From IMG/VR virus record IMGVR_UViG_3300035698_030196: DNA of 64,000 nucleotides, one strand, 5' to 3'. The first letter of the stretch is position 1. Every line of letters starts with the position of its first letter. Shown piece by piece: positions 1 to 64,000 of this stretch. The notes beneath the pieces were generated by a model that worked only from the letters and a program-made list of their open reading frames with translations, was not told where the DNA came from and ran no database searches. The DNA is from an uncultured virus (IMG/VR IMGVR_UViG_3300035698_030196). Lineage: Duplodnaviria; Heunggongvirae; Uroviricota; Caudoviricetes. A program made the translations under genes and the position numbers.

Positions 1-1
1 A

Positions 2-250
2 GATAGACACAATGAAGAAATGACAGTAGTTCTTAGTAATTTCCACCCATTTGAAAAAGAATGTATGGAGATTTATGACGTACAAGAAAATGGTTCAAGT
101 GAAATTGAAGCTTTAAAATCATTAATAGATAAAACCGATAATAAGTATATTGATGTGGATATATTAATAGATGTGGTTGGTGATAAATTACCGAAACCAT
201 ACACATTACAAGAAGTAAGAGATATTAAGATTAAGTTAATAAGTGAATAA
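2..250 (+). CDS. Hypothetical protein, probably 5'-truncated by the window edge; ends in an RDxKIxxI motif
   Basis: Frame is open from base 2 through the ATG at 20; C-terminus EVRDIKIKLISE. Confidence 0.6.
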   Translation, partial: DRHNEEMTVVLSNFHPFEKECMEIYDVQENGSSEIEALKSLIDKTDNKYIDVDILIDVVGDKLPKPYTLQEVRDIKIKLISE

Positions 251-1421
251 TAATATGGGAGAAGATACAAAAGATATTGTAATTGGTGATTTTAAACCAA
301 AAAGAGAATTTAAAAATTTCATATCTGCTAACAGTCGCGCACGGGTAAGAGTTTCACGTGAAACTGCATTTATTAAAGGTGAGAAATTATCAGGTATTTT
401 AGAAGGACTTGTTTTTAAGATAACTATATGTGATGAAGGTACTATAAAATTTGACGAGATAAATGATTCTTTAGAACCAAATAAGTCAGATAGTGAAATG
501 ATACAAAGATTCATTGATGATATTGACTCTAAAGATGTTACTGGTTATGCAGAGAAATTTATAATAAGTAATCTAGAATTTGCTGACCAAGATGGATTTC
601 TTTGTTACTTAGAAGTAGAGCACCAAAGACCAATCGATAAATTATTAAGTATTATCGACGATGAAAAAGATAAAGAGATTACAATATCTGATAAGTCTAG
701 GTCAATACTAGATTCCCTATTCGGTGATGATGATAATGATACTGTACAAATTTGTGATGATAGTGATAGTATGGAAAAGAATTCACCGGCTGAAAAAGAA
801 GTTGAAAAAGAATCAACATTTTTAGAAGAATCTTTTAAAAAGATGAATGATGATAAACTTAAAGAACTTCAAACTAGAGTAGAAAAAACTAAAAAAGAGA
901 TTTCTAAATTTAAAAGTGAGGCGAAAATAACAAATAGTAAATTAAAGATTGAAGAAAAAAATCTAGATTCTTTAGAAACTAGATTGTATAGTATATTCCC
1001 TGGTGACCCAGCAAATGGATATGTTTTTTATGTATCAGAATTAAATGATGGTGAGTTTGAATTGGATGATAAGACTAAAGAAGTTGCTACTAAAATCGCC
1101 AAATTACTAAAATTGAATCACGAAGCATTGCTAAAACATTTAACAAGTGGTTACCATGATATTAAGATCACAAAGAAGGAAAATATTGAAGTCATACCAG
1201 ATGAAATAGACGAAGAGATTTTAATGAAAATTGAAGGCTTAGATGGTGATGTATCAAGAGAAGAAGATATTAATCATTTTAAATATTATGGTGAATTAAC
1301 TTGGCATCAATTAGTAGATAAGATGATACGTAATGGGTTTGAACAAGATTTTAACTACAATAAATTATGTGGATCAAATTCATATAAACCTCAAGAACAA
1401 GATTTAAAAGGCTTATTATAA
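243..1421 (+). CDS. Hypothetical acidic coiled-coil protein
   Basis: 392-aa ORF with a central K/E-rich heptad region; true start may be an ATG a few codons downstream. Confidence 0.7.
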   Translation: MNNNMGEDTKDIVIGDFKPKREFKNFISANSRARVRVSRETAFIKGEKLSGILEGLVFKITICDEGTIKFDEINDSLEPNKSDSEMIQRFIDDIDSKDVTGYAEKFIISNLEFADQDGFLCYLEVEHQRPIDKLLSIIDDEKDKEITISDKSRSILDSLFGDDDNDTVQICDDSDSMEKNSPAEKEVEKESTFLEESFKKMNDDKLKELQTRVEKTKKEISKFKSEAKITNSKLKIEEKNLDSLETRLYSIFPGDPANGYVFYVSELNDGEFELDDKTKEVATKIAKLLKLNHEALLKHLTSGYHDIKITKKENIEVIPDEIDEEILMKIEGLDGDVSREEDINHFKYYGELTWHQLVDKMIRNGFEQDFNYNKLCGSNSYKPQEQDLKGLL

Positions 1422-1439
1422 AAATATAAGATTCTATTA

Positions 1440-1449
1440 TTAATATATA
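1440..1449 (+). promoter_or_regulatory. Putative phage late-promoter motif TTAATATATA
   Basis: Same motif recurs just upstream of many start codons in the window. Confidence 0.6.
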
Positions 1450-1471
1450 TAATATAAAATATAACTGATAT

Positions 1472-2407
1472 ATGGAATATGTTAAAACATTTGAAAATTT
1501 CAATTCACGAATACTAAGACAATTTGATGAATTAGACTCTCCTGATGGTGTGAAACGAACATTAACAAGTGATGAAAATGAATTTTTAAGAAAATATTAT
1601 AGTGATTTTTCATGGTCAAGCCCTGGTTACAACGGTTTGATTGTTCTTGGTGGTGGTATGAGCCGATTGGGTGAATATTATATCACAGAGGAAGATTTAG
1701 CAAATATGATGAAAGATGGTGTAGGGTATGATTTTAGCTTTAATGAAGAATTAAGTCCTGACCTATATATAAGAGCTGGTCAAAAACTTAAAAATTATAA
1801 AGGTAAGAGAAAACGTGCTGGTAGATTAATCGATCGTGGACATGAGGAAAAATTTGGATTTTATAAAGTAAATATTTCAAATAATTGTGGTGGTTATCAG
1901 TCAAATAAAGTAAATTTTACAGATTTGAGTTGTGAATTTACTATTGGATATGGAAAAAAATCAATTGATGAATTAATAGAATCATGGAAATTAGGGGAAT
2001 CTTCTTTGTTTTTTACTTATATAATATATGGCATTGCTTCAGAAGCAGATAAGATTAGTAGCTCAACTAACCTTGATTTAGATGAGAAGGTTGAAATAAT
2101 CAAAATTATGGTATATTTATGTGATAGCTATCACGATGAGACTGTAAACTATTCAGGAACAAATGATTACTTCGAAAATGAAAAAGTGTTTAACGCTTCT
2201 CCATCATATGACCAACGTTCACACATATTTTCAGATAGAAGATCAGCATATAGATTCAAAAAATTATTAAAAGGTTTTGTTGATGAAAGCATGGATACAG
2301 TAAATGATTTATTTAGTATTTTAGGTGGAGACTCTAAAGATATTGAAAAATACAAATCATCACTTGCTAATATTCCTACTAATAGTTTATATGATGATGA
2401 AAATTAA
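1472..2407 (+). CDS. Leader-bearing hypothetical protein; C-terminal two-thirds paralogous to 5649..6416
   Basis: MEYVKTFENFN leader; YIRAGQKL vs YNRAGKKL, FSDRRSAYRFKKLL vs FKDRGSAGKFKRLL. Confidence 0.75.
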   Translation: MEYVKTFENFNSRILRQFDELDSPDGVKRTLTSDENEFLRKYYSDFSWSSPGYNGLIVLGGGMSRLGEYYITEEDLANMMKDGVGYDFSFNEELSPDLYIRAGQKLKNYKGKRKRAGRLIDRGHEEKFGFYKVNISNNCGGYQSNKVNFTDLSCEFTIGYGKKSIDELIESWKLGESSLFFTYIIYGIASEADKISSSTNLDLDEKVEIIKIMVYLCDSYHDETVNYSGTNDYFENEKVFNASPSYDQRSHIFSDRRSAYRFKKLLKGFVDESMDTVNDLFSILGGDSKDIEKYKSSLANIPTNSLYDDEN

Positions 2408-2441
2408 TTAGAAAAAATCTTAATTATTCATAAATTATTCA

Positions 2442-2449
2442 TATATTTG
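2442..2449 (+). promoter_or_regulatory. Bacteroidota-type -7 promoter element TAnnTTTG
   Basis: TATATTTG 14 nt before the ATG at 2464. Confidence 0.5.
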
Positions 2450-2463
2450 TAAAAATAGTAAAT

Positions 2464-3870
2464 ATGATATTAAAAAACATACATGAAAAGTTGTTAAGCA
2501 CTGTTCAAGCAATGCTTATCGACACAAAAATAAATTTACCTTATTATGGTGAATTTAATCTACATATAAATTTTTCTGAAAACAAGAACATAGGAACTTG
2601 TGGTGTTAATGTAACATCAAAGGGTATGAATTTTATGTACTCTCCTGATTTTCTACAAGATATGTCACAAAACGAGGTTAACTTCATAGTATTACATGAA
2701 GATTTTCACCTATTGTTTGACCATCCAAAAAGAACAGTATCTGGACAATATCAACACAAGATGTCAAATATTGCACAAGATATGATTATAAATCATATTA
2801 TTTGGGAAGATATATCACACACATTTGTTGAGATACCTAAAGATAAAAGTGGGAAAAATCTAGCACTTTTCGTACCTAAAGAATATACAGGTAAACTTAT
2901 CTTCGAAGAGTTATATGAATGGCTTAGAGACGAAAAAGAAAAGTGGGACAAAAATCAAGTCGGTAAGAAGAAAAAGAAATGTGAGAAATGTGAAGGAACT
3001 GGTCAAGTTGAGAACAGTGAAGGTGGTGATGGTGGTGAAGGTGGTAATGAACCTTGTCCTGATTGTGATGGAACAGGTAACCAAGATGGGAAAGATAGTT
3101 CTGGGAAAGGAGCTTATGGGCCTCATGGGAAAAACCCTTCACAAGATGGTGACTCAATAGATACTTGGTCAAAAGAACAAATCTTCCAAGATCTCGAAGA
3201 TGGTAATGGTGAATATATGGATAAACACCTTTCTGATGAAGTCCCAGAAGAAATGAGAGAAGGCATAGTTAAAGATGTTATGGATCGTCTAGCTGCAAGA
3301 GGATTGTCTGCTGGTAATGTTGAACAGACTTTAAATAAATTGCGTAAGAAAAGAAAAGACCATTTACGTGAGATTAAAAGAGCAGTATCTAATGTTATTT
3401 TCGGTACAGTTAAGCAAAAAACTATCGTTAGAATGAACCGAAGAAGAATCGAGGGTTTAAAAGGAAATAGAAAGGTTAAAACCAAAATCAATTGTATTTT
3501 AGATACGTCTGGCTCTATGGGTGGCACATTTGAGCGTGTATTATCATATATTTATAGAAGTGATATAGAAGTTAACTTAATTGAAGCAGATACAAATGTT
3601 AGATGGGTTCAAAATATCAAAAATAAAAGACATCTAGAAACACTTAAAATTAAAGGTTTAGGCGGAACTGTATTAACCCCAGCAATTAATTTAGTCGCAG
3701 ATAGATTTAATGAATTCAACACAGTTATATTAACAGATGGTTATTGTGATAGTTTAGATTTAAGTAAAATAAGAGGTAGAGTTCTTATAATTACCATTGG
3801 TGTTAAAGTTCCAATATCAAGAACGAATGGTAGAGTTAAACAAATAATAGTTGAGAAGGATTTCAGATAA
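2464..3870 (+). CDS. DUF2201-like metallopeptidase + VWA domain protein (typical MoxR AAA partner)
   Basis: HExxH (LHEDFH), NIAQDMIIN, MIDAS DTSGSM, GGT, LTDG; two inserted CxxCxGxG motifs. Confidence 0.85.
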   Translation: MILKNIHEKLLSTVQAMLIDTKINLPYYGEFNLHINFSENKNIGTCGVNVTSKGMNFMYSPDFLQDMSQNEVNFIVLHEDFHLLFDHPKRTVSGQYQHKMSNIAQDMIINHIIWEDISHTFVEIPKDKSGKNLALFVPKEYTGKLIFEELYEWLRDEKEKWDKNQVGKKKKKCEKCEGTGQVENSEGGDGGEGGNEPCPDCDGTGNQDGKDSSGKGAYGPHGKNPSQDGDSIDTWSKEQIFQDLEDGNGEYMDKHLSDEVPEEMREGIVKDVMDRLAARGLSAGNVEQTLNKLRKKRKDHLREIKRAVSNVIFGTVKQKTIVRMNRRRIEGLKGNRKVKTKINCILDTSGSMGGTFERVLSYIYRSDIEVNLIEADTNVRWVQNIKNKRHLETLKIKGLGGTVLTPAINLVADRFNEFNTVILTDGYCDSLDLSKIRGRVLIITIGVKVPISRTNGRVKQIIVEKDFR

Positions 3871-3873
3871 ATT

Positions 3874-3899
3874 AAAAGAGGATTCTAATCCTCTTTTTT
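3874..3899. terminator. Bidirectional intrinsic terminator
   Basis: AAAAGAGGATT-ct-AATCCTCTTTT hairpin at convergent gene ends. Confidence 0.7.
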
Positions 3900-4787
3900 G
3901 AATTCTTTTATAAATTCTTTTTCACATTTCCCTTTTTTTAACCCATTTATCCATTGTTTAGTAATACAAATATTATCTATTTCCCCTATTAACTTAGGAT
4001 TTATTTTATTATAAAATCCATAAACCACCGATATTTTATGATCAAAATGTGGGTAATTTCTATCATGACAGTTTAAATTGAAATTATCCCTAATAAATTC
4101 ACCATCATAATAGTCATACCCATTCCAATTTTCTAATATTTTATCTTTTAAAGAATATGTTAATCTATTTACTGACAATCTATATTTTCTATATTCTGAA
4201 ACAAACCTGTCAGGAATCTGCAATCCTTTGGATATCCTAGTATTCTTTCTTATTAGTTGTTGTTCTGGTAATAACATTGGATATTCAACCCCATATTTTT
4301 CTAGATTTTTCTCAATCGTTTTCTTTTTACATTCTTTTGTTTTCCCATAGCTAATTTCACCATATTTTTCTAAACAAGTTTCTCTTATCTTCTTTTTGGT
4401 AGATTCTGAATACATTGGGTGTTCAACCCCATATTTTTCTTTTAATGTTTCTTTTGATTTTTCCTTTACAAATTCTGCCTGAAATGGGTTTTCAACCCCA
4501 TATTTAATCAAACAAACATCTTTTATTTTTTGATTTGAGCAGTCCTTATCCGAACATGCATATTTATTAACAACTGATGTTGTTTTAAAAAATCGTTTAT
4601 ATGGAACTTTCAATTCTTTACCACAATAATCACATAAAATATTGATAATTGAATGTGATCCTTTAGTTAGGTGTATTGGATTAACTTTAATTATATCACC
4701 AACCTTTTTAAAGTTATATCCTAAATCTTTATAATACTTAAAGTTTAGATTACCTATTTTAACATCTACTTCTTTGTCTACTATCAT
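3885..4787 (-). CDS. Free-standing homing-endonuclease-like protein (KYGVEx repeats, C-terminal HNH-like domain)
   Basis: CDYC..C..C zinc ligands, repeated EKYGVE motifs, C-terminal HFDHKIS..NICIT..IN..K. Confidence 0.7.
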   Translation of the reverse strand: MIVDKEVDVKIGNLNFKYYKDLGYNFKKVGDIIKVNPIHLTKGSHSIINILCDYCGKELKVPYKRFFKTTSVVNKYACSDKDCSNQKIKDVCLIKYGVENPFQAEFVKEKSKETLKEKYGVEHPMYSESTKKKIRETCLEKYGEISYGKTKECKKKTIEKNLEKYGVEYPMLLPEQQLIRKNTRISKGLQIPDRFVSEYRKYRLSVNRLTYSLKDKILENWNGYDYYDGEFIRDNFNLNCHDRNYPHFDHKISVVYGFYNKINPKLIGEIDNICITKQWINGLKKGKCEKEFIKEFKKED

Positions 4788-4919
4788 ATTGTATATATTT
4801 TATATAGCCTCGTTCCTCCTAATCTTTTAATAAATTATAGATATTTATAGTGAATATTAAAATAAAATCCTTATATTTGAAACTAATAATAAAATTATTA
4901 TTATATATAGAAAAAAGTT

Positions 4920-5189
4920 ATGGAATTAAAAGAAATAGTTTGGATTGTAGAAAAATCAACTAAAACATATGAAAGAGTAAATGGTTTTATTAAATCTGAT
5001 ACAGATAATCAAGAACATATTTTTAGAATTGATGCTCATGAATTAGATATTATAGTTACTATATACTTAGAAAAACCAGAACATATGGGTTCATTTGAAA
5101 CTATTGAGTCTGCTAAAGAATATTGTGATAAAAGATTAATTAAATATGCAACTAAACTTGAAAAAAGATTAGACTTATTAAAAAAATAG
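4920..5189 (+). CDS. Hypothetical protein
   Basis: 89-aa ORF, preceded by TATATTTG at 4872-4879. Confidence 0.6.
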   Translation: MELKEIVWIVEKSTKTYERVNGFIKSDTDNQEHIFRIDAHELDIIVTIYLEKPEHMGSFETIESAKEYCDKRLIKYATKLEKRLDLLKK

Positions 5190-5197
5190 AATTAAAG

Positions 5198-5368
5198 ATG
5201 GAAAAAGAATTAAAAAATACTATCCGTGATATGGGTGAAAACCTCGCAAATATTAAATATTTGACTGAAAAGAAATACATCCCAAAAAGAGAAATGAAAA
5301 AGGCAATAGATAAACAGGTTGAATTGTTAAGTTTAATTCATTCAATAAGTGAGGAACTAAATAGGTAA
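5198..5368 (+). CDS. Small hypothetical protein (56 aa; not in ORF track)
   Basis: ATG 5198 to TAA 5368, MEKELKNTIRDMGENL...; fills the gap between neighbours. Confidence 0.55.
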   Translation: MEKELKNTIRDMGENLANIKYLTEKKYIPKREMKKAIDKQVELLSLIHSISEELNR

Positions 5369-5617
5369 TTCTATTTTTTCCACATCTTTAATATTTACTG
5401 AATATTCTGATCCATCAATATCAACTGTTATTAACCCATCATTATCAATACTAACTGCTTTCAGTGGTTCTTCCGAATTATTATTCGGATAATCTTTAAC
5501 AATTGATGTGAAGATAACACCATTGTCTTTTATACATTTTATTATATCTTCTATTGATATCAATTCACCACCTTCATTATTCAATTTAAAATCCTCAAAA
5601 TATTTAACCCATTTCAT
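5357..5617 (-). CDS. Leader-bearing small hypothetical protein
   Basis: MKWVKYFEDFKLNNE; TTAATATATA on the minus strand at 5623-5632. Confidence 0.7.
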   Translation of the reverse strand: MKWVKYFEDFKLNNEGGELISIEDIIKCIKDNGVIFTSIVKDYPNNNSEEPLKAVSIDNDGLITVDIDGSEYSVNIKDVEKIELPI

Positions 5618-5622
5618 ATTTC

Positions 5623-5644
5623 TATATATTAAAAATAATATATA
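5623..5644. promoter_or_regulatory. Back-to-back TAATATATA motifs serving divergent genes
   Basis: Minus-strand copy 5623-5632 and plus-strand copy 5636-5644 in a 31-bp intergenic gap. Confidence 0.6.
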
Positions 5645-5648
5645 ATTT

Positions 5649-6416
5649 ATGAAATATTTAGATAAATTTAATGAATTAAACCATCATACCTACAATCGTG
5701 CAGGTAAAAAATTAGTTGAACTTGGGCACCAAGATAGAGGTAGAAAATTAATAAAAAAAGGAGAAGAAACTCGTGAAAAAAAAGAACGTGAAGAATGGAA
5801 GGAAAAAGTAGATAAATATTCTAAATATGGTGTTTATGAATTATCTGTTGAAAAAGGTAAACCAGCGTTTAATGATAGATATTCAAAGTTCACCGGCCAT
5901 TTTCATTTAGAATTTTTTGTAAATATTGATCTTTTAAGAGATACTTTACTAGAGGATTTAGAAGACGGTGGTGAAGGTCACATACCAATAGAAATTTATG
6001 CTATACCAATTGATGAAGAAATACGTAAAATATGTGCGAGTGAATTAGGAGATGAATATTTTGGTACTTCATTTTGGGCAATGCAGGCTTATTTTAGCTT
6101 CTCAGTTAAAGATGGTGGTCATGCAATAGAACCTAATAATTTTGATTTAAGTTATGTTGATGTTGATACTACTTTTAAGGATAGAGGATCGGCAGGTAAA
6201 TTTAAAAGACTATTAACTAGAATAGTTAGTGATCCAAATTTTAATTACCCATCTGGATATACTTCAGATTATACAACTATTTATGATTGTTTAGATAAAT
6301 TTATTGGTGCAGAACTTGGCTTAACCACAGAATATGGATACTCAATTGAAGACCTCTCTGATTTATTAAAACCTGTTTCAATAAATCAGATGTATAAAAG
6401 TCATTCCGATAAATAA
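5649..6416 (+). CDS. Leader-bearing hypothetical protein (paralog of 1472..2407)
   Basis: MKYLDKFNE leader; shared sequence blocks with ORF 1472. Confidence 0.75.
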   Translation: MKYLDKFNELNHHTYNRAGKKLVELGHQDRGRKLIKKGEETREKKEREEWKEKVDKYSKYGVYELSVEKGKPAFNDRYSKFTGHFHLEFFVNIDLLRDTLLEDLEDGGEGHIPIEIYAIPIDEEIRKICASELGDEYFGTSFWAMQAYFSFSVKDGGHAIEPNNFDLSYVDVDTTFKDRGSAGKFKRLLTRIVSDPNFNYPSGYTSDYTTIYDCLDKFIGAELGLTTEYGYSIEDLSDLLKPVSINQMYKSHSDK

Positions 6417-6419
6417 AAT

Positions 6420-7289
6420 TTATATATGAAATATCTTGTCTGATAGGATTTTATTTATTATATTTTTATTTTTATGTATAAAATTTTCCCATAGAAAAAT
6501 ATAACTATAATTATTATCTTTAATATATTTAATTTTCCTTTTATCCCTTTCCACATTCACCTTCTGTGCCTCTGTGTAGTTTTCTTTTTGGTATATGTCT
6601 GGATTGGCGTGCCAATAATCACCTTGACACTCAATTATATAATTATAATCTGGTAAATAAAAATCAAATATATATCTACCCCTACGATGATTTTTAATAT
6701 AAATTATACATAACTCATCTAATGCGTTTTTGATAATTATTTCAATTTTAGTATCTTTTTTAGCCATATTTGCATATAAAGATAGTTTACCGATTATTTC
6801 ATCTTGCACCTCTTTAGATAGATTATTCCAATATCTTTTTCTGCCAATTGATATTTTTTTGGATGATTTCATTATGATTTCGTTTGTGTACTTAGATTCA
6901 CCTTTATTCCAAGGAATAATACCAAACATCGGATTTTTACAACCAATGGGTTTTTCTATTTCTCCATTATTATACATTTCCTTTCTTTTATTTGATATTT
7001 TTTTACTAGCAATTTTAATCCTTTCGGAATTCTCTTTTGTTAAACCTTTGTTCGGTCCGATTTTACCATACATTCCATTATTCTCACCCGAATTCAATCT
7101 ACTTTTTATAGAACTTATTTGTTCTTTTGTGTGTTTTAATTTAAATTTAACAATTTTAATTTTCAGCGAATAAATTGTTCTATTATATAGTTCTGTGAAT
7201 ATTGGATATAATTCGATGAGAGATAATCCATCATCTTCATATAATTTTTTTAATAATTCTTTCTCTTCCTTTGTCCAAAATTTTCTCAT
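6420..7289 (-). CDS. Homing-endonuclease-like protein: NUMOD3-type repeats + Vsr/DUF559-like PD-(D/E)XK nuclease
   Basis: GENNGMYGK, NPMFG..PWNKG; FDFYLP..IIECQGDYWH..D..K..WE. Confidence 0.75.
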   Translation of the reverse strand: MRKFWTKEEKELLKKLYEDDGLSLIELYPIFTELYNRTIYSLKIKIVKFKLKHTKEQISSIKSRLNSGENNGMYGKIGPNKGLTKENSERIKIASKKISNKRKEMYNNGEIEKPIGCKNPMFGIIPWNKGESKYTNEIIMKSSKKISIGRKRYWNNLSKEVQDEIIGKLSLYANMAKKDTKIEIIIKNALDELCIIYIKNHRRGRYIFDFYLPDYNYIIECQGDYWHANPDIYQKENYTEAQKVNVERDKRKIKYIKDNNYSYIFLWENFIHKNKNIINKILSDKIFHI

Positions 7290-7377
7290 ATGTTATATAT
7301 TAATAATTAAAAGCCGCATTATTCTTAGTGTATCTTCGTTATTTTTATTTATATTTGTAAAAAATAATATATAGATT

Positions 7378-8568
7378 ATGAAAATGATGAAATATGATGA
7401 ATTTATTATTGAAAAAGTTATACACCAAGAAATTACTTTACCTAATGATATTAAAGAAATAGCAAAAGCTTATCATGATGTTGGTAAAGAGTTATATGTT
7501 GTTGGTGGAGCTATTAGAGATTTTCTACAAGGAAAAACACCACATGATTATGATTTAACAACAAATGCATTACCAGATGAAAGTAAAAAAATACTCAAAG
7601 ACTGGAATGTCTCTGATGAACAAGGTAAAAAATTTGGGGTTTTAAGAGTTTTTACAAAAAATGAACCACTTGGACATGAAATAGCATCATTTAGAAAGGA
7701 TATTTCTGGTGGTAGAGATAATAAAGGTGATGATGAAAAAGTGGAAATAGGTGAACATATCACAATAGAAGATGATTGTATGAGACGTGACCTTACAATA
7801 AATTCAATTTTTTATGATATTAACAAAAAAGAAATTGTCGATTTAGTCGGTGGTATAGAGGATATTAAAAATAATATAATACGATGTGTTGGTAATCCTA
7901 GTGATAGATTTAGAGAAGATCGTTTAAGAATTTTACGTTGCCTACGTTTCACAACTAGAATTGATGGTAAAATAGACAAAAAAACATCAAATGCTATTCA
8001 TGATGATAACAGATTAAAGGGTATTGGGACTCTAGATGATGTTTCACAAGAAAGAATATGGGAAGAAATGTGCAAAGCATTTGACCAAAGTAAAAATTAT
8101 AATAATTACTTAGAACTTTTGACAGAATTTGATATGTGGGATCAAGTATTTCCTGGTGCTGATATAAATTCTGATTTAGTTGATTCTAAAAACTTCACAA
8201 TTATCATAACTAACTTGTTTAAGAATGATTATTCTGGTAATGATTTCCTAAATAGATTGGTTCAAGAATATAGAATCGAAGGTGATTTAGCAACTAAAGT
8301 AGAATTCTTAATTAATTTTTCAGATTTTGATTCAGAAGATGTATGTAAAGTTTATAAAAAGAAGAGACAGTGTGAGATAGATGATAACACTATATTGGAA
8401 TGGATGGAAGTTAATAACTTACAAGAAGATAAATTTATTAAGTTTGTCGATTATAGACCTTCTATTTCATCACAGGAATTAATGGCTAAAGGTTTTAGAA
8501 AAAAAGCGCTTGGTGATGAAATAAATAGATTAGAAGTAGAGAAATTTCAATCTGTGATAAAAGGATAA
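7378..8568 (+). CDS. cca: Class II tRNA nucleotidyltransferase (CCA-adding enzyme / poly(A) polymerase family) with N-terminal leader
   Basis: VGGAIRD, DYDLTT, RRDLTINS, EDRLRILR, SQERIWEE motifs. Confidence 0.85.
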   Translation: MKMMKYDEFIIEKVIHQEITLPNDIKEIAKAYHDVGKELYVVGGAIRDFLQGKTPHDYDLTTNALPDESKKILKDWNVSDEQGKKFGVLRVFTKNEPLGHEIASFRKDISGGRDNKGDDEKVEIGEHITIEDDCMRRDLTINSIFYDINKKEIVDLVGGIEDIKNNIIRCVGNPSDRFREDRLRILRCLRFTTRIDGKIDKKTSNAIHDDNRLKGIGTLDDVSQERIWEEMCKAFDQSKNYNNYLELLTEFDMWDQVFPGADINSDLVDSKNFTIIITNLFKNDYSGNDFLNRLVQEYRIEGDLATKVEFLINFSDFDSEDVCKVYKKKRQCEIDDNTILEWMEVNNLQEDKFIKFVDYRPSISSQELMAKGFRKKALGDEINRLEVEKFQSVIKG

Positions 8569-8591
8569 TCAAAATAATTTTAAATAAATTT

Positions 8592-9342
8592 TTATTCATA
8601 AAAATCCAATTTATCTTTTTTTATGTATCTATTTACATAACTACAAAGAGGTTGTAGATTGGTATAATGATTTAATTTTATTACATCCTCTTCTGTTTTT
8701 GCAGTACACATTGGTATAATATGATCAATATCCCAACCATGGTTTAATTGTCCATTAAATAATCCTCTATTGTCCCAACACATCCATGATTCAAATTTAG
8801 ATTCAATATATAATTTGAACTCATCAAATGTGCAACCTAATATCTTGTGTGTTTTGGAAGATTTCGAATACCCATTCACATTAAGATGTTTCCTTATCAT
8901 ACTCCTTGTGTAATGTTTCAATTTAAAAAGTTCATCATTTTTCAACTTAAAATTACAATATTCTTTAGATTTTTTCTTTATTATTTTTTCTCCATCTTTT
9001 CTGTCGATTGATATTTTCTTCTTTATTAATTATGTTATAATTCAAATTATACTCTTTAATATATTCTTTATTATTATCTTTCCATTTTTTAGATGATATA
9101 TTTTCCTTTTCTTTATTATTTACATATGATTTTCGCCTATTTTCATTTATTTTGTCTCTCCTAGCTTCTTTTGTCCTGTGATAATATTCCAAACCATTGA
9201 TTTTGATACATTCTTTACAAGACGATCCATAACCATCATTTCTTCTTTTGTCTTTTTTAAATAATTCTAATTTTTTAACCTGTTTACAAACATTACATTC
9301 TTTCATAATTGGTGGTAATACAACATTATTATTTTCATTCAT
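8592..9342 (-). pseudogene. HNH endonuclease split by a 1-nt frameshift (ORFs 8965..9342 and 8592..8945)
   Basis: N-part CxxC..CxxC and NKE repeats; C-part WDIDHIIP..NHYTNLQPL; deleting one base near 8967-8975 joins the frames. Confidence 0.7.
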
Positions 9343-9408
9343 ATACTTATATATTAAATATTATAAGACAGAAAAAAAATATTGATAAAAAATATAATAT
9401 ATAAACAC

Positions 9409-10152
9409 ATGATACATTATATACAACACTTGCGTGATTCCTTAGGTAACAACTACCTTGGTATAAAAATACAAAAAGATACAATTCATACTTTTTTAAA
9501 AGAATTAGATATAATTCTTGGTGATAATTACAAAAAATTTACAGAATTACAACAAATAAGAGACAATGGTGAATACCATATAACTATAATTAATGTTAGT
9601 GAGTATAATCGACTTACCAAGTGGATGGGTATAGATAAATTCGTAAACTCACTTGGTAAAATTTTCACATATGAAATCGATGATTTGAAAATGATGGGTA
9701 TTGGAACTGCAACAAAACGTGATAACAGAACTTATTTTATTGTATGTGAATCCGATAAGTTAGATGCTATTAGAAATAGATATGAATTATCTGAAAAAGA
9801 TTTTCATACAACTTTAGCATTTTTCAGGCGTGATGTATTTGGTGTTCGCAAGAATGAGGTAATGAAAAAAGATGGTTTATTTTTACAACTTTTAAGACAA
9901 GAGTTTTATAAGAGTGAAAATTGGGAGTTTATTAAAGATATAGATAACTATACTTTAGATAAAAATGATGAGATAATACCAATTGAAATTGATAATACAA
10001 ATATGAAATTCAAAGTAGGTGATAATTATATACAAGTTGGGTATTCAGATGAATTAGAAAAATTTCAAGTATTTACTAAATCAGATATTGATGGTGATAA
10101 TTTACCTAGACTTCCACAAACAGAAATAATTAAAATTTTAAACAAAGAATAA
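9409..10152 (+). CDS. 2H phosphoesterase (RNA-repair type, two HxT motifs)
   Basis: YHITII and FHTTLAF motifs; ATG 9409 follows TAATATATA, so preferred over the TTG at 9382. Confidence 0.7.
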   Translation: MIHYIQHLRDSLGNNYLGIKIQKDTIHTFLKELDIILGDNYKKFTELQQIRDNGEYHITIINVSEYNRLTKWMGIDKFVNSLGKIFTYEIDDLKMMGIGTATKRDNRTYFIVCESDKLDAIRNRYELSEKDFHTTLAFFRRDVFGVRKNEVMKKDGLFLQLLRQEFYKSENWEFIKDIDNYTLDKNDEIIPIEIDNTNMKFKVGDNYIQVGYSDELEKFQVFTKSDIDGDNLPRLPQTEIIKILNKE

Positions 10153-10153
10153 T

Positions 10154-10438
10154 ATGGAATTATGTAGATTTTATAGTCTTTATGACACACATGATAATAA
10201 TGTAGTTGTAAAGAAATTAGGGAAGATGAAAAATGAATGTAAAATTGATTTTGAGTATGAGGAGTTTGATGAGCTAATACGAATACGAGATTTAGATTTA
10301 GAAGAACACGAAGTAGATAACCTTTTAAAGTATTTTGAGAAACACAATGTTGTTCCTTATCTAGAACGTGATGGTGATGATGAAGATGGAGAAATCTACT
10401 TTGATGAAGATTATTTTGATAATGATGAAGATTTTTAA
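10154..10438 (+). CDS. Acidic hypothetical protein
   Basis: 94-aa ORF directly after the upstream stop. Confidence 0.6.
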   Translation: MELCRFYSLYDTHDNNVVVKKLGKMKNECKIDFEYEEFDELIRIRDLDLEEHEVDNLLKYFEKHNVVPYLERDGDDEDGEIYFDEDYFDNDEDF

Positions 10439-10472
10439 AAAAAGATTATATATTTTTAATATATAATCTAAT

Positions 10473-10853
10473 ATGAAAAAATTCACAGATATAACAAATA
10501 AAGACACTTCTTTAGATTTTGATAAAAAGAAGCAAAAGGATAATCTATCAAGCGATATCGATTCATTAAATGATCAAATGGATGATGCAATCAAAGGTAC
10601 AAAATTAGAAGGTGAGTGGGAAATACAAGAAATTATTAGTGTTACTACAAATGAACCAGAAATACCAGCAAATGAAGCTATCGTTATAAATGCAGAATTA
10701 GGTAATAATCCTGTTAAAAGAGGTGATTTTATTTATATTACTGCACTAATCAATAAAAAGGGTGGATATATTCACCAGAATCAAATGGGTGTTATAAAAG
10801 TTAGAATCGTTGAGATATATAACACATTATTAGTATTGAACCAATTAAGATAA
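10473..10853 (+). CDS. Hypothetical protein (weak leader MKKFTDI)
   Basis: 126-aa ORF, TTAATATATA upstream. Confidence 0.65.
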   Translation: MKKFTDITNKDTSLDFDKKKQKDNLSSDIDSLNDQMDDAIKGTKLEGEWEIQEIISVTTNEPEIPANEAIVINAELGNNPVKRGDFIYITALINKKGGYIHQNQMGVIKVRIVEIYNTLLVLNQLR

Positions 10854-10857
10854 TAAT

Positions 10858-11262
10858 ATGAATATTATATTTACAGACATTGATGGTGTTTTAAACCCCG
10901 ATTGGACAACTAAATGGAAAAGACGTGCGGTTAGAATGTATAATAAGATATGTGAAGAATTTAATCTAATACCGGTTATAACTTCAACATGGCGAATAAA
11001 TTATACAAAAGAAGAATTACAAGAAATCTTTAAGAAACAAGGAATTAAAGCAATAATCTTAGATTATACACCGAATTTAGAAGATGATAGAGGTTTAGAA
11101 ATAAAATCTTGGTTAGATAGCAATAGTTACGATAATTTTGTTATAATAGATGATAGAATTACTGATATAATACCACATGTAAATAATACTGTGAAGTGTG
11201 ACCCATTAGAAGGATTAACTAAGAAAGAATATGAAGAAATAATGAAAATAATGCTCAAATAA
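10858..11262 (+). CDS. HAD-superfamily phosphatase, RNA-repair (HAD_SAK-like) type
   Basis: FTDIDGVLN (DxD), ITSTWR, RGLEIKSWL, FVIIDD. Confidence 0.8.
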   Translation: MNIIFTDIDGVLNPDWTTKWKRRAVRMYNKICEEFNLIPVITSTWRINYTKEELQEIFKKQGIKAIILDYTPNLEDDRGLEIKSWLDSNSYDNFVIIDDRITDIIPHVNNTVKCDPLEGLTKKEYEEIMKIMLK

Positions 11263-11294
11263 TTTGCATTATTGACAAATGTTCCGTATCTTTG
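11263..11294 (+). promoter_or_regulatory. Full Bacteroidota housekeeping-type promoter (-33 TTTG / -7 TAnnTTTG)
   Basis: TTTG 11263-11266, 20-nt spacer, TATCTTTG 11287-11294. Confidence 0.7.
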
Positions 11295-11339
11295 TATCAT
11301 ACAAATAAGGTATTAATCACTACTTAAAAACTAAAAATT

Positions 11340-11972
11340 ATGGCTAAGAAAGCAAAAACAGGATTATTCGGAATAGCAGCAAAGGCTGCTCCAGCAACTA
11401 AGAAAGCAAAAGAAGAAAAAACACGTATAACAGTAGAAGATTCTACATTCTTTGATGATATTGAAAAATTAGAGAAGTTGAATGACGAGATGAAATCTGC
11501 GAAAGCTAAAGTTGATATGATTTCAAGTAACATCAAAGACACTTGTAAATCAGAATGGGTAAAACTTTACTCAGAAACAGGTAAAAACCCTGGTTCAGTA
11601 ATGGTAGAGAACATTAAAGGTGAAGATTGTGCTCAAATTATGTTCATCCCTCAAGATAAATATATCAAAGTTACCGAAGAAAGAGCAGAAGAATTAGAAG
11701 AATTATACGGAGAAGATATTGTAGACGAGACAACAACTTTCTCTTTCGACGACAAAATGATTGAGAAGTATGGTGAAATCCTTTCAAACCTAATCATGGA
11801 ATGTGACGAAATCAAAGAGGCAGACAAAGTGAAGATTATCAAAGCAACAACAGCTTATAGCGTAGCGAAAAGCACAGTAGATAAATTAGCAGACTACGGA
11901 GACGTTGAAGAAGTAATGGAAAATGTTAGACCTATCGTTTCTTTAAAAGGTGCTGAAGTACTAAAAGGATAA
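11340..11972 (+). CDS. Hypothetical protein, probably early-expressed
   Basis: 210-aa ORF between a host-type promoter and a terminator; K/A-rich N-terminus. Confidence 0.75.
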   Translation: MAKKAKTGLFGIAAKAAPATKKAKEEKTRITVEDSTFFDDIEKLEKLNDEMKSAKAKVDMISSNIKDTCKSEWVKLYSETGKNPGSVMVENIKGEDCAQIMFIPQDKYIKVTEERAEELEELYGEDIVDETTTFSFDDKMIEKYGEILSNLIMECDEIKEADKVKIIKATTAYSVAKSTVDKLADYGDVEEVMENVRPIVSLKGAEVLKG

Positions 11973-11991
11973 GAATCGAACTTAAAAATAC

Positions 11992-12022
11992 AAACCCATC
12001 ATTTTAAAATGATGGGTTTTTT
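11992..12022. terminator. Bidirectional intrinsic terminator
   Basis: Perfect palindrome AAACCCATCATTTTAAAATGATGGGTTT plus T-run. Confidence 0.8.
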
Positions 12023-13278
12023 TATAATCTATATCTTATAATAGATTCTATTTCAATATTTAATTCTTTTTTATCTACATATCCATAATCTGAAAATCGT
12101 GGATTTAAAGTAATCCCAAAATGTTGTGAGTAACACCAATTTTTAAAGACATCTTCTAAATGGTGATCATGAATATCTTCACCCTCAAATTCTTCTATCC
12201 ACATATTGTCATAATGTAATACATAGGTGGTTTCTCCATCTTCAACTTTTTTCTCAAACTCTAAACCCTCTTTCTCAATTACATCGTCAAAAGCACTAAC
12301 TAATTCTCTATAATTAGCATCTAAATGTGCATCCATACTAAAGTCACCACATGTCTGTAATATACCTTCTATCATTTCATTATCTTCACATGCATCACTA
12401 AGAATGCTAAACCCATCACCAAGTAGATAATTAATGAATTCTTTCTCTGATGATTTTAAGTGTTCTAACTGGTCACTTTTATTAATAAACTCTCGTTCAA
12501 TATCGAAGTTTTCTATAAATTCCTCAATTCCACCATTTTCACCAATTAATATATTTACAACATCTTCTGAGTTTTTAGTATTTAAATCATATGAAAATAG
12601 AGAATTTAAATCTGGTTGGTAATCACCACCATAATAATTATCATATATTTCTTCTTTATTCAAAAGTATATCCCTCAGGTGTGACTTTCTTGCTAAAAAA
12701 ATATCAACCATATATTTTAAACTCATGTAAGTGTATAATTTACCATCTTTAATCTCATCTACATCCCAGTTATAATATTTCATCAAATCCATCTCATTAA
12801 ATTTAACAGTTTCTTTTTGTTTGACGAATAAGGATAAGTGTTTCATTTCTGATAGATTATCAAATAACCCATCTTTTATTAACACACTATCAATATTTAC
12901 TGAAACGGGATTATAACTACCATCTAATAGTGAGATATTAGAATCACTTTGTTCTGATATAATATCATAAGCAAATTTAAGGGTATCTGTTAAATCATTA
13001 TTACTCATTTTAGATGATCTAATTAATCTAATCCAATAAGCAGGTAAAACATCTTCACCTGACTCAACTTTCGTAATAAATTCATCTTCACCATCATTTT
13101 GTTGAACATTGTTAAGATTCTCCTGTGAAAACCCGTATTCAACATCAACAATATAGCCTTCGTCTAAGAATTCCCTCATGTAATCATTAATATCATACTC
13201 TGTTAGTTTCCAGATTATTTTCTCCTTATTGGAATCTTTAGATTCATTTATAAATTTTAAATAGTTTTTAATCTCCAT
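12022..13278 (-). CDS. Leader-bearing acidic hypothetical protein
   Basis: MEIKNYLKFINES; TTAATATATA upstream on the minus strand. Confidence 0.75.
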   Translation of the reverse strand: MEIKNYLKFINESKDSNKEKIIWKLTEYDINDYMREFLDEGYIVDVEYGFSQENLNNVQQNDGEDEFITKVESGEDVLPAYWIRLIRSSKMSNNDLTDTLKFAYDIISEQSDSNISLLDGSYNPVSVNIDSVLIKDGLFDNLSEMKHLSLFVKQKETVKFNEMDLMKYYNWDVDEIKDGKLYTYMSLKYMVDIFLARKSHLRDILLNKEEIYDNYYGGDYQPDLNSLFSYDLNTKNSEDVVNILIGENGGIEEFIENFDIEREFINKSDQLEHLKSSEKEFINYLLGDGFSILSDACEDNEMIEGILQTCGDFSMDAHLDANYRELVSAFDDVIEKEGLEFEKKVEDGETTYVLHYDNMWIEEFEGEDIHDHHLEDVFKNWCYSQHFGITLNPRFSDYGYVDKKELNIEIESIIRYRL

Positions 13279-13353
13279 ATCGTATCTATATATTAAAAAA
13301 AAGTATTATATTTGTGTATCAGAAATAAGAAATAAGAAATAATTAAAAATAAA

Positions 13354-13384
13354 TTTGATATTATTAAAAAATACCGTATCTTTG
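13354..13384 (+). promoter_or_regulatory. Full Bacteroidota-type promoter (-33 TTTG / -7 TAnnTTTG)
   Basis: TTTG 13354-13357, 19-nt spacer, TATCTTTG 13377-13384; same CCGTATCTTTGTAT context as at 11284. Confidence 0.7.
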
Positions 13385-13408
13385 TATAATAAAATAAATA
13401 AATAAAAT

Positions 13409-14530
13409 ATGTCAGAACAACTATTTAGTAAGGAAATGTTGGAAAACCTTCGACTTTTAACTCCAAAAGAATTAAAGTATTTTCAAGTAATGTGGGCCAA
13501 ATATGGTGTGTTATTTATAACATCCAAACCTGGTGTTGCTAAATCTGCGATTGGTAAATCCATTGCTGATAAATTAAAATTCCGTTATGAGGACATGCGT
13601 TTAACCATGATTGATGAATCGGATTTCAAATTCCCATATCTTGAAGATAGAGAATATGACGGTAAAACCATCAAAGTATCTGGTTATGCCGTTCCAAGGT
13701 GGGCATATGAAGCCAACCAAGCACCAACTATTATACACTTTGAAGAATTAAATAGAGCACCATTATTTGTTAGAAATGCCGCACTACAAATTCTTTTAGA
13801 AAGAGAAATTGGTGACTTCAAATTCAATGATAATGTGATAATGATGTCATCCGGTAACCTTGGAGACGAAGATGGTACAGATGTTGAAGAATTAGATGCT
13901 GCGCTTAATAATAGATTAGTTCACCTATCACATGTTTTATCAGTTGATGAATGGATAAATGATTTCGCAGAGGATAATTGTCACAGACTTATTACCTCTT
14001 TTATAAAAGCATATCCTGAAAAGATGTATCAACCACCAAGTGATAATCATCCTGCTTATGCAACTCCACGTTCTTGGACTATGATGTCAGAATTTATTGT
14101 GAAGAATTATGGTAAAGATTCATCACCTAGAGAATTCTTACCAATGTTGAAACTAGTATCTACTGGATATGTCGGGAATTCTGCAATGAAATTTATACAA
14201 TATTGTGAAGATATGTTAAATATTTCAATTGAAGATGTTCTTAATAATTATGAAAAGATTAAATCTGATCTAGGTAAATATAACAGAGATAAGAATAGTG
14301 AATTAATACAATCGCTAAAAGAACTAGATGTTGCCGATCTTAGTAAATCACAGTTAAAGAATGTTGTGAAGTTCCTTAACAATGTACACGATGATGAACA
14401 AACATCATACCTACTACATATTTTAGATAATGTTACGGACATTAGTAACCCTAAGTTAAAGAATTTCTTATTAGAATTTGAAGACTTGTTAAGAACAATC
14501 AAAAGGATTAACAAACCAGAAAGAAAATAA
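13409..14530 (+). CDS. MoxR-like AAA+ ATPase
   Basis: Variant Walker A SKPGVAKS, Walker B HFEELNRA, SSGN, LDAALNNR, ATPRSW. Confidence 0.85.
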   Translation: MSEQLFSKEMLENLRLLTPKELKYFQVMWAKYGVLFITSKPGVAKSAIGKSIADKLKFRYEDMRLTMIDESDFKFPYLEDREYDGKTIKVSGYAVPRWAYEANQAPTIIHFEELNRAPLFVRNAALQILLEREIGDFKFNDNVIMMSSGNLGDEDGTDVEELDAALNNRLVHLSHVLSVDEWINDFAEDNCHRLITSFIKAYPEKMYQPPSDNHPAYATPRSWTMMSEFIVKNYGKDSSPREFLPMLKLVSTGYVGNSAMKFIQYCEDMLNISIEDVLNNYEKIKSDLGKYNRDKNSELIQSLKELDVADLSKSQLKNVVKFLNNVHDDEQTSYLLHILDNVTDISNPKLKNFLLEFEDLLRTIKRINKPERK

Positions 14531-14533
14531 GTT

Positions 14534-14565
14534 AAAAAGGGGGATAAAGTTATCCCCCTTTTTTT
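14534..14565 (+). terminator. Intrinsic terminator
   Basis: AAAAAGGGGGATAA-ag-TTATCCCCCTTTTTTT. Confidence 0.8.
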
Positions 14566-14598
14566 AAAACCAAACGTAAACCAAATGATATATATGAT

Positions 14599-14823
14599 AT
14601 GTTTGAAGTACAATTGGTGATAATAAATGATTTTGGTGAATTTCTTGGTGCTAAAGCACAACTAAGCGAAGAACAACTTCTTATTATTAAAGAAAGTTCT
14701 AAAGCATTTTATACATCTTACGGGTTTGAGTTAACTTGTGAGGATGGTGTATTTGTTGTTTTTCCACCAGAGATTGTTAAAAAATCAATATTAAAAGTTT
14801 TAAGTAAAAAAATAGATGTTTAA
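14599..14823 (+). CDS. Hypothetical protein
   Basis: 74-aa ORF overlapping the next start. Confidence 0.6.
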   Translation: MFEVQLVIINDFGEFLGAKAQLSEEQLLIIKESSKAFYTSYGFELTCEDGVFVVFPPEIVKKSILKVLSKKIDV

Positions 14824-15484
14824 AGATAAATTTAAAAAATTCGATGGTTCTGAAATACCAGACATAATCGAATATATACACGAGTACATAAAGAAAGACC
14901 CAACCGTTACTATAACAGTTGGTTGTGATTCTATGCAAGTTCGTAGAAAAACAATATATGCTATAACTATAATGATGTATAATATAGATATCAAGAATGG
15001 TGCCCATGTAGTTTTCTTTAAAGAGATACACAAGAAAATAAGAAACAAACAACAAAAATTATTTAATGAGGCTAAATATGTATATGATCTTGGTATGTAC
15101 TTAGATAAAGAACTTGCATCATTTTATACAAGAAAAGATTTAACTGATGATGCTAGAAAGAAATATAAGTATCACCTTTTAAAATGTGATGGTAATTTTT
15201 TAAATGTTGAAAACCATAAAGAAGCAAGTGTTATAAAGAATCTTAATCTTGTGCCAGCGGATTTTGCCAATTTTAGACTAGTTGATATTCATGTTGATTT
15301 TAATCCAAAAACTGGTTCTATGAACCCTGATGGTGCAATTAAAAATAAATCATATACTGCTTATAAGAGTTTTGTGCCTTGGTTAAAAGGTACTGGATTT
15401 AGAACATGGTCTAAACCAGTTGCATATGCTTCAACATCTGCCGCAGATTTATTACTTAAAAAAACAGATAAAAAACACATATAA
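14816..15484 (+). CDS. RNase H-like YkuK (DUF458) family protein
   Basis: VGCDS, GAHV, L.NE, IHVDFN, ASTSAAD motifs. Confidence 0.75.
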   Translation: MFKDKFKKFDGSEIPDIIEYIHEYIKKDPTVTITVGCDSMQVRRKTIYAITIMMYNIDIKNGAHVVFFKEIHKKIRNKQQKLFNEAKYVYDLGMYLDKELASFYTRKDLTDDARKKYKYHLLKCDGNFLNVENHKEASVIKNLNLVPADFANFRLVDIHVDFNPKTGSMNPDGAIKNKSYTAYKSFVPWLKGTGFRTWSKPVAYASTSAADLLLKKTDKKHI

Positions 15485-15486
15485 AA

Positions 15487-16095
15487 ATGAAAAAAGAATT
15501 AAAAATATTAGGGCTTTCGTATAGTCAAACACAATTAGGTTCATATGTAATAATTTTATCAGATGAAACTGGTTTTAAAAAATTACCTATAATAATTAAA
15601 CCTGGTGATGCACAACGAATTGCTATAGAAATAGAAAATATTAAACCACAGAGACCACTTGTTCATGATCTTTTTAAGACATTGACTGATTTTTATAGTA
15701 TTGATATTTCAGAAGTATTTATTCATAATCTACTTGAAGGTATTTTTTATGCGAAGATAACAACTACTAATGGGTTTGATGAGGTCGATATAGAATGTAC
15801 TGCCGGTGATGCACTTGCATTATCTGTTATTTATAAATGTCCAATTTACACCACTAGTGAAATATTAAAAGAAGCTGGTGTTATAATAAATGATGATGGT
15901 AGCCCAATGTCAGAGGAAGAAGTCGAAGCATTAAGTGAAATCGAAGATTCAGAAGAAGAAGTTACAACAATTAAGAAAAGAATTGTCTCAATTGAAGATT
16001 TGGAACAAATGTTGAAAGAAGCAATTGCTAATGAGGAATTTGAAATTGCAGCTGAACTTAGAGACAAGATAGAAGAAATAAAAAAAGAAGAATAA
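15487..16095 (+). CDS. Bifunctional nuclease (DUF151) with C-terminal UVR domain
   Basis: LPIII..DAQRIA, RPLVHDLF, GIFYAKI, DALAL; C-terminal AIANEEFEIAAELRD. Confidence 0.85.
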   Translation: MKKELKILGLSYSQTQLGSYVIILSDETGFKKLPIIIKPGDAQRIAIEIENIKPQRPLVHDLFKTLTDFYSIDISEVFIHNLLEGIFYAKITTTNGFDEVDIECTAGDALALSVIYKCPIYTTSEILKEAGVIINDDGSPMSEEEVEALSEIEDSEEEVTTIKKRIVSIEDLEQMLKEAIANEEFEIAAELRDKIEEIKKEE

Positions 16096-16103
16096 TATTT
16101 ATA

Positions 16104-16121
16104 TTTTAATATATATTAAAA
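16104..16121. promoter_or_regulatory. Palindromic TTTTAATATATATTAAAA motif
   Basis: Identical 18-mer at 41333-41350. Confidence 0.55.
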
Positions 16122-16134
16122 AAGTAATTAAAAT

Positions 16135-17457
16135 ATGATAATTCTGAAAAAATATAAAGATTTCCTATTCGAGAGTAATAATGAGTTTGATTTTATGAAA
16201 ATATTCTTAGAATTGACTGAGTATACTATACCATATGGTCAGGAAGAAAAATTAGAACCAATTTTATATAAAGTTATACCAAATCTTGAGAAAGATAGTA
16301 TCGGTAATTATTTTATTAACATCGGTGAGAGTAGAACATTATTCACTTCACACTTAGATGTTTATTCTAAAAGATATGAGAAAGTAAATCATGTTATTTC
16401 AAGAGGTGTTATTAAAACAGATGAAACGACTGTTTTAGGTGGTGACAATAAGAATGGTGTTCTTATATTAATGTATATGATTAGAAACAACGTTCCCGGT
16501 AATTATTACTTTTTCGTAGGTGAAGAAGGAATAGTAACTGGTGATTCTTGTAATGGTTCTACACAAGCACTAGAACAATACCCACAATTATTTGAAAATA
16601 TAGATAGAGCAATCGCTTTTGATAGAAGAGGTAAAGGTTCTATTGTTGTAAAACAAAGAGGTAGGATGTGTTGTAGTACAGAATTTTCAGATGCTTTAGT
16701 TGAAGAATTTTCAGAAAATAATCTATCGTTTAAAAAGGATTATGCATATGGTACAGATTCTGCCGTATTCTTAGATGTTGTTCCTGAAATAACAAATATA
16801 TCATCAAGTGGTTCTTATGAACATAGTTTCTTAGAAAGTACTAATATTAAATACCTCAAAAAGGTAGCAATTGCGGCAACTAAAATTAACTGGGAATCTT
16901 TACCAGTTGTTAGAAACCCAGAAGCTATTTCAACACAACATGATGACAAAGAACACGAAGAAGAAGTAATAGAACAGAGTAATAAAACATTCAATAGAGT
17001 TATGTCTTTATTGGGAACAAAAGGATTTAATTGTTTAAATCGTAATAACTTCAAACCAAATTCTATTATGATATTCTCGCAATTTGTCGATGATAATGAA
17101 ATTAAATTGAAAATTTTAGGAAATGAAATTAAGATTGTCGAACAGACTGATTTTATAAAGTTTGAAGAAGGAACTTTAGACGAGTTTAGTAACATATTCC
17201 AATTAGGATTGAAAGATTATGTTAGAGGAATAATTGGTAAAATAGTTAAAAAGATGAATATTGACTATAAATTACCTATGAGTGATTTAGAAGATATTCT
17301 AAATGATTTTATGGTATCCGTTGAAGAATTTAAGGATTATATAGAAGATTCTGATTACAAATCTTACTTTGAATTTAATGATGATGATATTTTCATGGAT
17401 GTAAAAGCGAATCAAAGTGCGACTATAAAAAGACAAAAAGAACAAGAGAATAAATAA
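16135..17457 (+). CDS. Zn-dependent peptidase (M28/M20/M42-like) with N-terminal leader
   Basis: SHLD, LGGDNKNG, FFVGEEG, FDRRG, GTDS, YEHS; starts MIILKKYKDFLFES. Confidence 0.75.
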   Translation: MIILKKYKDFLFESNNEFDFMKIFLELTEYTIPYGQEEKLEPILYKVIPNLEKDSIGNYFINIGESRTLFTSHLDVYSKRYEKVNHVISRGVIKTDETTVLGGDNKNGVLILMYMIRNNVPGNYYFFVGEEGIVTGDSCNGSTQALEQYPQLFENIDRAIAFDRRGKGSIVVKQRGRMCCSTEFSDALVEEFSENNLSFKKDYAYGTDSAVFLDVVPEITNISSSGSYEHSFLESTNIKYLKKVAIAATKINWESLPVVRNPEAISTQHDDKEHEEEVIEQSNKTFNRVMSLLGTKGFNCLNRNNFKPNSIMIFSQFVDDNEIKLKILGNEIKIVEQTDFIKFEEGTLDEFSNIFQLGLKDYVRGIIGKIVKKMNIDYKLPMSDLEDILNDFMVSVEEFKDYIEDSDYKSYFEFNDDDIFMDVKANQSATIKRQKEQENK

Positions 17458-17685
17458 ATGAAATATAAAATTGGTGATTTAGTTATTAAAATGTCTGGTG
17501 GTAATAAAATGACAGTTGATTCATTTGATACCCAAGCCAAATCATATAAATGTTTCTGGTTTGTCAATAGTTCGTTATTTCAGGATTCCTTTTCAGAAGA
17601 AAAGATATTATCAATACCCGAATATAGATTACATTTAAAATGCGAAGAGAGAGATGATAAAATTAATAATATTTTTAAAGAATAG
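17458..17685 (+). CDS. DUF2158/YodC-like small protein with C-terminal RDxKIxxI motif
   Basis: KIGDLV..SGGNKMTV...C.WF pattern; EERDDKINNIF. Confidence 0.7.
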   Translation: MKYKIGDLVIKMSGGNKMTVDSFDTQAKSYKCFWFVNSSLFQDSFSEEKILSIPEYRLHLKCEERDDKINNIFKE

Positions 17686-18046
17686 TTATATCTTTAATAT
17701 TAAATTTGAAAGCATGTCTTTTAGATAATTCTCTCTTTATCTCTTTCATAATTGAATCTACTTCATCTCTACTGTAAGAAATTAATGTAAACTGAAGTGT
17801 ATAAGAATTAGAATCTTCATCAATTAACTCAGATTCTAAACCACTTATATCAACTTCGATCTTTTCTGAGATTTTTAAAATCTCTTCTTTCAAGTCTTCT
17901 ATTGTAAATTTTGATTTAGAATCTTTTAATAAACTAATAACCACTTGAACAGCAAATTCATCGGTTGGGTCTGAATATCTGAATCCAGCTGCTTGTCCTG
18001 GTCCGTTGTATTCATTTATTACGTATTCATTAAATTTCTTAATCAT
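17675..18046 (-). CDS. Leader-bearing hypothetical protein
   Basis: MIKKFNEYVINE; TTAATATATA upstream. Confidence 0.7.
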   Translation of the reverse strand: MIKKFNEYVINEYNGPGQAAGFRYSDPTDEFAVQVVISLLKDSKSKFTIEDLKEEILKISEKIEVDISGLESELIDEDSNSYTLQFTLISYSRDEVDSIMKEIKRELSKRHAFKFNIKDITIL

Positions 18047-18144
18047 ATCTCATTATTTTATTTTTATTATAGTATATATTAATTTTTTTTACTATTTTTG
18101 TATTTGTGAAAAAGAATATATATTAAAAATCAATAAACGAAAAT

Positions 18145-19914
18145 ATGGCACTAATTAAAGAATATGATCAATTTATTATAAGTAAAAGAATCAATGAAAG
18201 TATGAGTGGTGGCAATGTAAGAACACGATTCGCACCAAGCCCTACTGGTAGCTTACATTGTGGTGGTATACGTACTGCATTATATAATTATCTTTTTACT
18301 AAGCAAAATGGTGGTGAATTTATTCTAAGAATCGAAGATACAGATTCGACTAGATTTGTCCCAACTGCGGAGAAATATATCGAAGATACATTTGAGTGGT
18401 TAGGTATAGAATTTGACGAAAGTCCTAGTAAAGGTGGTCCTTATGGTCCCTATCGCCAATCAGAAAGAAGAGAAATTTATAAAGAATATTATAAAGAGTT
18501 GATAGATTCTGGTAATGCATATTATGCGTTTGATACCGCAGATGAATTAAATCAGGTAAGAGAAGATATTGAGAATTTTTCATATAATTATCAAACAAGA
18601 GATAAAATGAAGAATTCATTAACTTTATCTGATGAAGAAGTTAATGAGCTATTAAAAACACAAACAGATTGGGTAGTCAGAATCAAATATCCTGATACTC
18701 CTATTAATATAGTAATAAGTGATTTAGTTAGAGGTAATGTAACTGTTAATAGTTCAACTGTTGATGACAAAGTTATTTGGAAAAAGAAAGATGATTTACC
18801 TACTTATCACTTAGCTAATGTTGTAGATGACCACTTAATGAAAATTACACACGTAATTAGAGGAGAAGAATGGTTACCATCTGCACCTTTGCATGTTTAT
18901 TTATATGATTGTTTTGGATGGGATTGTCCTACTTTTGCACACCTTGCCTTAATTTTAGGACCTGATGGTAGTAAATTAAGTAAAAGAGATGGTGATAAAT
19001 ATGGTTTCCCTGTATTCCCACTATCATATACTGATTTTAATGATGATACTAAGATCGTTCAAGGTTATCGTGAGAATGGATATCTACCAGAAGCAGTTTT
19101 AAATATCTTGGCTTTCATTGGTTGGAATCCAGGTACTGAAAAAGAAGTTTATACAATTGATGAATTAATTAAAGATTTTGACTTATCTAGAGTTAACAAA
19201 GCAGGTGCTAAGTTTAACCCTGTTAAAGCAGGTTGGTTCAATGGTCAGCACATTAAAAACACTGATAGTAAGGAATTGTTACCAGAATTAAAAAGTGTCT
19301 TACAGGAGAAGGGTGTAGACCTGGATGATGATTTTATTCTAAAAGTATTAGATGAGAATAAAGGGAAAGTTAATTTTGTTAAAGATATTTACGACCAAAT
19401 TGAATTCTTATTTAAAGCACCAACTACATATGATTCTAAACTATTGAGAAAAATTAGTCCAGATTCAAATAGAATTGTTAGCGAATTTACTGAGTTAATT
19501 AGTGATATGACAAATTGGGATGCAGAAGATATCAAAACTAAATTAGAAGAATATGTTGCTAATTCTGATGTTAATTTCAATGATATAGCAATGCCGATAA
19601 GATTATTACTTACCGGTAAAGGATATGGTTCATTCTTCGAATTAATGGAAACTTTAGGGAAAGAAGAAACTTTAAATAGATTAAGTGTAGAATTGCCAAT
19701 TGTAGAGAGATCAACTGAAGTTAAAGTCGATAACTCTAAACAAGTAGCTATGATTAAAGAAATCGAACTTATTAAGAAGATAATTAAAGGTGGTGAAGCA
19801 AAACTAAACAATAAAAAGTTTACAGAAAGAGCACCAGAAGCAGTTGTCGCAAAAGAACGAATTAAAATAGATGAACTTAAAATCAAACTTTCAGACTTAG
19901 AGAGTAAAGTATAA
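18145..19914 (+). CDS. gltX: Glutamyl-tRNA synthetase with N-terminal leader and C-terminal ValRS-like coiled-coil arm
   Basis: RTRFAPSPTG, HCGG (HIGH), LRIEDTD, YRQSER, PTYHLANVVDDH, IRGEEWL, KLSKR (KMSKS). Confidence 0.95.
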   Translation: MALIKEYDQFIISKRINESMSGGNVRTRFAPSPTGSLHCGGIRTALYNYLFTKQNGGEFILRIEDTDSTRFVPTAEKYIEDTFEWLGIEFDESPSKGGPYGPYRQSERREIYKEYYKELIDSGNAYYAFDTADELNQVREDIENFSYNYQTRDKMKNSLTLSDEEVNELLKTQTDWVVRIKYPDTPINIVISDLVRGNVTVNSSTVDDKVIWKKKDDLPTYHLANVVDDHLMKITHVIRGEEWLPSAPLHVYLYDCFGWDCPTFAHLALILGPDGSKLSKRDGDKYGFPVFPLSYTDFNDDTKIVQGYRENGYLPEAVLNILAFIGWNPGTEKEVYTIDELIKDFDLSRVNKAGAKFNPVKAGWFNGQHIKNTDSKELLPELKSVLQEKGVDLDDDFILKVLDENKGKVNFVKDIYDQIEFLFKAPTTYDSKLLRKISPDSNRIVSEFTELISDMTNWDAEDIKTKLEEYVANSDVNFNDIAMPIRLLLTGKGYGSFFELMETLGKEETLNRLSVELPIVERSTEVKVDNSKQVAMIKEIELIKKIIKGGEAKLNNKKFTERAPEAVVAKERIKIDELKIKLSDLESKV

Positions 19915-19918
19915 AAAT

Positions 19919-19951
19919 AAAAAAGGAGCTTATATATAAGCTCCTTTTTTT
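19919..19951. terminator. Bidirectional intrinsic terminator
   Basis: AAAAAAGGAGCTTATATATAAGCTCCTTTTTT palindrome between convergent genes. Confidence 0.8.
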
Positions 19952-20993
19952 ATAACCAATTATCTGAGATATATTCTATTTCTTCGAAATCACAATCAAC
20001 TGTATAACCAGTTAACCATTTTATTACTCTTAAATCAGACGATGTTATTCCTTGTTTGATCTTAATTATTTTACCTGAAATATTTTTACAATCATCATTA
20101 GCAAATTTACAAATACCTTTTCGGTGTAGCATACAAACGTGTTTCTCCTTATGTATAATTTTATGTTCAAATGGTATATTAACATATTCAATATCTAATG
20201 AATCTTGTTCCTTCTTATATTCTAAGCATTTATCCTTCATTGGACACTTTGAACAACGCATTTCATTCGGTCTATAATAATGTGCGTTATAATCCCTATC
20301 TAGATTATGTGAATAACTAATTAAGCATGATGTTTTTCTAAAAGTGGGAACATTATATTTCTCACCTAAGTTATAAAATAAGTCTTCAACTTCTTGTGAT
20401 AAAGATTTCTTCAAACCCAATTCATACCCATCATATGCTTCAAAATTAATATTATTTTCTATGAAGTGTTGTTTCAACTCATCATTAACTTGTAACCCAC
20501 AAAATCCAATTGGTGCATTATATTTATTCGCCATCTTATAGATATTTTCAACTACCTCTGGTGAATCATTTATATCTTTAATAACTGGTCTATATTCAAT
20601 TGAGTATTTATACTTTGTTTTTGAAATTAATTTTAAATTGTTTTCAAAGTTTTTCAAATTACCACCATCATATTTAGAATTTATACCAAAAGTGGAAAAG
20701 GCAAAATGTAAGTCTAAATCAAATTCCATATCTGGAAATTTAGAAAAACTACCTTTTGTTATTATAACAACTGGGCCTCTGTGTTTTACTTCTTCTAACC
20801 TTTTTAAATAAGAAATTGTGCTATCTATTTGTAACATTGGGTCACCATAGAATAAATTTACTGCTACTGGTAAATCTATAAATAGTGGGTTTATTTCAGA
20901 TGGTAGTTTATCAAATACAATTTTCTTTTTTGATTCACCCATTAATCTACAATAAGAACAATTTAAACATTTCTCTAAAGAGTTTCCCAGCAT
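19950..20993 (-). CDS. Radical-SAM-like Fe-S protein with atypical CxxCxxC motif
   Basis: CLNCSYC near N-terminus, GDP, IITK, RPVI..IND; additional Cys clusters at the C-terminus. Confidence 0.6.
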   Translation of the reverse strand: MLGNSLEKCLNCSYCRLMGESKKKIVFDKLPSEINPLFIDLPVAVNLFYGDPMLQIDSTISYLKRLEEVKHRGPVVIITKGSFSKFPDMEFDLDLHFAFSTFGINSKYDGGNLKNFENNLKLISKTKYKYSIEYRPVIKDINDSPEVVENIYKMANKYNAPIGFCGLQVNDELKQHFIENNINFEAYDGYELGLKKSLSQEVEDLFYNLGEKYNVPTFRKTSCLISYSHNLDRDYNAHYYRPNEMRCSKCPMKDKCLEYKKEQDSLDIEYVNIPFEHKIIHKEKHVCMLHRKGICKFANDDCKNISGKIIKIKQGITSSDLRVIKWLTGYTVDCDFEEIEYISDNWL

Positions 20994-21140
20994 ATAAAAT
21001 GATTTAATAAAGCAAGACCCTGTGTATAATTTTTTTCACTCATAATAATTTAATTTAATTTAACAATTAAGTTATATCTTTTCTTCATAGTTTGTTGTGT
21101 TATTTATATTTTTTAATTATATTTGTCTAATATATAATTA

Positions 21141-21485
21141 ATGAAGTATGAGGTTAATAGAATTTATCACAAATATATAATTAAGTTAGTTATCTTTTCT
21201 ATATTTCTATATAAGAAACAAATAAGACAACCAAACCTTTATAAATTATCAGTAATTTCTTATATCAACAAAAGAGTACCATGGAAAATAAATCTAAAAA
21301 TAGATACTGGTATTTTATTAGATAAAGAAGATGAACGAGATGTAATTTTAGAAAATATTTTAAATGATGTTGAATCTGATTACTTATCAATAGTTAATGC
21401 AACATTTGTTACTCCAATAAAAGCAATGAATATAAGGATAGATATAAACGATGAAGATAGATATGAAGAATATATCTATAATTAA
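21141..21485 (+). CDS. Hypothetical protein
   Basis: 114-aa ORF; TATATTTG and TAATATATA upstream. Confidence 0.5.
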   Translation: MKYEVNRIYHKYIIKLVIFSIFLYKKQIRQPNLYKLSVISYINKRVPWKINLKIDTGILLDKEDERDVILENILNDVESDYLSIVNATFVTPIKAMNIRIDINDEDRYEEYIYN

Positions 21486-21541
21486 TGAAAATAAATGTGG
21501 TTTTATTTTTATTCTTTGCCAAATTTCCGTATATTTGTTAA

Positions 21542-22000
21542 ATGAAATATTTAAGAGAAGATAATAATGGTTTCGTTAATTTCCCATTAATGGATAATAA
21601 TTTTGACCATTCACATGGTAAAACATTAGTTTATATCGTGGCGTTTGATATTGACTCTAATTATATTTTATCAAATACAACTTTGGGTATATCCGGTGAA
21701 TATTTAACTGATGATATATCTGGGAGATCTGTAAATCTATACACAAGTGAAGAAGTCGATAATGGGTATTTTCGTAAAATAACCAGAATAGATGGTGTTG
21801 ATAAAATGGTTTCTATTCCTTTAATAAGTTCTTTGTGTATAGGGTGGCATGAAAATTCATTCGTATATAAAGGTGATGCAAGTTTGTGGTTTGCCACGTT
21901 CAGAGAATTGAGTAATGAAGGTAGAAAACTTTATTATTCGATGAAGAAATTACACAACAATAAAGAAGTTAGAATTTTAACATTTAATTTTGTTAAATAG
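21542..22000 (+). CDS. Hypothetical protein
   Basis: 152-aa ORF; TATATTTG at 21530-21537. Confidence 0.65.
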   Translation: MKYLREDNNGFVNFPLMDNNFDHSHGKTLVYIVAFDIDSNYILSNTTLGISGEYLTDDISGRSVNLYTSEEVDNGYFRKITRIDGVDKMVSIPLISSLCIGWHENSFVYKGDASLWFATFRELSNEGRKLYYSMKKLHNNKEVRILTFNFVK

Positions 22001-22058
22001 CTAAACAATTAAGAAAAATTTACTATATTTGTTAAATAAATAAAATTATAAAATAATT

Positions 22059-23891
22059 ATGCCCGACACAAGAAAAACTGTTGATATTTTAATATCAGAT
22101 GAACTAAAAGAAGTTTTATTAGTAATTGAACCTGCATCATTAGTAGCAAATCTGTTACTTAAAAAAAGGCATTATAGTGAAAATCTAAAAGATAGTCCTA
22201 TAAATTATCTTTCTATCGCAAAGGATAGAAGTAAATTAACATATTTGACTGAAGATAGAATTGACCCAGATGCTAGTGTTGATGAAATGTGGGGAAATGG
22301 TAAAAAATACCAATCAAAACCAGGTGGGATTGTCGCAAAATTATTTAAAGATGTGCCACCAAAAGAAGTTGAATTGTTTTCTAATCTTTTTAGAGCAGAA
22401 TCCGTAAAACCGCGCTTTAACTTAAAAGTTGTTAGTGGTGCCGAAATCCCAAAATATTACCTATATGAAACTTATGCAAGTGAGTCTGGTTCTTTGGGAA
22501 TTTCTTGTATGAAACATAGAGGATGTCAACCATTCTTCAATATTTATAAAGATAATACCGATAATACATCTATGTTGATAATGTTAGATGATGATGGTTA
22601 TCTAATTGGTCGTGCCCTATTGTGGGAATTTGATACTTATAAAATCATGGATAGAATTTACACTATAAATGATGAGAAGTATCCTTTACATTTCAAAAAA
22701 TGGGCAACTGAAAATGATTATTTGTACAAGACTGAACAGAATTGGTTTAATTCATTATTTTTCGAAAATTTAAAAACTAAAAAGACTGAATTAAAAATCT
22801 GTTTAACTTTCACAAACTATAGATATGATTATTACCCATACTTTGACACATTCAAATTTTTAGATATTGATAATTATAAATTTTATAATTATATACCAGA
22901 GGGTAAAAATATTAGAATTCTTTGTACTACAAATGGTAGTTCATATGATTCTGACCACCTATGTTTTGATGATATAGATGAAGTCTATAGATATAGGGGA
23001 GAGACTATTAATATAAATTATCGTAATATTAGAACAACTGAAAGAAATGCGTATTATTCAAGTGTTAATGAAACATATATTCTTAAAGAAGATGCTATTC
23101 TTGATGAAACATTAAGAGAATATATTTTCAATGAAGAAAATGATGATAAGAATAATCATGAAAATATCAAGAGATGTAAGAAAGATATTGAGAAGTATAA
23201 TGAGTTTAAAGAAAAGAAAAAATGTGTGAGTTGGGGTGATGAAGACTTCTCACCAGATGTAGAAACTTTCACTCGTACAATTAGCGGGTTAAGAAGTGGA
23301 AGACGAGTACGTCCAGGTGTTAGAGTATCAGATGAATCTGAGATCTACATAGATCCATATGCTGATGTTGATGAGAACCCTTGTTGTGAAGAAGTTCTTC
23401 AAAGTGGTCCAGCTTCTGTTGGAGGAACAATGTCAAGTGTTGATGAAATATCAAGGTTTTTACACGCAGACTTCTTTAATTTGGATGATGATAATTACCG
23501 TTATGGTGTCGCCAACAATGTAGTAGAAGAAAGACCTGCGGTAGTAGAAGACAGAACAGAAGAAGTTATAAGAGCTCTAGAGGAACAAATTAATACTGAG
23601 AATATGACTGAAACAACTGAAGCAGTAGAAGAAAGACCTGCGGTAGTAGAAGACAGAACAGAAGAAGTTATAAGAGCTCTAGAGGAACAAATTAATACTG
23701 AGAATATGACTGAAACAACTGAAGCAGAAAGACCGGTAGAAGAAGAAGGTTGTTCAGTAGAAACTCTTTTTGATAGAGCAATAAGTAACCGTGGTAGACA
23801 AGGATATTATAGTTATTTGAACCAAATAATGCGCTATTATAATATAGATACTGATAGTGAAGTAGGAGGAGAACCCGCGGAGGATTCTTAA
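22059..23891 (+). CDS. Phage protein with SCM/GRA/DRIY/YPYxD domain (paralog of 60206..61465) and acidic repeat tail
   Basis: SCMKH, IGRALLW, MDRIYT, YYPYFDT; TATATTTG at 22024-22031. Confidence 0.75.
   Translation: MPDTRKTVDILISDELKEVLLVIEPASLVANLLLKKRHYSENLKDSPINYLSIAKDRSKLTYLTEDRIDPDASVDEMWGNGKKYQSKPGGIVAKLFKDVPPKEVELFSNLFRAESVKPRFNLKVVSGAEIPKYYLYETYASESGSLGISCMKHRGCQPFFNIYKDNTDNTSMLIMLDDDGYLIGRALLWEFDTYKIMDRIYTINDEKYPLHFKKWATENDYLYKTEQNWFNSLFFENLKTKKTELKICLTFTNYRYDYYPYFDTFKFLDIDNYKFYNYIPEGKNIRILCTTNGSSYDSDHLCFDDIDEVYRYRGETININYRNIRTTERNAYYSSVNETYILKEDAILDETLREYIFNEENDDKNNHENIKRCKKDIEKYNEFKEKKKCVSWGDEDFSPDVETFTRTISGLRSGRRVRPGVRVSDESEIYIDPYADVDENPCCEEVLQSGPASVGGTMSSVDEISRFLHADFFNLDDDNYRYGVANNVVEERPAVVEDRTEEVIRALEEQINTENMTETTEAVEERPAVVEDRTEEVIRALEEQINTENMTETTEAERPVEEEGCSVETLFDRAISNRGRQGYYSYLNQIMRYYNIDTDSEVGGEPAEDS
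23522..23725 (+). repeat. Perfect 102-bp tandem duplication, in frame (34 aa x 2)
   Basis: VEERPAVVEDRTEEVIRALEEQINTENMTETTEA twice, nucleotide-identical by eye. Confidence 0.9.
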
Positions 23892-23904
23892 ATAAGAATA
23901 TTTT

Positions 23905-23937
23905 AAAAAAAGTCACAATTAAATATTGTGACTTTTT
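23905..23937. terminator. Bidirectional intrinsic terminator
   Basis: AAAAAGTCACAAT...ATTGTGACTTTTT between convergent genes. Confidence 0.75.
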
Positions 23938-24661
23938 AATTTAAAAATTCTTTAAGTTGTTCTCTCATATCAACTGCTTTAAACATCTTAGCTTCATCAT
24001 CAGGTGGGAAATGTACCAAATATGCACCACCTATTTTAAATCCCCATTCTTCTAAAATTAAAGAATATAATGATAGTTGTATAGAATATTGTGATAGGTG
24101 ACTTTTATAGAAATCATTAAAAGGTGCTAACAATCTTTCTTTATATCTAACAGTATCATCTGTTGTAAATGCTTTATTTGTTTTCCAATCTAATATAAAG
24201 ATGTCACCCCTGTATATAAATAATGCATCAATCATACCCGCTATCTTCCATTTTTTCGAAAATATTCGGACTTCAAATTTCAATGGTTCTAATTTATGAA
24301 GATGTTTCGCATAAACAACATTAAATTTGTTTATGCGATCAATAACTTCTAAATTAGTTGGTAGTGGTTTCCAATTCTGATTAAAATGGTCTTCTATCCA
24401 CTCGTGTGTTTCATTACCAATTTCATTTGCGTGATCCGCCAATTCCTTCCAATCATTTAGAATCCACTCTTGTGGAACACCGGCTTCTTCAGCTTTTCTT
24501 TTTGACCAATAGCTTTCATCAAACTCTTTATAAAATTGTTTTATAAATGTGGTTACTGAAATAAATGCATCACCATCATATGTATATTTATGCACAGAAG
24601 GTTCAAATTTGAAACCATCATCATTGAAACATTCCAATTTCTCCAATAAATATTTCTTCAT
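23936..24661 (-). CDS. PD-(D/E)XK exonuclease-like protein
   Basis: H.Y..SVTT, G..H, FE.RI, IAGMID, ILDWKT, Y.IQLSLY. Confidence 0.8.
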   Translation of the reverse strand: MKKYLLEKLECFNDDGFKFEPSVHKYTYDGDAFISVTTFIKQFYKEFDESYWSKRKAEEAGVPQEWILNDWKELADHANEIGNETHEWIEDHFNQNWKPLPTNLEVIDRINKFNVVYAKHLHKLEPLKFEVRIFSKKWKIAGMIDALFIYRGDIFILDWKTNKAFTTDDTVRYKERLLAPFNDFYKSHLSQYSIQLSLYSLILEEWGFKIGGAYLVHFPPDDEAKMFKAVDMREQLKEFLN

Positions 24662-24663
24662 AT

Positions 24664-25110
24664 TTATTCTACATATAATTCTTTTTCTTTAAGTAATTCT
24701 AAAATAGAATCAGTTGCTTCAAATTCTGGTTTGTTAAATATTATTTCCATTTTACCAATGGCAACATCAACACCATTTTCAATAGACCAAGCGTTAATTA
24801 AAACTGCTAATTCATCATAAGTTTTTTCGTTTAACTCATCACCCATTCGTTTCATATTGTTTTTGAAATCACTATCCATTCCTAATACTTGTTCTTGTAA
24901 TTCTTGAAATCTATCACTCTTCTCCTGTTGTGTTTGTCTATCAGGTATTAACCCAGATTCTGCAAATTTAACAATCTCATTTATTTCTGTTTTAAATGGT
25001 TCTAGTTTCTCTAAAAATTCCTTTTTGTAGTCTGTGATTTTATCAGAACCATCTCTATAATTCTTATAGTGTAATGTTAAAATCTGGAAATCAATAATTC
25101 TTAATATCAT
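24664..25110 (-). CDS. Skp/OmpH-like chaperone lacking a signal peptide
   Basis: IIDFQIL start, long Q/E/K coiled coil, I..WS.ENG.D, C-terminal ATDSIL. Confidence 0.6.
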   Translation of the reverse strand: MILRIIDFQILTLHYKNYRDGSDKITDYKKEFLEKLEPFKTEINEIVKFAESGLIPDRQTQQEKSDRFQELQEQVLGMDSDFKNNMKRMGDELNEKTYDELAVLINAWSIENGVDVAIGKMEIIFNKPEFEATDSILELLKEKELYVE

Positions 25111-25151
25111 AATATATATTTTTCTTTTTATATTATTAAATATTAAAATGT

Positions 25152-25700
25152 TTAAGATAAAAGATACTCAATTGCTAATTCATACCTAGTTAATAAATTT
25201 CTCTCTTCACTTAAAGATAAATCCTCTACATCTATTATGATAGGTGCCAACTCTGTCTCTTTTTTGACTTCTAGATATGTTTTTAATTCACCAACTAATC
25301 TAGCATATTCTTGGTTCTTGACATAGAATTCATAATCTGCACTTGTTACCTCTTTCTCCACTATTTGTCCTAATAAAATATTATCATCTGTGTAAATATT
25401 AAATGATAATTGATAAACACTATTCCTTTTATATAAATTGTATAAACTTATTGAAAAATTAGATTTTGTTTGTTGGCAAATTTCATTCCACGACCATTCT
25501 TTGAAAGAAGAAACATCTGGTGCTTTTGAAATATCTATATAATAATTTGTAAACAATGCTACTTCAAGATATGAATAGTCACCCTTACTAATTAAATCAT
25601 TAATATAATTAAAGTATTCAAGTTCATTATCACGACCTTTCAATGCTAATTTATTTATCTTCTTGTATATTTTATCTATCTTTTTCCTATATTGATTCAT
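25152..25700 (-). CDS. Hypothetical protein
   Basis: 182-aa ORF in a minus-strand gene run. Confidence 0.65.
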   Translation of the reverse strand: MNQYRKKIDKIYKKINKLALKGRDNELEYFNYINDLISKGDYSYLEVALFTNYYIDISKAPDVSSFKEWSWNEICQQTKSNFSISLYNLYKRNSVYQLSFNIYTDDNILLGQIVEKEVTSADYEFYVKNQEYARLVGELKTYLEVKKETELAPIIIDVEDLSLSEERNLLTRYELAIEYLLS

Positions 25701-25712
25701 AACAAAATAATT

Positions 25713-26864
25713 TTATTCTCCATTTATTATAGTTTCAATCTCTGTTAGTTTATCTTTATTTGCTTCATCTTGTAAAAATTCTGCATATTTAGAAACCTTT
25801 GTCATTTTCTCAGGGTCATCTTTTATTTTACCCAATGCTTCTGCCGCCTTAGCCTTTTCATCAGATTCATCACCACTTGCAGGTCCTATAATATCACTAT
25901 AAGCTTTTTTGATATTTGGTTGCCCATCTTTATCCAAGAATACAACACTATCTTCTTTATCTTGGTCGTTCAAACTTTCTATTTTTTTAACACCAACTAT
26001 TTTACTTGCAGGTTCTTCACCAGTATTCTTCTTCTCATCATCACTAAAACCATCCCACATTTTTTGATCGAAATCTTTTAATTTATAAATAACTGGAACT
26101 TTTTTATCAAAATACTCTTTTAATTTCTCATATGTCATTGCCTCAACACCATCTTCTTCTCCACCACCTTCGGGTGCTTCCATGTTTTTAGATTTTAAGT
26201 AATTTTCAACCTCATCTGGATTTATTTCAGATGCATATTTATCTAATCTAACTAAAAGAGTTTTATTTACCCAGTTAATAACTGACTCTTTCCTCTTCTT
26301 ACTATCTTCACCTGCATCTTGTAAAACTTTTTTAAATTCTGGTAGGTGAGAAGAATCAGTTAAATCCATTTTCTTAGCATTTGGGTCTACTTTAGCATCT
26401 GGGTCTCCAATTTTTAAATCAGGTCCTCCCGCATATTTATAATCCTTAATAGCCCTATTTCTTATTTTCTCAATACTGTATTTAACTATTTCTAAAGTTG
26501 CAGTATCTTTACCAAATGCTTTCAGTAAATTATCATACATTGGTTGTAATCCTTCTTTCCCCAATGCACCAGTTTCTGGATCTAAAATACTATCAATTAA
26601 TTTTAAACAATCTTCATTATTAGGCTCTGCTTCCTTGCTGAAATTTTCCATTATTGTTTTAAAAAGATAGAATTTACTTGAAGGATTAAATGGATTATCA
26701 TCAACCCATTCACTAACTTTATCAATTGCTGGATCATCTCCTAATTTTTTTAATTCACCAATTGCTTTAGACCACATATTTTTAAAATAATCTATTATCC
26801 CACCAAATAATTCTTCATTTACTTGATTTTCCTTAAAATTATCATAATTTCTAATATATTTCAT
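25713..26864 (-). CDS. Leader-bearing hypothetical protein
   Basis: MKYIRNYDNFKENQVNEE; TTAATATATA upstream. Confidence 0.75.
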   Translation of the reverse strand: MKYIRNYDNFKENQVNEELFGGIIDYFKNMWSKAIGELKKLGDDPAIDKVSEWVDDNPFNPSSKFYLFKTIMENFSKEAEPNNEDCLKLIDSILDPETGALGKEGLQPMYDNLLKAFGKDTATLEIVKYSIEKIRNRAIKDYKYAGGPDLKIGDPDAKVDPNAKKMDLTDSSHLPEFKKVLQDAGEDSKKRKESVINWVNKTLLVRLDKYASEINPDEVENYLKSKNMEAPEGGGEEDGVEAMTYEKLKEYFDKKVPVIYKLKDFDQKMWDGFSDDEKKNTGEEPASKIVGVKKIESLNDQDKEDSVVFLDKDGQPNIKKAYSDIIGPASGDESDEKAKAAEALGKIKDDPEKMTKVSKYAEFLQDEANKDKLTEIETIINGE

Positions 26865-26932
26865 ATTAATTTAATTATTTTTATAAACTATATATTAAAA
26901 CCAGAATATATAAAAATAAAGGTTAAATACAC

Positions 26933-27397
26933 ATGATTAGAGGATTTAAGGAAGTAGATAAAGAATTTAAAAAAAATGATGGAGAAACTAAATTACCACT
27001 AAGAGGTAGTAGTAGATCTGCTGGTTATGATTTTTATTCTAAAGAAACTGTTGTTATACAACCTGGTGAATGGTATTTATTTTGGTCAGACATCAAATCG
27101 TATATGTTAGATGGTGAATCATTAGAGATACATATCAGATCATCAATTGGGATAAAAGAAGACTTAATATTAAAGAATTCAGTCAGTATAATTGACCAAG
27201 ATTATTATTCAAATCCGGATAATGATGGTAATATTAGTATGGTGTTATTTAATATTAGTAAAGAGCCTAGAACAATAGAAGCAGGTGATAGAATAGCACA
27301 AGGTGTTTTTAGAAAATTTCTAGAAGCAGACGATTTTAATAGCAATGTTGAATTTAAGGAAAGAACTGGTGGAATCGGTTCAACCGGTAAAAAATAG
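26933..27397 (+). CDS. dut: Trimeric dUTPase
   Basis: SAGYDF, RSSIG, IIDQDYY, GDRIAQG, RTGGIGSTG. Confidence 0.95.
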   Translation: MIRGFKEVDKEFKKNDGETKLPLRGSSRSAGYDFYSKETVVIQPGEWYLFWSDIKSYMLDGESLEIHIRSSIGIKEDLILKNSVSIIDQDYYSNPDNDGNISMVLFNISKEPRTIEAGDRIAQGVFRKFLEADDFNSNVEFKERTGGIGSTGKK

Positions 27398-27400
27398 ATT

Positions 27401-27730
27401 ATGAGTAAAATTAATTGGGTAAAGGCATGGGATGCCGTTTATAATGGTGAGAAATTACCAAGAAAAGTTAAAAAGTCAATATTTGGTAAAAGACTTTCTA
27501 AGAAAGATATAAGGCATTTGATTGATAATATAACATTCAATGAAGATGGTGAATTAACTAGCAGAGAATTTTGTCCTAATTGTGGTTGTGATTTTATCAG
27601 AGGCACAGGGAATATGGCATATTATCCAGAACACTGGGAAAACTTTTATTGTTTGTGTTGTAATAAGTTAGTGGGTAGTATAGATAATAGTAATTTTGAA
27701 CACGTATTAGGAGAATATTTTAATGATTAG
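27401..27730 (+). CDS. Zn-ribbon hypothetical protein
   Basis: CPNCGC ... CLCC. Confidence 0.6.
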   Translation: MSKINWVKAWDAVYNGEKLPRKVKKSIFGKRLSKKDIRHLIDNITFNEDGELTSREFCPNCGCDFIRGTGNMAYYPEHWENFYCLCCNKLVGSIDNSNFEHVLGEYFND

Positions 27731-28013
27731 TAGTAATAGAAAGTATCTGAGAGAATTAAAAACATTTAGAAATAGAATAAATGATGATGACTTATTTTGG
27801 TTTGATTCGTTAAACCAAAATAATAAATTAGACTTATTGTTTAAATGGAAATCTTATTCTGATTTAGTATTTTGGAAAAGAAAATATGTTTATCCTAACA
27901 ATCCTAATCAAGGGATAGGTGAAAAGCAAATCAAAGGTATACTTAAATTAAAGTATTTTATCAGGGCAGAAAGACTAAGAACTAAATTACAAGTGATTTA
28001 TATAAATAAATAA
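27723..28013 (+). CDS. Hypothetical protein
   Basis: 96-aa ORF overlapping the upstream stop. Confidence 0.55.
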   Translation: MISSNRKYLRELKTFRNRINDDDLFWFDSLNQNNKLDLLFKWKSYSDLVFWKRKYVYPNNPNQGIGEKQIKGILKLKYFIRAERLRTKLQVIYINK

Positions 28014-28015
28014 TA

Positions 28016-28396
28016 ATGATATACACATCAACCACAAATTTCCAAGGAGAAAATATACACACTGTTAGTATTGATAAATTTTCAAAGATATTGGATGTTT
28101 ATATAATAGGTAGTATCTTATATGTATTATATTCAGTAGATGATGATTTAATATTAGATGCTAATAAAAATATATTTATAGAAATTAGAGACCCACAAAA
28201 TATGGTTTATACTGAATGTGATTATAGATATTTTAAATCTTTTCAAACATCAGAATTAATTAATAGTGGCTATAATAATAGTATATCATTTGAGATATTG
28301 AATTCTACACATTTAATATTCATCGATGAAAATATGCAAGTAGATGAGGTTAGGGATAAAAATTTAAATGAGGTATTAGATAAAGATGATGATTAA
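28016..28396 (+). CDS. Hypothetical protein with C-terminal RDxKL-type motif
   Basis: EVRDKNLNEVL near the C-terminus. Confidence 0.6.
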   Translation: MIYTSTTNFQGENIHTVSIDKFSKILDVYIIGSILYVLYSVDDDLILDANKNIFIEIRDPQNMVYTECDYRYFKSFQTSELINSGYNNSISFEILNSTHLIFIDENMQVDEVRDKNLNEVLDKDDD

Positions 28397-28673
28397 CTGG
28401 CACATAATAGATTCTATTAAAAATGGAACTATAAAATATAGAGCTGGTGATGAAGTTCAAGTATTCCGTAGAAAAAAGAATGGCTATCCTAAAGGTTTAG
28501 AAGATGATGTAACATATTATGTTTTAGAAGATAATGGAGACACAGTAACAATATCTAAGAACAGGGCAGAACATTTAAAAAAATTCGCAACTTCCTTTAA
28601 AAGAATTCACAAAACTTTCCTTATTAATAAAGCGGCTTTGAGAGACATTAAAATAAAACTTATATTGAAATAA
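28386..28673 (+). CDS. Hypothetical protein with C-terminal RDxKIxxI motif
   Basis: ALRDIKIKLILK. Confidence 0.6.
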   Translation: MMINWHIIDSIKNGTIKYRAGDEVQVFRRKKNGYPKGLEDDVTYYVLEDNGDTVTISKNRAEHLKKFATSFKRIHKTFLINKAALRDIKIKLILK

Positions 28674-28674
28674 A

Positions 28675-28881
28675 TTATTTTCTTTTTTTAGAATCAACTA
28701 TAAATTCTTCTTTTGAATAACTTATATTATTTAATTCATGTTCTATGAATAATCTAATTCTTTTCGACATATCGAATCCGTTTTTTTCACACAGAGACTT
28801 ATACTTGTTTAATAAACTATATTCAAGTCTTATTGTTAAACTACCTTTTTTTGGGTTGTTTCCCATCGTATCTTTTCCCAT
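28675..28881 (-). CDS. Ribbon-helix-helix-like DNA-binding protein
   Basis: LTIRL strand then ..KYKSLCEKNG.DMSKRIRLFI; overlaps the end of the GIY-YIG gene. Confidence 0.55.
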   Translation of the reverse strand: MGKDTMGNNPKKGSLTIRLEYSLLNKYKSLCEKNGFDMSKRIRLFIEHELNNISYSKEEFIVDSKKRK

Positions 28882-29587
28882 CTTTAAACCTTTTTGATTT
28901 TCTTATTCCAGAATCATGGAGTATTCTACTTATTGTCTGGATTGTATGATTTTCTTCTTTAGAAATTTTTTTAATTGTGCTTCCATTTTTAAATTTTGAT
29001 ATTACTCTATTTATTATCACATCATCTAATTTTATGGAGTTTGTTATAGATGCCCTATATTTATCGATTTCAATATTTTCAGATTTTAAAAACCGAGTTA
29101 ATCTTTGTCTTGAAATTTTATACTTTTTATTTAAAGCTCTTATTCCTAACTTATTTACTAAATAATCATTTTTAATTTCATTTGATAAATTACTATCTAT
29201 AACAATATACTTATTCGGATCATGACCATTTGATTTTAATTTTTTCCTTATTATTTCTACTTGATATTCTTTATCAAAATTTTCACGCTTTGAGAATTCT
29301 TCCTTATCACCACACACCATATTATATCCAAATTTGTGACAAGTGGAATTATATTTCTTAATGTATTCAATTTCCTTTTTACTTAACTCCTCATTAGTTT
29401 TACATTCATATAATATTTCCCATTTAATATTATCAAATCCATATTTCCTAATAGATTTATACACAATTATATGCTTGTCATGATTTCTTTCACTATTCCA
29501 TTTATGTTGATATTTCCTATTTTTAAAATTCTTTGTTTTCCCTATATAAACTTTACCATTTGGGAATTCAGCTTTATAAATTACCAT
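28841..29587 (-). CDS. GIY-YIG homing endonuclease with C-terminal HTH repeats
   Basis: VIY..NGKVYIGKT..R..QH, IRKYG, E..YI..YNS..GYN. Confidence 0.85.
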   Translation of the reverse strand: MVIYKAEFPNGKVYIGKTKNFKNRKYQHKWNSERNHDKHIIVYKSIRKYGFDNIKWEILYECKTNEELSKKEIEYIKKYNSTCHKFGYNMVCGDKEEFSKRENFDKEYQVEIIRKKLKSNGHDPNKYIVIDSNLSNEIKNDYLVNKLGIRALNKKYKISRQRLTRFLKSENIEIDKYRASITNSIKLDDVIINRVISKFKNGSTIKKISKEENHTIQTISRILHDSGIRKSKRFKDGKRYDGKQPKKR

Positions 29588-29666
29588 ACATTTTATTACT
29601 TTTTATTACAATATATATTAAAACAAAAAAATCTTTTTTTATATAACTTAAAAAATAACTTTATAG

Positions 29667-30842
29667 ATGGGGAAATTAGCTTTAAACTTTATATGTAAAA
29701 ATGAAGCTCATATAATTGAGAAGATGTTAGATAGTGCTAAAACAATTACAGATTTAATTGTTGTTAATGATACAGGCTCGACTGATGGCACACAAGATAT
29801 TATTAAAAAATTTGGTATAGATAATAATATCCCAACTTATGTTTATGAAAGAACATTTGATAACTTTGAGAATAGTAGAAATCACGCAATGGAGAAATTA
29901 AGAGAAGTTGTTAATGAGTTAGCCTGGGATGCCGAAAAAGTACATGGATATTGGTTTGATTGTGATGAAACTTTAGTAATGAATCCTAGGTTCAACAAGA
30001 ACCAATTTACAAAAGACCTTTATATGATAAATACATATATTTCAGCTATGAAATATACCAGAAATACATTTTTTAGAGTATCTAAACCATTTAGATGGTA
30101 TGGAGTTTTACATGAGTTTATAGTTTGTGATGATAAAAATATAACATCCGGATTAGCCGAAAATATTCACGTTAATGTTGAAATGACTGGTGCTTCTTGG
30201 CAGGGAAATGTTTCAGATAAATATTTGTCACACGCACATATATTAGAAAAATCTATCAGTAATGATAGAAAAGACCCACGATGGATTTTCTATACTGCAC
30301 AAAGTTGGCATGACGCTGCTTCCACTACTGATAAAGAAGAAAATACAGAAAGAGCTCGTAGGGCAATCAAATATTACAGAGAAAGAGTATCTAGAAAAGA
30401 TGGTTACCCAGAGGAAATATTTTATTCTCAATATAGAATTGGTACTATGATGAAGAGTCTTGAAGAACCTTGGAGTGAAACACACCAAGAACTTTTAAAA
30501 GCTTATTCAATGGACCCTTTAAGAGGTGAACCAATTAAAGCTATCATTGATTATTATCTACAAATGGGAGATTGGAATAATGCTTATCTATATTCTAAGT
30601 TTGCTAAAGTTAATTTTCATGGTAACAATCCATACCCTAAAAGATTATTATTTGTTGATCAAACCTTATATGCTTGGAAATTTTTAGAAGCACATGCAGC
30701 TGCAAGTTTTTATTGTGGTAAAAGGTCAGAAGCTAAATCAAATTATAAAGAAATATTAGAAATAATGAAATCAAATCCAGATGTCTTTACTGAACAAGAT
30801 AGAAAGAAAATAGAAACGAATGGACGATTCTTTAATCAATAA
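29667..30842 (+). CDS. Family-2 glycosyltransferase with TPR-like C-terminus
   Basis: ICKNE, VNDTGSTDGT, NF..SRN, FDCDE (DxD), LHE; helical repeats. Confidence 0.85.
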   Translation: MGKLALNFICKNEAHIIEKMLDSAKTITDLIVVNDTGSTDGTQDIIKKFGIDNNIPTYVYERTFDNFENSRNHAMEKLREVVNELAWDAEKVHGYWFDCDETLVMNPRFNKNQFTKDLYMINTYISAMKYTRNTFFRVSKPFRWYGVLHEFIVCDDKNITSGLAENIHVNVEMTGASWQGNVSDKYLSHAHILEKSISNDRKDPRWIFYTAQSWHDAASTTDKEENTERARRAIKYYRERVSRKDGYPEEIFYSQYRIGTMMKSLEEPWSETHQELLKAYSMDPLRGEPIKAIIDYYLQMGDWNNAYLYSKFAKVNFHGNNPYPKRLLFVDQTLYAWKFLEAHAAASFYCGKRSEAKSNYKEILEIMKSNPDVFTEQDRKKIETNGRFFNQ

Positions 30843-30846
30843 GATG

Positions 30847-31095
30847 ATGAATAAAATAACAATACCAGGAAAAATCAAGTATCGCATCAGTTCAAAAGAT
30901 GCGAACTTGTTTCAACCACAATATAAAAGGGGTAGAAAATGGATAAATTGTACATTTCCATACTACGACCAAAGAGATGCAGATTTGGTTTATTGTAATC
31001 AATCATTTAGAACCTTGGAAGAAGCAGAAAAATATGTTGATGAATTAGTTAAAAGGGAAACAGAACATATTTATTATAAGGGTAGTTGGAAATAA
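30847..31095 (+). CDS. Hypothetical protein
   Basis: ORF 30820..31095; real start probably the tandem ATGs near 30844-30847 after the upstream stop. Confidence 0.55.
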   Translation: MNKITIPGKIKYRISSKDANLFQPQYKRGRKWINCTFPYYDQRDADLVYCNQSFRTLEEAEKYVDELVKRETEHIYYKGSWK

Positions 31096-31109
31096 TTATT
31101 GAATTTATA

Positions 31110-31766
31110 TTATTTTGATAAAAGTCTTATCAAATCCTCTGTTATTCTAGATATCATTTTTCTACCATCAATTTCAACTAATGGGATATTTTTAATCATT
31201 GAATATTTATCATTACCATCAACAGTTATATTTTCAACTAATTTACAAATACTTTCAGTTTCACCATATTTTTCAATATAGTATGATTTTAATTCATTTA
31301 CAAAACTTGATAGATTCACACCTTCTTGATAGTTGTATTTAACCATTTGTAATTCACTATCTTGTTTCTCAATCATTATGTACCAAATAGACTTTTTAGA
31401 AACTTTAACATTCTCTAGAAAATTATACGCTTTTGAAGCCTTAATATTTTTAGGAAACTTTGCAACTTTACCAATTGTCTCAACTGATGTATTCTCTGTT
31501 AAATTTTCACCTTCTGACTTATCGGATAATTTAGGCACATCATCATCATTTGGTAAATTTATATCTTGATCCTCTGGCATGATTTTCTTTCTAGAAGCAG
31601 GTTTTTCAATTCTTTTGGATTTATCAGGTAGATTTGGATTCATCGGTCTATCACTATCGCTATCTGGTTTAATACCAGAAGATAGATCTACTTCTTCAAT
31701 ATCCTTATTGGACTTCTTCATTTCTGAGAATTTTTTAAATCCGACTATATTTCTTTTATCTGCCAT
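31110..31766 (-). CDS. Hypothetical protein (leader-like FKKFSE near N-terminus)
   Basis: 218-aa ORF, TTAATATATA upstream. Confidence 0.7.
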   Translation of the reverse strand: MADKRNIVGFKKFSEMKKSNKDIEEVDLSSGIKPDSDSDRPMNPNLPDKSKRIEKPASRKKIMPEDQDINLPNDDDVPKLSDKSEGENLTENTSVETIGKVAKFPKNIKASKAYNFLENVKVSKKSIWYIMIEKQDSELQMVKYNYQEGVNLSSFVNELKSYYIEKYGETESICKLVENITVDGNDKYSMIKNIPLVEIDGRKMISRITEDLIRLLSK

Positions 31767-31818
31767 GTTGAGTTTCTTTTATATTTACTATTATATATTA
31801 AAATGAAAAATTGTTTTT

Positions 31819-32073
31819 TTATTTAATGTGTTTATAGTTATATGAATCTACAATATAATTTTTCCAATTCTTAATTGAGTTCATATGATCAAATAATATA
31901 GATACCAAAGGTTGTAATCTCTTCAAGAACCCAAACATCATATCATTTTTGAAAATATAAGGTGTCAATGAGTTATCTAATATCTTATCATCATACTTAA
32001 CAAAATCATCATCAGTATCGCTTCTGTGCTTCATATAAAGTAGTTCTGGTAATTGTTTTCTTTCGTATAACAT
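31819..32073 (-). CDS. Hypothetical protein downstream of baseplate wedge gene
   Basis: Start overlaps the wedge-gene stop (TAATG). Confidence 0.6.
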   Translation of the reverse strand: MLYERKQLPELLYMKHRSDTDDDFVKYDDKILDNSLTPYIFKNDMMFGFLKRLQPLVSILFDHMNSIKNWKNYIVDSYNYKHIK

Positions 32074-33800
32074 TATGTATTGTTTCTATTTTTTGAATCT
32101 ACAACACCCTTCTTAATTATGTTAACAGATTTCATTTGATTCCCATCGATGTCTGATGAATAATAAATATTATTTCTATCATACCAACCACCTCTTATTA
32201 TAGGAAGTTCTTCTGGCTCGAATAAAATATCTCCAAGAATAGGGTCTAAACCAATAACAGTGTTTTGATTATAATTAGATGTTCTTCTTACTGAAACATC
32301 AGTCTTTAATCTAGAATCATAACTTTCTTGTGTATTTAAAATTTTAGTCATATTTTCTTTATGATAATCTTCATTCTTTTTACTTACAAACTGAATATCA
32401 ATTGAGTGTATATCTGTTATTGTTGATAACTCTCTTATTAAATCTAATTTTGGGATTCTATCTATTCTAGTTAAATCTAAAAAATATTCTGATATTTTAT
32501 CTAAAATTTGACTATTTACCGAATCATCAGTTGAATCTGAATATGGTATTACAAAAATATTCATAATATAATATGATAATGTTGGTGAATCAATCTTATA
32601 TTTTTTTGTTAATTGTATATTACCACCAGTCTTTAAATATTTATCTATCTTTGATTTCTCATATCGATCTAAACTAAATGCTCTTATATCAACTGTGAAG
32701 TAATTAGCATTTTGATTCTTGAATAATCTTACGTTTGGTGTGGCTACTACAAAAACAGTACCCGTTTTTTCATAAGCATTTACATGTGAGAAAACTCCGA
32801 GTTTTTTAATCTCATATGCATATTGTTGTGGTAATCCCAATACGAAATTATTACTAGCAATTGGTAGAATGTTCTTTGTGAAAGCAATAGTCTCACCATC
32901 TGCACCAAAATTTATATCAGTATAAATATCAACATTGAATAAATCCGTAATATTAATTGTCTCACCTGACCCATCTATTACATCATCTATAAATTTCCAA
33001 TCATTACTTGTTCTTCTGAAAATATTACCAGTTGAACCATATGTTATTAAATAATTAATTTCAATTATTGAAGAAATTGTTGGAATTAAACCATAACCTT
33101 CATTACCAAAAACAATATCAACACCACCGTTGAATCCTGTTCTGACAACACAAGCTTTCTCATCTGGTAACATTTCCCAAATGTGTTTCTTTGTAGACCA
33201 TATATCACCATTAACAATCACCTCTACATTAAAATTCTCGACATCTTTTGATCCAATTTCAGTAACTGAATAAGATTGTAATTGATTACCATTAGAAGTA
33301 AATTTCTTTTGTTTCCAAGTACCTTGTATAATTGGTAAATAGAATGTGTAATTTGGTGTTATTTTATGAGTAACAGTATCAGTCCCAATATTTAATGAGT
33401 AACTTAATGCGTTAGTATTATTTTTTAATAATGTTTTATTTGAAATAGTTAATCTACCACCCGATATATCACTATCAATATTAGAATCTGCTTTAAGAGT
33501 TAGTTTTAAAGTACCAGTTGCACTAATTGCCCTACCTGGGTTATGACCAGCTACTAAAGCGGCATTTCTAATTATCCTAGGATTATTTGAATTTGGATCG
33601 CTTAAATCAAATTGATTAATTGCATTTTTCAAATATAAAATAGACATTTGGTGTAGATTTTCTATTACAGAGAGTATGTGACCATATGGTGATGCCGGTG
33701 AAAATAATATACCGGATTTGTTATACTCTTCCTTTAAAAATGCTTCTATCTCACTTTTAATACCTGAGAACGTTATTGATGAAAAATTAATTATTGCCAT
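32073..33800 (-). CDS. Baseplate wedge subunit (T4 gp6-like)
   Basis: N-terminal F..IK..I..FL, A..AG.NP.RAISA, IIQG, IVFGNEGYG.IP, I.YL...G..GN, GADGE. Confidence 0.7.
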   Translation of the reverse strand: MAIINFSSITFSGIKSEIEAFLKEEYNKSGILFSPASPYGHILSVIENLHQMSILYLKNAINQFDLSDPNSNNPRIIRNAALVAGHNPGRAISATGTLKLTLKADSNIDSDISGGRLTISNKTLLKNNTNALSYSLNIGTDTVTHKITPNYTFYLPIIQGTWKQKKFTSNGNQLQSYSVTEIGSKDVENFNVEVIVNGDIWSTKKHIWEMLPDEKACVVRTGFNGGVDIVFGNEGYGLIPTISSIIEINYLITYGSTGNIFRRTSNDWKFIDDVIDGSGETINITDLFNVDIYTDINFGADGETIAFTKNILPIASNNFVLGLPQQYAYEIKKLGVFSHVNAYEKTGTVFVVATPNVRLFKNQNANYFTVDIRAFSLDRYEKSKIDKYLKTGGNIQLTKKYKIDSPTLSYYIMNIFVIPYSDSTDDSVNSQILDKISEYFLDLTRIDRIPKLDLIRELSTITDIHSIDIQFVSKKNEDYHKENMTKILNTQESYDSRLKTDVSVRRTSNYNQNTVIGLDPILGDILFEPEELPIIRGGWYDRNNIYYSSDIDGNQMKSVNIIKKGVVDSKNRNNT

Positions 33801-33810
33801 TTAAATTTAT

Positions 33811-34137
33811 TTATTTTGAAATCTCATTTATATAATCTGAATCAAACCTATTCTTCTCAAAAATATCTTTAACATCATTTAAAAACCCTTCTACATTTGA
33901 TGTTCTTTCAACTAGGTGTGAGTCTTCTTTTAATGGATTTGATTTATATAACCAATTAAATTGCTTTGATTCTATATCAACTTTCTTAATCATAACAGAA
34001 CATTGTTTATTTGATTCAGTTATAGAAAATTCTATATAATTCCCAAGGTTTAAACTGCTTTTTTCTTCGATTGATACACCATCAAAGTTATTCGATAAGT
34101 CTGAGTGTATTCTATTTATATATTCTTTTAAAGCCAT
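33811..34137 (-). CDS. Hypothetical protein
   Basis: 108-aa ORF heading the baseplate gene run; TTAATATATA upstream. Confidence 0.65.
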   Translation of the reverse strand: MALKEYINRIHSDLSNNFDGVSIEEKSSLNLGNYIEFSITESNKQCSVMIKKVDIESKQFNWLYKSNPLKEDSHLVERTSNVEGFLNDVKDIFEKNRFDSDYINEISK

Positions 34138-34251
34138 TTTGTATTTTATTTTTATATATTAAAATTTAGTTAGTCTTTTCTTTTCTTTCACATTTGTTAA
34201 TCTTTTCCAATTTTATTTTTAATATATAGTATATAAAAATATTTAATTAGG

Positions 34252-34971
34252 ATGGATTTTACAGAGGTGATGGCTATTTTGGAGCAGTATGGGTTTAAGG
34301 GATTTGTTGTAATGTTATCTATATTCATACTAACAACAACAATTAAGAGTAAATGGTTTAGAAATTTATTAGCAAAAATTTCTGATGCCTTCATTGATAA
34401 ATTCATGAAAACTAAAGCTGATAGTGAGTCTGGTGTCGTAAAAAATATTACAGAATCAGATATCTCTAACCATGACATTTTCAATTATATCGATTTTTGT
34501 ATGTATTCTAGAATACCGATATTTAAATTTTCAACTGATTATAGAACTATTGTTTTTAGAAAGTACTTAACAATCTATCTTGAAAGTTATAAAGATAACC
34601 TATTTAAATATATTACTAGCAAAGAATATCAGGTGATGGATGATGCTATGCTATCTACATCACTTTTAGGATTAATCAATAATGTTATATTTGAATATGA
34701 GAAGAACGCTGTTAGAGCTGGTATACCTGATATTATCATAGAAAAAATGAAGGTTAAGAATAATGATACGATTAAATTAACCCGTGATTTATTAGAGGGT
34801 ATTTGTTCATCTGGTTTTTATTCATCTGAATTAAACTTACTTAAAATTTATTCAATCTTGAATATCATATTATCTATATTAGAAAATACTATTTCTGGCT
34901 CAGAAAGTGTGTGTAACTCAATAAATGGGCAATTAAAAGGATTATCATTTGAAGGGAAAATAGAACCTTAA
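34252..34971 (+). CDS. Membrane-anchored hypothetical protein (holin-like N-terminus possible)
   Basis: Hydrophobic segment GFVVMLSIFILTT near N-terminus. Confidence 0.6.
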   Translation: MDFTEVMAILEQYGFKGFVVMLSIFILTTTIKSKWFRNLLAKISDAFIDKFMKTKADSESGVVKNITESDISNHDIFNYIDFCMYSRIPIFKFSTDYRTIVFRKYLTIYLESYKDNLFKYITSKEYQVMDDAMLSTSLLGLINNVIFEYEKNAVRAGIPDIIIEKMKVKNNDTIKLTRDLLEGICSSGFYSSELNLLKIYSILNIILSILENTISGSESVCNSINGQLKGLSFEGKIEP

Positions 34972-34975
34972 TATT

Positions 34976-35380
34976 ATGCTTAAATATTTAGAAAGCTATA
35001 AAGATTACAGTGTGGAACTTTCTCAAAAAGAGATAAGATCACAAATAAAAGATATTCTATTAGAATTGCAAGATGATGGGTTTCTTATAAATATTGGTAG
35101 TGATATTATAATTAGAAAAATTGATTGGGAATTTGGTGGTGTGGAATATTTCAAATTCTCGGAAGTTAAAGAGTATATTAAAAGATTGAAAGATTTTCTG
35201 GGTAATAAATTTATAAAATATACAACTTATGGTAAAATGAATGGTTATAGATCAACTAATAAACATAAACTCATTGATAGGTTAAGAACTAATAGAGATA
35301 TAAGTTCTATTGTTATTAAATATGATGATATGCCGTTGGCTGTCAAGAAAATCATGAATGATATTTTAAAAGGAAGATAA
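34976..35380 (+). CDS. Leader-bearing ILLEL.D.GF/RLKDFLG family protein
   Basis: MLKYLESY; IKDILLELQDDGF ... EVKEYIKRLKDFLG. Confidence 0.7.
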   Translation: MLKYLESYKDYSVELSQKEIRSQIKDILLELQDDGFLINIGSDIIIRKIDWEFGGVEYFKFSEVKEYIKRLKDFLGNKFIKYTTYGKMNGYRSTNKHKLIDRLRTNRDISSIVIKYDDMPLAVKKIMNDILKGR

Positions 35381-35383
35381 ATT

Positions 35384-36016
35384 ATGTCAAAAAATTATAT
35401 AAAAACATTTGAGGGATATAGCAATGATGGTGATGTTAAAGAAATATTCAACACTATTGATGAAATCTTACTAGAATTAAAAGATTCTGGGTTTTCTGTA
35501 ATTATTGGTAGAGGATGGATAAGAATTCAAAAAGACCATGAAAAGTCTTTCAGGTTTCATGAAGTCGATGAGTATATTGAAAGATTGAAAGATTTTTTGG
35601 GAAAAGATTTCCTTTCTTTTAGAAAAAAATATGCAACTCCTCTATCTAGGAATCTAGATTTCGTTGTAATTATTGTGACTGATTGGATGTCTGAATACTC
35701 ATTAATGTCAAATGAATCTAATAATATACTCAATCTTCTTCACCAACAGAAACAGAATATTAAAGATATTTTATTAGAATTAGAAGATGTCGGATTTTAT
35801 GTAAGGGTTGAGGATTCGATGTTAATTATTAGAAACCCAAATTTTGAAAGTTTTGAATTTTCTGATGTTAGAGAATACGTAAAAAGATTAAAAGATTTTT
35901 TAGGAGATAAATATAAAGGATATAAAACTACAAAATCAGGTGGTAATCCATTTAGTGGATTCTCACAAAAAATAACATTAGTTAAAATCAATTACGATCC
36001 CATCTTAATCCATTAA
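35384..36016 (+). CDS. Leader-bearing protein with two tandem ILLEL.D.GF/RLKDFLG domains
   Basis: YIKTFE leader; domain present twice. Confidence 0.7.
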   Translation: MSKNYIKTFEGYSNDGDVKEIFNTIDEILLELKDSGFSVIIGRGWIRIQKDHEKSFRFHEVDEYIERLKDFLGKDFLSFRKKYATPLSRNLDFVVIIVTDWMSEYSLMSNESNNILNLLHQQKQNIKDILLELEDVGFYVRVEDSMLIIRNPNFESFEFSDVREYVKRLKDFLGDKYKGYKTTKSGGNPFSGFSQKITLVKINYDPILIH

Positions 36017-36553
36017 CTCATAAATATCATCAGCAGTAAAATCTGGATCAGTTATTCTCAAATCATAATCAGAAAACCCGTTAAAATCTATTTCATCAGA
36101 ATCTAATCTTCGTTTAATAGAATCATTTTTATCCTCTCTGTGATATAAGCGACTTTCTCTTATACTTCGATCGATATCTAAAAATACGACGAAACACTTC
36201 TTTCGTTCCTCTTCATTAAACTGTAGTAAATTATATTCTCCCGTAGTCATTATAAACAATTGTGAATTCTCAAATTCCTCTTTTGTTATTCCATAATACC
36301 ATTTTTGTGGGTCAGAATCTTTTGGAGTTACATTGAAAGATTCATGTGTTATAAGAAGTTCGTTATCAATACCTTCTAAAAATTCTTTATCTGTTACAAA
36401 ATTATAAGTATTTTTATCTTCACCACTTCTTAATGGTCTTGTTGCCCATTTCAAGCATGGTTTTAAACCCTTTTCAATTAGTTTATTAGATAAATATGTT
36501 TTTCCAGAACCAGAGTGTCCTAAAATTATAAGTTTTTCATTTTTAATTTGCAT
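36005..36553 (-). CDS. gmk: Guanylate kinase-like nucleotide kinase
   Basis: GHSGSGKT, TRPLRSGE, Y.FV...F, WYYG, RRL..D..DF. Confidence 0.75.
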   Translation of the reverse strand: MQIKNEKLIILGHSGSGKTYLSNKLIEKGLKPCLKWATRPLRSGEDKNTYNFVTDKEFLEGIDNELLITHESFNVTPKDSDPQKWYYGITKEEFENSQLFIMTTGEYNLLQFNEEERKKCFVVFLDIDRSIRESRLYHREDKNDSIKRRLDSDEIDFNGFSDYDLRITDPDFTADDIYELMD

Positions 36554-36621
36554 TTATATAATAATTCTTTTTATTTTATAGTGATATAAAATGAAAAAGT
36601 TTAAATAGCTAATTATTATCG

Positions 36622-37146
36622 TTATTTCTTTATCGTTGTAAAATCATTTTTCAAAAAGTCGTTGAAATTTAAAACTTTCTTCTTACCATCTTTCTTCTCA
36701 CCACCTCCGTTATCATCACCTGAATCAAATTCTTTGCTTTTAGCCATCATAGCCTTTAATGCTTTAATATCTAATTTCTTTACCCTTGATTTCTTTCCTG
36801 TTCTTGCCCCATGATTTTTACCCATTGGAGATTTAAATGTTTGTGACATTCTATTAGTGCTACTTGGGTTATAAGGTGTGCTAATATCACCAGAACCGAC
36901 TGTTCCACCATGTGATGCCCAGTTTGGTCCAATTGTTTGTCCTGCTAACCCAGAAGGTTGTGCCGATACTACTGCACCAGATCCACCAGAAACTGCACCA
37001 CCAGTGGCAGAAGTTTCCTTTAATAGTTGTTCTTCTTTGAATTTAATAGTTTCATTAACTTCATCCAATAAAATATCATCAGAAAGACCTTCTTTAATTA
37101 TTCTATGCTTAATACTATATAATTCAAATAAACTTAAATTTTCCAT
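36622..37146 (-). CDS. Hypothetical protein with Gly/Ser-rich middle
   Basis: 174-aa ORF; TTAATATATA at 37151-37160 on the minus strand. Confidence 0.65.
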   Translation of the reverse strand: MENLSLFELYSIKHRIIKEGLSDDILLDEVNETIKFKEEQLLKETSATGGAVSGGSGAVVSAQPSGLAGQTIGPNWASHGGTVGSGDISTPYNPSSTNRMSQTFKSPMGKNHGARTGKKSRVKKLDIKALKAMMAKSKEFDSGDDNGGGEKKDGKKKVLNFNDFLKNDFTTIKK

Positions 37147-37160
37147 AATTTATATATTAA

Positions 37161-38424
37161 AACATAAAAGGTGCTTTTTTAGCCTTTGTTATTTTAATAT
37201 ATACCAATATGTTAAAGTCGTATAAATATAAGTTAATTCCAAATGATAATCAAGTTGTTTTACTAAATAAACATTTTGGGTCTATTCGATTCGTTTATAA
37301 TCACTTTCTAAATGAACGTAAAGTTAAATATGAGAAAAATAAAGAAAGCTTAAACTATAATGATAACTCAAGTTCATTAACAAAATTAAAAAGATTAGAC
37401 GAATTTAAATGGTTAAGGGAAATTAATTCACAGTCCTTACAAGTATCACTTAAACATTTAGATGATGCGTATAATTCTTTTTTTAAAAAGAGGACCGGGT
37501 TCCCTAAATTTAAGTCAAAACACACAAAAGATAGTTTTAAAATCCCACAATATGTTAGAGTTATTGGTGGTAGATTACTAATTCCTAAATTTAAAACTGG
37601 TATTAAAATCATACAAGATAGAAAGTTCAAAGGTAAGATAAGACAATGTACAATATCTAAAACAATAACAAACGAATATTTTGTTAGTATTTTGGTGGAA
37701 ACAACACATAGTGTTGTTTCAAAAACAGGTGAAAATATTGGGATTGATTTAGGAATTAAAGATTTTGTTATAACAAGTGATGGTTATAAATATAAGAACA
37801 ACAGATATACAAAAACATATGCTAAAAAACTAAAAAAACAACAGCAACATTTAAGTAGAAAAGTTAAAGGAAGTAATAGATACAATAAACAAAAATTAAA
37901 AGTAGCCAAGATACATAAGAAGATAACCAATTCTCGTGTAGATAATTTACATAAAGTATCCACCGATTTAATAAGAAAATATGATATAATTTTCTTAGAA
38001 GATTTAAATATCAAAGGAATGATTAAAAACCATAAATTATCGAAGCATATTGCTGATGTTTCATGGGGTAAGTTCATAGATATGTTGAATTATAAGGCAA
38101 AGTGGAATGATAGACAAATTGTTAAAATTGGTAGATTTTTTCCTTCTAGTAAAACATGTAATTGTTGTGGGTATATTAATCAAAATCTTAACTTAGGTAT
38201 AAGGGAATGGGTTTGTATATCCTGTGATACTAAATTAGATAGAGATTTAAATGCTAGTAAAAATATTCTTAAAGAAGGATATAAAATCATATCATCGTCA
38301 GGGACTGACGATAACAGATGCGGAGATGAAATAAGACCGACTTTAGTTGGCAAAATCTATGAAACGTCAAAAAAGAAGAAACCTAGTGTTTCTGAAACAC
38401 ACACAACCGTGCAGTGTAGTTCAT
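37161..38424 (+). mobile_element. tnpB-only (IS1341-like) element; ends approximate
   Basis: No tnpA nearby; right end GTAGTTCA at 38416-38423; weak AAAGG/CCTTT hairpin at the left. Confidence 0.55.
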
Positions 38425-38468
38425 ATATAAATAAATTAAAATCAAAAACTATAGAATGTCTAAGATAA
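37209..38468 (+). CDS. tnpB: TnpB RNA-guided endonuclease (IS200/IS605 family)
   Basis: N-terminal HTH, GFPKFK, RuvC GIDLG / FLEDL / DRDLNA, zinc finger SSKTCNCCG..CISC. Confidence 0.95.
   Translation: MLKSYKYKLIPNDNQVVLLNKHFGSIRFVYNHFLNERKVKYEKNKESLNYNDNSSSLTKLKRLDEFKWLREINSQSLQVSLKHLDDAYNSFFKKRTGFPKFKSKHTKDSFKIPQYVRVIGGRLLIPKFKTGIKIIQDRKFKGKIRQCTISKTITNEYFVSILVETTHSVVSKTGENIGIDLGIKDFVITSDGYKYKNNRYTKTYAKKLKKQQQHLSRKVKGSNRYNKQKLKVAKIHKKITNSRVDNLHKVSTDLIRKYDIIFLEDLNIKGMIKNHKLSKHIADVSWGKFIDMLNYKAKWNDRQIVKIGRFFPSSKTCNCCGYINQNLNLGIREWVCISCDTKLDRDLNASKNILKEGYKIISSSGTDDNRCGDEIRPTLVGKIYETSKKKKPSVSETHTTVQCSSYINKLKSKTIECLR
38290..38445 (+). ncRNA. Putative TnpB omegaRNA (scaffold + guide)
   Basis: ATCGTCAG-gga-CTGACGAT hairpin 38294-38312, CCGAC..GTTGG hairpin, terminal TAGTTCA; position at the tnpB 3' end is typical. 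Confidence 0.55.
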
Positions 38469-39049
38469 AGATTCTACAGATGAAAAAACTCATAAAAGAG
38501 TTAGAATATACAGAGTCTAATTACGAATATACAAGTGATATCGTCAATGAAGCAGATACATTATTTATCGAGAGTATAAATGATTTTCTAGATGTGTATC
38601 CTGATGTTAAGGAAATCTATGATGAAAAATTCAATACACAATTAAATAAATTCATTGAAAATGAAAAGAAAAAAGAGATTGAGATTGTTGAGAAAGAAGA
38701 AGAAGATGAAATCATCGAGAAACCAATAAAAATTAAAAAATTATACAGAGAGATAGCGAAATTGACACATACTGATGTCATAAAAGATGAAAGATTAAAT
38801 GATTTCTATTTAGAAGCTACCTCTTATTATGATAGTGATGACAAAATTGGGATTTATAGAATATGTAATGAGTTGAACATAGAATATGATTTAGATGAGG
38901 ATGACGAAACTTTTATTGTAGAAAGAATTAAGGATTTTAAAAATAAGATAGGCTTTCTAGAATCTACATTGACTTGGAAATGGTATAGTTGTGAAGATGA
39001 AAAGATAAAAGAAGGTATGATAGTTGATTTTATTAAGTCAAAAATTTAA
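38456..39049 (+). CDS. J-domain-like protein with HTD instead of HPD
   Basis: IKKLYREIAKLTHTD....L...Y.EA..Y. Confidence 0.6.
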   Translation: MSKIKILQMKKLIKELEYTESNYEYTSDIVNEADTLFIESINDFLDVYPDVKEIYDEKFNTQLNKFIENEKKKEIEIVEKEEEDEIIEKPIKIKKLYREIAKLTHTDVIKDERLNDFYLEATSYYDSDDKIGIYRICNELNIEYDLDEDDETFIVERIKDFKNKIGFLESTLTWKWYSCEDEKIKEGMIVDFIKSKI

Positions 39050-39058
39050 ATAAAAGTA

Positions 39059-39193
39059 CTATGATATATTCATATGTGTTGATACATCATTTAGCCAACC
39101 ATTTAATTTGTTAAAATTGTTTCTTCTTGTATATTTTAATGCCTCTTCTTTAACTTTATCAAAAGACCAATATCCTTTGCTTTTCCTATCCAT
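39059..39193 (-). CDS. 44-aa ORF comprising a single KGYW..E..KY..NGWL repeat (remnant or mini-protein; not in ORF track)
   Basis: MDRKSKGYWSFDKVKEEALKYTRRNNFNKLNGWLNDVSTHMNIS; matches repeats in the 50340 GIY-YIG gene. Confidence 0.6.
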   Translation of the reverse strand: MDRKSKGYWSFDKVKEEALKYTRRNNFNKLNGWLNDVSTHMNIS

Positions 39194-39196
39194 AAA

Positions 39197-39832
39197 TTAT
39201 ATTATATTAACTTTAACTTTTCTATTAATTAAAAGTTTTTCAAAATCATCTTTTCTAATAACTTTCTGATAGATCACATTAGCCTTTTCAATATTCTGTA
39301 GTACCCACTCAATACCACCATTCGAAGTTTGATAAATATAGCTATCATCACCATCTACTATTTCAATTATCTTAGAAGTTAATTTATCATAGAACTTTTT
39401 AATATCATTAACTTTATAAAGGCTAACATCTTCCCACTTTTCTAATGTATCATTCCATGTTTGTAGTAATAAATATTCTGGGTTTTGTAGCTCATTTGAG
39501 TCTGTTTTAAAAACAAACATATATTTACATGGCTTATTTAAAAAAGTAGCAAAGTCATCTGAAGATTGAACTTGTGATTTTTTCAAACCTAAACTTGAAA
39601 GTGAATTAATAAATTCGATATTTTTTGTTAGATAGCTTAAATCAAGATTATCAGAATATTGTTCTCTAGGTAAGTTCAAAGTATCAAATATATCTAACTC
39701 CTCCGCAGATATTGATGTTAGTAAAGCATCATGCCATATATTCATAGATTCCATTAAATCATAAACTTCCTGATATTCTAAATCAAATTTAATTGATTCT
39801 TTGTAAACATTGTATTTCTTTATATATTTCAT
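39197..39832 (-). CDS. Leader-bearing hypothetical protein
   Basis: MKYIKKYNVYKES. Confidence 0.7.
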   Translation of the reverse strand: MKYIKKYNVYKESIKFDLEYQEVYDLMESMNIWHDALLTSISAEELDIFDTLNLPREQYSDNLDLSYLTKNIEFINSLSSLGLKKSQVQSSDDFATFLNKPCKYMFVFKTDSNELQNPEYLLLQTWNDTLEKWEDVSLYKVNDIKKFYDKLTSKIIEIVDGDDSYIYQTSNGGIEWVLQNIEKANVIYQKVIRKDDFEKLLINRKVKVNII

Positions 39833-40617
39833 ATAACTTTATAGTATCTTTTTATATCATTTAAAATAGATTCGGTTAACTCAACTTTTATTTCACTGAA
39901 AAAGTAATCTAATCTATCAAAAATAACTTCTTTACCTCTTATAATATCACAATATTCAAATAATTCAAGAAATATATCCCTTTTAGATGGGGATATGAAA
40001 TATTTAGTAATTGAATCAATTGGGTTATTATTAAAATTAGCTTTATATAAAATAGCAGAACTACCTTTAAAAGAATCTAAAGACATTATTCGATTATTCG
40101 AAAATTCAAAAGTATTACCCTCAGTTGGCATTCCTAATAATGAATCTATTCGATTATTTGTGCAATTAAAAGTGTAACCGACTTTTTTCGGACCACCTAC
40201 TAATGTTGTTATTCTATTATTATAACACATAAAAGAATGACCTATTCTCTCAGGACTACCTTCTAAATTTTGAAGTATATTTATAGAACATTTATAATCA
40301 TAATCAACTTTTTTCGGACCACCTACTAATGATATTATCTCATTATTTGAACAATTAAAACTCCCTTCCAATACTTCTTCAGGTGATCCCTCTAAGCTAG
40401 TTAAATTATTATAAGAGCAATTAAATGTTCCAAAAATTTTATTAATTTTAACCGGTGGTAATTTAGTTATTTTCTTATTAACCATATTAATATTCTGATT
40501 AACATTAATTGACCCATCTATGTTAATAGTATAATTGTTAATTCTATATTCTTTACATATAGAATCTAAGTCATCTTTATTTTCGAATATACTAAATTCT
40601 TTTAAATGGTTCATCAT
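39829..40617 (-). CDS. Leader-bearing leucine-rich-repeat protein
   Basis: Repeated CS.N.L.SL.G.P..V units of about 22 aa; MMNHLKEFSIFEN. Confidence 0.8.
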   Translation of the reverse strand: MMNHLKEFSIFENKDDLDSICKEYRINNYTINIDGSINVNQNINMVNKKITKLPPVKINKIFGTFNCSYNNLTSLEGSPEEVLEGSFNCSNNEIISLVGGPKKVDYDYKCSINILQNLEGSPERIGHSFMCYNNRITTLVGGPKKVGYTFNCTNNRIDSLLGMPTEGNTFEFSNNRIMSLDSFKGSSAILYKANFNNNPIDSITKYFISPSKRDIFLELFEYCDIIRGKEVIFDRLDYFFSEIKVELTESILNDIKRYYKVI

Positions 40618-40644
40618 CTATAATTATATATTTAATTATGTATC

Positions 40645-41310
40645 TCATTTTATTATTGTATAATATTTACTTATTTCATGTATAAGATATTTATGTAAAG
40701 TAATCCCTATTTCTTCATAGAACCATATTAAACGATCGAGTATTACATTATCATCTTGTACAATATCACAATAGTTAAATAATTCAACCAATTCATCACG
40801 ATTTTCTTTTTCTATAAAACATTTAACCATTTTATAAATCGGATTTCCATATAATAGAAAATTATGACCATAGTTTGATTTTAATCTAGGATAGAATTCT
40901 AATGATTTTATTTTATTATATCTACAATTAATAAGTGTTATCACACTATCCAATTCATCTATTCCCTCTAATGATGTTAATTTATTGAAAGAACATATTA
41001 TTTGACCTCCTACTTTCCCAATACCTTTTAAAGAAGTTAGATTATTGTTACTACAATTAATACCACCACCTACTTCTTGAGGGAAATTATATAACGTTTC
41101 TAAATTATTATCAGAACAAATAAAACTACCAGTAACTATTCCAAATTTAATTGGTAAGAAAACCAATCTCTTATCCATTAAATTAACTTCACCATTAACA
41201 TCAATAGAGCCATTATTATTTATACTATAGTTAGTAATACCATAATTTTTACATATTGCTTCTATGGCAGAATCACTTTCAAATATTTTATATTTATTTA
41301 AATATTTCAT
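40645..41310 (-). CDS. Leader-bearing leucine-rich-repeat protein (paralog of 39829..40617)
   Basis: ICKNYGI.NY.IN.DGSI.V, CS.N.LTSL, ELF.YCDI..VI.DRL..F; MKYLNKYKIFES. Confidence 0.8.
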   Translation of the reverse strand: MKYLNKYKIFESDSAIEAICKNYGITNYSINNNGSIDVNGEVNLMDKRLVFLPIKFGIVTGSFICSDNNLETLYNFPQEVGGGINCSNNNLTSLKGIGKVGGQIICSFNKLTSLEGIDELDSVITLINCRYNKIKSLEFYPRLKSNYGHNFLLYGNPIYKMVKCFIEKENRDELVELFNYCDIVQDDNVILDRLIWFYEEIGITLHKYLIHEISKYYTIIK

Positions 41311-41332
41311 TTTCTAAATTTCGGTTAAATAT

Positions 41333-41350
41333 TTTTAATATATATTAAAA
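41333..41350. promoter_or_regulatory. Palindromic bidirectional TTTTAATATATATTAAAA motif
   Basis: Between divergent leader-bearing genes 41310(-) and 41367(+). Confidence 0.65.
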
Positions 41351-41366
41351 ACGAAATATAAAATCA

Positions 41367-42740
41367 ATGAAATGGTTAAAAGATTTTGAATTATTCAAAG
41401 AAAGTAAAACATACTCAAATAAAAACTTAATTGGTGAAATATGCACATCAATGATATTACTAAATAATGAATTTTTAGATAATATATTAGATAAAGGCTT
41501 AAAAGCTAGATATGAAAATTCTAGAATATTTTTAACTGACTTAAAAAATCTATTACTTTCTAAAAATAGATTACATTTAGGTAAATTTGTAGATGATAGA
41601 TGTGTAGAAGATGAAGAGATATCAAAAGTAAATGAATTATTTGATGGTGTTACCTTCGATATGGAAAAAGATATTAAAATTTTGATAAACGCTAGAAAGA
41701 CTGCAAGAAGTATAATTGATAAGTTAGTTCCAGATGGTAAATTAGTTCCTGATCAAATAAAATCAATATTCTGGTTAGGCCCTAACAAAGAAGGTGATTT
41801 CCAAGAAGATATTGTAATAGAATTAAATAATGGTAACCAATTTTCATTCTTTTTGAATAAGAATCTATCAACAACAAAAACGGCTTCTTTCAATAAATTT
41901 GCGGATGAGTTAATTGGTTCTGATATTGAGAAATTGTTTGGTGATGATTACTTACCAAAATGGAATAAATTAACACAAGAATGGGTTAGAATAGTTTATG
42001 AGAATGTTAATAAAAATATACAAGCTCACATTGAGAAGTTCATAGACGCTAATAGAATAGGCACAATCAGTTATTTTGACTACTTTGATGTCAAGCACAA
42101 CGACCCGAAATTCAAGCATCTGGGTGAGTTTATGAAAGAATTGGATAGAAATATTTTAAAATTATCTGATTTACTATCTGAAATCTGGAAGAAGAGAGAA
42201 GATTTGTTCATTGATTTAGAAAGAGTAGAAAAGGAATGGTATGAAACTAAAGTTGTTATTCTAAATTCTAAAATCTTAGAAAACCTTTTAACATCATCTT
42301 TAAAATACAATTTCGCAGATTATATTGAGAAAACTGATGGTGACTACAAGAAAGCTATTGGTACTATTAAGATGAAACTTTTCAAGACGATAGTAGAAAA
42401 GATGGGTTCATTAGAAAGAAATGTATATTATGTTAGTAAAAATGGTGATAACTTTAATTTAGTCCCTTCTAGAGACTTCTTTAGAAAATATTATGATGAC
42501 TTAGATATACTTTTTGATTATCATGTCAAGTTAGTTGTTAATGATGAAGAGGAAGAGAATGATTTTATCATCAAAATACAATTACAAATGGATGGTGAGA
42601 CTCTTATCGACACACTGATAAATGTTAAATTTACTGGTGGTGAAATGTCTGGTAAGTTATCTGCTAAGTATAAGTTTGAATTAGCATCTGAATTTAATTA
42701 CTTAATTTCAACAAAGAAGCGCACAGAAGAATCTGTTTAA
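41367..42740 (+). CDS. Leader-bearing hypothetical protein
   Basis: MKWLKDFELFKES; 457-aa ORF. Confidence 0.75.
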   Translation: MKWLKDFELFKESKTYSNKNLIGEICTSMILLNNEFLDNILDKGLKARYENSRIFLTDLKNLLLSKNRLHLGKFVDDRCVEDEEISKVNELFDGVTFDMEKDIKILINARKTARSIIDKLVPDGKLVPDQIKSIFWLGPNKEGDFQEDIVIELNNGNQFSFFLNKNLSTTKTASFNKFADELIGSDIEKLFGDDYLPKWNKLTQEWVRIVYENVNKNIQAHIEKFIDANRIGTISYFDYFDVKHNDPKFKHLGEFMKELDRNILKLSDLLSEIWKKREDLFIDLERVEKEWYETKVVILNSKILENLLTSSLKYNFADYIEKTDGDYKKAIGTIKMKLFKTIVEKMGSLERNVYYVSKNGDNFNLVPSRDFFRKYYDDLDILFDYHVKLVVNDEEEENDFIIKIQLQMDGETLIDTLINVKFTGGEMSGKLSAKYKFELASEFNYLISTKKRTEESV

Positions 42741-43904
42741 TTATTTCATATTAGCTAATAATGATGCAGTGATTTCAGCAGTTGCACATTTACTTAGTCT
42801 ATCTATAATAACAGTTGTTAATCCATTAGTACCAGTTCCTACAGTATCATCTACAGGCACTCCTTCGTTAACTGTTGCTGCTGGTGGAACTGCTAGTGTT
42901 CCTGTTAACCCCGATACAGGGCCATAAACAGTATCTTTTCTAACATCTGCTTCAGTTGGCATTCCTGTTACTGCGATTTCTGCTACTAAGTATTGAGAAG
43001 TTCCTCCAAAATCAGAAAATTCCCACTCTGTTGTTGGTGTTACATTTAGGAATAGCTTAGGAGAATGTATTGCCATAACACCTAATTCATTATAAACATT
43101 TCCTTCATAAATTATAACTGAGGTTGGTTGACTATTATAAATAGCTGCAACACTATTGCCATATGCGTTTCCATTTATAATCATATTAGTATTTGTTCCG
43201 GAATTATAAACGGAATACGCTGAATTTGCAATTTGATTTCCAGTTATATTAAATATTACACTGGATTCAGAATTACTGATTCCAACACTATCAATAATCC
43301 CACTACCACCAATTTGATTTCCGGTTACGTTAAATTCTGCATCAGCTACAACATTTTCTACTCCAGTAGATTTTATTGTACCACCACCGCCAATTTGATT
43401 TCCAGTTATATTAACAAGTAATCCATTATAATTTATAAACCCATAATTGAATCCACTAATACCTGCTATTTGATTTCCTATTAGATTAACATCATACGTA
43501 CTATAATTAGTACATCCGGATGCATAATAAATAACATTCCCACCAGTAATATTACCGATATGTGTCCATATATTAGTATGAGTAGATAATCTAGATACAC
43601 AAGAACGTAATGTCGTCGCCGTGCCTGATTGAGATATGTCTGCACCATAAATATCTCCTTGAGTTGTTATCTCTAATGTACCATCTATTTGAAATTGACC
43701 ACCTCTTAATATATTAGTAGCAATTTTTTTATAAAAGTTATTACAACTCACATTAGACAAAATAGTAACTATATGAGAATTGCTATATACATCATCACTA
43801 ACTCCAGGTAAAACAGTAGATGCTACAAAACTACCTGTTCCATCATCTTCCCAAGTTGCTAAATCACTCCAATTTCCGTCTACTATTGCTTTATAATTTG
43901 CCAT
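42741..43904 (-). CDS. Putative tail-fibre/receptor-binding beta-helix protein
   Basis: GNWS...W..LP...DDVY start, repeated NITGNQIG, C-terminal LTGTLAVP module. Confidence 0.6.
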   Translation of the reverse strand: MANYKAIVDGNWSDLATWEDDGTGSFVASTVLPGVSDDVYSNSHIVTILSNVSCNNFYKKIATNILRGGQFQIDGTLEITTQGDIYGADISQSGTATTLRSCVSRLSTHTNIWTHIGNITGGNVIYYASGCTNYSTYDVNLIGNQIAGISGFNYGFINYNGLLVNITGNQIGGGGTIKSTGVENVVADAEFNVTGNQIGGSGIIDSVGISNSESSVIFNITGNQIANSAYSVYNSGTNTNMIINGNAYGNSVAAIYNSQPTSVIIYEGNVYNELGVMAIHSPKLFLNVTPTTEWEFSDFGGTSQYLVAEIAVTGMPTEADVRKDTVYGPVSGLTGTLAVPPAATVNEGVPVDDTVGTGTNGLTTVIIDRLSKCATAEITASLLANMK

Positions 43905-43919
43905 TTCTTAATTTTTATT

Positions 43920-45161
43920 TTATGAATAACTTGCAGTTAGATGATTATCCCAACTATCAGTAGCGTATGTTTCACTTGTTATTGAGCCATCTATTGCAAG
44001 TACTATTTTTGTTAAATTCCACACTGTCGAACTATCTAAAGTTCCTACTGGTGCAGTTCCTAAATACATCAAGTCTGGAGGGCCTGTCATGTAATCATAT
44101 CTCTTATCATTATAAGGAATTAACTCAGCAGGTGCTCCGTTATAAGAAGCAATTTGTTGTCCTGTTATTGCGACTGTTGAACAATTCTCTAATCTTGATA
44201 TTATATCACCACTTAATTCATAAGTACCAATTGTGTCATCAGTAGGGACTCCTTTGTTAACTAAACTCGGATCAGGTACTGCTAATGTCCCAGTTAATGT
44301 TGCTGAAGCATAATCGGTTCCTAATCTTACATTCTCTTCTCCTGGTTGGTCAAACGCATCTGCTGAATAAATATCAAAAGAATTTGCACCTGTTTCTATT
44401 GATATTACTATTGGTTCATTAAAGTTATGAAGAATTCTACCCGTAGTGTAGGAACCAATACTACCCTCACCATCAACTATATAATAAACACCTGATATAG
44501 TAGCAGTTATACTATTTGCTCTTGAAGTTGCTGCAAATACAGCAGTTCTTTTTGCAAGTCCTATCATATTTAAACTATTGAAATAACCAATTGCAGGTAT
44601 AGTTGCTGATGGATATAAAGCACCTATTAAATCTACATATAGATATGCTACTGTGCTGGCAACTAAACCATAAGCATTTGTTGTTGAAATAACATCACCT
44701 ATCATTGTTACATTACAAGCGCCATAAGTTTGTGCGTGTTGAAATCCGTGTGCATTTAATTCTGTTCCAGCGTAAATGTTTCCAGTGATGTTAAAATAGC
44801 AAGGATTTCCTCCAAGATTTTTTAAACCTATCATTGAAGGTGTAGTATTACTGCCATATATATTACCAATTATAGTCATCAATTTATTGGTTGCTGATGA
44901 GTGAGTTACACAAATAGAAGAACCTGCAACAATATCACATATTAAGGTGAATTGAACATTGGTATAATTAAAACCACCTCCACCAACACTTGTAGTAGGA
45001 CAAACTTCTGTACTTATTTTTGTTACCTCAATGTCTTGGTCTAATGTTACAGTAAATCCGTTAGCATATACATCATCACCGACTGTTGGTAATGATACTC
45101 CACCATCCCAAGTTCCTACTGCTGACCAATTTCCTGATGCTATTGCGTATCGTATTGCCAT
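43920..45161 (-). CDS. Putative tail-fibre/receptor-binding protein, paralog of 42741..43904
   Basis: Same N-terminus and LTGTLAVP module, plus an extra C-terminal module shared with 45360..47303. Confidence 0.6.
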   Translation of the reverse strand: MAIRYAIASGNWSAVGTWDGGVSLPTVGDDVYANGFTVTLDQDIEVTKISTEVCPTTSVGGGGFNYTNVQFTLICDIVAGSSICVTHSSATNKLMTIIGNIYGSNTTPSMIGLKNLGGNPCYFNITGNIYAGTELNAHGFQHAQTYGACNVTMIGDVISTTNAYGLVASTVAYLYVDLIGALYPSATIPAIGYFNSLNMIGLAKRTAVFAATSRANSITATISGVYYIVDGEGSIGSYTTGRILHNFNEPIVISIETGANSFDIYSADAFDQPGEENVRLGTDYASATLTGTLAVPDPSLVNKGVPTDDTIGTYELSGDIISRLENCSTVAITGQQIASYNGAPAELIPYNDKRYDYMTGPPDLMYLGTAPVGTLDSSTVWNLTKIVLAIDGSITSETYATDSWDNHLTASYS

Positions 45162-45163
45162 AA

Positions 45164-45343
45164 TTAATCTTTATAATTTTCAAGAAGTTGTTCTAAGTCA
45201 AGTACAAATTGTGTATCTTTTGTAGCTAAATTATCAACTGATTTTACCTTAATAAATTTAGTCCCATCTTCATTTAAACAATTTACAATTAAGTTAGGTT
45301 CGCCTTCGTCGTTCTTTGTGATGTTAATAATTATCTGTTTCAT
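45164..45343 (-). CDS. Small hypothetical protein (59 aa; not in ORF track)
   Basis: MKQIIINITKNDEGEPNLIVNC...; fills the gap in the fibre gene run. Confidence 0.6.
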   Translation of the reverse strand: MKQIIINITKNDEGEPNLIVNCLNEDGTKFIKVKSVDNLATKDTQFVLDLEQLLENYKD

Positions 45344-45359
45344 TTTTCAATATTTTTTT

Positions 45360-47303
45360 TTATAATGCAGCTCTATTTGACCATTGCCAATTCTCAGTTG
45401 TAACACTTGAAGTTATGACACCGGCTGCTGTTGTTGTTATTTTTGTTATAGTCCAAACTGCATCTGTTTCTAAACTACCAGTAACTGCATATCCATTATA
45501 AGATACTAATGTATCATAATCTGCTCGTCGTATATATATAATAGCATTTAGACCATCAGAACCTGTTGCACCAGTTGCACCAATCGGACCTGTATCGCCA
45601 GTTAATCCAATCGAACCCGTTGCACCAGTTAATCCAATCGGACCTGTATCGCCAGTTAATCCAATCGGACCTGTATCGCCAGTTAATCCAATCGAACCCG
45701 TTGCACCAGTTAATCCAATCGAACCCGTTGCACCAGTAGGACCTGTATCGCCAGTATTTCCGGTTGAACCTGTTGCACCGACAGGACCAACTGTGCCAAT
45801 TCCATCATTTCCACTTCTACCCGACTTACCTCTTGATGGTTTTTTAGTATCTGTTCCATTTACATACCAATTTCCATTTTCACCGATATAAGGTGTATAA
45901 CCATTTGCACCTGATTTACCAGATATTGATCTAGATTTTGGTGTAGATATAGCAGAAGATGTAGGTGAAACTTTTATTGTGCTTGAGCTTCTATTTGTGA
46001 TTGCTGTTGAGTCAGAACTATTCACCGTCTCAGTACTTCTATTATTTGAAATTACTGGCGATAAATCAGATTCTGAATCATCATTAACAAACTGTGCATC
46101 TGATGAAAAAACAATTTCGTATTGAGATCTAAGACCATCTACTTCATCACTAGTTAATCCTGATAAAATTTCACCATTTGGTAATTCTACATCATAAACT
46201 AATATTTCTTCCTCAAATTCTGATTCCTTAATATTAGTTAGTTCTTTCAAATCATCATTCACTTTAGTTAAACTGTCTAACTGTGATAAAGCATCATCAA
46301 TTTCTTTCTGTGATTTATCAGTTCTTTTCATTGCCCTAGTCTTACTCTCTGGGTCAGTGATTATATAATCATCTAATAATGATTTTACCTCATCAACATC
46401 ATCTTCATCAACTTTACTAAAATCATTCTTTGGTAGATATTTTAATTTTCTTAATTTTCTTGACCTTTGCTTAATTCTTTTAGCTTCTTTCTCAGGACTC
46501 ATATTATCTTTTAAACCATCGGTTGCTAATTTAATAACTGCATCAATTTTACCTGTAAAATTAAAGACTGTAGTGTTTAAAATTTTATAAGTAGCATTTA
46601 AAATACCCGTTACTTTATCTGTATTACTCGGTGAACAAACCAATCCAATATCTTTAAAATAAATGAATGTGCTTTTAACATCATTACTTTTTGATTTTAA
46701 TGTCTTTAATGTCATAACTACATTAAGCATTAATGTTATCATACCTGGTACATTAAATGAAAATGGTGATAATAATAGAATTGAGCCAGGGATAGATTGT
46801 GTTAAACTAATACCTGAAATAGCAACTTCTTCTAATAGTTCCTTAGTTTTTCTAACAAATTCTGTTGATTTCTCAAGTAATATTGTTTTTATTTCTTCTA
46901 CACCACCATAAAGATAATCTGTTTTTGAAATTAATCCATTTGATAATGATTTTTTAGAATCATCTATTACTTTAGATATCTCATTTTTTTTATAAGGTGT
47001 ATCACCCTCGTTTTTTAAGTCATCTAATTCACTTGAAAGTGTTTTCTTTGAATCAGCAACTACTTTATTAATTTCACTTTTCTTATCATCTAATTCACTT
47101 AATGAATTCTTAGAATTCTCTTTAAAGCCATCTATTAATAGGTCTGCGTCCTCTTTTGATAGGTTTGGACTTCTAGTTAATAGAATATTCTTAGCTATTT
47201 CTGAATCTGGTAAGAAGTAGTTCTTTAAGTCAAAACCAGGTGCAGACATTTCTGATTTAACTGATTCAATATTTTTTAATAATTTATCTAAATTTGATGA
47301 CAT
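45360..47303 (-). CDS. Modular structural protein with collagen-like Gly-X-Y repeats
   Basis: Helical N-terminus, Ser-rich linker, [12 protein letters not shown] motif, GATG/GDTG triplets. Confidence 0.7.
45555..45800 (-). repeat. 27-bp-period tandem repeats encoding collagen-like triplets
   Basis: Alternating CCAGTTAATCCAATCGAACCCGTTGCA / CCAGTTAATCCAATCGGACCTGTATCG units. Confidence 0.85.
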
Positions 47304-47387
47304 ATCACTATATATTTAAATATGTTAACTCTATTTAAAAACATTTGTGTTAAATTTGAATAGAATATCAAAACTAAATAAAATATT

Positions 47388-47606
47388 ATGCCAAAATCTA
47401 AAAAAAGAAAAAATCACAAGAAAAAACTAGCGAATAGAAATAAAATAATTAACGAACAAACTGCTGGAGTTGAGAAAATGAAAAGACAATTTTTGAATGA
47501 TTTGATTAAGAAAGAACAAGAAAGCGGTGCGTTTGATAACACATCTTCAGTTAGTGGTGACGACTCTAATACAGATAATCTGGAATTAGAAGGGCCACAA
47601 ATTTAA
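47388..47606 (+). CDS. Small protein with basic N-terminus
   Basis: MPKSKKRKNHKKK; TAAATTTG at 47351-47358. Confidence 0.65.
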   Translation: MPKSKKRKNHKKKLANRNKIINEQTAGVEKMKRQFLNDLIKKEQESGAFDNTSSVSGDDSNTDNLELEGPQI

Positions 47607-47609
47607 ATT

Positions 47610-47798
47610 CTATATTAAAGGTTTTAACTTAGTATTGTTAACTTCTATGGTTAAAGCCTTTGATATTCTTGATGTTAAGAATTTTCGTGCTAGTTCGGCT
47701 TCATTTTGTGAGTTAGATTTATTATTAAATTCACACGTTATCAAGTACCAATTGGCTAGTAATATAGAATTAATTATTTCTTTATTTTTCTTTTCCAT
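47610..47798 (-). CDS. Small hypothetical protein
   Basis: 62-aa ORF filling the gap. Confidence 0.4.
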   Translation of the reverse strand: MEKKNKEIINSILLANWYLITCEFNNKSNSQNEAELARKFLTSRISKALTIEVNNTKLKPLI

Positions 47799-47848
47799 TT
47801 TTATTAAACATTTCTAAATATATATATAAAATTAAAAAACCAATTTTT

Positions 47849-48892
47849 ATGAATTTAAACATAAATAAAGATGATTCCGAGATAAATGATTTTCTAATTT
47901 GTTGGGAAATATTCGGAAAACGTCCAAATAAAATATTATTACACAATGCATATTCTACAGAACCATTGAAGGATAGCTTAAATTTAGTTAGTATTAATAC
48001 ATTTACTGAAATAATACCATCTGGTAACGAATATCTCGTCAATAACAAGACACTATCTAAAGTAGATGATGATATTTATGTATCACACATTACTATTAAT
48101 GCAACTAAACCAGACTCAATGGCTAGTGAAGTTACATTCTTTTATAAGAATAGTGAAGATATATCAAAAATTGAAGATTTGATAAATCAAGTAGAAGAAT
48201 ATGTTATTGATTATGAATGTGGTGTAGAAAAACATAAATTAAATGGTCTCATAATAACAAATAGTGCATTGGATGTTGAAGGTATTGATTTAGATTTAGA
48301 TATAGATGATATAGATTTCTACTATAACAATTCTACAATGAAAAGTATAAATAAATTCATAAAGACTATTAAGAAAACTAATAAAGGATTAAGCATTTTT
48401 TATGGTAATAAAGGCACTGGTAAAACATCCGTATTAAAGTATTTAAGTGAGAAGTTGGTAGAAAATACAATAATTTATATACCCAATTCACTAATTGAAA
48501 GTTCTATACACAACCCAGATTTCGGCAAATTCTTAAAAGAATTCAATAATCTTATTATAGTCTTAGATGATTGTGAATTTCTATTTACCGACTTCCCAAT
48601 GTCAAATATATTAACAAGTAACCTATTACAACTAGTAGAGGGATTAAATAACAATGAGTTAAATATAATAACTATATTTAATACAGATGATATTAAAAAT
48701 ATTGATGATGATATTCTTGAATGTAATTGTTTTGTTGATAAAGTATATTTTGATGACTTATCAGTAGATGAAGCAAATCATTTAGCAACTCACTTGGGAT
48801 TTAAACCTAAATATAAAAACAATACTGAATTAAATAATATAATAAAGAATAGGAAAGAAGAAATATCAAATAAAAAATTAGGATTTGAATAA
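47849..48892 (+). CDS. AAA+ ATPase
   Basis: Walker A GNKGTGKT, Walker B IVLDDCE, NLLQLVEG, TIFN. Confidence 0.8.
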   Translation: MNLNINKDDSEINDFLICWEIFGKRPNKILLHNAYSTEPLKDSLNLVSINTFTEIIPSGNEYLVNNKTLSKVDDDIYVSHITINATKPDSMASEVTFFYKNSEDISKIEDLINQVEEYVIDYECGVEKHKLNGLIITNSALDVEGIDLDLDIDDIDFYYNNSTMKSINKFIKTIKKTNKGLSIFYGNKGTGKTSVLKYLSEKLVENTIIYIPNSLIESSIHNPDFGKFLKEFNNLIIVLDDCEFLFTDFPMSNILTSNLLQLVEGLNNNELNIITIFNTDDIKNIDDDILECNCFVDKVYFDDLSVDEANHLATHLGFKPKYKNNTELNNIIKNRKEEISNKKLGFE

Positions 48893-48905
48893 AAATATAT
48901 AGTAT

Positions 48906-49241
48906 ATGATGATATCAGAATTAAATGATGAGGAAATATTAGATTTTTTAATGACTTCTGACTTCGAAGAAGAATATAGTCCAAAAGAGTTAAAATATTT
49001 TTTACTCAAATGGAGATTTTTCTATCGAGTTATTTATGGTAAGTTAGAGAATACTAAAGTTAGTAATGAATTTGAAATAAAGGAGTTAAAGGAACAATTA
49101 GAAAGCATTAAGAACTCTTTAATCAGAGAGCAATTCATTAATACACAAAAAGAAGATACTATCAATAGTATGAAGACAAGAAAGTTAACCTTTAAAGAAA
49201 GATTAACAGGTAAAATAATTTTAAAAAATGAAGATAAGTGA
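48906..49241 (+). CDS. Hypothetical coiled-coil protein
   Basis: 111-aa ORF. Confidence 0.6.
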   Translation: MMISELNDEEILDFLMTSDFEEEYSPKELKYFLLKWRFFYRVIYGKLENTKVSNEFEIKELKEQLESIKNSLIREQFINTQKEDTINSMKTRKLTFKERLTGKIILKNEDK

Positions 49242-50331
49242 ATATAAAAAATTAGAAAAAAGGATAAAAGGATATAACTTTAATAAAAGTTATGGTAATA
49301 TCAATAAGATAATGATAATTTTATCTTATTTTGGTAACCTTGCATCAATATTTTTGGCATTCTTTTTCATGTCCAAGATATTATCTAGTGCAATTGAGAA
49401 CCAAATTGTTATATTTTTATCAAGTATAATTATATTAGGCGGTCTAGAATTGCTAAAAAGAGATATTTTCGACAAATTATCTATTCAATCCCTAAAAGAT
49501 AAAGGGATATCAAGGGCAGTTGCACCAATATTAATAATCAGTATGTTATTAATCGGTGGTTCTTTCTATTCATCACTTAACGGTGCAAAAGAGTTTTCTT
49601 CAAAATCTAATGCTATTGAGTTAAAAACCGATGAAAATATTCAAGTCTATAGTGATAGTATAACTTTAATCTATGATGGTAAGATAGTTGGTTTCGAAAC
49701 ACAAAATTCAGAATTATTTGAATCAAATAAACTTTTAGATGAGGAAGCTAGAGAATTACCAGCAGGTTGGGTTAATAGTAAGAATCAAATAAGGGAAAGA
49801 ATTGATATAAATAATATACAGATAGATAAAAATAAAGAGGACATAGCACAATTAAAAGAAGAAAGGGATGTTAAGATAGGTGAGTATGAATCAAAAACAT
49901 CTGAGAAGAGTGAATCGGAGAAGAGTGAAAATAATAAAAGTTCTTTTATATTCATAATGTTATCTACACTTATTGAATTAGTTATTCTTGGTGGTATCTA
50001 TTTTAGTGAATATTATAAATTTAGATCATATAAGGAAATGAGAAATGTTATTGAAAAAGATCCTAATTATCAAAAATGGTTACTATATGATGGAATATTA
50101 TCTATAATAATAACAGATGATACTAAAATGAACGAAAAATTACCATCTAACAAAGCAATAATTGATATATGTAAATCGAATTCATTGATTGTACTACCTC
50201 GTGATTTAACTGAATTTACACATATGCTAAGATATATAGGCATTATTAAGATAAGTGGTTCGGCAAAATACTTTATTAAACAAAAAGAAGCGTCGTTTGA
50301 TATGCTAAGAAGACATTTTAATATAGAATAA
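49228..50331 (+). CDS. Multi-pass membrane protein with coiled-coil loop
   Basis: Three N-terminal hydrophobic segments, coiled coil, a fourth hydrophobic segment. Confidence 0.7.
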   Translation: MKISEYKKLEKRIKGYNFNKSYGNINKIMIILSYFGNLASIFLAFFFMSKILSSAIENQIVIFLSSIIILGGLELLKRDIFDKLSIQSLKDKGISRAVAPILIISMLLIGGSFYSSLNGAKEFSSKSNAIELKTDENIQVYSDSITLIYDGKIVGFETQNSELFESNKLLDEEARELPAGWVNSKNQIRERIDINNIQIDKNKEDIAQLKEERDVKIGEYESKTSEKSESEKSENNKSSFIFIMLSTLIELVILGGIYFSEYYKFRSYKEMRNVIEKDPNYQKWLLYDGILSIIITDDTKMNEKLPSNKAIIDICKSNSLIVLPRDLTEFTHMLRYIGIIKISGSAKYFIKQKEASFDMLRRHFNIE

Positions 50332-50339
50332 TACTTTTA

Positions 50340-51227
50340 TTATTTTTTATAGAAATCATCGAGCCATTTATTCTTACTTGAATAGTTATAAATGGTTCTA
50401 CTCTTTCTGAATTGACTTTTGGTTTTATATTTAAGAGATTCTTGTTTACATATATCATAATTTAATATAAGTTTTTTAGATATTGTTTTATAAAAATCAT
50501 CGAGCCAACCATTTAATAATGAAAATTTATGAGCACTTTGGTTTTTATCATGAAATTCAGTTTTAGTTTTATATTTAAGAGATTCTTGTTTACATTTATC
50601 ATAACACCAAATAACCTTATCGATATTACCAATATCACCTCCTGCTTTTTTATTCAAAACATTAAATTCACTATTTTTATAAAAATCTATATAATACTTT
50701 TCTAATACAATTGCTTCTTCTAATTCTATATAATCTGTTAATAGTTTTAACTCAACCTCCAATCCAGTTTCTTTTTTGTATTTATAAACCACAGAATTTA
50801 GTTTTTCATTATTCATATGTTCTTTTTTTCTTCTATGTATATTACAGGTTAAGCCTATATAAATCGATTTATCCGTGAATTCGAATGCGTATACTAACCT
50901 CTTTTTTAAGTTACCGATCACTATCATGTGTTTACATAACTCATCTAACCAACCATTTTTATTTGCATTTTTATATGCCGTTGGGAATTTTTTACAAAAA
51001 TCTGATCTTGTATAACACAATTTAGAAACTTCTTCACATCTTTCCTTATTCCAATAACCTTTTGGTTTTATTGTTGGAATCATGTGTTTACATAACTCAT
51101 CTAACCAACCATTTCTTCTACAAGACATAAAAGCCCCAGATGCATTCAACTTAAATTCTTTTTTTGATGTATATTTAAGTGACTCTTTCTTACAATTTTC
51201 TTTTATCCAATAACCCTTAACCTTCAT
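50340..51227 (-). CDS. GIY-YIG homing endonuclease flanked by KGYW/NGWLD repeats
   Basis: LVYAFEF..IYIGLT...R..EH core; about four C..ESLKY...NGWLD repeats; likely start MKVKGYW at 51227. Confidence 0.8.
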   Translation of the reverse strand: MKVKGYWIKENCKKESLKYTSKKEFKLNASGAFMSCRRNGWLDELCKHMIPTIKPKGYWNKERCEEVSKLCYTRSDFCKKFPTAYKNANKNGWLDELCKHMIVIGNLKKRLVYAFEFTDKSIYIGLTCNIHRRKKEHMNNEKLNSVVYKYKKETGLEVELKLLTDYIELEEAIVLEKYYIDFYKNSEFNVLNKKAGGDIGNIDKVIWCYDKCKQESLKYKTKTEFHDKNQSAHKFSLLNGWLDDFYKTISKKLILNYDICKQESLKYKTKSQFRKSRTIYNYSSKNKWLDDFYKK

Positions 51228-51335
51228 ATGTTCTATATATAAAATATTATAGACATAATCTAATTTGAACATAAGAAAATGTCACAAGATATATTGAGAA
51301 AGCATTTTAATATTGAGTAATTAATATATAGGTTT

Positions 51336-51722
51336 ATGATATACTTAAAGCCATATAAGATATTTGAAACTATTGATATGGATCAATTAAAATTTGATGT
51401 TAATAATATTTTCTTATCAGAAGTATCTAATGAAGATAAATTTGATATTGATGTTATACAAAGTGATAATAAAATTTGGATAAGTATCGAATTATCGAAT
51501 TATTTAGATTATAATGGATTCAAACTTATTGAAGTAAGGGATGTTTTACTTAGAATAAAGGATTTTTTGGAAGATAGTTGTGGTAAGATGTACATTTTAG
51601 TCGCAGGTGAAACTGAGAGATTTGGAGTTGAAATTACTAAATCTAATATTATTGAAATTAATAGATATTATAATATGATAGATACAAATGGTATATCAAA
51701 CATAGCAATAAGTGTTATTTAA
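51336..51722 (+). CDS. Leader-bearing protein, distant RLKDFL-family member
   Basis: MIYLKPYKIFET; EVRDVLLRIKDFL; TTAATATATA 5 nt before ATG. Confidence 0.7.
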   Translation: MIYLKPYKIFETIDMDQLKFDVNNIFLSEVSNEDKFDIDVIQSDNKIWISIELSNYLDYNGFKLIEVRDVLLRIKDFLEDSCGKMYILVAGETERFGVEITKSNIIEINRYYNMIDTNGISNIAISVI

Positions 51723-51796
51723 CTCTATAAATTACATAAAAATACTCAAAGAAAGAATAGTTCTGATAATATATAACCTAAATTAAATATAAAATT

Positions 51797-52012
51797 ATGG
51801 AATATATCGATAAATATGACGAATTAATAAGGTTATTAACCGAAGAAGTTGAGATAGATGGTAAAAAGTATAATCTAAAAGATGACTTCGAGAAATTTTT
51901 CATTCGTTCAAATAAAACAGCTGGGACTCGCATAAGAAAAATGATGCAAGAGATTAAAGGTCTTTCTCAGGATATCAGAAATGATGTACAAACATATAAA
52001 AATAAGATTTAA
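51797..52012 (+). CDS. Hc1/histone-H1-like small protein of the Bacteroidota type
   Basis: D.EKF...NKTAGTRIRK.MQEIK...QDIR. Confidence 0.7.
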   Translation: MEYIDKYDELIRLLTEEVEIDGKKYNLKDDFEKFFIRSNKTAGTRIRKMMQEIKGLSQDIRNDVQTYKNKI

Positions 52013-52095
52013 ATATATCCGAACCACACACGACATTGTATAGTAAATCTGTTTTGACATTTTTATTTTAATATATAAAATAAAAATATAATATC

Positions 52096-52770
52096 ATGAA
52101 TAAAATGTCAAAGTATAGTGATGTCGAACTATTAGAAATTTTAAACAATTTTAAATCCATGAGAGAAGTTATTTTATTTATAGGCTATAAAAGTGCAACA
52201 ACTGGTTCATATAATCTTGTGAAGAAAGAATGTAGTTTACGTGGTCTTGAGATACCAAAATATAATTATTTTGGTGATGGCCTAAATGATTTTAATCAAG
52301 TAAAATATACAAATGAGGAAGTTTTTTGTGAACACTCAACATATTCGAGACACTCACTTATAAAAAGAATAATTAAAGATGATTTACTCGAATATAAATG
52401 TTCTGAATGTGGTAATATTGGTGAGTGGAATGGTAAGAAATTATCACTACAACTAGAACACATAAACGGCATACATGATGATAATAGATTGAATAATCTA
52501 ACTTTTTTATGTCCGAATTGCCACACACAAACAAAAACATATGGTGGTAAATCTCTAAAAAAACATCACTATTGTATTTGTGGGAACGAAAAAACAAAAA
52601 GAAGCAAACAGTGTATTTTTTGTTCAAACAATGAGGAAAAGAATAGAAATAGGAAGGTTGAAAGACCAAAAATGGAAATTATACTGAATGATATAAAAGA
52701 ATTGGGGTACACTGGTACAGGAAGAAAATATGGTGTTAGTGATAACGCTATAAGGAAATGGATAAAATAA
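52096..52770 (+). CDS. HNH homing endonuclease
   Basis: CSECG..WNGK.L.LQLEHING..DNR.NNL.FLCPNCH; C-terminal HTH GRKYGVSDNAIRKW. Confidence 0.9.
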   Translation: MNKMSKYSDVELLEILNNFKSMREVILFIGYKSATTGSYNLVKKECSLRGLEIPKYNYFGDGLNDFNQVKYTNEEVFCEHSTYSRHSLIKRIIKDDLLEYKCSECGNIGEWNGKKLSLQLEHINGIHDDNRLNNLTFLCPNCHTQTKTYGGKSLKKHHYCICGNEKTKRSKQCIFCSNNEEKNRNRKVERPKMEIILNDIKELGYTGTGRKYGVSDNAIRKWIK

Positions 52771-52779
52771 TAATCATTG

Positions 52780-52803
52780 AAAACCCACTAATATGTGGGT
52801 TTT
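52780..52803 (+). terminator. Intrinsic terminator
   Basis: AAAACCCAC...GTGGGTTTT. Confidence 0.7.
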
Positions 52804-52837
52804 CTTTTTTAATATATAAAGAAATTATAATATTTTT

Positions 52838-53377
52838 ATGAAAAAATTTAGCAAAATAATAAACCAACAAATTGGTGAAGAACCTAAAATAATCAAAAGA
52901 TTAGATGAATCTGATATTTTCAAATATAAGATGCTAGATTTGATGGGAAGATATTTAAAAATTAAAACAAGTGGTCCTATAGATGATCGACTAGTAGCAG
53001 GTAGAATTACTATTGAAGGTAAAGAAATGCTTGTAGAAGCTTTATTTGATTTACTAACACAGAAAACAGATAACGAGCAAACTAAGATACTTGAATCACT
53101 TAAAAATGAAATATCAAATTGGGAAGCTATTGATAACAAAATTGACTCTTTGAAGAAAGAACAAGTGTCATTATCAAATAGAAGAAAATTTAAAAATATA
53201 TTAGAGATGTATGAAGATGATGAAACATTTTTATTCGTTCTTGAAAAAAATACTGAAAAAATAACAAATACCAAAACACTTATTGATTATTCTAAATTAA
53301 TAGAGGATAGTTATCTTAATGAAACTACCAAACAACAGTCTATTGATATTTGTCAAGAGAGAATCAAAAAATTATAA
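52838..53377 (+). CDS. Hypothetical protein (weak leader MKKFSKI)
   Basis: 179-aa ORF; TTAATATATA upstream. Confidence 0.65.
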   Translation: MKKFSKIINQQIGEEPKIIKRLDESDIFKYKMLDLMGRYLKIKTSGPIDDRLVAGRITIEGKEMLVEALFDLLTQKTDNEQTKILESLKNEISNWEAIDNKIDSLKKEQVSLSNRRKFKNILEMYEDDETFLFVLEKNTEKITNTKTLIDYSKLIEDSYLNETTKQQSIDICQERIKKL

Positions 53378-53629
53378 TTCTTCGCTAATATCAGAATATA
53401 ATGGTGTTCTTTTAATTATTTGCTTAATTAAATCCATTCCAATATCTTGTAATATAATCTTGTAAGAATTATAACCATCCTTTTCAACCATCTCACCTTT
53501 TGCTAATTTCCTAATATCATTTTTTGTCATGTAAATCTCTTCCCTTGTTGGGTTAAATGATACTAAAAATCCAAATTTACATAAGTTTGTAAACCCAGTT
53601 TCACTTAATGACATTCTAACTTCTTTCAT
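53372..53629 (-). CDS. Hypothetical protein
   Basis: 85-aa ORF. Confidence 0.55.
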   Translation of the reverse strand: MKEVRMSLSETGFTNLCKFGFLVSFNPTREEIYMTKNDIRKLAKGEMVEKDGYNSYKIILQDIGMDLIKQIIKRTPLYSDISEEL

Positions 53630-53781
53630 ATAATTGTAATTTTTATTTATCTATTATATTAAAATAACTACCTAAGTTTTTTAAAATATTTTGATTTTTT
53701 ATTAAACTTTTTAAAACTTAACCCGGTTAACGAATATAACATTTATACGAAATTAATCGTAGAAAAATAATAATTTAAGAT

Positions 53782-54054
53782 ATGAACAAAGCAGACTTAG
53801 TAAAATCAATCTCAGAACAAACAGGATTAACAAAAACAAAATCTATTGAGGTTTTAGATGCATTAACAGCAACAATCAGTAATTCTTTATCCGAGGGTGA
53901 AAAAGTAACACTAACCGGATTTGGAACATTCACAACTTCTAATAGAACCGCTCGCAAGGGTAGAAACCCTAAGACTGGCGAATCTATTGATATCCCAGCA
54001 AAGAAAGTTGCTAGATTTAAAGCAGGTACTTCTTTAGTTAAAAGAGTTAATTAA
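53782..54054 (+). CDS. hup: DNA-binding protein HU
   Basis: MNKADLV, GFGTF, R.ARKGRNPKTGE.I.IPA, FKAG. Confidence 0.95.
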   Translation: MNKADLVKSISEQTGLTKTKSIEVLDALTATISNSLSEGEKVTLTGFGTFTTSNRTARKGRNPKTGESIDIPAKKVARFKAGTSLVKRVN

Positions 54055-54075
54055 AGAACCAAATCTCATTTTTTT

Positions 54076-54106
54076 AAAGCCCACGAATTATTTGTGGGCT
54101 TTTTTT
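54076..54106 (+). terminator. Intrinsic terminator
   Basis: AAAGCCCACGAA...TTTGTGGGCTTTTTTT. Confidence 0.8.
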
Positions 54107-54139
54107 ATTAATATATAAACAAAGGAAAAATTAATAATT

Positions 54140-54565
54140 ATGAATAATCTTAAAAAATTTGAAAACTTTAATAATAATGACAATGGTGGTAAAGAAAGAA
54201 TTCCAATAATGGAATTTATAAAACCATTTATGGAGTCACAATTCTTCATTGATGAAGAACTAAATGATTACATTGAAGAAGAGAGTATTAATAATTTTAT
54301 TAGTCAGTATGTTATGGATGACTATTCACTTGAATATTTTGAGAAAGAGGGAGATTTCCCATATAAAAGTATTAAAAATTGGAGCGAAGGTGGAGACGGT
54401 AAAGATGAATCACGCAGTTATAGTGTTTTTGAAAGAAAATCTGATGGTAAATTATTTCTAATATGGATGCATGATGCCGGGCAATATGGTCCATCAACAT
54501 TATCATGTTGTGAATACGCAGAAGAGGTAAAGGAGAAAAAAGTCACTACATCAACATATGAATAA
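54140..54565 (+). CDS. Leader-bearing hypothetical protein
   Basis: MNNLKKFENFN; TTAATATATA upstream. Confidence 0.7.
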   Translation: MNNLKKFENFNNNDNGGKERIPIMEFIKPFMESQFFIDEELNDYIEEESINNFISQYVMDDYSLEYFEKEGDFPYKSIKNWSEGGDGKDESRSYSVFERKSDGKLFLIWMHDAGQYGPSTLSCCEYAEEVKEKKVTTSTYE

Positions 54566-54965
54566 GATAGATAAATATAATGATTTCGGTCTAAACGAAT
54601 CTAAAAAAGGTGATGATATACAAGAAATTGATAATATAATACAATCTTTAGATTTGTTAGATGGTGTTGAAAGTTTAAAGAAAACTCTTATTCGATTAGG
54701 AAGTGGTGATGAATTAGGTTACGAAGTAGTTGTTCATTTTTCAAGGTCACATATGAGGAGTAGAAAGAAAACTGACATAGTTGATCAATCCCGTGGCATA
54801 CGAGGTGCCCGTGGTAGTGAATCATTTGGCTTTAACGTTGATGATATCGGTGTTCTAAGAAATATATTTGATGTGGTAGAAATGTTAACAAGCCTTGGTT
54901 ATGAGTCTCGAATCACAACACTTGCACCAAATTGTGTTGATGTTGAATTTACGGTAAAATTCTAA
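54558..54965 (+). CDS. Leader-bearing hypothetical protein
   Basis: MNKIDKYNDFGLNES. Confidence 0.7.
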   Translation: MNKIDKYNDFGLNESKKGDDIQEIDNIIQSLDLLDGVESLKKTLIRLGSGDELGYEVVVHFSRSHMRSRKKTDIVDQSRGIRGARGSESFGFNVDDIGVLRNIFDVVEMLTSLGYESRITTLAPNCVDVEFTVKF

Positions 54966-55602
54966 TTGTGAAATTCCCTTCAGTTGGTGGTGTCAATTCG
55001 AGTATTACTTTTTTAGATGAACTATATCTTTGTTCATCATCACTATAAGAAAATACATCCATATAATGAAATGTATTAAATCTATTATTCACAAAGAATC
55101 CTTCTTTCATATACAAATATAAACTATCTAAGTCTGAATCTAAGCTTGAGTAAAATGCTATAGTCCCATCTTCGTATGAAGATTTATAATAACTATTATC
55201 TTCTTTACAAACATATACAAAAACTTGTGAATTTGTTATATAACCATCTGTTTTGACATAAGTGCCTGTTTCTATACAACTCGTAGTATCTAACTGATCC
55301 ATCATGTATAATGTCCTCTCATGTGCTTCTATTACAAGTGGATCATTACGATGTTGGTCATAATTTCGTAAATAAATTACTATTAAATTTGGTACAAGTT
55401 TTTCCAACAACCCAGATAGTCCAGGTCTTGCGACGAATTCAACTTTAATATTAGAATCGTATTCAATTTCTCTCCAGATATCTTTAACGTGTTCTATAAT
55501 TCTAGAATGTTCTCTAGACACATCCTCGTATTTAAGTAGGTCAAAACTATCTACAAATTTATTTACTATTTCCGAAAATATTCTCTCAGGTATCTTACTC
55601 AT
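54949..55602 (-). CDS. Hypothetical protein
   Basis: 217-aa ORF overlapping the upstream NTase stop. Confidence 0.6.
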   Translation of the reverse strand: MSKIPERIFSEIVNKFVDSFDLLKYEDVSREHSRIIEHVKDIWREIEYDSNIKVEFVARPGLSGLLEKLVPNLIVIYLRNYDQHRNDPLVIEAHERTLYMMDQLDTTSCIETGTYVKTDGYITNSQVFVYVCKEDNSYYKSSYEDGTIAFYSSLDSDLDSLYLYMKEGFFVNNRFNTFHYMDVFSYSDDEQRYSSSKKVILELTPPTEGNFTIRILP

Positions 55603-56296
55603 ATTCCTTTGTATATATTCTTTTCTTTATTTGAATTTTATCATCATTATCTAACATTTTCTCAATTATAACCTCTCTCAAATGGGCATCATTCTTAATT
55701 TCTACCCATCCTCTACATAGCATTTTATCTTTTCGGTGTAAAAATCTATCTGGGTTATACATCATAGCAAGTTTATTCACTTTGAACACACACAATTGTG
55801 AATGTAGAATAGAATCTTTACAATTTTCATATAACTTTTCACCATCATAAGATAAACCACAACAACTTATATCAACATTCTGTATCAATCTTTGAAACCC
55901 TTCTCTGTAAACATTTTCACTTATATCTATAATGCCTGAAACTTTCATAGCAGGTCTTATCAATTGAACTACTTTATCATTTTTAATAAATGTGTGTGGT
56001 TCATTAATTATCTTTATATCTGAATAAGTAGATGCTAAATCTTTAGGTGTTAAATTTTCAAAGAAAATATAACCTTTATCTTCTAATATTTTCTTAACAA
56101 CTTTATAAGTTTTTGCACCAATTAAAATATCAATATCATGTATTTTTTTATCCGCAATTATATCACGAATAGCACCACCAAACACACGAATTATTGGTGA
56201 AAACTCTCTATTATATTCCTTAATCTCTACATTAAATAGTTCATCAGAATCAAATCCTAAATATTCATCTAATTTTAATTTTATTTCGTTTTCCAT
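55595..56296 (-). CDS. Pol-beta-superfamily nucleotidyltransferase (CCA/PAP-like head domain only)
   Basis: VFGGAIRD, DIDILI, VDISCC; TATATTTG at 56316-56323 on the minus strand. Confidence 0.7.
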   Translation of the reverse strand: MENEIKLKLDEYLGFDSDELFNVEIKEYNREFSPIIRVFGGAIRDIIADKKIHDIDILIGAKTYKVVKKILEDKGYIFFENLTPKDLASTYSDIKIINEPHTFIKNDKVVQLIRPAMKVSGIIDISENVYREGFQRLIQNVDISCCGLSYDGEKLYENCKDSILHSQLCVFKVNKLAMMYNPDRFLHRKDKMLCRGWVEIKNDAHLREVIIEKMLDNDDKIQIKKRIYTKEYE

Positions 56297-56375
56297 AAAA
56301 AAATATTTATATATACAAATATAGTAAATTAATTCGAGAAATTAATATATAATTAAAAAATAATACAGTTTTAAT

Positions 56376-58046
56376 ATGAAATGGTTAAAAACAAGAACTA
56401 GATATTTAAATGAAGCAAAAATAAGAGATTATATACTTCCTAGACAACAAAAAGAACTTGTTTCTAGATGGGGTGAAAAGTTTTTAGATTATGAAGAGGT
56501 TGATCCTACTGATAAAATTAAACAAGGTAAGTGGAAATTATCAGATGAGGATAAATTTTTAGTATTAAATGCCTTTTTTGGTTGTGATATCAATAGAATC
56601 TTAAAAAAAATAGATTCATTGTCAGATAAATTCACACACATACTTGAACAGTCATTAGACAAATCAATTATAAGTAATGCTAGTTTAAAAGAGAAGGTAT
56701 CTATAATCTTTGATACCTTTAATGCTAAAAGACCTAGTGTTGATCAAATGAGTATGTTATATGAGCCAATATTTAAATCATTATCAGTTGGTGAAACAAA
56801 ATCAGATTCTGTTATTCAAAGAGATGAAACAGGTAAGCCTTTAAAGGATGAAAATAGTAAGATAATTAAAGTAGCTAAAGAAGCTGGTGCTCCAATTTTT
56901 AGTAAGAACCTAGTTAATATTAAAGGAGTTATAGATGATTATAATAAATGTTATGTTGATGATAAAATTGATTTTCAGGGTATTTTTAATAATTCAGACA
57001 TAACACGATTAGTATCAATGTCTAAAGAAAATCACAACTCTCAATTTAAATTTGATTTTAAAATTTTTGATAGAGATTTATATCTTTCTATCAATCATAA
57101 TCCTAGAGATATTTTAAATATGTCTATATCAAAATTCTTTGCATCTTGTATGCACTTATACACTGGTGGTTATAGAGATCAATTACTAGCTAATGTATTT
57201 GATCCAAACTCAATACCTGCATTCTTAACATTTGATACTGAAATTTACTGGCAAAAAGAAAAAATATCAGATTTCTTACCGCTTACTAGAATGATGCTCA
57301 GAAATATTGAATCTTTTAACAGTGATGAAAATGTAAAAGTATACTTTGATAGAGCTTATCCAGATAGAATGAAAAAAGTTTTTGACCTGATGGTAATTAA
57401 ATACAGTGAAAACAAACAAACTGCTACTGATAGAGATACTTACATTTACACACCGGATATTGATCCTGGTGATAATTTATCAAGTCCTTACATGGATAGA
57501 ATGCGTATTAAAAAACATGGATATATCGGTAAGAATACAAAATCACTTTACCTAAATAGATCTTATGATTGGAGTCAGATTAAAATTTCACCATCTGCTA
57601 ATATTAAAGAAATTGTAGTTGAGACTGATGTTTTACCTGAAAATATGGCAAATACTAAATTGAAACCAGAATGGATTAAATTTAAATTAATGAAAATTTC
57701 AAATTTAGACCCATTTAAAGAAATAACAACTGAAATGATAGCATTTGATAAATGTAGATTAAATCTATCTGTTTTAGATTCCATGTCTGATAAAATTAAA
57801 AATTTACAATTAATAAGTTCTGAAATTGTCGGTGATTTAGATTTATCTAAATTCGAAAATCTTGAAGAATTAGAATTAGTGTATACTTTAGATACTTTAG
57901 ATCAATTAAAAGCGATTGTAAGTAACTTAGAATTAAAGAAACTTTCTGTATCTGGTGATTTATTTTCAACACCAGAAGGCAAGACGTATCTTAAATCCTT
58001 GAGGAAAGGAAAAATGGAAATTAAAATAATAGGACCTGTAGTATGA
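56376..58046 (+). CDS. Leader-bearing protein with SCM/DR.Y/PYMD domain and LRR-like C-terminus
   Basis: MKWLKTRTRYLNEA; ASCMH, FDRAYP, SPYMD; LDLSKFENLEELEL. Confidence 0.7.
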   Translation: MKWLKTRTRYLNEAKIRDYILPRQQKELVSRWGEKFLDYEEVDPTDKIKQGKWKLSDEDKFLVLNAFFGCDINRILKKIDSLSDKFTHILEQSLDKSIISNASLKEKVSIIFDTFNAKRPSVDQMSMLYEPIFKSLSVGETKSDSVIQRDETGKPLKDENSKIIKVAKEAGAPIFSKNLVNIKGVIDDYNKCYVDDKIDFQGIFNNSDITRLVSMSKENHNSQFKFDFKIFDRDLYLSINHNPRDILNMSISKFFASCMHLYTGGYRDQLLANVFDPNSIPAFLTFDTEIYWQKEKISDFLPLTRMMLRNIESFNSDENVKVYFDRAYPDRMKKVFDLMVIKYSENKQTATDRDTYIYTPDIDPGDNLSSPYMDRMRIKKHGYIGKNTKSLYLNRSYDWSQIKISPSANIKEIVVETDVLPENMANTKLKPEWIKFKLMKISNLDPFKEITTEMIAFDKCRLNLSVLDSMSDKIKNLQLISSEIVGDLDLSKFENLEELELVYTLDTLDQLKAIVSNLELKKLSVSGDLFSTPEGKTYLKSLRKGKMEIKIIGPVV

Positions 58047-59671
58047 AAGAATTAAAATATATCAAATTTTTTGAAGCATTTGAATCTGATAAGTTATCAA
58101 AAACATTTGGCTTCTTAAATAAAGAATCACAAGAAAGATTTTTGATAAGACTAAAGAGATACTTAAATAAGATAGATTTCCCTTATTCTGAAATAAGTGA
58201 TGAATTTATTGAATATCTACCTTTTAATGCCGCACTTAAAAAATCAGCTATGGCAACTGATGAGGTATGTGAAACTACCAGTAATCAAGCATTTCCTGAA
58301 CATGGTATAGATGGAGAGAAATGTGAGAAGGGTAAAATTAAAAGAAGATGGGGTAAATCAATTAGGACAGTTACATGCCCTGTGTGTGATGGTACTGGTA
58401 TTAAAAAGAAAAGAGAAGGTGAAATTAAATTAATAAAATATTGGTTCACTAAAGAAGGTCGTTATGTAGCAACTACAGCAGTTGATGGTGTAGTTAGAGG
58501 TGGAAATACCAGAGATAAATCTTTATCAACAGATATCTCAGATTATATAGTTGGTGAAAGATTAAGCGTCGATCAAGTACTGGCATTAAAAAAGGGGACG
58601 ATAATAAGTGCAACATTAGGAAATGGTAGAACTAGAAGAAGTGTATGTTATATTTATAAATATGGTACTAGAAGAGAAGTCTGGGCACTAAATAATGATG
58701 AAGCTGGTGATACACCACCTGATAATGAATGGAGAAAATTTTCACACTATTCATGGGGAATGTATTCTGGTTCATTTCGTGATGCTAGATTGTTAACATT
58801 AAAAGATGATGTTGGTGATGAAGTCATTAACCCTTATACATGGAATTCACCAGTAGATAATTATGCTAATATTCCTAGAAGAAGATATGTGGATGATGTT
58901 AAAGATTCAATAAAAGATGCACATTTCGCATTAGTTATAGATGCATCTAAATTATCAAAAACTGATTATTCTAGATTAACCCGCACAAGGGATAAAAGAA
59001 CCACCGCAAAAAAGGGTGCATTTTTAACAGATAATGAAGTAAGAGATATTAACATTGCTAGATATTTAGATAAAATCAGTAAAGGTATGAATATAACTGA
59101 TGATGTTAAAAATATCAATAGATTAATTAAAAGATTATTAAGATTTAGATTTGCAATATTCTCAATGGTTGCTGGTAATCTTCCAAATAAAATTGGTCCT
59201 ATTCTCAATGAATATTATTCACTTTTAAGAACTGAGGACGAGAGTTATAAAAAGAGTTATATTTCAAATATTCAAGATAGAATAGACTCAATAATGAGTG
59301 GTTTAAAAAACTCTAATGTTAGAAAAACTGTTGAGGAGATAAAATCAACATTGAAGACTAACGGACACACATCACACTTAGAATTGTTTGAAGAAGTATT
59401 GAAGGTTAGTAGTTTAATTTATGATAGAATAACAGAGATAGACATTGAAACAATTGAAGATTTGGAAACAGTCAACCAACGAATAATTTCGATTAAAAGT
59501 GTTTTATCAAGAGGTAGATATAAAATATCAGATATAAGTTATTTCTTACAATATGTATATAACAGTAATACTAGATCTTCTCTATCATCAATTTTAGGAG
59601 AAAGTGATAAAGATGTTAAAGCTATTTTAGATGATATGGATAGATTAAAAAAAGTAATTTCAAAAATATAA
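58043..59671 (+). CDS. Leader-bearing hypothetical protein with CxxCxGxG zinc finger
   Basis: MKELKYIKFFEAFES; C..GKI...CPVCDGTG. Confidence 0.7.
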   Translation: MKELKYIKFFEAFESDKLSKTFGFLNKESQERFLIRLKRYLNKIDFPYSEISDEFIEYLPFNAALKKSAMATDEVCETTSNQAFPEHGIDGEKCEKGKIKRRWGKSIRTVTCPVCDGTGIKKKREGEIKLIKYWFTKEGRYVATTAVDGVVRGGNTRDKSLSTDISDYIVGERLSVDQVLALKKGTIISATLGNGRTRRSVCYIYKYGTRREVWALNNDEAGDTPPDNEWRKFSHYSWGMYSGSFRDARLLTLKDDVGDEVINPYTWNSPVDNYANIPRRRYVDDVKDSIKDAHFALVIDASKLSKTDYSRLTRTRDKRTTAKKGAFLTDNEVRDINIARYLDKISKGMNITDDVKNINRLIKRLLRFRFAIFSMVAGNLPNKIGPILNEYYSLLRTEDESYKKSYISNIQDRIDSIMSGLKNSNVRKTVEEIKSTLKTNGHTSHLELFEEVLKVSSLIYDRITEIDIETIEDLETVNQRIISIKSVLSRGRYKISDISYFLQYVYNSNTRSSLSSILGESDKDVKAILDDMDRLKKVISKI

Positions 59672-59679
59672 AATTAATT

Positions 59680-60183
59680 ATGGATTATAACACAAATACA
59701 CCAAACTATAGCACTCGTAGTAGCAAAATAGCAAATTTTGCAGACTTCGCAGATAATATTAATTCTGAGAAAGAAGAGTTAAAAGATGTGAAAAGAAGTA
59801 TGAATCTAAATCATGATGATACACAAAAGTATCCTAAGAATTCAAGATATAAATACAATAAAGTAACTAGAAAAATCGATGACTTATCTTTAGATATGAT
59901 TGATGATCAATTAGATGCTATTGAAGAATCATTAACAAATACAATAGAATCGATGAGTCGCTTTCTAGAAGACTATGCAGTTTCACATAACTCATTCCAA
60001 AAAAGAGGAATGGATGAAGGTATAAGTGTTCTTAAAAATTCTGAAGATGTTGATGATGGTATCGCCAATATTAATAAAAAGATAAGTAATTGGGAATCAA
60101 AAGAAAAAGGTGATTTAATGCCAGAGGATCAAAGAAAAGATATTATAAGTGGGTTAAATGATTTAATAGCAGCAATAAGCTAG
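59680..60183 (+). CDS. Hypothetical protein
   Basis: 167-aa ORF in a plus-strand gene run. Confidence 0.65.
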   Translation: MDYNTNTPNYSTRSSKIANFADFADNINSEKEELKDVKRSMNLNHDDTQKYPKNSRYKYNKVTRKIDDLSLDMIDDQLDAIEESLTNTIESMSRFLEDYAVSHNSFQKRGMDEGISVLKNSEDVDDGIANINKKISNWESKEKGDLMPEDQRKDIISGLNDLIAAIS

Positions 60184-60205
60184 AATAAAAAATAATAAAA
60201 ATAAT

Positions 60206-61465
60206 ATGAGTTTATTTAAGTATGAAGATTTTATGTTAGAACAAACAATGTATGAACTTCTAAATGAATCGAAATTATATTTCTCAAGGAAATTAATACA
60301 ATTTCTAAATAAGATTAAAGATGATAAAGTTGCAAAACATTTACTTGCTCTTTATTCAAAAGATGTTGATAAATTGAAATTCAATTATGTTGATATTACT
60401 GATGACAAGGCAAGACTTTCTTTTATACCTGATGCTAAAGCACAGAAGATAATAAATGATAGACCTGAAATATATGAAACAATATCAAGTGGAAGAAATT
60501 TAACACATGGTCCAAAAAATGATAAGATATTTTTACAATTGGGTTATGAAAAACCAGACGGTGATCCATGGTCTCCAAGTGGTGGACAAAGTGGTTTAAT
60601 TCTAAATGAGGTTATTAGTAGCACCAGTGGTAAAACATTCGTTGTGTTTGAAGAAATAATAGATGATAAAGGAACCGGCGGTAAGAAAACTGTTATGAAT
60701 AAAGATAACTTACAACTTTCTGAAGAATATGCAGGTGAATTATATACTAAAAATAGAAATCCCATAAATGTTGGTAGAATAGCTAGAGCTATCTTAACAT
60801 CAGCAGAAGTTAAATTCGTAGAAAAAGATATTGAAGAATTTGTTAACAAGTATAAAGCTACATTTGATTTTATGCAGGATAAACTAAAACAATTTGATAT
60901 AGTTAAAGGTAATGCTATCGCACATTGGTATCAAGGTGATAATTATGTTGGAGATGGTGATGAAGGAACTTTAAGTAACTCATGTATGGCTTATTCCCCA
61001 TCAGATTTCTTTGATATTTACACAAGTAATAAACAAGTTAGTTTAGTTATTTTATATAGCGATGATGGAACTATCAAAGGTGATAAATATGAATCTGATA
61101 AAATTAAAGGTAGAGCAATATTATGGGATTGTAAAGTTGATGGTGTTGATGCAAAATTCTTAGATAGAATTTATACAAACCATGATTCAGATACAGAATT
61201 ATTTAAACAATTTGCAGAAAAGAATGAGTGGTTTTGTAAAAAAAGACAATCAATGACACCAAGTGAAACTATTTCAGATGGAAATGTTTCTAAATCTAGA
61301 TCAATGGTGGCAAAATTAGACTACACAAATTTTGACTATTATCCATATATGGACACTATGTGTTATATAACCTTAGGATCTAAAGAAGTTAGGAATGAAT
61401 CTTCAGGTTGTGATAGAATAGCAAGAGATACTGATGGTGATTATCACGATGATGATGACTATTAG
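60206..61465 (+). CDS. Leader-bearing SCM/GRA/DRIY/YPYxD domain protein (paralog of 22059..23891)
   Basis: MSLFKYEDF..LLNES; NSCMAY, KGRAILW, FLDRIYT, YYPYMDT. Confidence 0.75.
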   Translation: MSLFKYEDFMLEQTMYELLNESKLYFSRKLIQFLNKIKDDKVAKHLLALYSKDVDKLKFNYVDITDDKARLSFIPDAKAQKIINDRPEIYETISSGRNLTHGPKNDKIFLQLGYEKPDGDPWSPSGGQSGLILNEVISSTSGKTFVVFEEIIDDKGTGGKKTVMNKDNLQLSEEYAGELYTKNRNPINVGRIARAILTSAEVKFVEKDIEEFVNKYKATFDFMQDKLKQFDIVKGNAIAHWYQGDNYVGDGDEGTLSNSCMAYSPSDFFDIYTSNKQVSLVILYSDDGTIKGDKYESDKIKGRAILWDCKVDGVDAKFLDRIYTNHDSDTELFKQFAEKNEWFCKKRQSMTPSETISDGNVSKSRSMVAKLDYTNFDYYPYMDTMCYITLGSKEVRNESSGCDRIARDTDGDYHDDDDY

Positions 61466-61468
61466 AAT

Positions 61469-61502
61469 AAAAAAAACCAGTTTTATTAAAACTGGTTTTT
61501 TT
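61469..61502. terminator. Bidirectional intrinsic terminator
   Basis: AAAAAAACCAGTTTTA-t-TAAAACTGGTTTTTTT. Confidence 0.8.
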
Positions 61503-61531
61503 ATTTAATATAAGTGATTAAATATATATAT

Positions 61532-63418
61532 TTAATCAACTTCTTCGAAAGAAACATCTTCAGTACCATCATCTTCTTCAGGTGGCGTTTGCTGTTCTTC
61601 AGTAACAGATTCATTAGATTCTTGATATAGTTTAGTGCTAATCTTAGACCAAGTTTCATTTAATTTTTCAGCATGAACATCAATGTCTTCTAAATTTTCA
61701 GATTTATGTGCTTCTTTAAGATTTTCTAAATCGTTACCTAAATCTTTCTTATCATCATCTGTTAGTTTATCATCAAATTCTTTCATCTGTTTATCCGTTT
61801 GGAAAATAAGATTATCTGCCATATTCATCTTATCAACCTTCTCTTTCTCTATACGATCACTTTCGGCATTTTCTTCAGCATCTACTCTCATTCTATCAAC
61901 TTCTTCTTTAGATAATTGTGAACCACCTTCAATTCTAATTTGGTTTTCTTTACCAGTTGCTTTATCCTTAGCTGATACAGATAGAACACCGTTAGCATCA
62001 ATATCTAAAGATACTGTAATTTGTGGAACACCACGAGGTGCTGGCATTATTCCATCTAAATGGAATCTACCTAAATCTCTATTATCTCTAGCCATTGGTC
62101 TTTCACCTTGTAGAACATGTATTTCTACTGATGGTTGGTTGTCTGATGCAGTAGAGAATGTCTCTTCTTTTCTAGTAGGGATTGTAGTGTTAGCTTCAAT
62201 CAATCTAGTTAGTACACCACCCATAGTTTCGATTCCTAGAGAGATAGGAGTAACATCTAGCAACAATACATCAGTAATGTCTCCGGATAAAACAGCGCCT
62301 TGTATAGCTGCTCCCATAGCCACAACTTCATCCGGGTTAACTGATTTATTTGGTGCTTTACCAATGAATTGTTCCAAAGCTTCTTGTATTGCTACAATTC
62401 TGGTTGAACCACCAACTAAAATAACTTCATCGATATCAGATGTTTTTAGTTTAGCTTTTTTTAATGCTGATTTAGCAAAGTGTATTGTTCTATCAACTAA
62501 ATTAGAACTTAATTGTTCAAATTTTGCCCTTGATAGAGTCTTAACTAAATGCACTGGTCCTGCTTCACTAATAGTTAAATAAGGTAAATTTATTTCTGTT
62601 TGTGAAGAAGAAGATAATTCAATCTTAGCTTTCTCTGCGGCTTCTTTCAAACGTTGAATAGCACTTGGGTCTTTTGCTAAGGCAAACCCATTGTCTGTTT
62701 TAAATTCTGAAAGTAACCAATCGATAATAACATTATCAAAATCATCACCACCTAAGTGTGTATCACCATCAGTAGATTTAACTTCAAAAACACCATCACC
62801 TATTTCTAATATTGATACATCGTGTGTTCCACCACCACAATCAAATACTAGAATTTTTGAATCTGTGCCTTTTTTATCAAGCCCATAAGCCAATGCAGCT
62901 GCAGTAGGCTCGTTGATAATTCTTTCAACTTCTAAACCTGCAATTTTACCTGCTTCAATAGTTGCGGTTCTTTCTGCATCACCAAAATATGCAGGAACAG
63001 TAATAACTGCTTTTTTAACCTCTTTACCTAAGAAATCTTCCGCAGTTTTCTTCATCTTTTGTAAAATCATTGCAGATAATTCTTGTGGAGTATAATTCTT
63101 GTCACCAATTTTAACACTTGGGATATTATTACCACTATCTACAATTTTATAAGAAACTTTACTTGTCTCATCTTTGATGAAGGAAAAATCTTTACCTATA
63201 AATCTCTTTATAGATGAGATTGTTCTCTCTGGGTTTACAATAGATTGTCTTTTAGCACCATCACCAACTTTCCTATCTTCATCAGTGAATGCTATGATTG
63301 ATGGAGTTGTTCTACCTCCTTCTGAGTTAGCGATTACGATTGGTTCTCCACCTTCAACTACTGAAACACAACTCGTAGTGGTTCCAAGATCAATCCCTAT
63401 AATTACTTCTTTTTTCAT
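61532..63418 (-). CDS. dnaK: Chaperone DnaK (Hsp70)
   Basis: [50 protein letters not shown]. Confidence 0.97.
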
Positions 63419-63446
63419 ATTATATATTTATTTTAATTATTTATTA

Positions 63447-63485
63447 TCAAATACTGTACCAAAACAAAAACACGACATTTTGTCA
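63447..63485 (-). promoter_or_regulatory. Sigma-54-like -24/-12 element plus upstream inverted repeat before dnaK
   Basis: Minus strand: TGACAAAATGTCG, 11 nt, then TGGTAC-N5-TTGA. Confidence 0.5.
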
Positions 63486-63532
63486 TGTTCTGTATTTGTG
63501 ATATAAACTTATATAAAAATGTTTGATAAAGT

Positions 63533-63931
63533 TTAGGAGGTTAGAATGATAGTTAATACTTTTAACCTTATAGGTGAATTAATATACTCAATCATTGTAG
63601 ATAAATCAGTGAATATGTTTTTATAACATCTGTCAGGTATTACCGGTCCTTTTCCATCATCGATTGTGACATTTAATTTCACTAGTCCCTTTTCAAATAA
63701 AAAAGATTCACTTTTTGAAAAATCTATTAATCTTAAAACCTCATCTTCAATTTTATTCCAAGGAACTGGCTTCTTATCGGCATAATTAACTAATCTTACA
63801 ACTATTCTTTTACCAGATTTTTCTACTTTTGGGTTTAACCCAATATCTTTTAACGGCATTAAAATTTCATCAATTATATTAATAACATAATCAATGGATT
63901 CAAATATTTTATATTTACTTATATACTTCAT
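63533..63931 (-). CDS. Leader-bearing protein, distant ILLEL.D.G-family member
   Basis: MKYISKYKIFES; IDEILMPLKDIGL ... EVLRLIDF. Confidence 0.7.
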   Translation of the reverse strand: MKYISKYKIFESIDYVINIIDEILMPLKDIGLNPKVEKSGKRIVVRLVNYADKKPVPWNKIEDEVLRLIDFSKSESFLFEKGLVKLNVTIDDGKGPVIPDRCYKNIFTDLSTMIEYINSPIRLKVLTIILTS

Positions 63932-63932
63932 T

Positions 63933-63998
63933 TTACTTTTTTATTTTATTCAGATAAAGTTGTAAATATGCTATTCTTTTATCTCTATCAGTATTTAT
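63933..63998 (-). CDS. 3' end of a CDS truncated by the window edge
   Basis: Open minus-strand frame INTDRDKRIAYLQLYLNKIKK* ending just before the next ATG. Confidence 0.4.
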   Translation of the reverse strand: MNTDRDKRIAYLQLYLNKIKK

Positions 63999-64000
63999 TA

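Follow-up and report, generated by a model that had tools for sequence, protein, structure and literature searches.

A GluRS with a conserved ValRS-type arm in huge phages of Bacteroidota-type hosts: a domain fusion with a putative role in tRNA grip

Synthetase genes of huge phages are known and are usually seen as plain copies of host genes. The question raised by the locus analyzed here is whether it holds such a copy or an enzyme of a different design. It lies in a stretch of 64,000 nucleotides from an uncultured virus of the Caudoviricetes (IMG/VR record IMGVR_UViG_3300035698_030196), and this whole stretch is referred to as the window. A preliminary description, made from the letters alone, saw in one of its genes a chimeric GluRS composed of an N-terminal leader, a Bacteroidota-like body and a ValRS-type C-terminal arm. 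Judged from the sequence comparisons and structure prediction reported here, the combination of GluRS and ValRS arm is a real design that is conserved in huge phages of Bacteroidota-type hosts, with a putative role of the arm in gripping tRNA.

The gene and the parts of its body are the following.

18145..19914, + strand: GluRS gene, 589 aa, ATG start
18214..19221, + strand: class I catalytic domain of GluRS, residues 24-359 (Pfam PF00749 tRNA-synt_1c, E 6.2e-91)
18256..18267, + strand: HIGH motif, reading HCGG, residues 38-41
18973..18987, + strand: KMSKS-type motif KLSKR, residues 277-281, identical in 121/121 aligned sequences
19306..19686, + strand: GluRS anticodon-binding domain, residues 388-514, ending in LGKEETLNRL (Pfam PF19269 Anticodon_2, E 9.2e-26)

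By its domains and family scores, the ORF at 18145-19914 is a complete bacterial-type GluRS with a putative function in charging tRNA-Glu. Residues 25-515 were matched by the TIGR00464 gltX_bact model with 448.8 bits, compared with an equivalog cut-off of 289.95. The AF2 model of the whole protein has a mean pLDDT of 90.1, and the anticodon-binding domain is all-helical in it. The HCGG form of the HIGH motif had been pointed out before and is shared by 13 of the 121 family rows, the remainder reading HIGG (82), HVGG (12), HLGG (8), HAGG (3) and HMGG (2) or showing a gap (1); its H, G and G are conserved alignment columns. Two other identities were rejected. A ValRS would carry tRNA-synt_1 and Anticodon_1, both of which were absent when the whole protein was scanned with Pfam, and the NCBIfam ValRS model NF004349, with only 23.9 bits, fell far short of its cut-off of 704. 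The scores against GluQRS (YadB) models were all below the equivalog cut-offs (185.9 versus 250, 184.1 versus 276.7 and 171.5 versus 256 bits), and GluQRS is devoid of an anticodon-binding domain, whereas the phage protein has a full one.

The body also resembles Bacteroidota GluRS, as had been proposed. The Elizabethkingia enzymes 6brl and 6b1z were the top Foldseek matches (51% identity, E 1e-55, target-normalised TM 0.91-0.93), and they have the catalytic and anticodon-binding domains as well as the HIGH and KLSKR motifs in common with the phage protein. Almost all of the 80 best cellular GluRS loci, which are 46-55% identical to it, bear Bacteroidota-type names, with other labels on the final two of the list. 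That phage GluRS branch with Bacteroidetes sequences has already been shown, according to the legend of Extended Data Fig. 7a, by Al-Shayeb et al. 2020 (PMC7162821), whose huge phages have GluRS genes, as does the virus studied here. What sets the present protein apart from its cellular counterparts is found at its two ends. Cellular GluRS reach 505-535 aa at most, start at the catalytic core and stop after the anticodon-binding domain, whereas the phage protein has 19 additional residues in front and 75 behind; neither arm nor leader was found in any of the 80 best cellular GluRS genes (0/80), in agreement, as regards the arm, with the preliminary view that it is foreign to a normal GluRS.

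The C-terminal addition had been described as about 75 residues beyond LGKEETLNRL. This string corresponds to residues 505-514 and is followed by residues 515-589, which contain KLNNKKFTERAPEAVVAKERIKI and comprise a linker and the arm.

19687..19734, + strand: flexible linker, residues 515-530, pLDDT below 50 at residues 523-529
19735..19914, + strand: ValRS-type arm and stop codon, residues 531-589, a predicted helical hairpin with the tip motif L-x-N-x-x-F-x-x-x-A-P-x-x-V-V

Several profile comparisons demonstrate true homology between this C-terminal segment and the ValRS arm, as had been suspected. The Pfam family Val_tRNA-synt_C (PF10458) was detected at residues 538-585 with an E-value of 4.6e-7 and 30.5 bits, which is 4.6 bits over the gathering cut-off of 25.9; the match spans profile positions 11-58 of 66, and arms of relatives reached 40.8, 48.7 and 53.8 bits. 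The last 64 positions of NF004349 (796-859 of 860) align to residues 524-588 with an E-value of 1.1e-5. When the profile of the GluRS family was compared by hhalign with that of ValRS C-termini, a set gathered with the arm as query but independently recognised by Pfam, a probability of 98.5% was obtained (E 2.5e-15, 67 columns, 37% identity). A search with the arm alone against 1.84 billion representatives returned 35 matches at E<=1e-3; Pfam analysis of 20 of these assigned 19 to ValRS arms without a GluRS domain, nine of which also contained the ValRS-type Anticodon_1 domain, and one to a GluRS with an arm. A word-indexed search with residues 515-589 produced 341 candidates, none of them at E<=0.01, and phmmer with the 75-residue arm against PDB sequences retrieved no solved ValRS, the only match being the unrelated coiled coil STU2 (E 0.13).

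The closest structural point of reference is the arm of Thermus thermophilus ValRS in its complex with tRNA (1GAX; PF10458). The tip motif K-L-x-N-x-x-F-x-x-x-A-P-x-x-V-V is common to both, the ValRS arm is a helical hairpin as is predicted for the phage arm, and both are the last domain, located behind the anticodon-binding region. The two differ in that the phage arm sits on a class Ib GluRS body, whereas that of ValRS is part of a tRNA-synt_1 and Anticodon_1 body, and in that the former is joined via a disordered linker of variable length. This linker is poorly conserved and measures 4-28 residues across the 71 arm-bearing sequences. The AF2 model predicts arm helices at residues 531-555, 557-562 (a short one at the tip) and 565-588 with block-mean pLDDT values of 81-92; owing to the disorder of the linker, this model is not reliable as to how arm and body are oriented to each other. 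Conservation is strict at the tip, where F559, A563 and P564 are kept in 71/71 arm-bearing sequences, N556 and V567 in 70/71, and L554 in 69/71.

Given the metagenomic origin of the window and an arm match that, for this particular protein, lies near the Pfam threshold, one might suspect a chimeric assembly at the junction or an extension that is mere read-through into non-coding DNA. Such an artefact is extremely improbable. Contigs of four runs (X1-X4, from four studies; one of the runs may be the source sample of the window itself) span residues ~490-550 with 0 differences, covering positions 19613-19948, 18971-19782, 19623-19773 and 19615-19802, while single runs leave parts of the GluRS gene uncovered. 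Furthermore, a terminator-like hairpin is located directly past the stop codon and is the sole site of this kind in 17900-20100.

19919..19950, unstranded: terminator-like hairpin of 14 pairs, flanked by T-runs on either side, located where the GluRS gene and the ORF at 19950-20993 (- strand) converge

The same architecture was also found elsewhere: among the 120 best relatives from metagenomes, drawn from NCBI, JGI, ENA and Logan, 70 have it (71/121 rows with the query). In a tree built on core columns only, 70 of the 71 arm-bearing rows fall within one clade of 75 rows with a support of 100. The one arm-bearing row outside this main clade, P0121, has a long branch, and the five rows inside it that have no arm are either fragments or end in the linker. 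Three members that nest within the arm clade (P0086, P0090 and P0094, ~450 aa) have the catalytic domain joined straight to the arm, Anticodon_2 being absent. The full-length form was located on three IMG/VR viral contigs with an alignment-based query, while a search of related loci with the single protein as query returned no viral contig. For two of these viral contigs, with lengths of 43 and 54 kb, CheckV estimated a completeness of 6% and 13%, respectively, which points to very large genomes. The GluRS of the 735-kb phage LR756501 differs from this form in that its leader is present and its arm absent. The open-access literature that was searched yielded no paper on a GluRS-ValRS-arm fusion. 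The protein is an old, conserved domain fusion, and the term chimeric applies to it in an evolutionary sense only, that of an assembly artefact being contradicted by the bridging contigs. A phage lineage has moved a tRNA-binding module between synthetase families and has held it under strict selection.

As to what the arm does, the reading that is considered rather probable is that of a working phage GluRS which uses its ValRS arm for an anticodon-independent grip on tRNA, the leader being a separate tag module. The body is derived from a Bacteroidota-type GluRS with all catalytic and anticodon-binding features retained. In an ancestor of one phage clade, it acquired the ValRS hairpin at its C-terminus, on a flexible linker, and the tip motif has been strictly conserved after this acquisition. 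By analogy with ValRS, the arm would extend along the tRNA to the elbow (the D-loop/T-loop corner) and would add affinity, as the preliminary description had suggested, in a manner independent of the anticodon, so that the phage enzyme could capture tRNA-Glu against competition by the host enzyme. Phage-encoded, under-modified or repaired tRNA would be a possible substrate. The arm most likely provides such a grip because the three short relatives kept it and lost the anticodon-binding domain; these forms, in which the anticodon reader was discarded, amount to a natural experiment on the minimum that a GluRS requires to hold tRNA.

Appended or trans-acting general tRNA-binding modules exist in the form of Arc1p (acting with yeast GluRS and MetRS), Trbp111 and EMAPII-type domains. 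The idea is the same, in that a non-catalytic add-on boosts tRNA affinity without reading the anticodon, but these modules are OB-folds, whereas the phage arm, a coiled-coil hairpin, was taken over from another synthetase. Further genes of the window code for a CCA-adding enzyme and for two "Swiss Army Knife" RNA-repair domains, and 10 and 14 tRNA genes were counted on related contigs. ARAGORN detected no tRNA gene in the window and no tRNA-Glu in two related contigs examined. ValRS (1GAX) is named among the few synthetases that touch the tRNA elbow in a review (PMC4810234).

The arm of the protein studied here has a net charge of +5 and its body one of -25. Across the family, the net charge of the arm has a median of 0 and ranges from -3 to +5, which means that a general electrostatic grip on RNA does not characterise the family as a whole. 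This neutral median would also suit a protein-protein or ribosome-docking module that tethers GluRS to phage translation factors, to itself or to the ribosome. The predicted coiled-coil hairpin is compatible with this alternative, given that the coiled coils of ABC-F proteins and of multi-synthetase complexes in eukaryotes tether in such a manner, and two ValRS arm fragments matched ABC_tran_CTD below threshold. In addition, a free-standing 130-aa ORF of the related phage LR756501 with half of the arm motif adjoins a methyltransferase, which shows that other contexts make use of the module. Docking is nevertheless judged unlikely, since the invariant residues form the hairpin tip, which is common to ValRS arms with a near-identical consensus, rather than a heptad seam, and since the arm doubles back on itself in the AF2 model, in the manner of ValRS. 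Moreover, the forms devoid of the anticodon-binding domain would be left without a contact to the tRNA body unless the arm binds tRNA.

Still less weight is given to the proposal, raised in the preliminary description, that the arm alters the choice of tRNA, making the enzyme non-discriminating (with tRNA-Gln as an additional substrate), specific for phage tRNAs or active in a GluQRS-like modification. Contacts with the elbow can be identity elements in ValRS and LeuRS, as stated in that review (PMC4810234), tRNA-Gln(UUG) genes are present on related contigs, and the short forms are without any anticodon reader. However, the anticodon-binding domain of the full-length protein is complete and well conserved, the protein scores as the gltX equivalog and reaches none of the GluQRS cut-offs, and no tRNA with an unusual elbow was found. 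Anticodon-independent tRNA grip hence continues to be the preferred role of the arm.

The other addition, the N-terminal leader, was present as claimed and is absent from cellular GluRS ORFs.

18145..18201, + strand: N-terminal leader MALIKEYDQFIISKRINE/S, residues 1-19, with the pattern aromatic-x-x-aromatic ... I-N-E

In the AF2 model, residues 2-12 of the leader form a low-confidence helix and residues 13-22 have a pLDDT below 50. The pattern is made up by Y7, F10 and I16-N17-E18. Over the 121 aligned rows, position 7 is F in 56 and Y in 47, position 10 is F in 93 and Y in 11, position 16 is L in 52, M in 25 and I in 22, and position 18 is E in 99. A tag of this kind is not confined to GluRS: in its strict form (aromatic-x-x-aromatic ... 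I/L/M-x-E) it was found at 18 of 82 ORF N-termini of the window, GluRS, the CCA-adding enzyme and a peptidase included, compared with 17 of 690 internal windows of the same proteins. The corresponding figures for N-termini and internal windows were 8/43 and 7/578 for a segment of LR756501, 15/63 and 14/406 for the phage record G001, and 8/87 and 6/411 for G002.

A shared N-terminus does not have to be a sorting tag. It might stem from the capture of genes behind a portable cassette of promoter plus first codons, or from a start bias in an AT-rich genome; this is possible but not probable. A promoter-like motif, TTAATATATA, indeed recurs upstream of many window genes, and a loose version of the pattern, applied to a T4 region as a control, also matched six N-termini that do not belong to internal proteins. 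On the other hand, the motif precedes tagged and untagged genes alike, and a DNA-level capture cassette for the GluRS leader was rejected: the opening 38 bases of this gene occur nowhere else in the window, even with 3 mismatches allowed, and what the tagged genes have in common is a peptide pattern and no DNA stretch. Across the 121 GluRS relatives, replacements at the positions of the tag are conservative (F/Y, L/M/I, E) while their neighbours drift. In the window, the enrichment at N-termini is ~9-fold over internal windows of the same proteins, and it is repeated in the three other phage records, and paralogy beyond residue 25 was seen in only 2 pairs among 23 tagged proteins.

Taken as a separate module, the 18-residue leader would most plausibly serve in sorting or as a propeptide, in the way of the capsid-targeting sequence of T4, an assignment that is based on analogy. 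The T4 propeptides have 10-19 residues, and their targeting hangs on residues 4 and 7 and their processing on residues 8 and 10 (PMC9026906). The N-termini of the T4 internal proteins read MKTYQEFIAE for IPII and IPIII and MKTFKEFTSTTTPVSTITEA for IPI. Compared with these capsid-targeting sequences, which are cut by the prohead protease gp21, the leader has the same aromatic spacing, followed by I/L/M-x-E at positions 16-18, which amounts to a resemblance of short motifs and not to homology. This likeness and the occurrence of the tag on many unrelated ORFs lend circumstantial support to the virion delivery that the preliminary description had put forward as a possibility. Unlike its T4 counterpart, the phage tag is present on ~20% of the ORFs, cytoplasmic-type enzymes included. 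Peptidase_S77, the T4-type prohead protease, was not found among 66 ORFs of the window, which is part of a genome; the related LR756501 has two matches to this family, which at 24.1 and 23.6 bits fall short of the cut-off of 27. No paper on such tags in megaphages was found in the open-access literature that was searched.

Carried further, the T4 analogy would make the leader a working capsid-targeting propeptide and the tagged proteins, about one-fifth of the total, a toolkit of GluRS, CCA-adding enzyme, peptidase and others that is loaded into the head and injected with the DNA. This extension is a tentative and rather doubtful one. If it holds, the charging and repair of tRNA would be ready before any phage gene is expressed, and the anticodon-independent grip of the arm would let an injected GluRS use tRNAs that are encoded by the phage, under-modified or damaged by nucleases; the arm would also have taken over altogether from the anticodon-binding domain in some relatives. 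Translation enzymes would be among the injected cargo of the largest phages, and the understanding of early host takeover would change.

The divergent region upstream of the GluRS gene contains two copies of the promoter-like motif.

18073-18082 and 18117-18126, written on the - strand: two copies of TTAATATATA

A sigma-70 promoter scan around the gene gave 11 sites, compared with 13.2 in shuffles. TTAATATATA occurs in 24 copies in the window, as opposed to 3.17 expected, and is a putative promoter element.

The GluRS ORF (18145-19914, +) encodes a product of 589 residues, in which Pfam recognised tRNA-synt_1c (residues 24-359) and Anticodon_2 (residues 388-514). The NCBIfam equivalog gltX_bact matched with 448.8 bits, at a cut-off of 289.95, and every NCBIfam model for GluQRS, archaeal GluRS, or GlnRS scored below its own cut-off; an identity as GluQRS was rejected on these scores. 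An AlphaFold2 model based on 121 input sequences had a mean pLDDT of 90.1, and its top Foldseek matches were the Elizabethkingia GluRS structures 6brl and 6b1z (51% identity, target-normalised TM 0.91-0.93). The names of the best 80 cellular loci in species-representative genomes, sharing 46-55% identity, were of Bacteroidota type almost throughout. The preliminary description had suggested a Bacteroidota-like body with a HIGH motif that reads HCGG, and both points hold: the same form of the motif occurs in 13 of the 121 members of the family alignment (the 120 best relatives and the query), and the KLSKR motif is invariant in all of them. The body thus represents a complete GluRS with Bacteroidota ancestry; phage GluRS genes grouping with Bacteroidetes had already been reported (Al-Shayeb et al. 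2020, PMC7162821, Extended Data Fig. 7).

Residues 515-589 extend past the end of cellular GluRS and had been taken for a C-terminal arm of the ValRS type. The Pfam family Val_tRNA-synt_C (PF10458) indeed matches residues 538-585 (30.5 bits, threshold 25.9), and the last 64 positions of the ValRS model NF004349 align to residues 524-588. Two single-sequence searches with the arm, by word-indexed homology and by phmmer against PDB sequences, returned nothing useful. An arm-only search of 1.84 billion representatives gave 35 matches at E<=1e-3 (top E 3.1e-6); among the 20 analyzed with Pfam, one was a GluRS with the arm and 19 were ValRS arms without a GluRS domain, nine of which also possess the ValRS-type Anticodon_1 domain. 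Alignment by hhalign of the GluRS-family profile with a profile of 19 ValRS C-termini resulted in a probability of 98.5% (E 2.5e-15, 67 columns), with nearly identical consensus lines for the two arms. In the model, a disordered linker (pLDDT <50 at 523-529) leads into a hairpin formed by helices 531-555 and 565-588, which bears the conserved arm motif at its turn. We take the tail to be a true ValRS arm. An identity of the protein as ValRS was rejected; it belongs to the bacterial GluRS family and bears a tail from the PF10458 arm family.

Both the fusion and its conservation are well established. An origin of the chimera as an assembly artefact is ruled out by contigs of four runs that span, with 0 differences, the boundary of anticodon-binding domain and arm (19613-19948, 18971-19782, 19623-19773, and 19615-19802; one of these runs is possibly the source of the window itself), and by the presence of the arm in 70 of the 120 sequences most closely related to the protein as a whole, namely, 67 full-length and 3 short forms. 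In a FastTree tree computed from the columns of residues 24-514 only, a single clade of 75 rows (support 100) contains all but one of the 71 arm rows (query counted), the exception being the metagenomic relative P0121, on a long branch. The five rows of this clade that lack the arm end in the linker region or are fragmentary, mostly from contigs of 1.7-2.8 kb, and the two clades neighbouring this one, with 22 and 20 rows, are arm-less. In IMG/VR, 3 of 70 related loci match up to residue 589; two of these contigs, of 43 and 54 kb, are rated 6% and 13% complete and therefore point to very large genomes, and the contig of one relative measures 616,614 bp. Recognisable ORFs were found at 79 of the 80 cellular loci. 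Even with the most distant upstream ATG taken as the start, they reach 535 residues at most, and the arm motif was absent from every forward frame of these 79 loci. Two loci checked by hand encode 505 and 509 residues, starting at the catalytic core and stopping after the anticodon-binding domain.

All of the 71 arm-bearing sequences share F559, A563, and P564; conservation stands at 70 for N556 and for V567, at 69 for L554, and at 68 for E539 and for K574, and these conserved positions coincide with those common to ValRS arms. The linker has a variable sequence and is 4-28 residues long. According to a review (PMC4810234), ValRS (1GAX) is among the few synthetases that contact the tRNA elbow. 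The short forms P0086, P0090, and P0094, metagenomic relatives of about 450 residues, have the catalytic domain joined straight to the arm, the anticodon-binding domain being absent (in P0086, catalytic domain 24-362 and arm 392-450, at 53.8 bits), and constitute a supported group nested within the arm clade. One short-form cluster has four members, and the longest of their contigs measures 35.8 kb. Taken together, the ValRS-shared positions, the elbow contact of ValRS, and the short forms suggest, as the most economical reading, that the arm would grip the body of the tRNA without recourse to the anticodon. This reading is weakened by the net charge of the arm, +5 in the window GluRS but with a family median of 0, and by the search for a partner, which found no tRNA-Glu gene in the window or in the contigs of the two arm-bearing IMG/VR relatives G001 and G002. 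Alternatively, the arm may change tRNA specificity, or it may be a protein-docking module. The anticodon-independent grip is plausible and directly testable, and the closest functional counterparts of the arm-bearing GluRS would be synthetases with general tRNA-binding add-ons. Arrays of tRNA genes were found in both relatives, with 10 genes in G001 (L079 56-3602) and 14 in G002 (L083 11241-15173), tRNA-Gln(UUG) included. The 735-kb phage LR756501, whose GluRS lacks the arm, has at about 483.5 kb (L076 1408-1803, -) a free-standing ORF of about 130 amino acids that neighbours a methyltransferase gene and in which half the arm motif is present (28.3 bits to PF10458).

The proposed N-terminal leader was likewise confirmed: it is absent from cellular GluRS, and the phage clades conserve it, the arm-less ones and LR756501 among them. 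In the model its residues 1-18 form a helix (2-12) followed by disorder. Across the 121 rows, F/Y occupies position 7 in 103 and position 10 in 104, and L/M/I at position 16 and E at position 18 are each found in 99. Many unrelated ORFs of the window begin in the same way. This tag can be written as M-x(2-7)-[YF]-x-x-[FY] with [hydrophobic]-x-E a few residues further on, and its occurrence was counted with a strict pattern, internal 24-residue windows serving as control.

Strict tag pattern at ORF N-termini versus internal windows
Window: 18/82 versus 17/690
LR756501, 100-150 kb: 8/43 versus 7/578
G001: 15/63 versus 14/406
G002: 8/87 versus 6/411

In the window the tag is thus about 9-fold commoner at N-termini than at internal positions and present on about a fifth of the ORFs; a looser pattern gave 24/82 versus 26/1055. 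The tag reads, for example, MEIKNYLKFINE|S, MIILKKYKDFLFE|S, or MNKIDKYNDFGLNE|S. Tagged ORFs start at 1472(+), 5617(-), 7378(+), 13278(-), 14816(+), 16135(+), 18046(-), 18145(+), 26864(-), 35384(+), 39832(-), 41310(-), 54558(+), 58043(+), 60206(+), and 63931(-), among others. They include a CCA-adding enzyme and a peptidase (phrog_4191), and most are without a known family; past residue 25, only two pairs among 23 tagged proteins are paralogous. A duplicated cassette of promoter and first codons was considered as the source of the leader and rejected. The window holds no second copy of the first 38 bases of the GluRS gene, with 3 mismatches allowed, no common DNA stretch was found among the tagged genes, and the motif TTAATATATA, with 24 copies in the window versus 3.17 expected by shuffling, precedes genes with and without the tag; the shared feature therefore lies in the peptide. 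TTAATATATA itself is likely a phage promoter element, since the inspected copies are intergenic and lie upstream of genes on either strand (sites include 1440-1449, 16106-16115, 41335-41344, and 54108-54117).

The tag resembles the capsid targeting sequence of phage T4, whose internal proteins begin with MKTYQEFIAE (IPII, IPIII) or MKTFKEFTSTTTPVSTITEA (IPI). According to a review (PMC9026906), T4 propeptides of 10-19 residues target proteins into the head, with residues 4 and 7 being decisive for targeting and 8 and 10 for processing. Among 65 ORFs of the T4 control, the strict pattern matched the three internal proteins and two others, gp57B (MMEFKDFSTGLYVAAKFSE|L; gene 57B, L072 23952-24410, -) and e.8, which are probably chance matches and provide a measure of its false-positive rate. 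The window tag would follow the same logic, but the likeness is one of a short motif and not proof, because no prohead protease was found among the window ORFs by Pfam, the two Peptidase_S77 matches in LR756501 (24.1 and 23.6 bits) are below the cut-off of 27, and, unlike in T4, a fifth of all ORFs is tagged, which is very many for cargo. Virion delivery of the tagged GluRS, as initially considered, would be the boldest reading. The open-access papers searched included none that describes a fusion of GluRS with the ValRS arm, or a T4-like tag in megaphages.

The window has a G+C content of about 28% from end to end and was present in 18 sequencing runs labelled salt lake metagenome. Its ORFs are tightly packed, the majority without a Pfam match, and those that were matched fit an uncultured huge phage.

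Features of the window
7378-8568, +, CCA-adding enzyme (domain match), itself with the N-terminal tag
9382-10152, +, 2H-phosphoesterase 'Swiss Army Knife' RNA-repair domain (domain match)
10858-11262, +, HAD 'Swiss Army Knife' RNA-repair domain (domain match)
19919-19950, terminator-like hairpin directly 3' of the GluRS gene, ahead of a convergent gene
37209-38468, +, TnpB / IS605 OrfB-type protein (HTH_OrfB_IS605, OrfB_IS605, and Cas12f1-like TNB domains)
45360-47303, -, collagen-repeat protein (domain match)
61532-63418, -, full-length Hsp70/DnaK (PF00012, 811.7 bits)
Elsewhere in the window, dUTPase and GIY-YIG nuclease ORFs (domain matches)

The CCA-adding enzyme and the 2H and HAD domains make up a tRNA/RNA-repair set; they are near one another, upstream of the GluRS gene by about 7-10 kb. 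The adjacent ORFs 42741-43904 (-) and 43920-45161 (-) have similar N-termini (MANYKAIVDGNWSDLATW and MAIRYAIASGNWSAVGTW) and, given their position beside the collagen-repeat ORF, may form a fibre module with it; all three are free of the tag.
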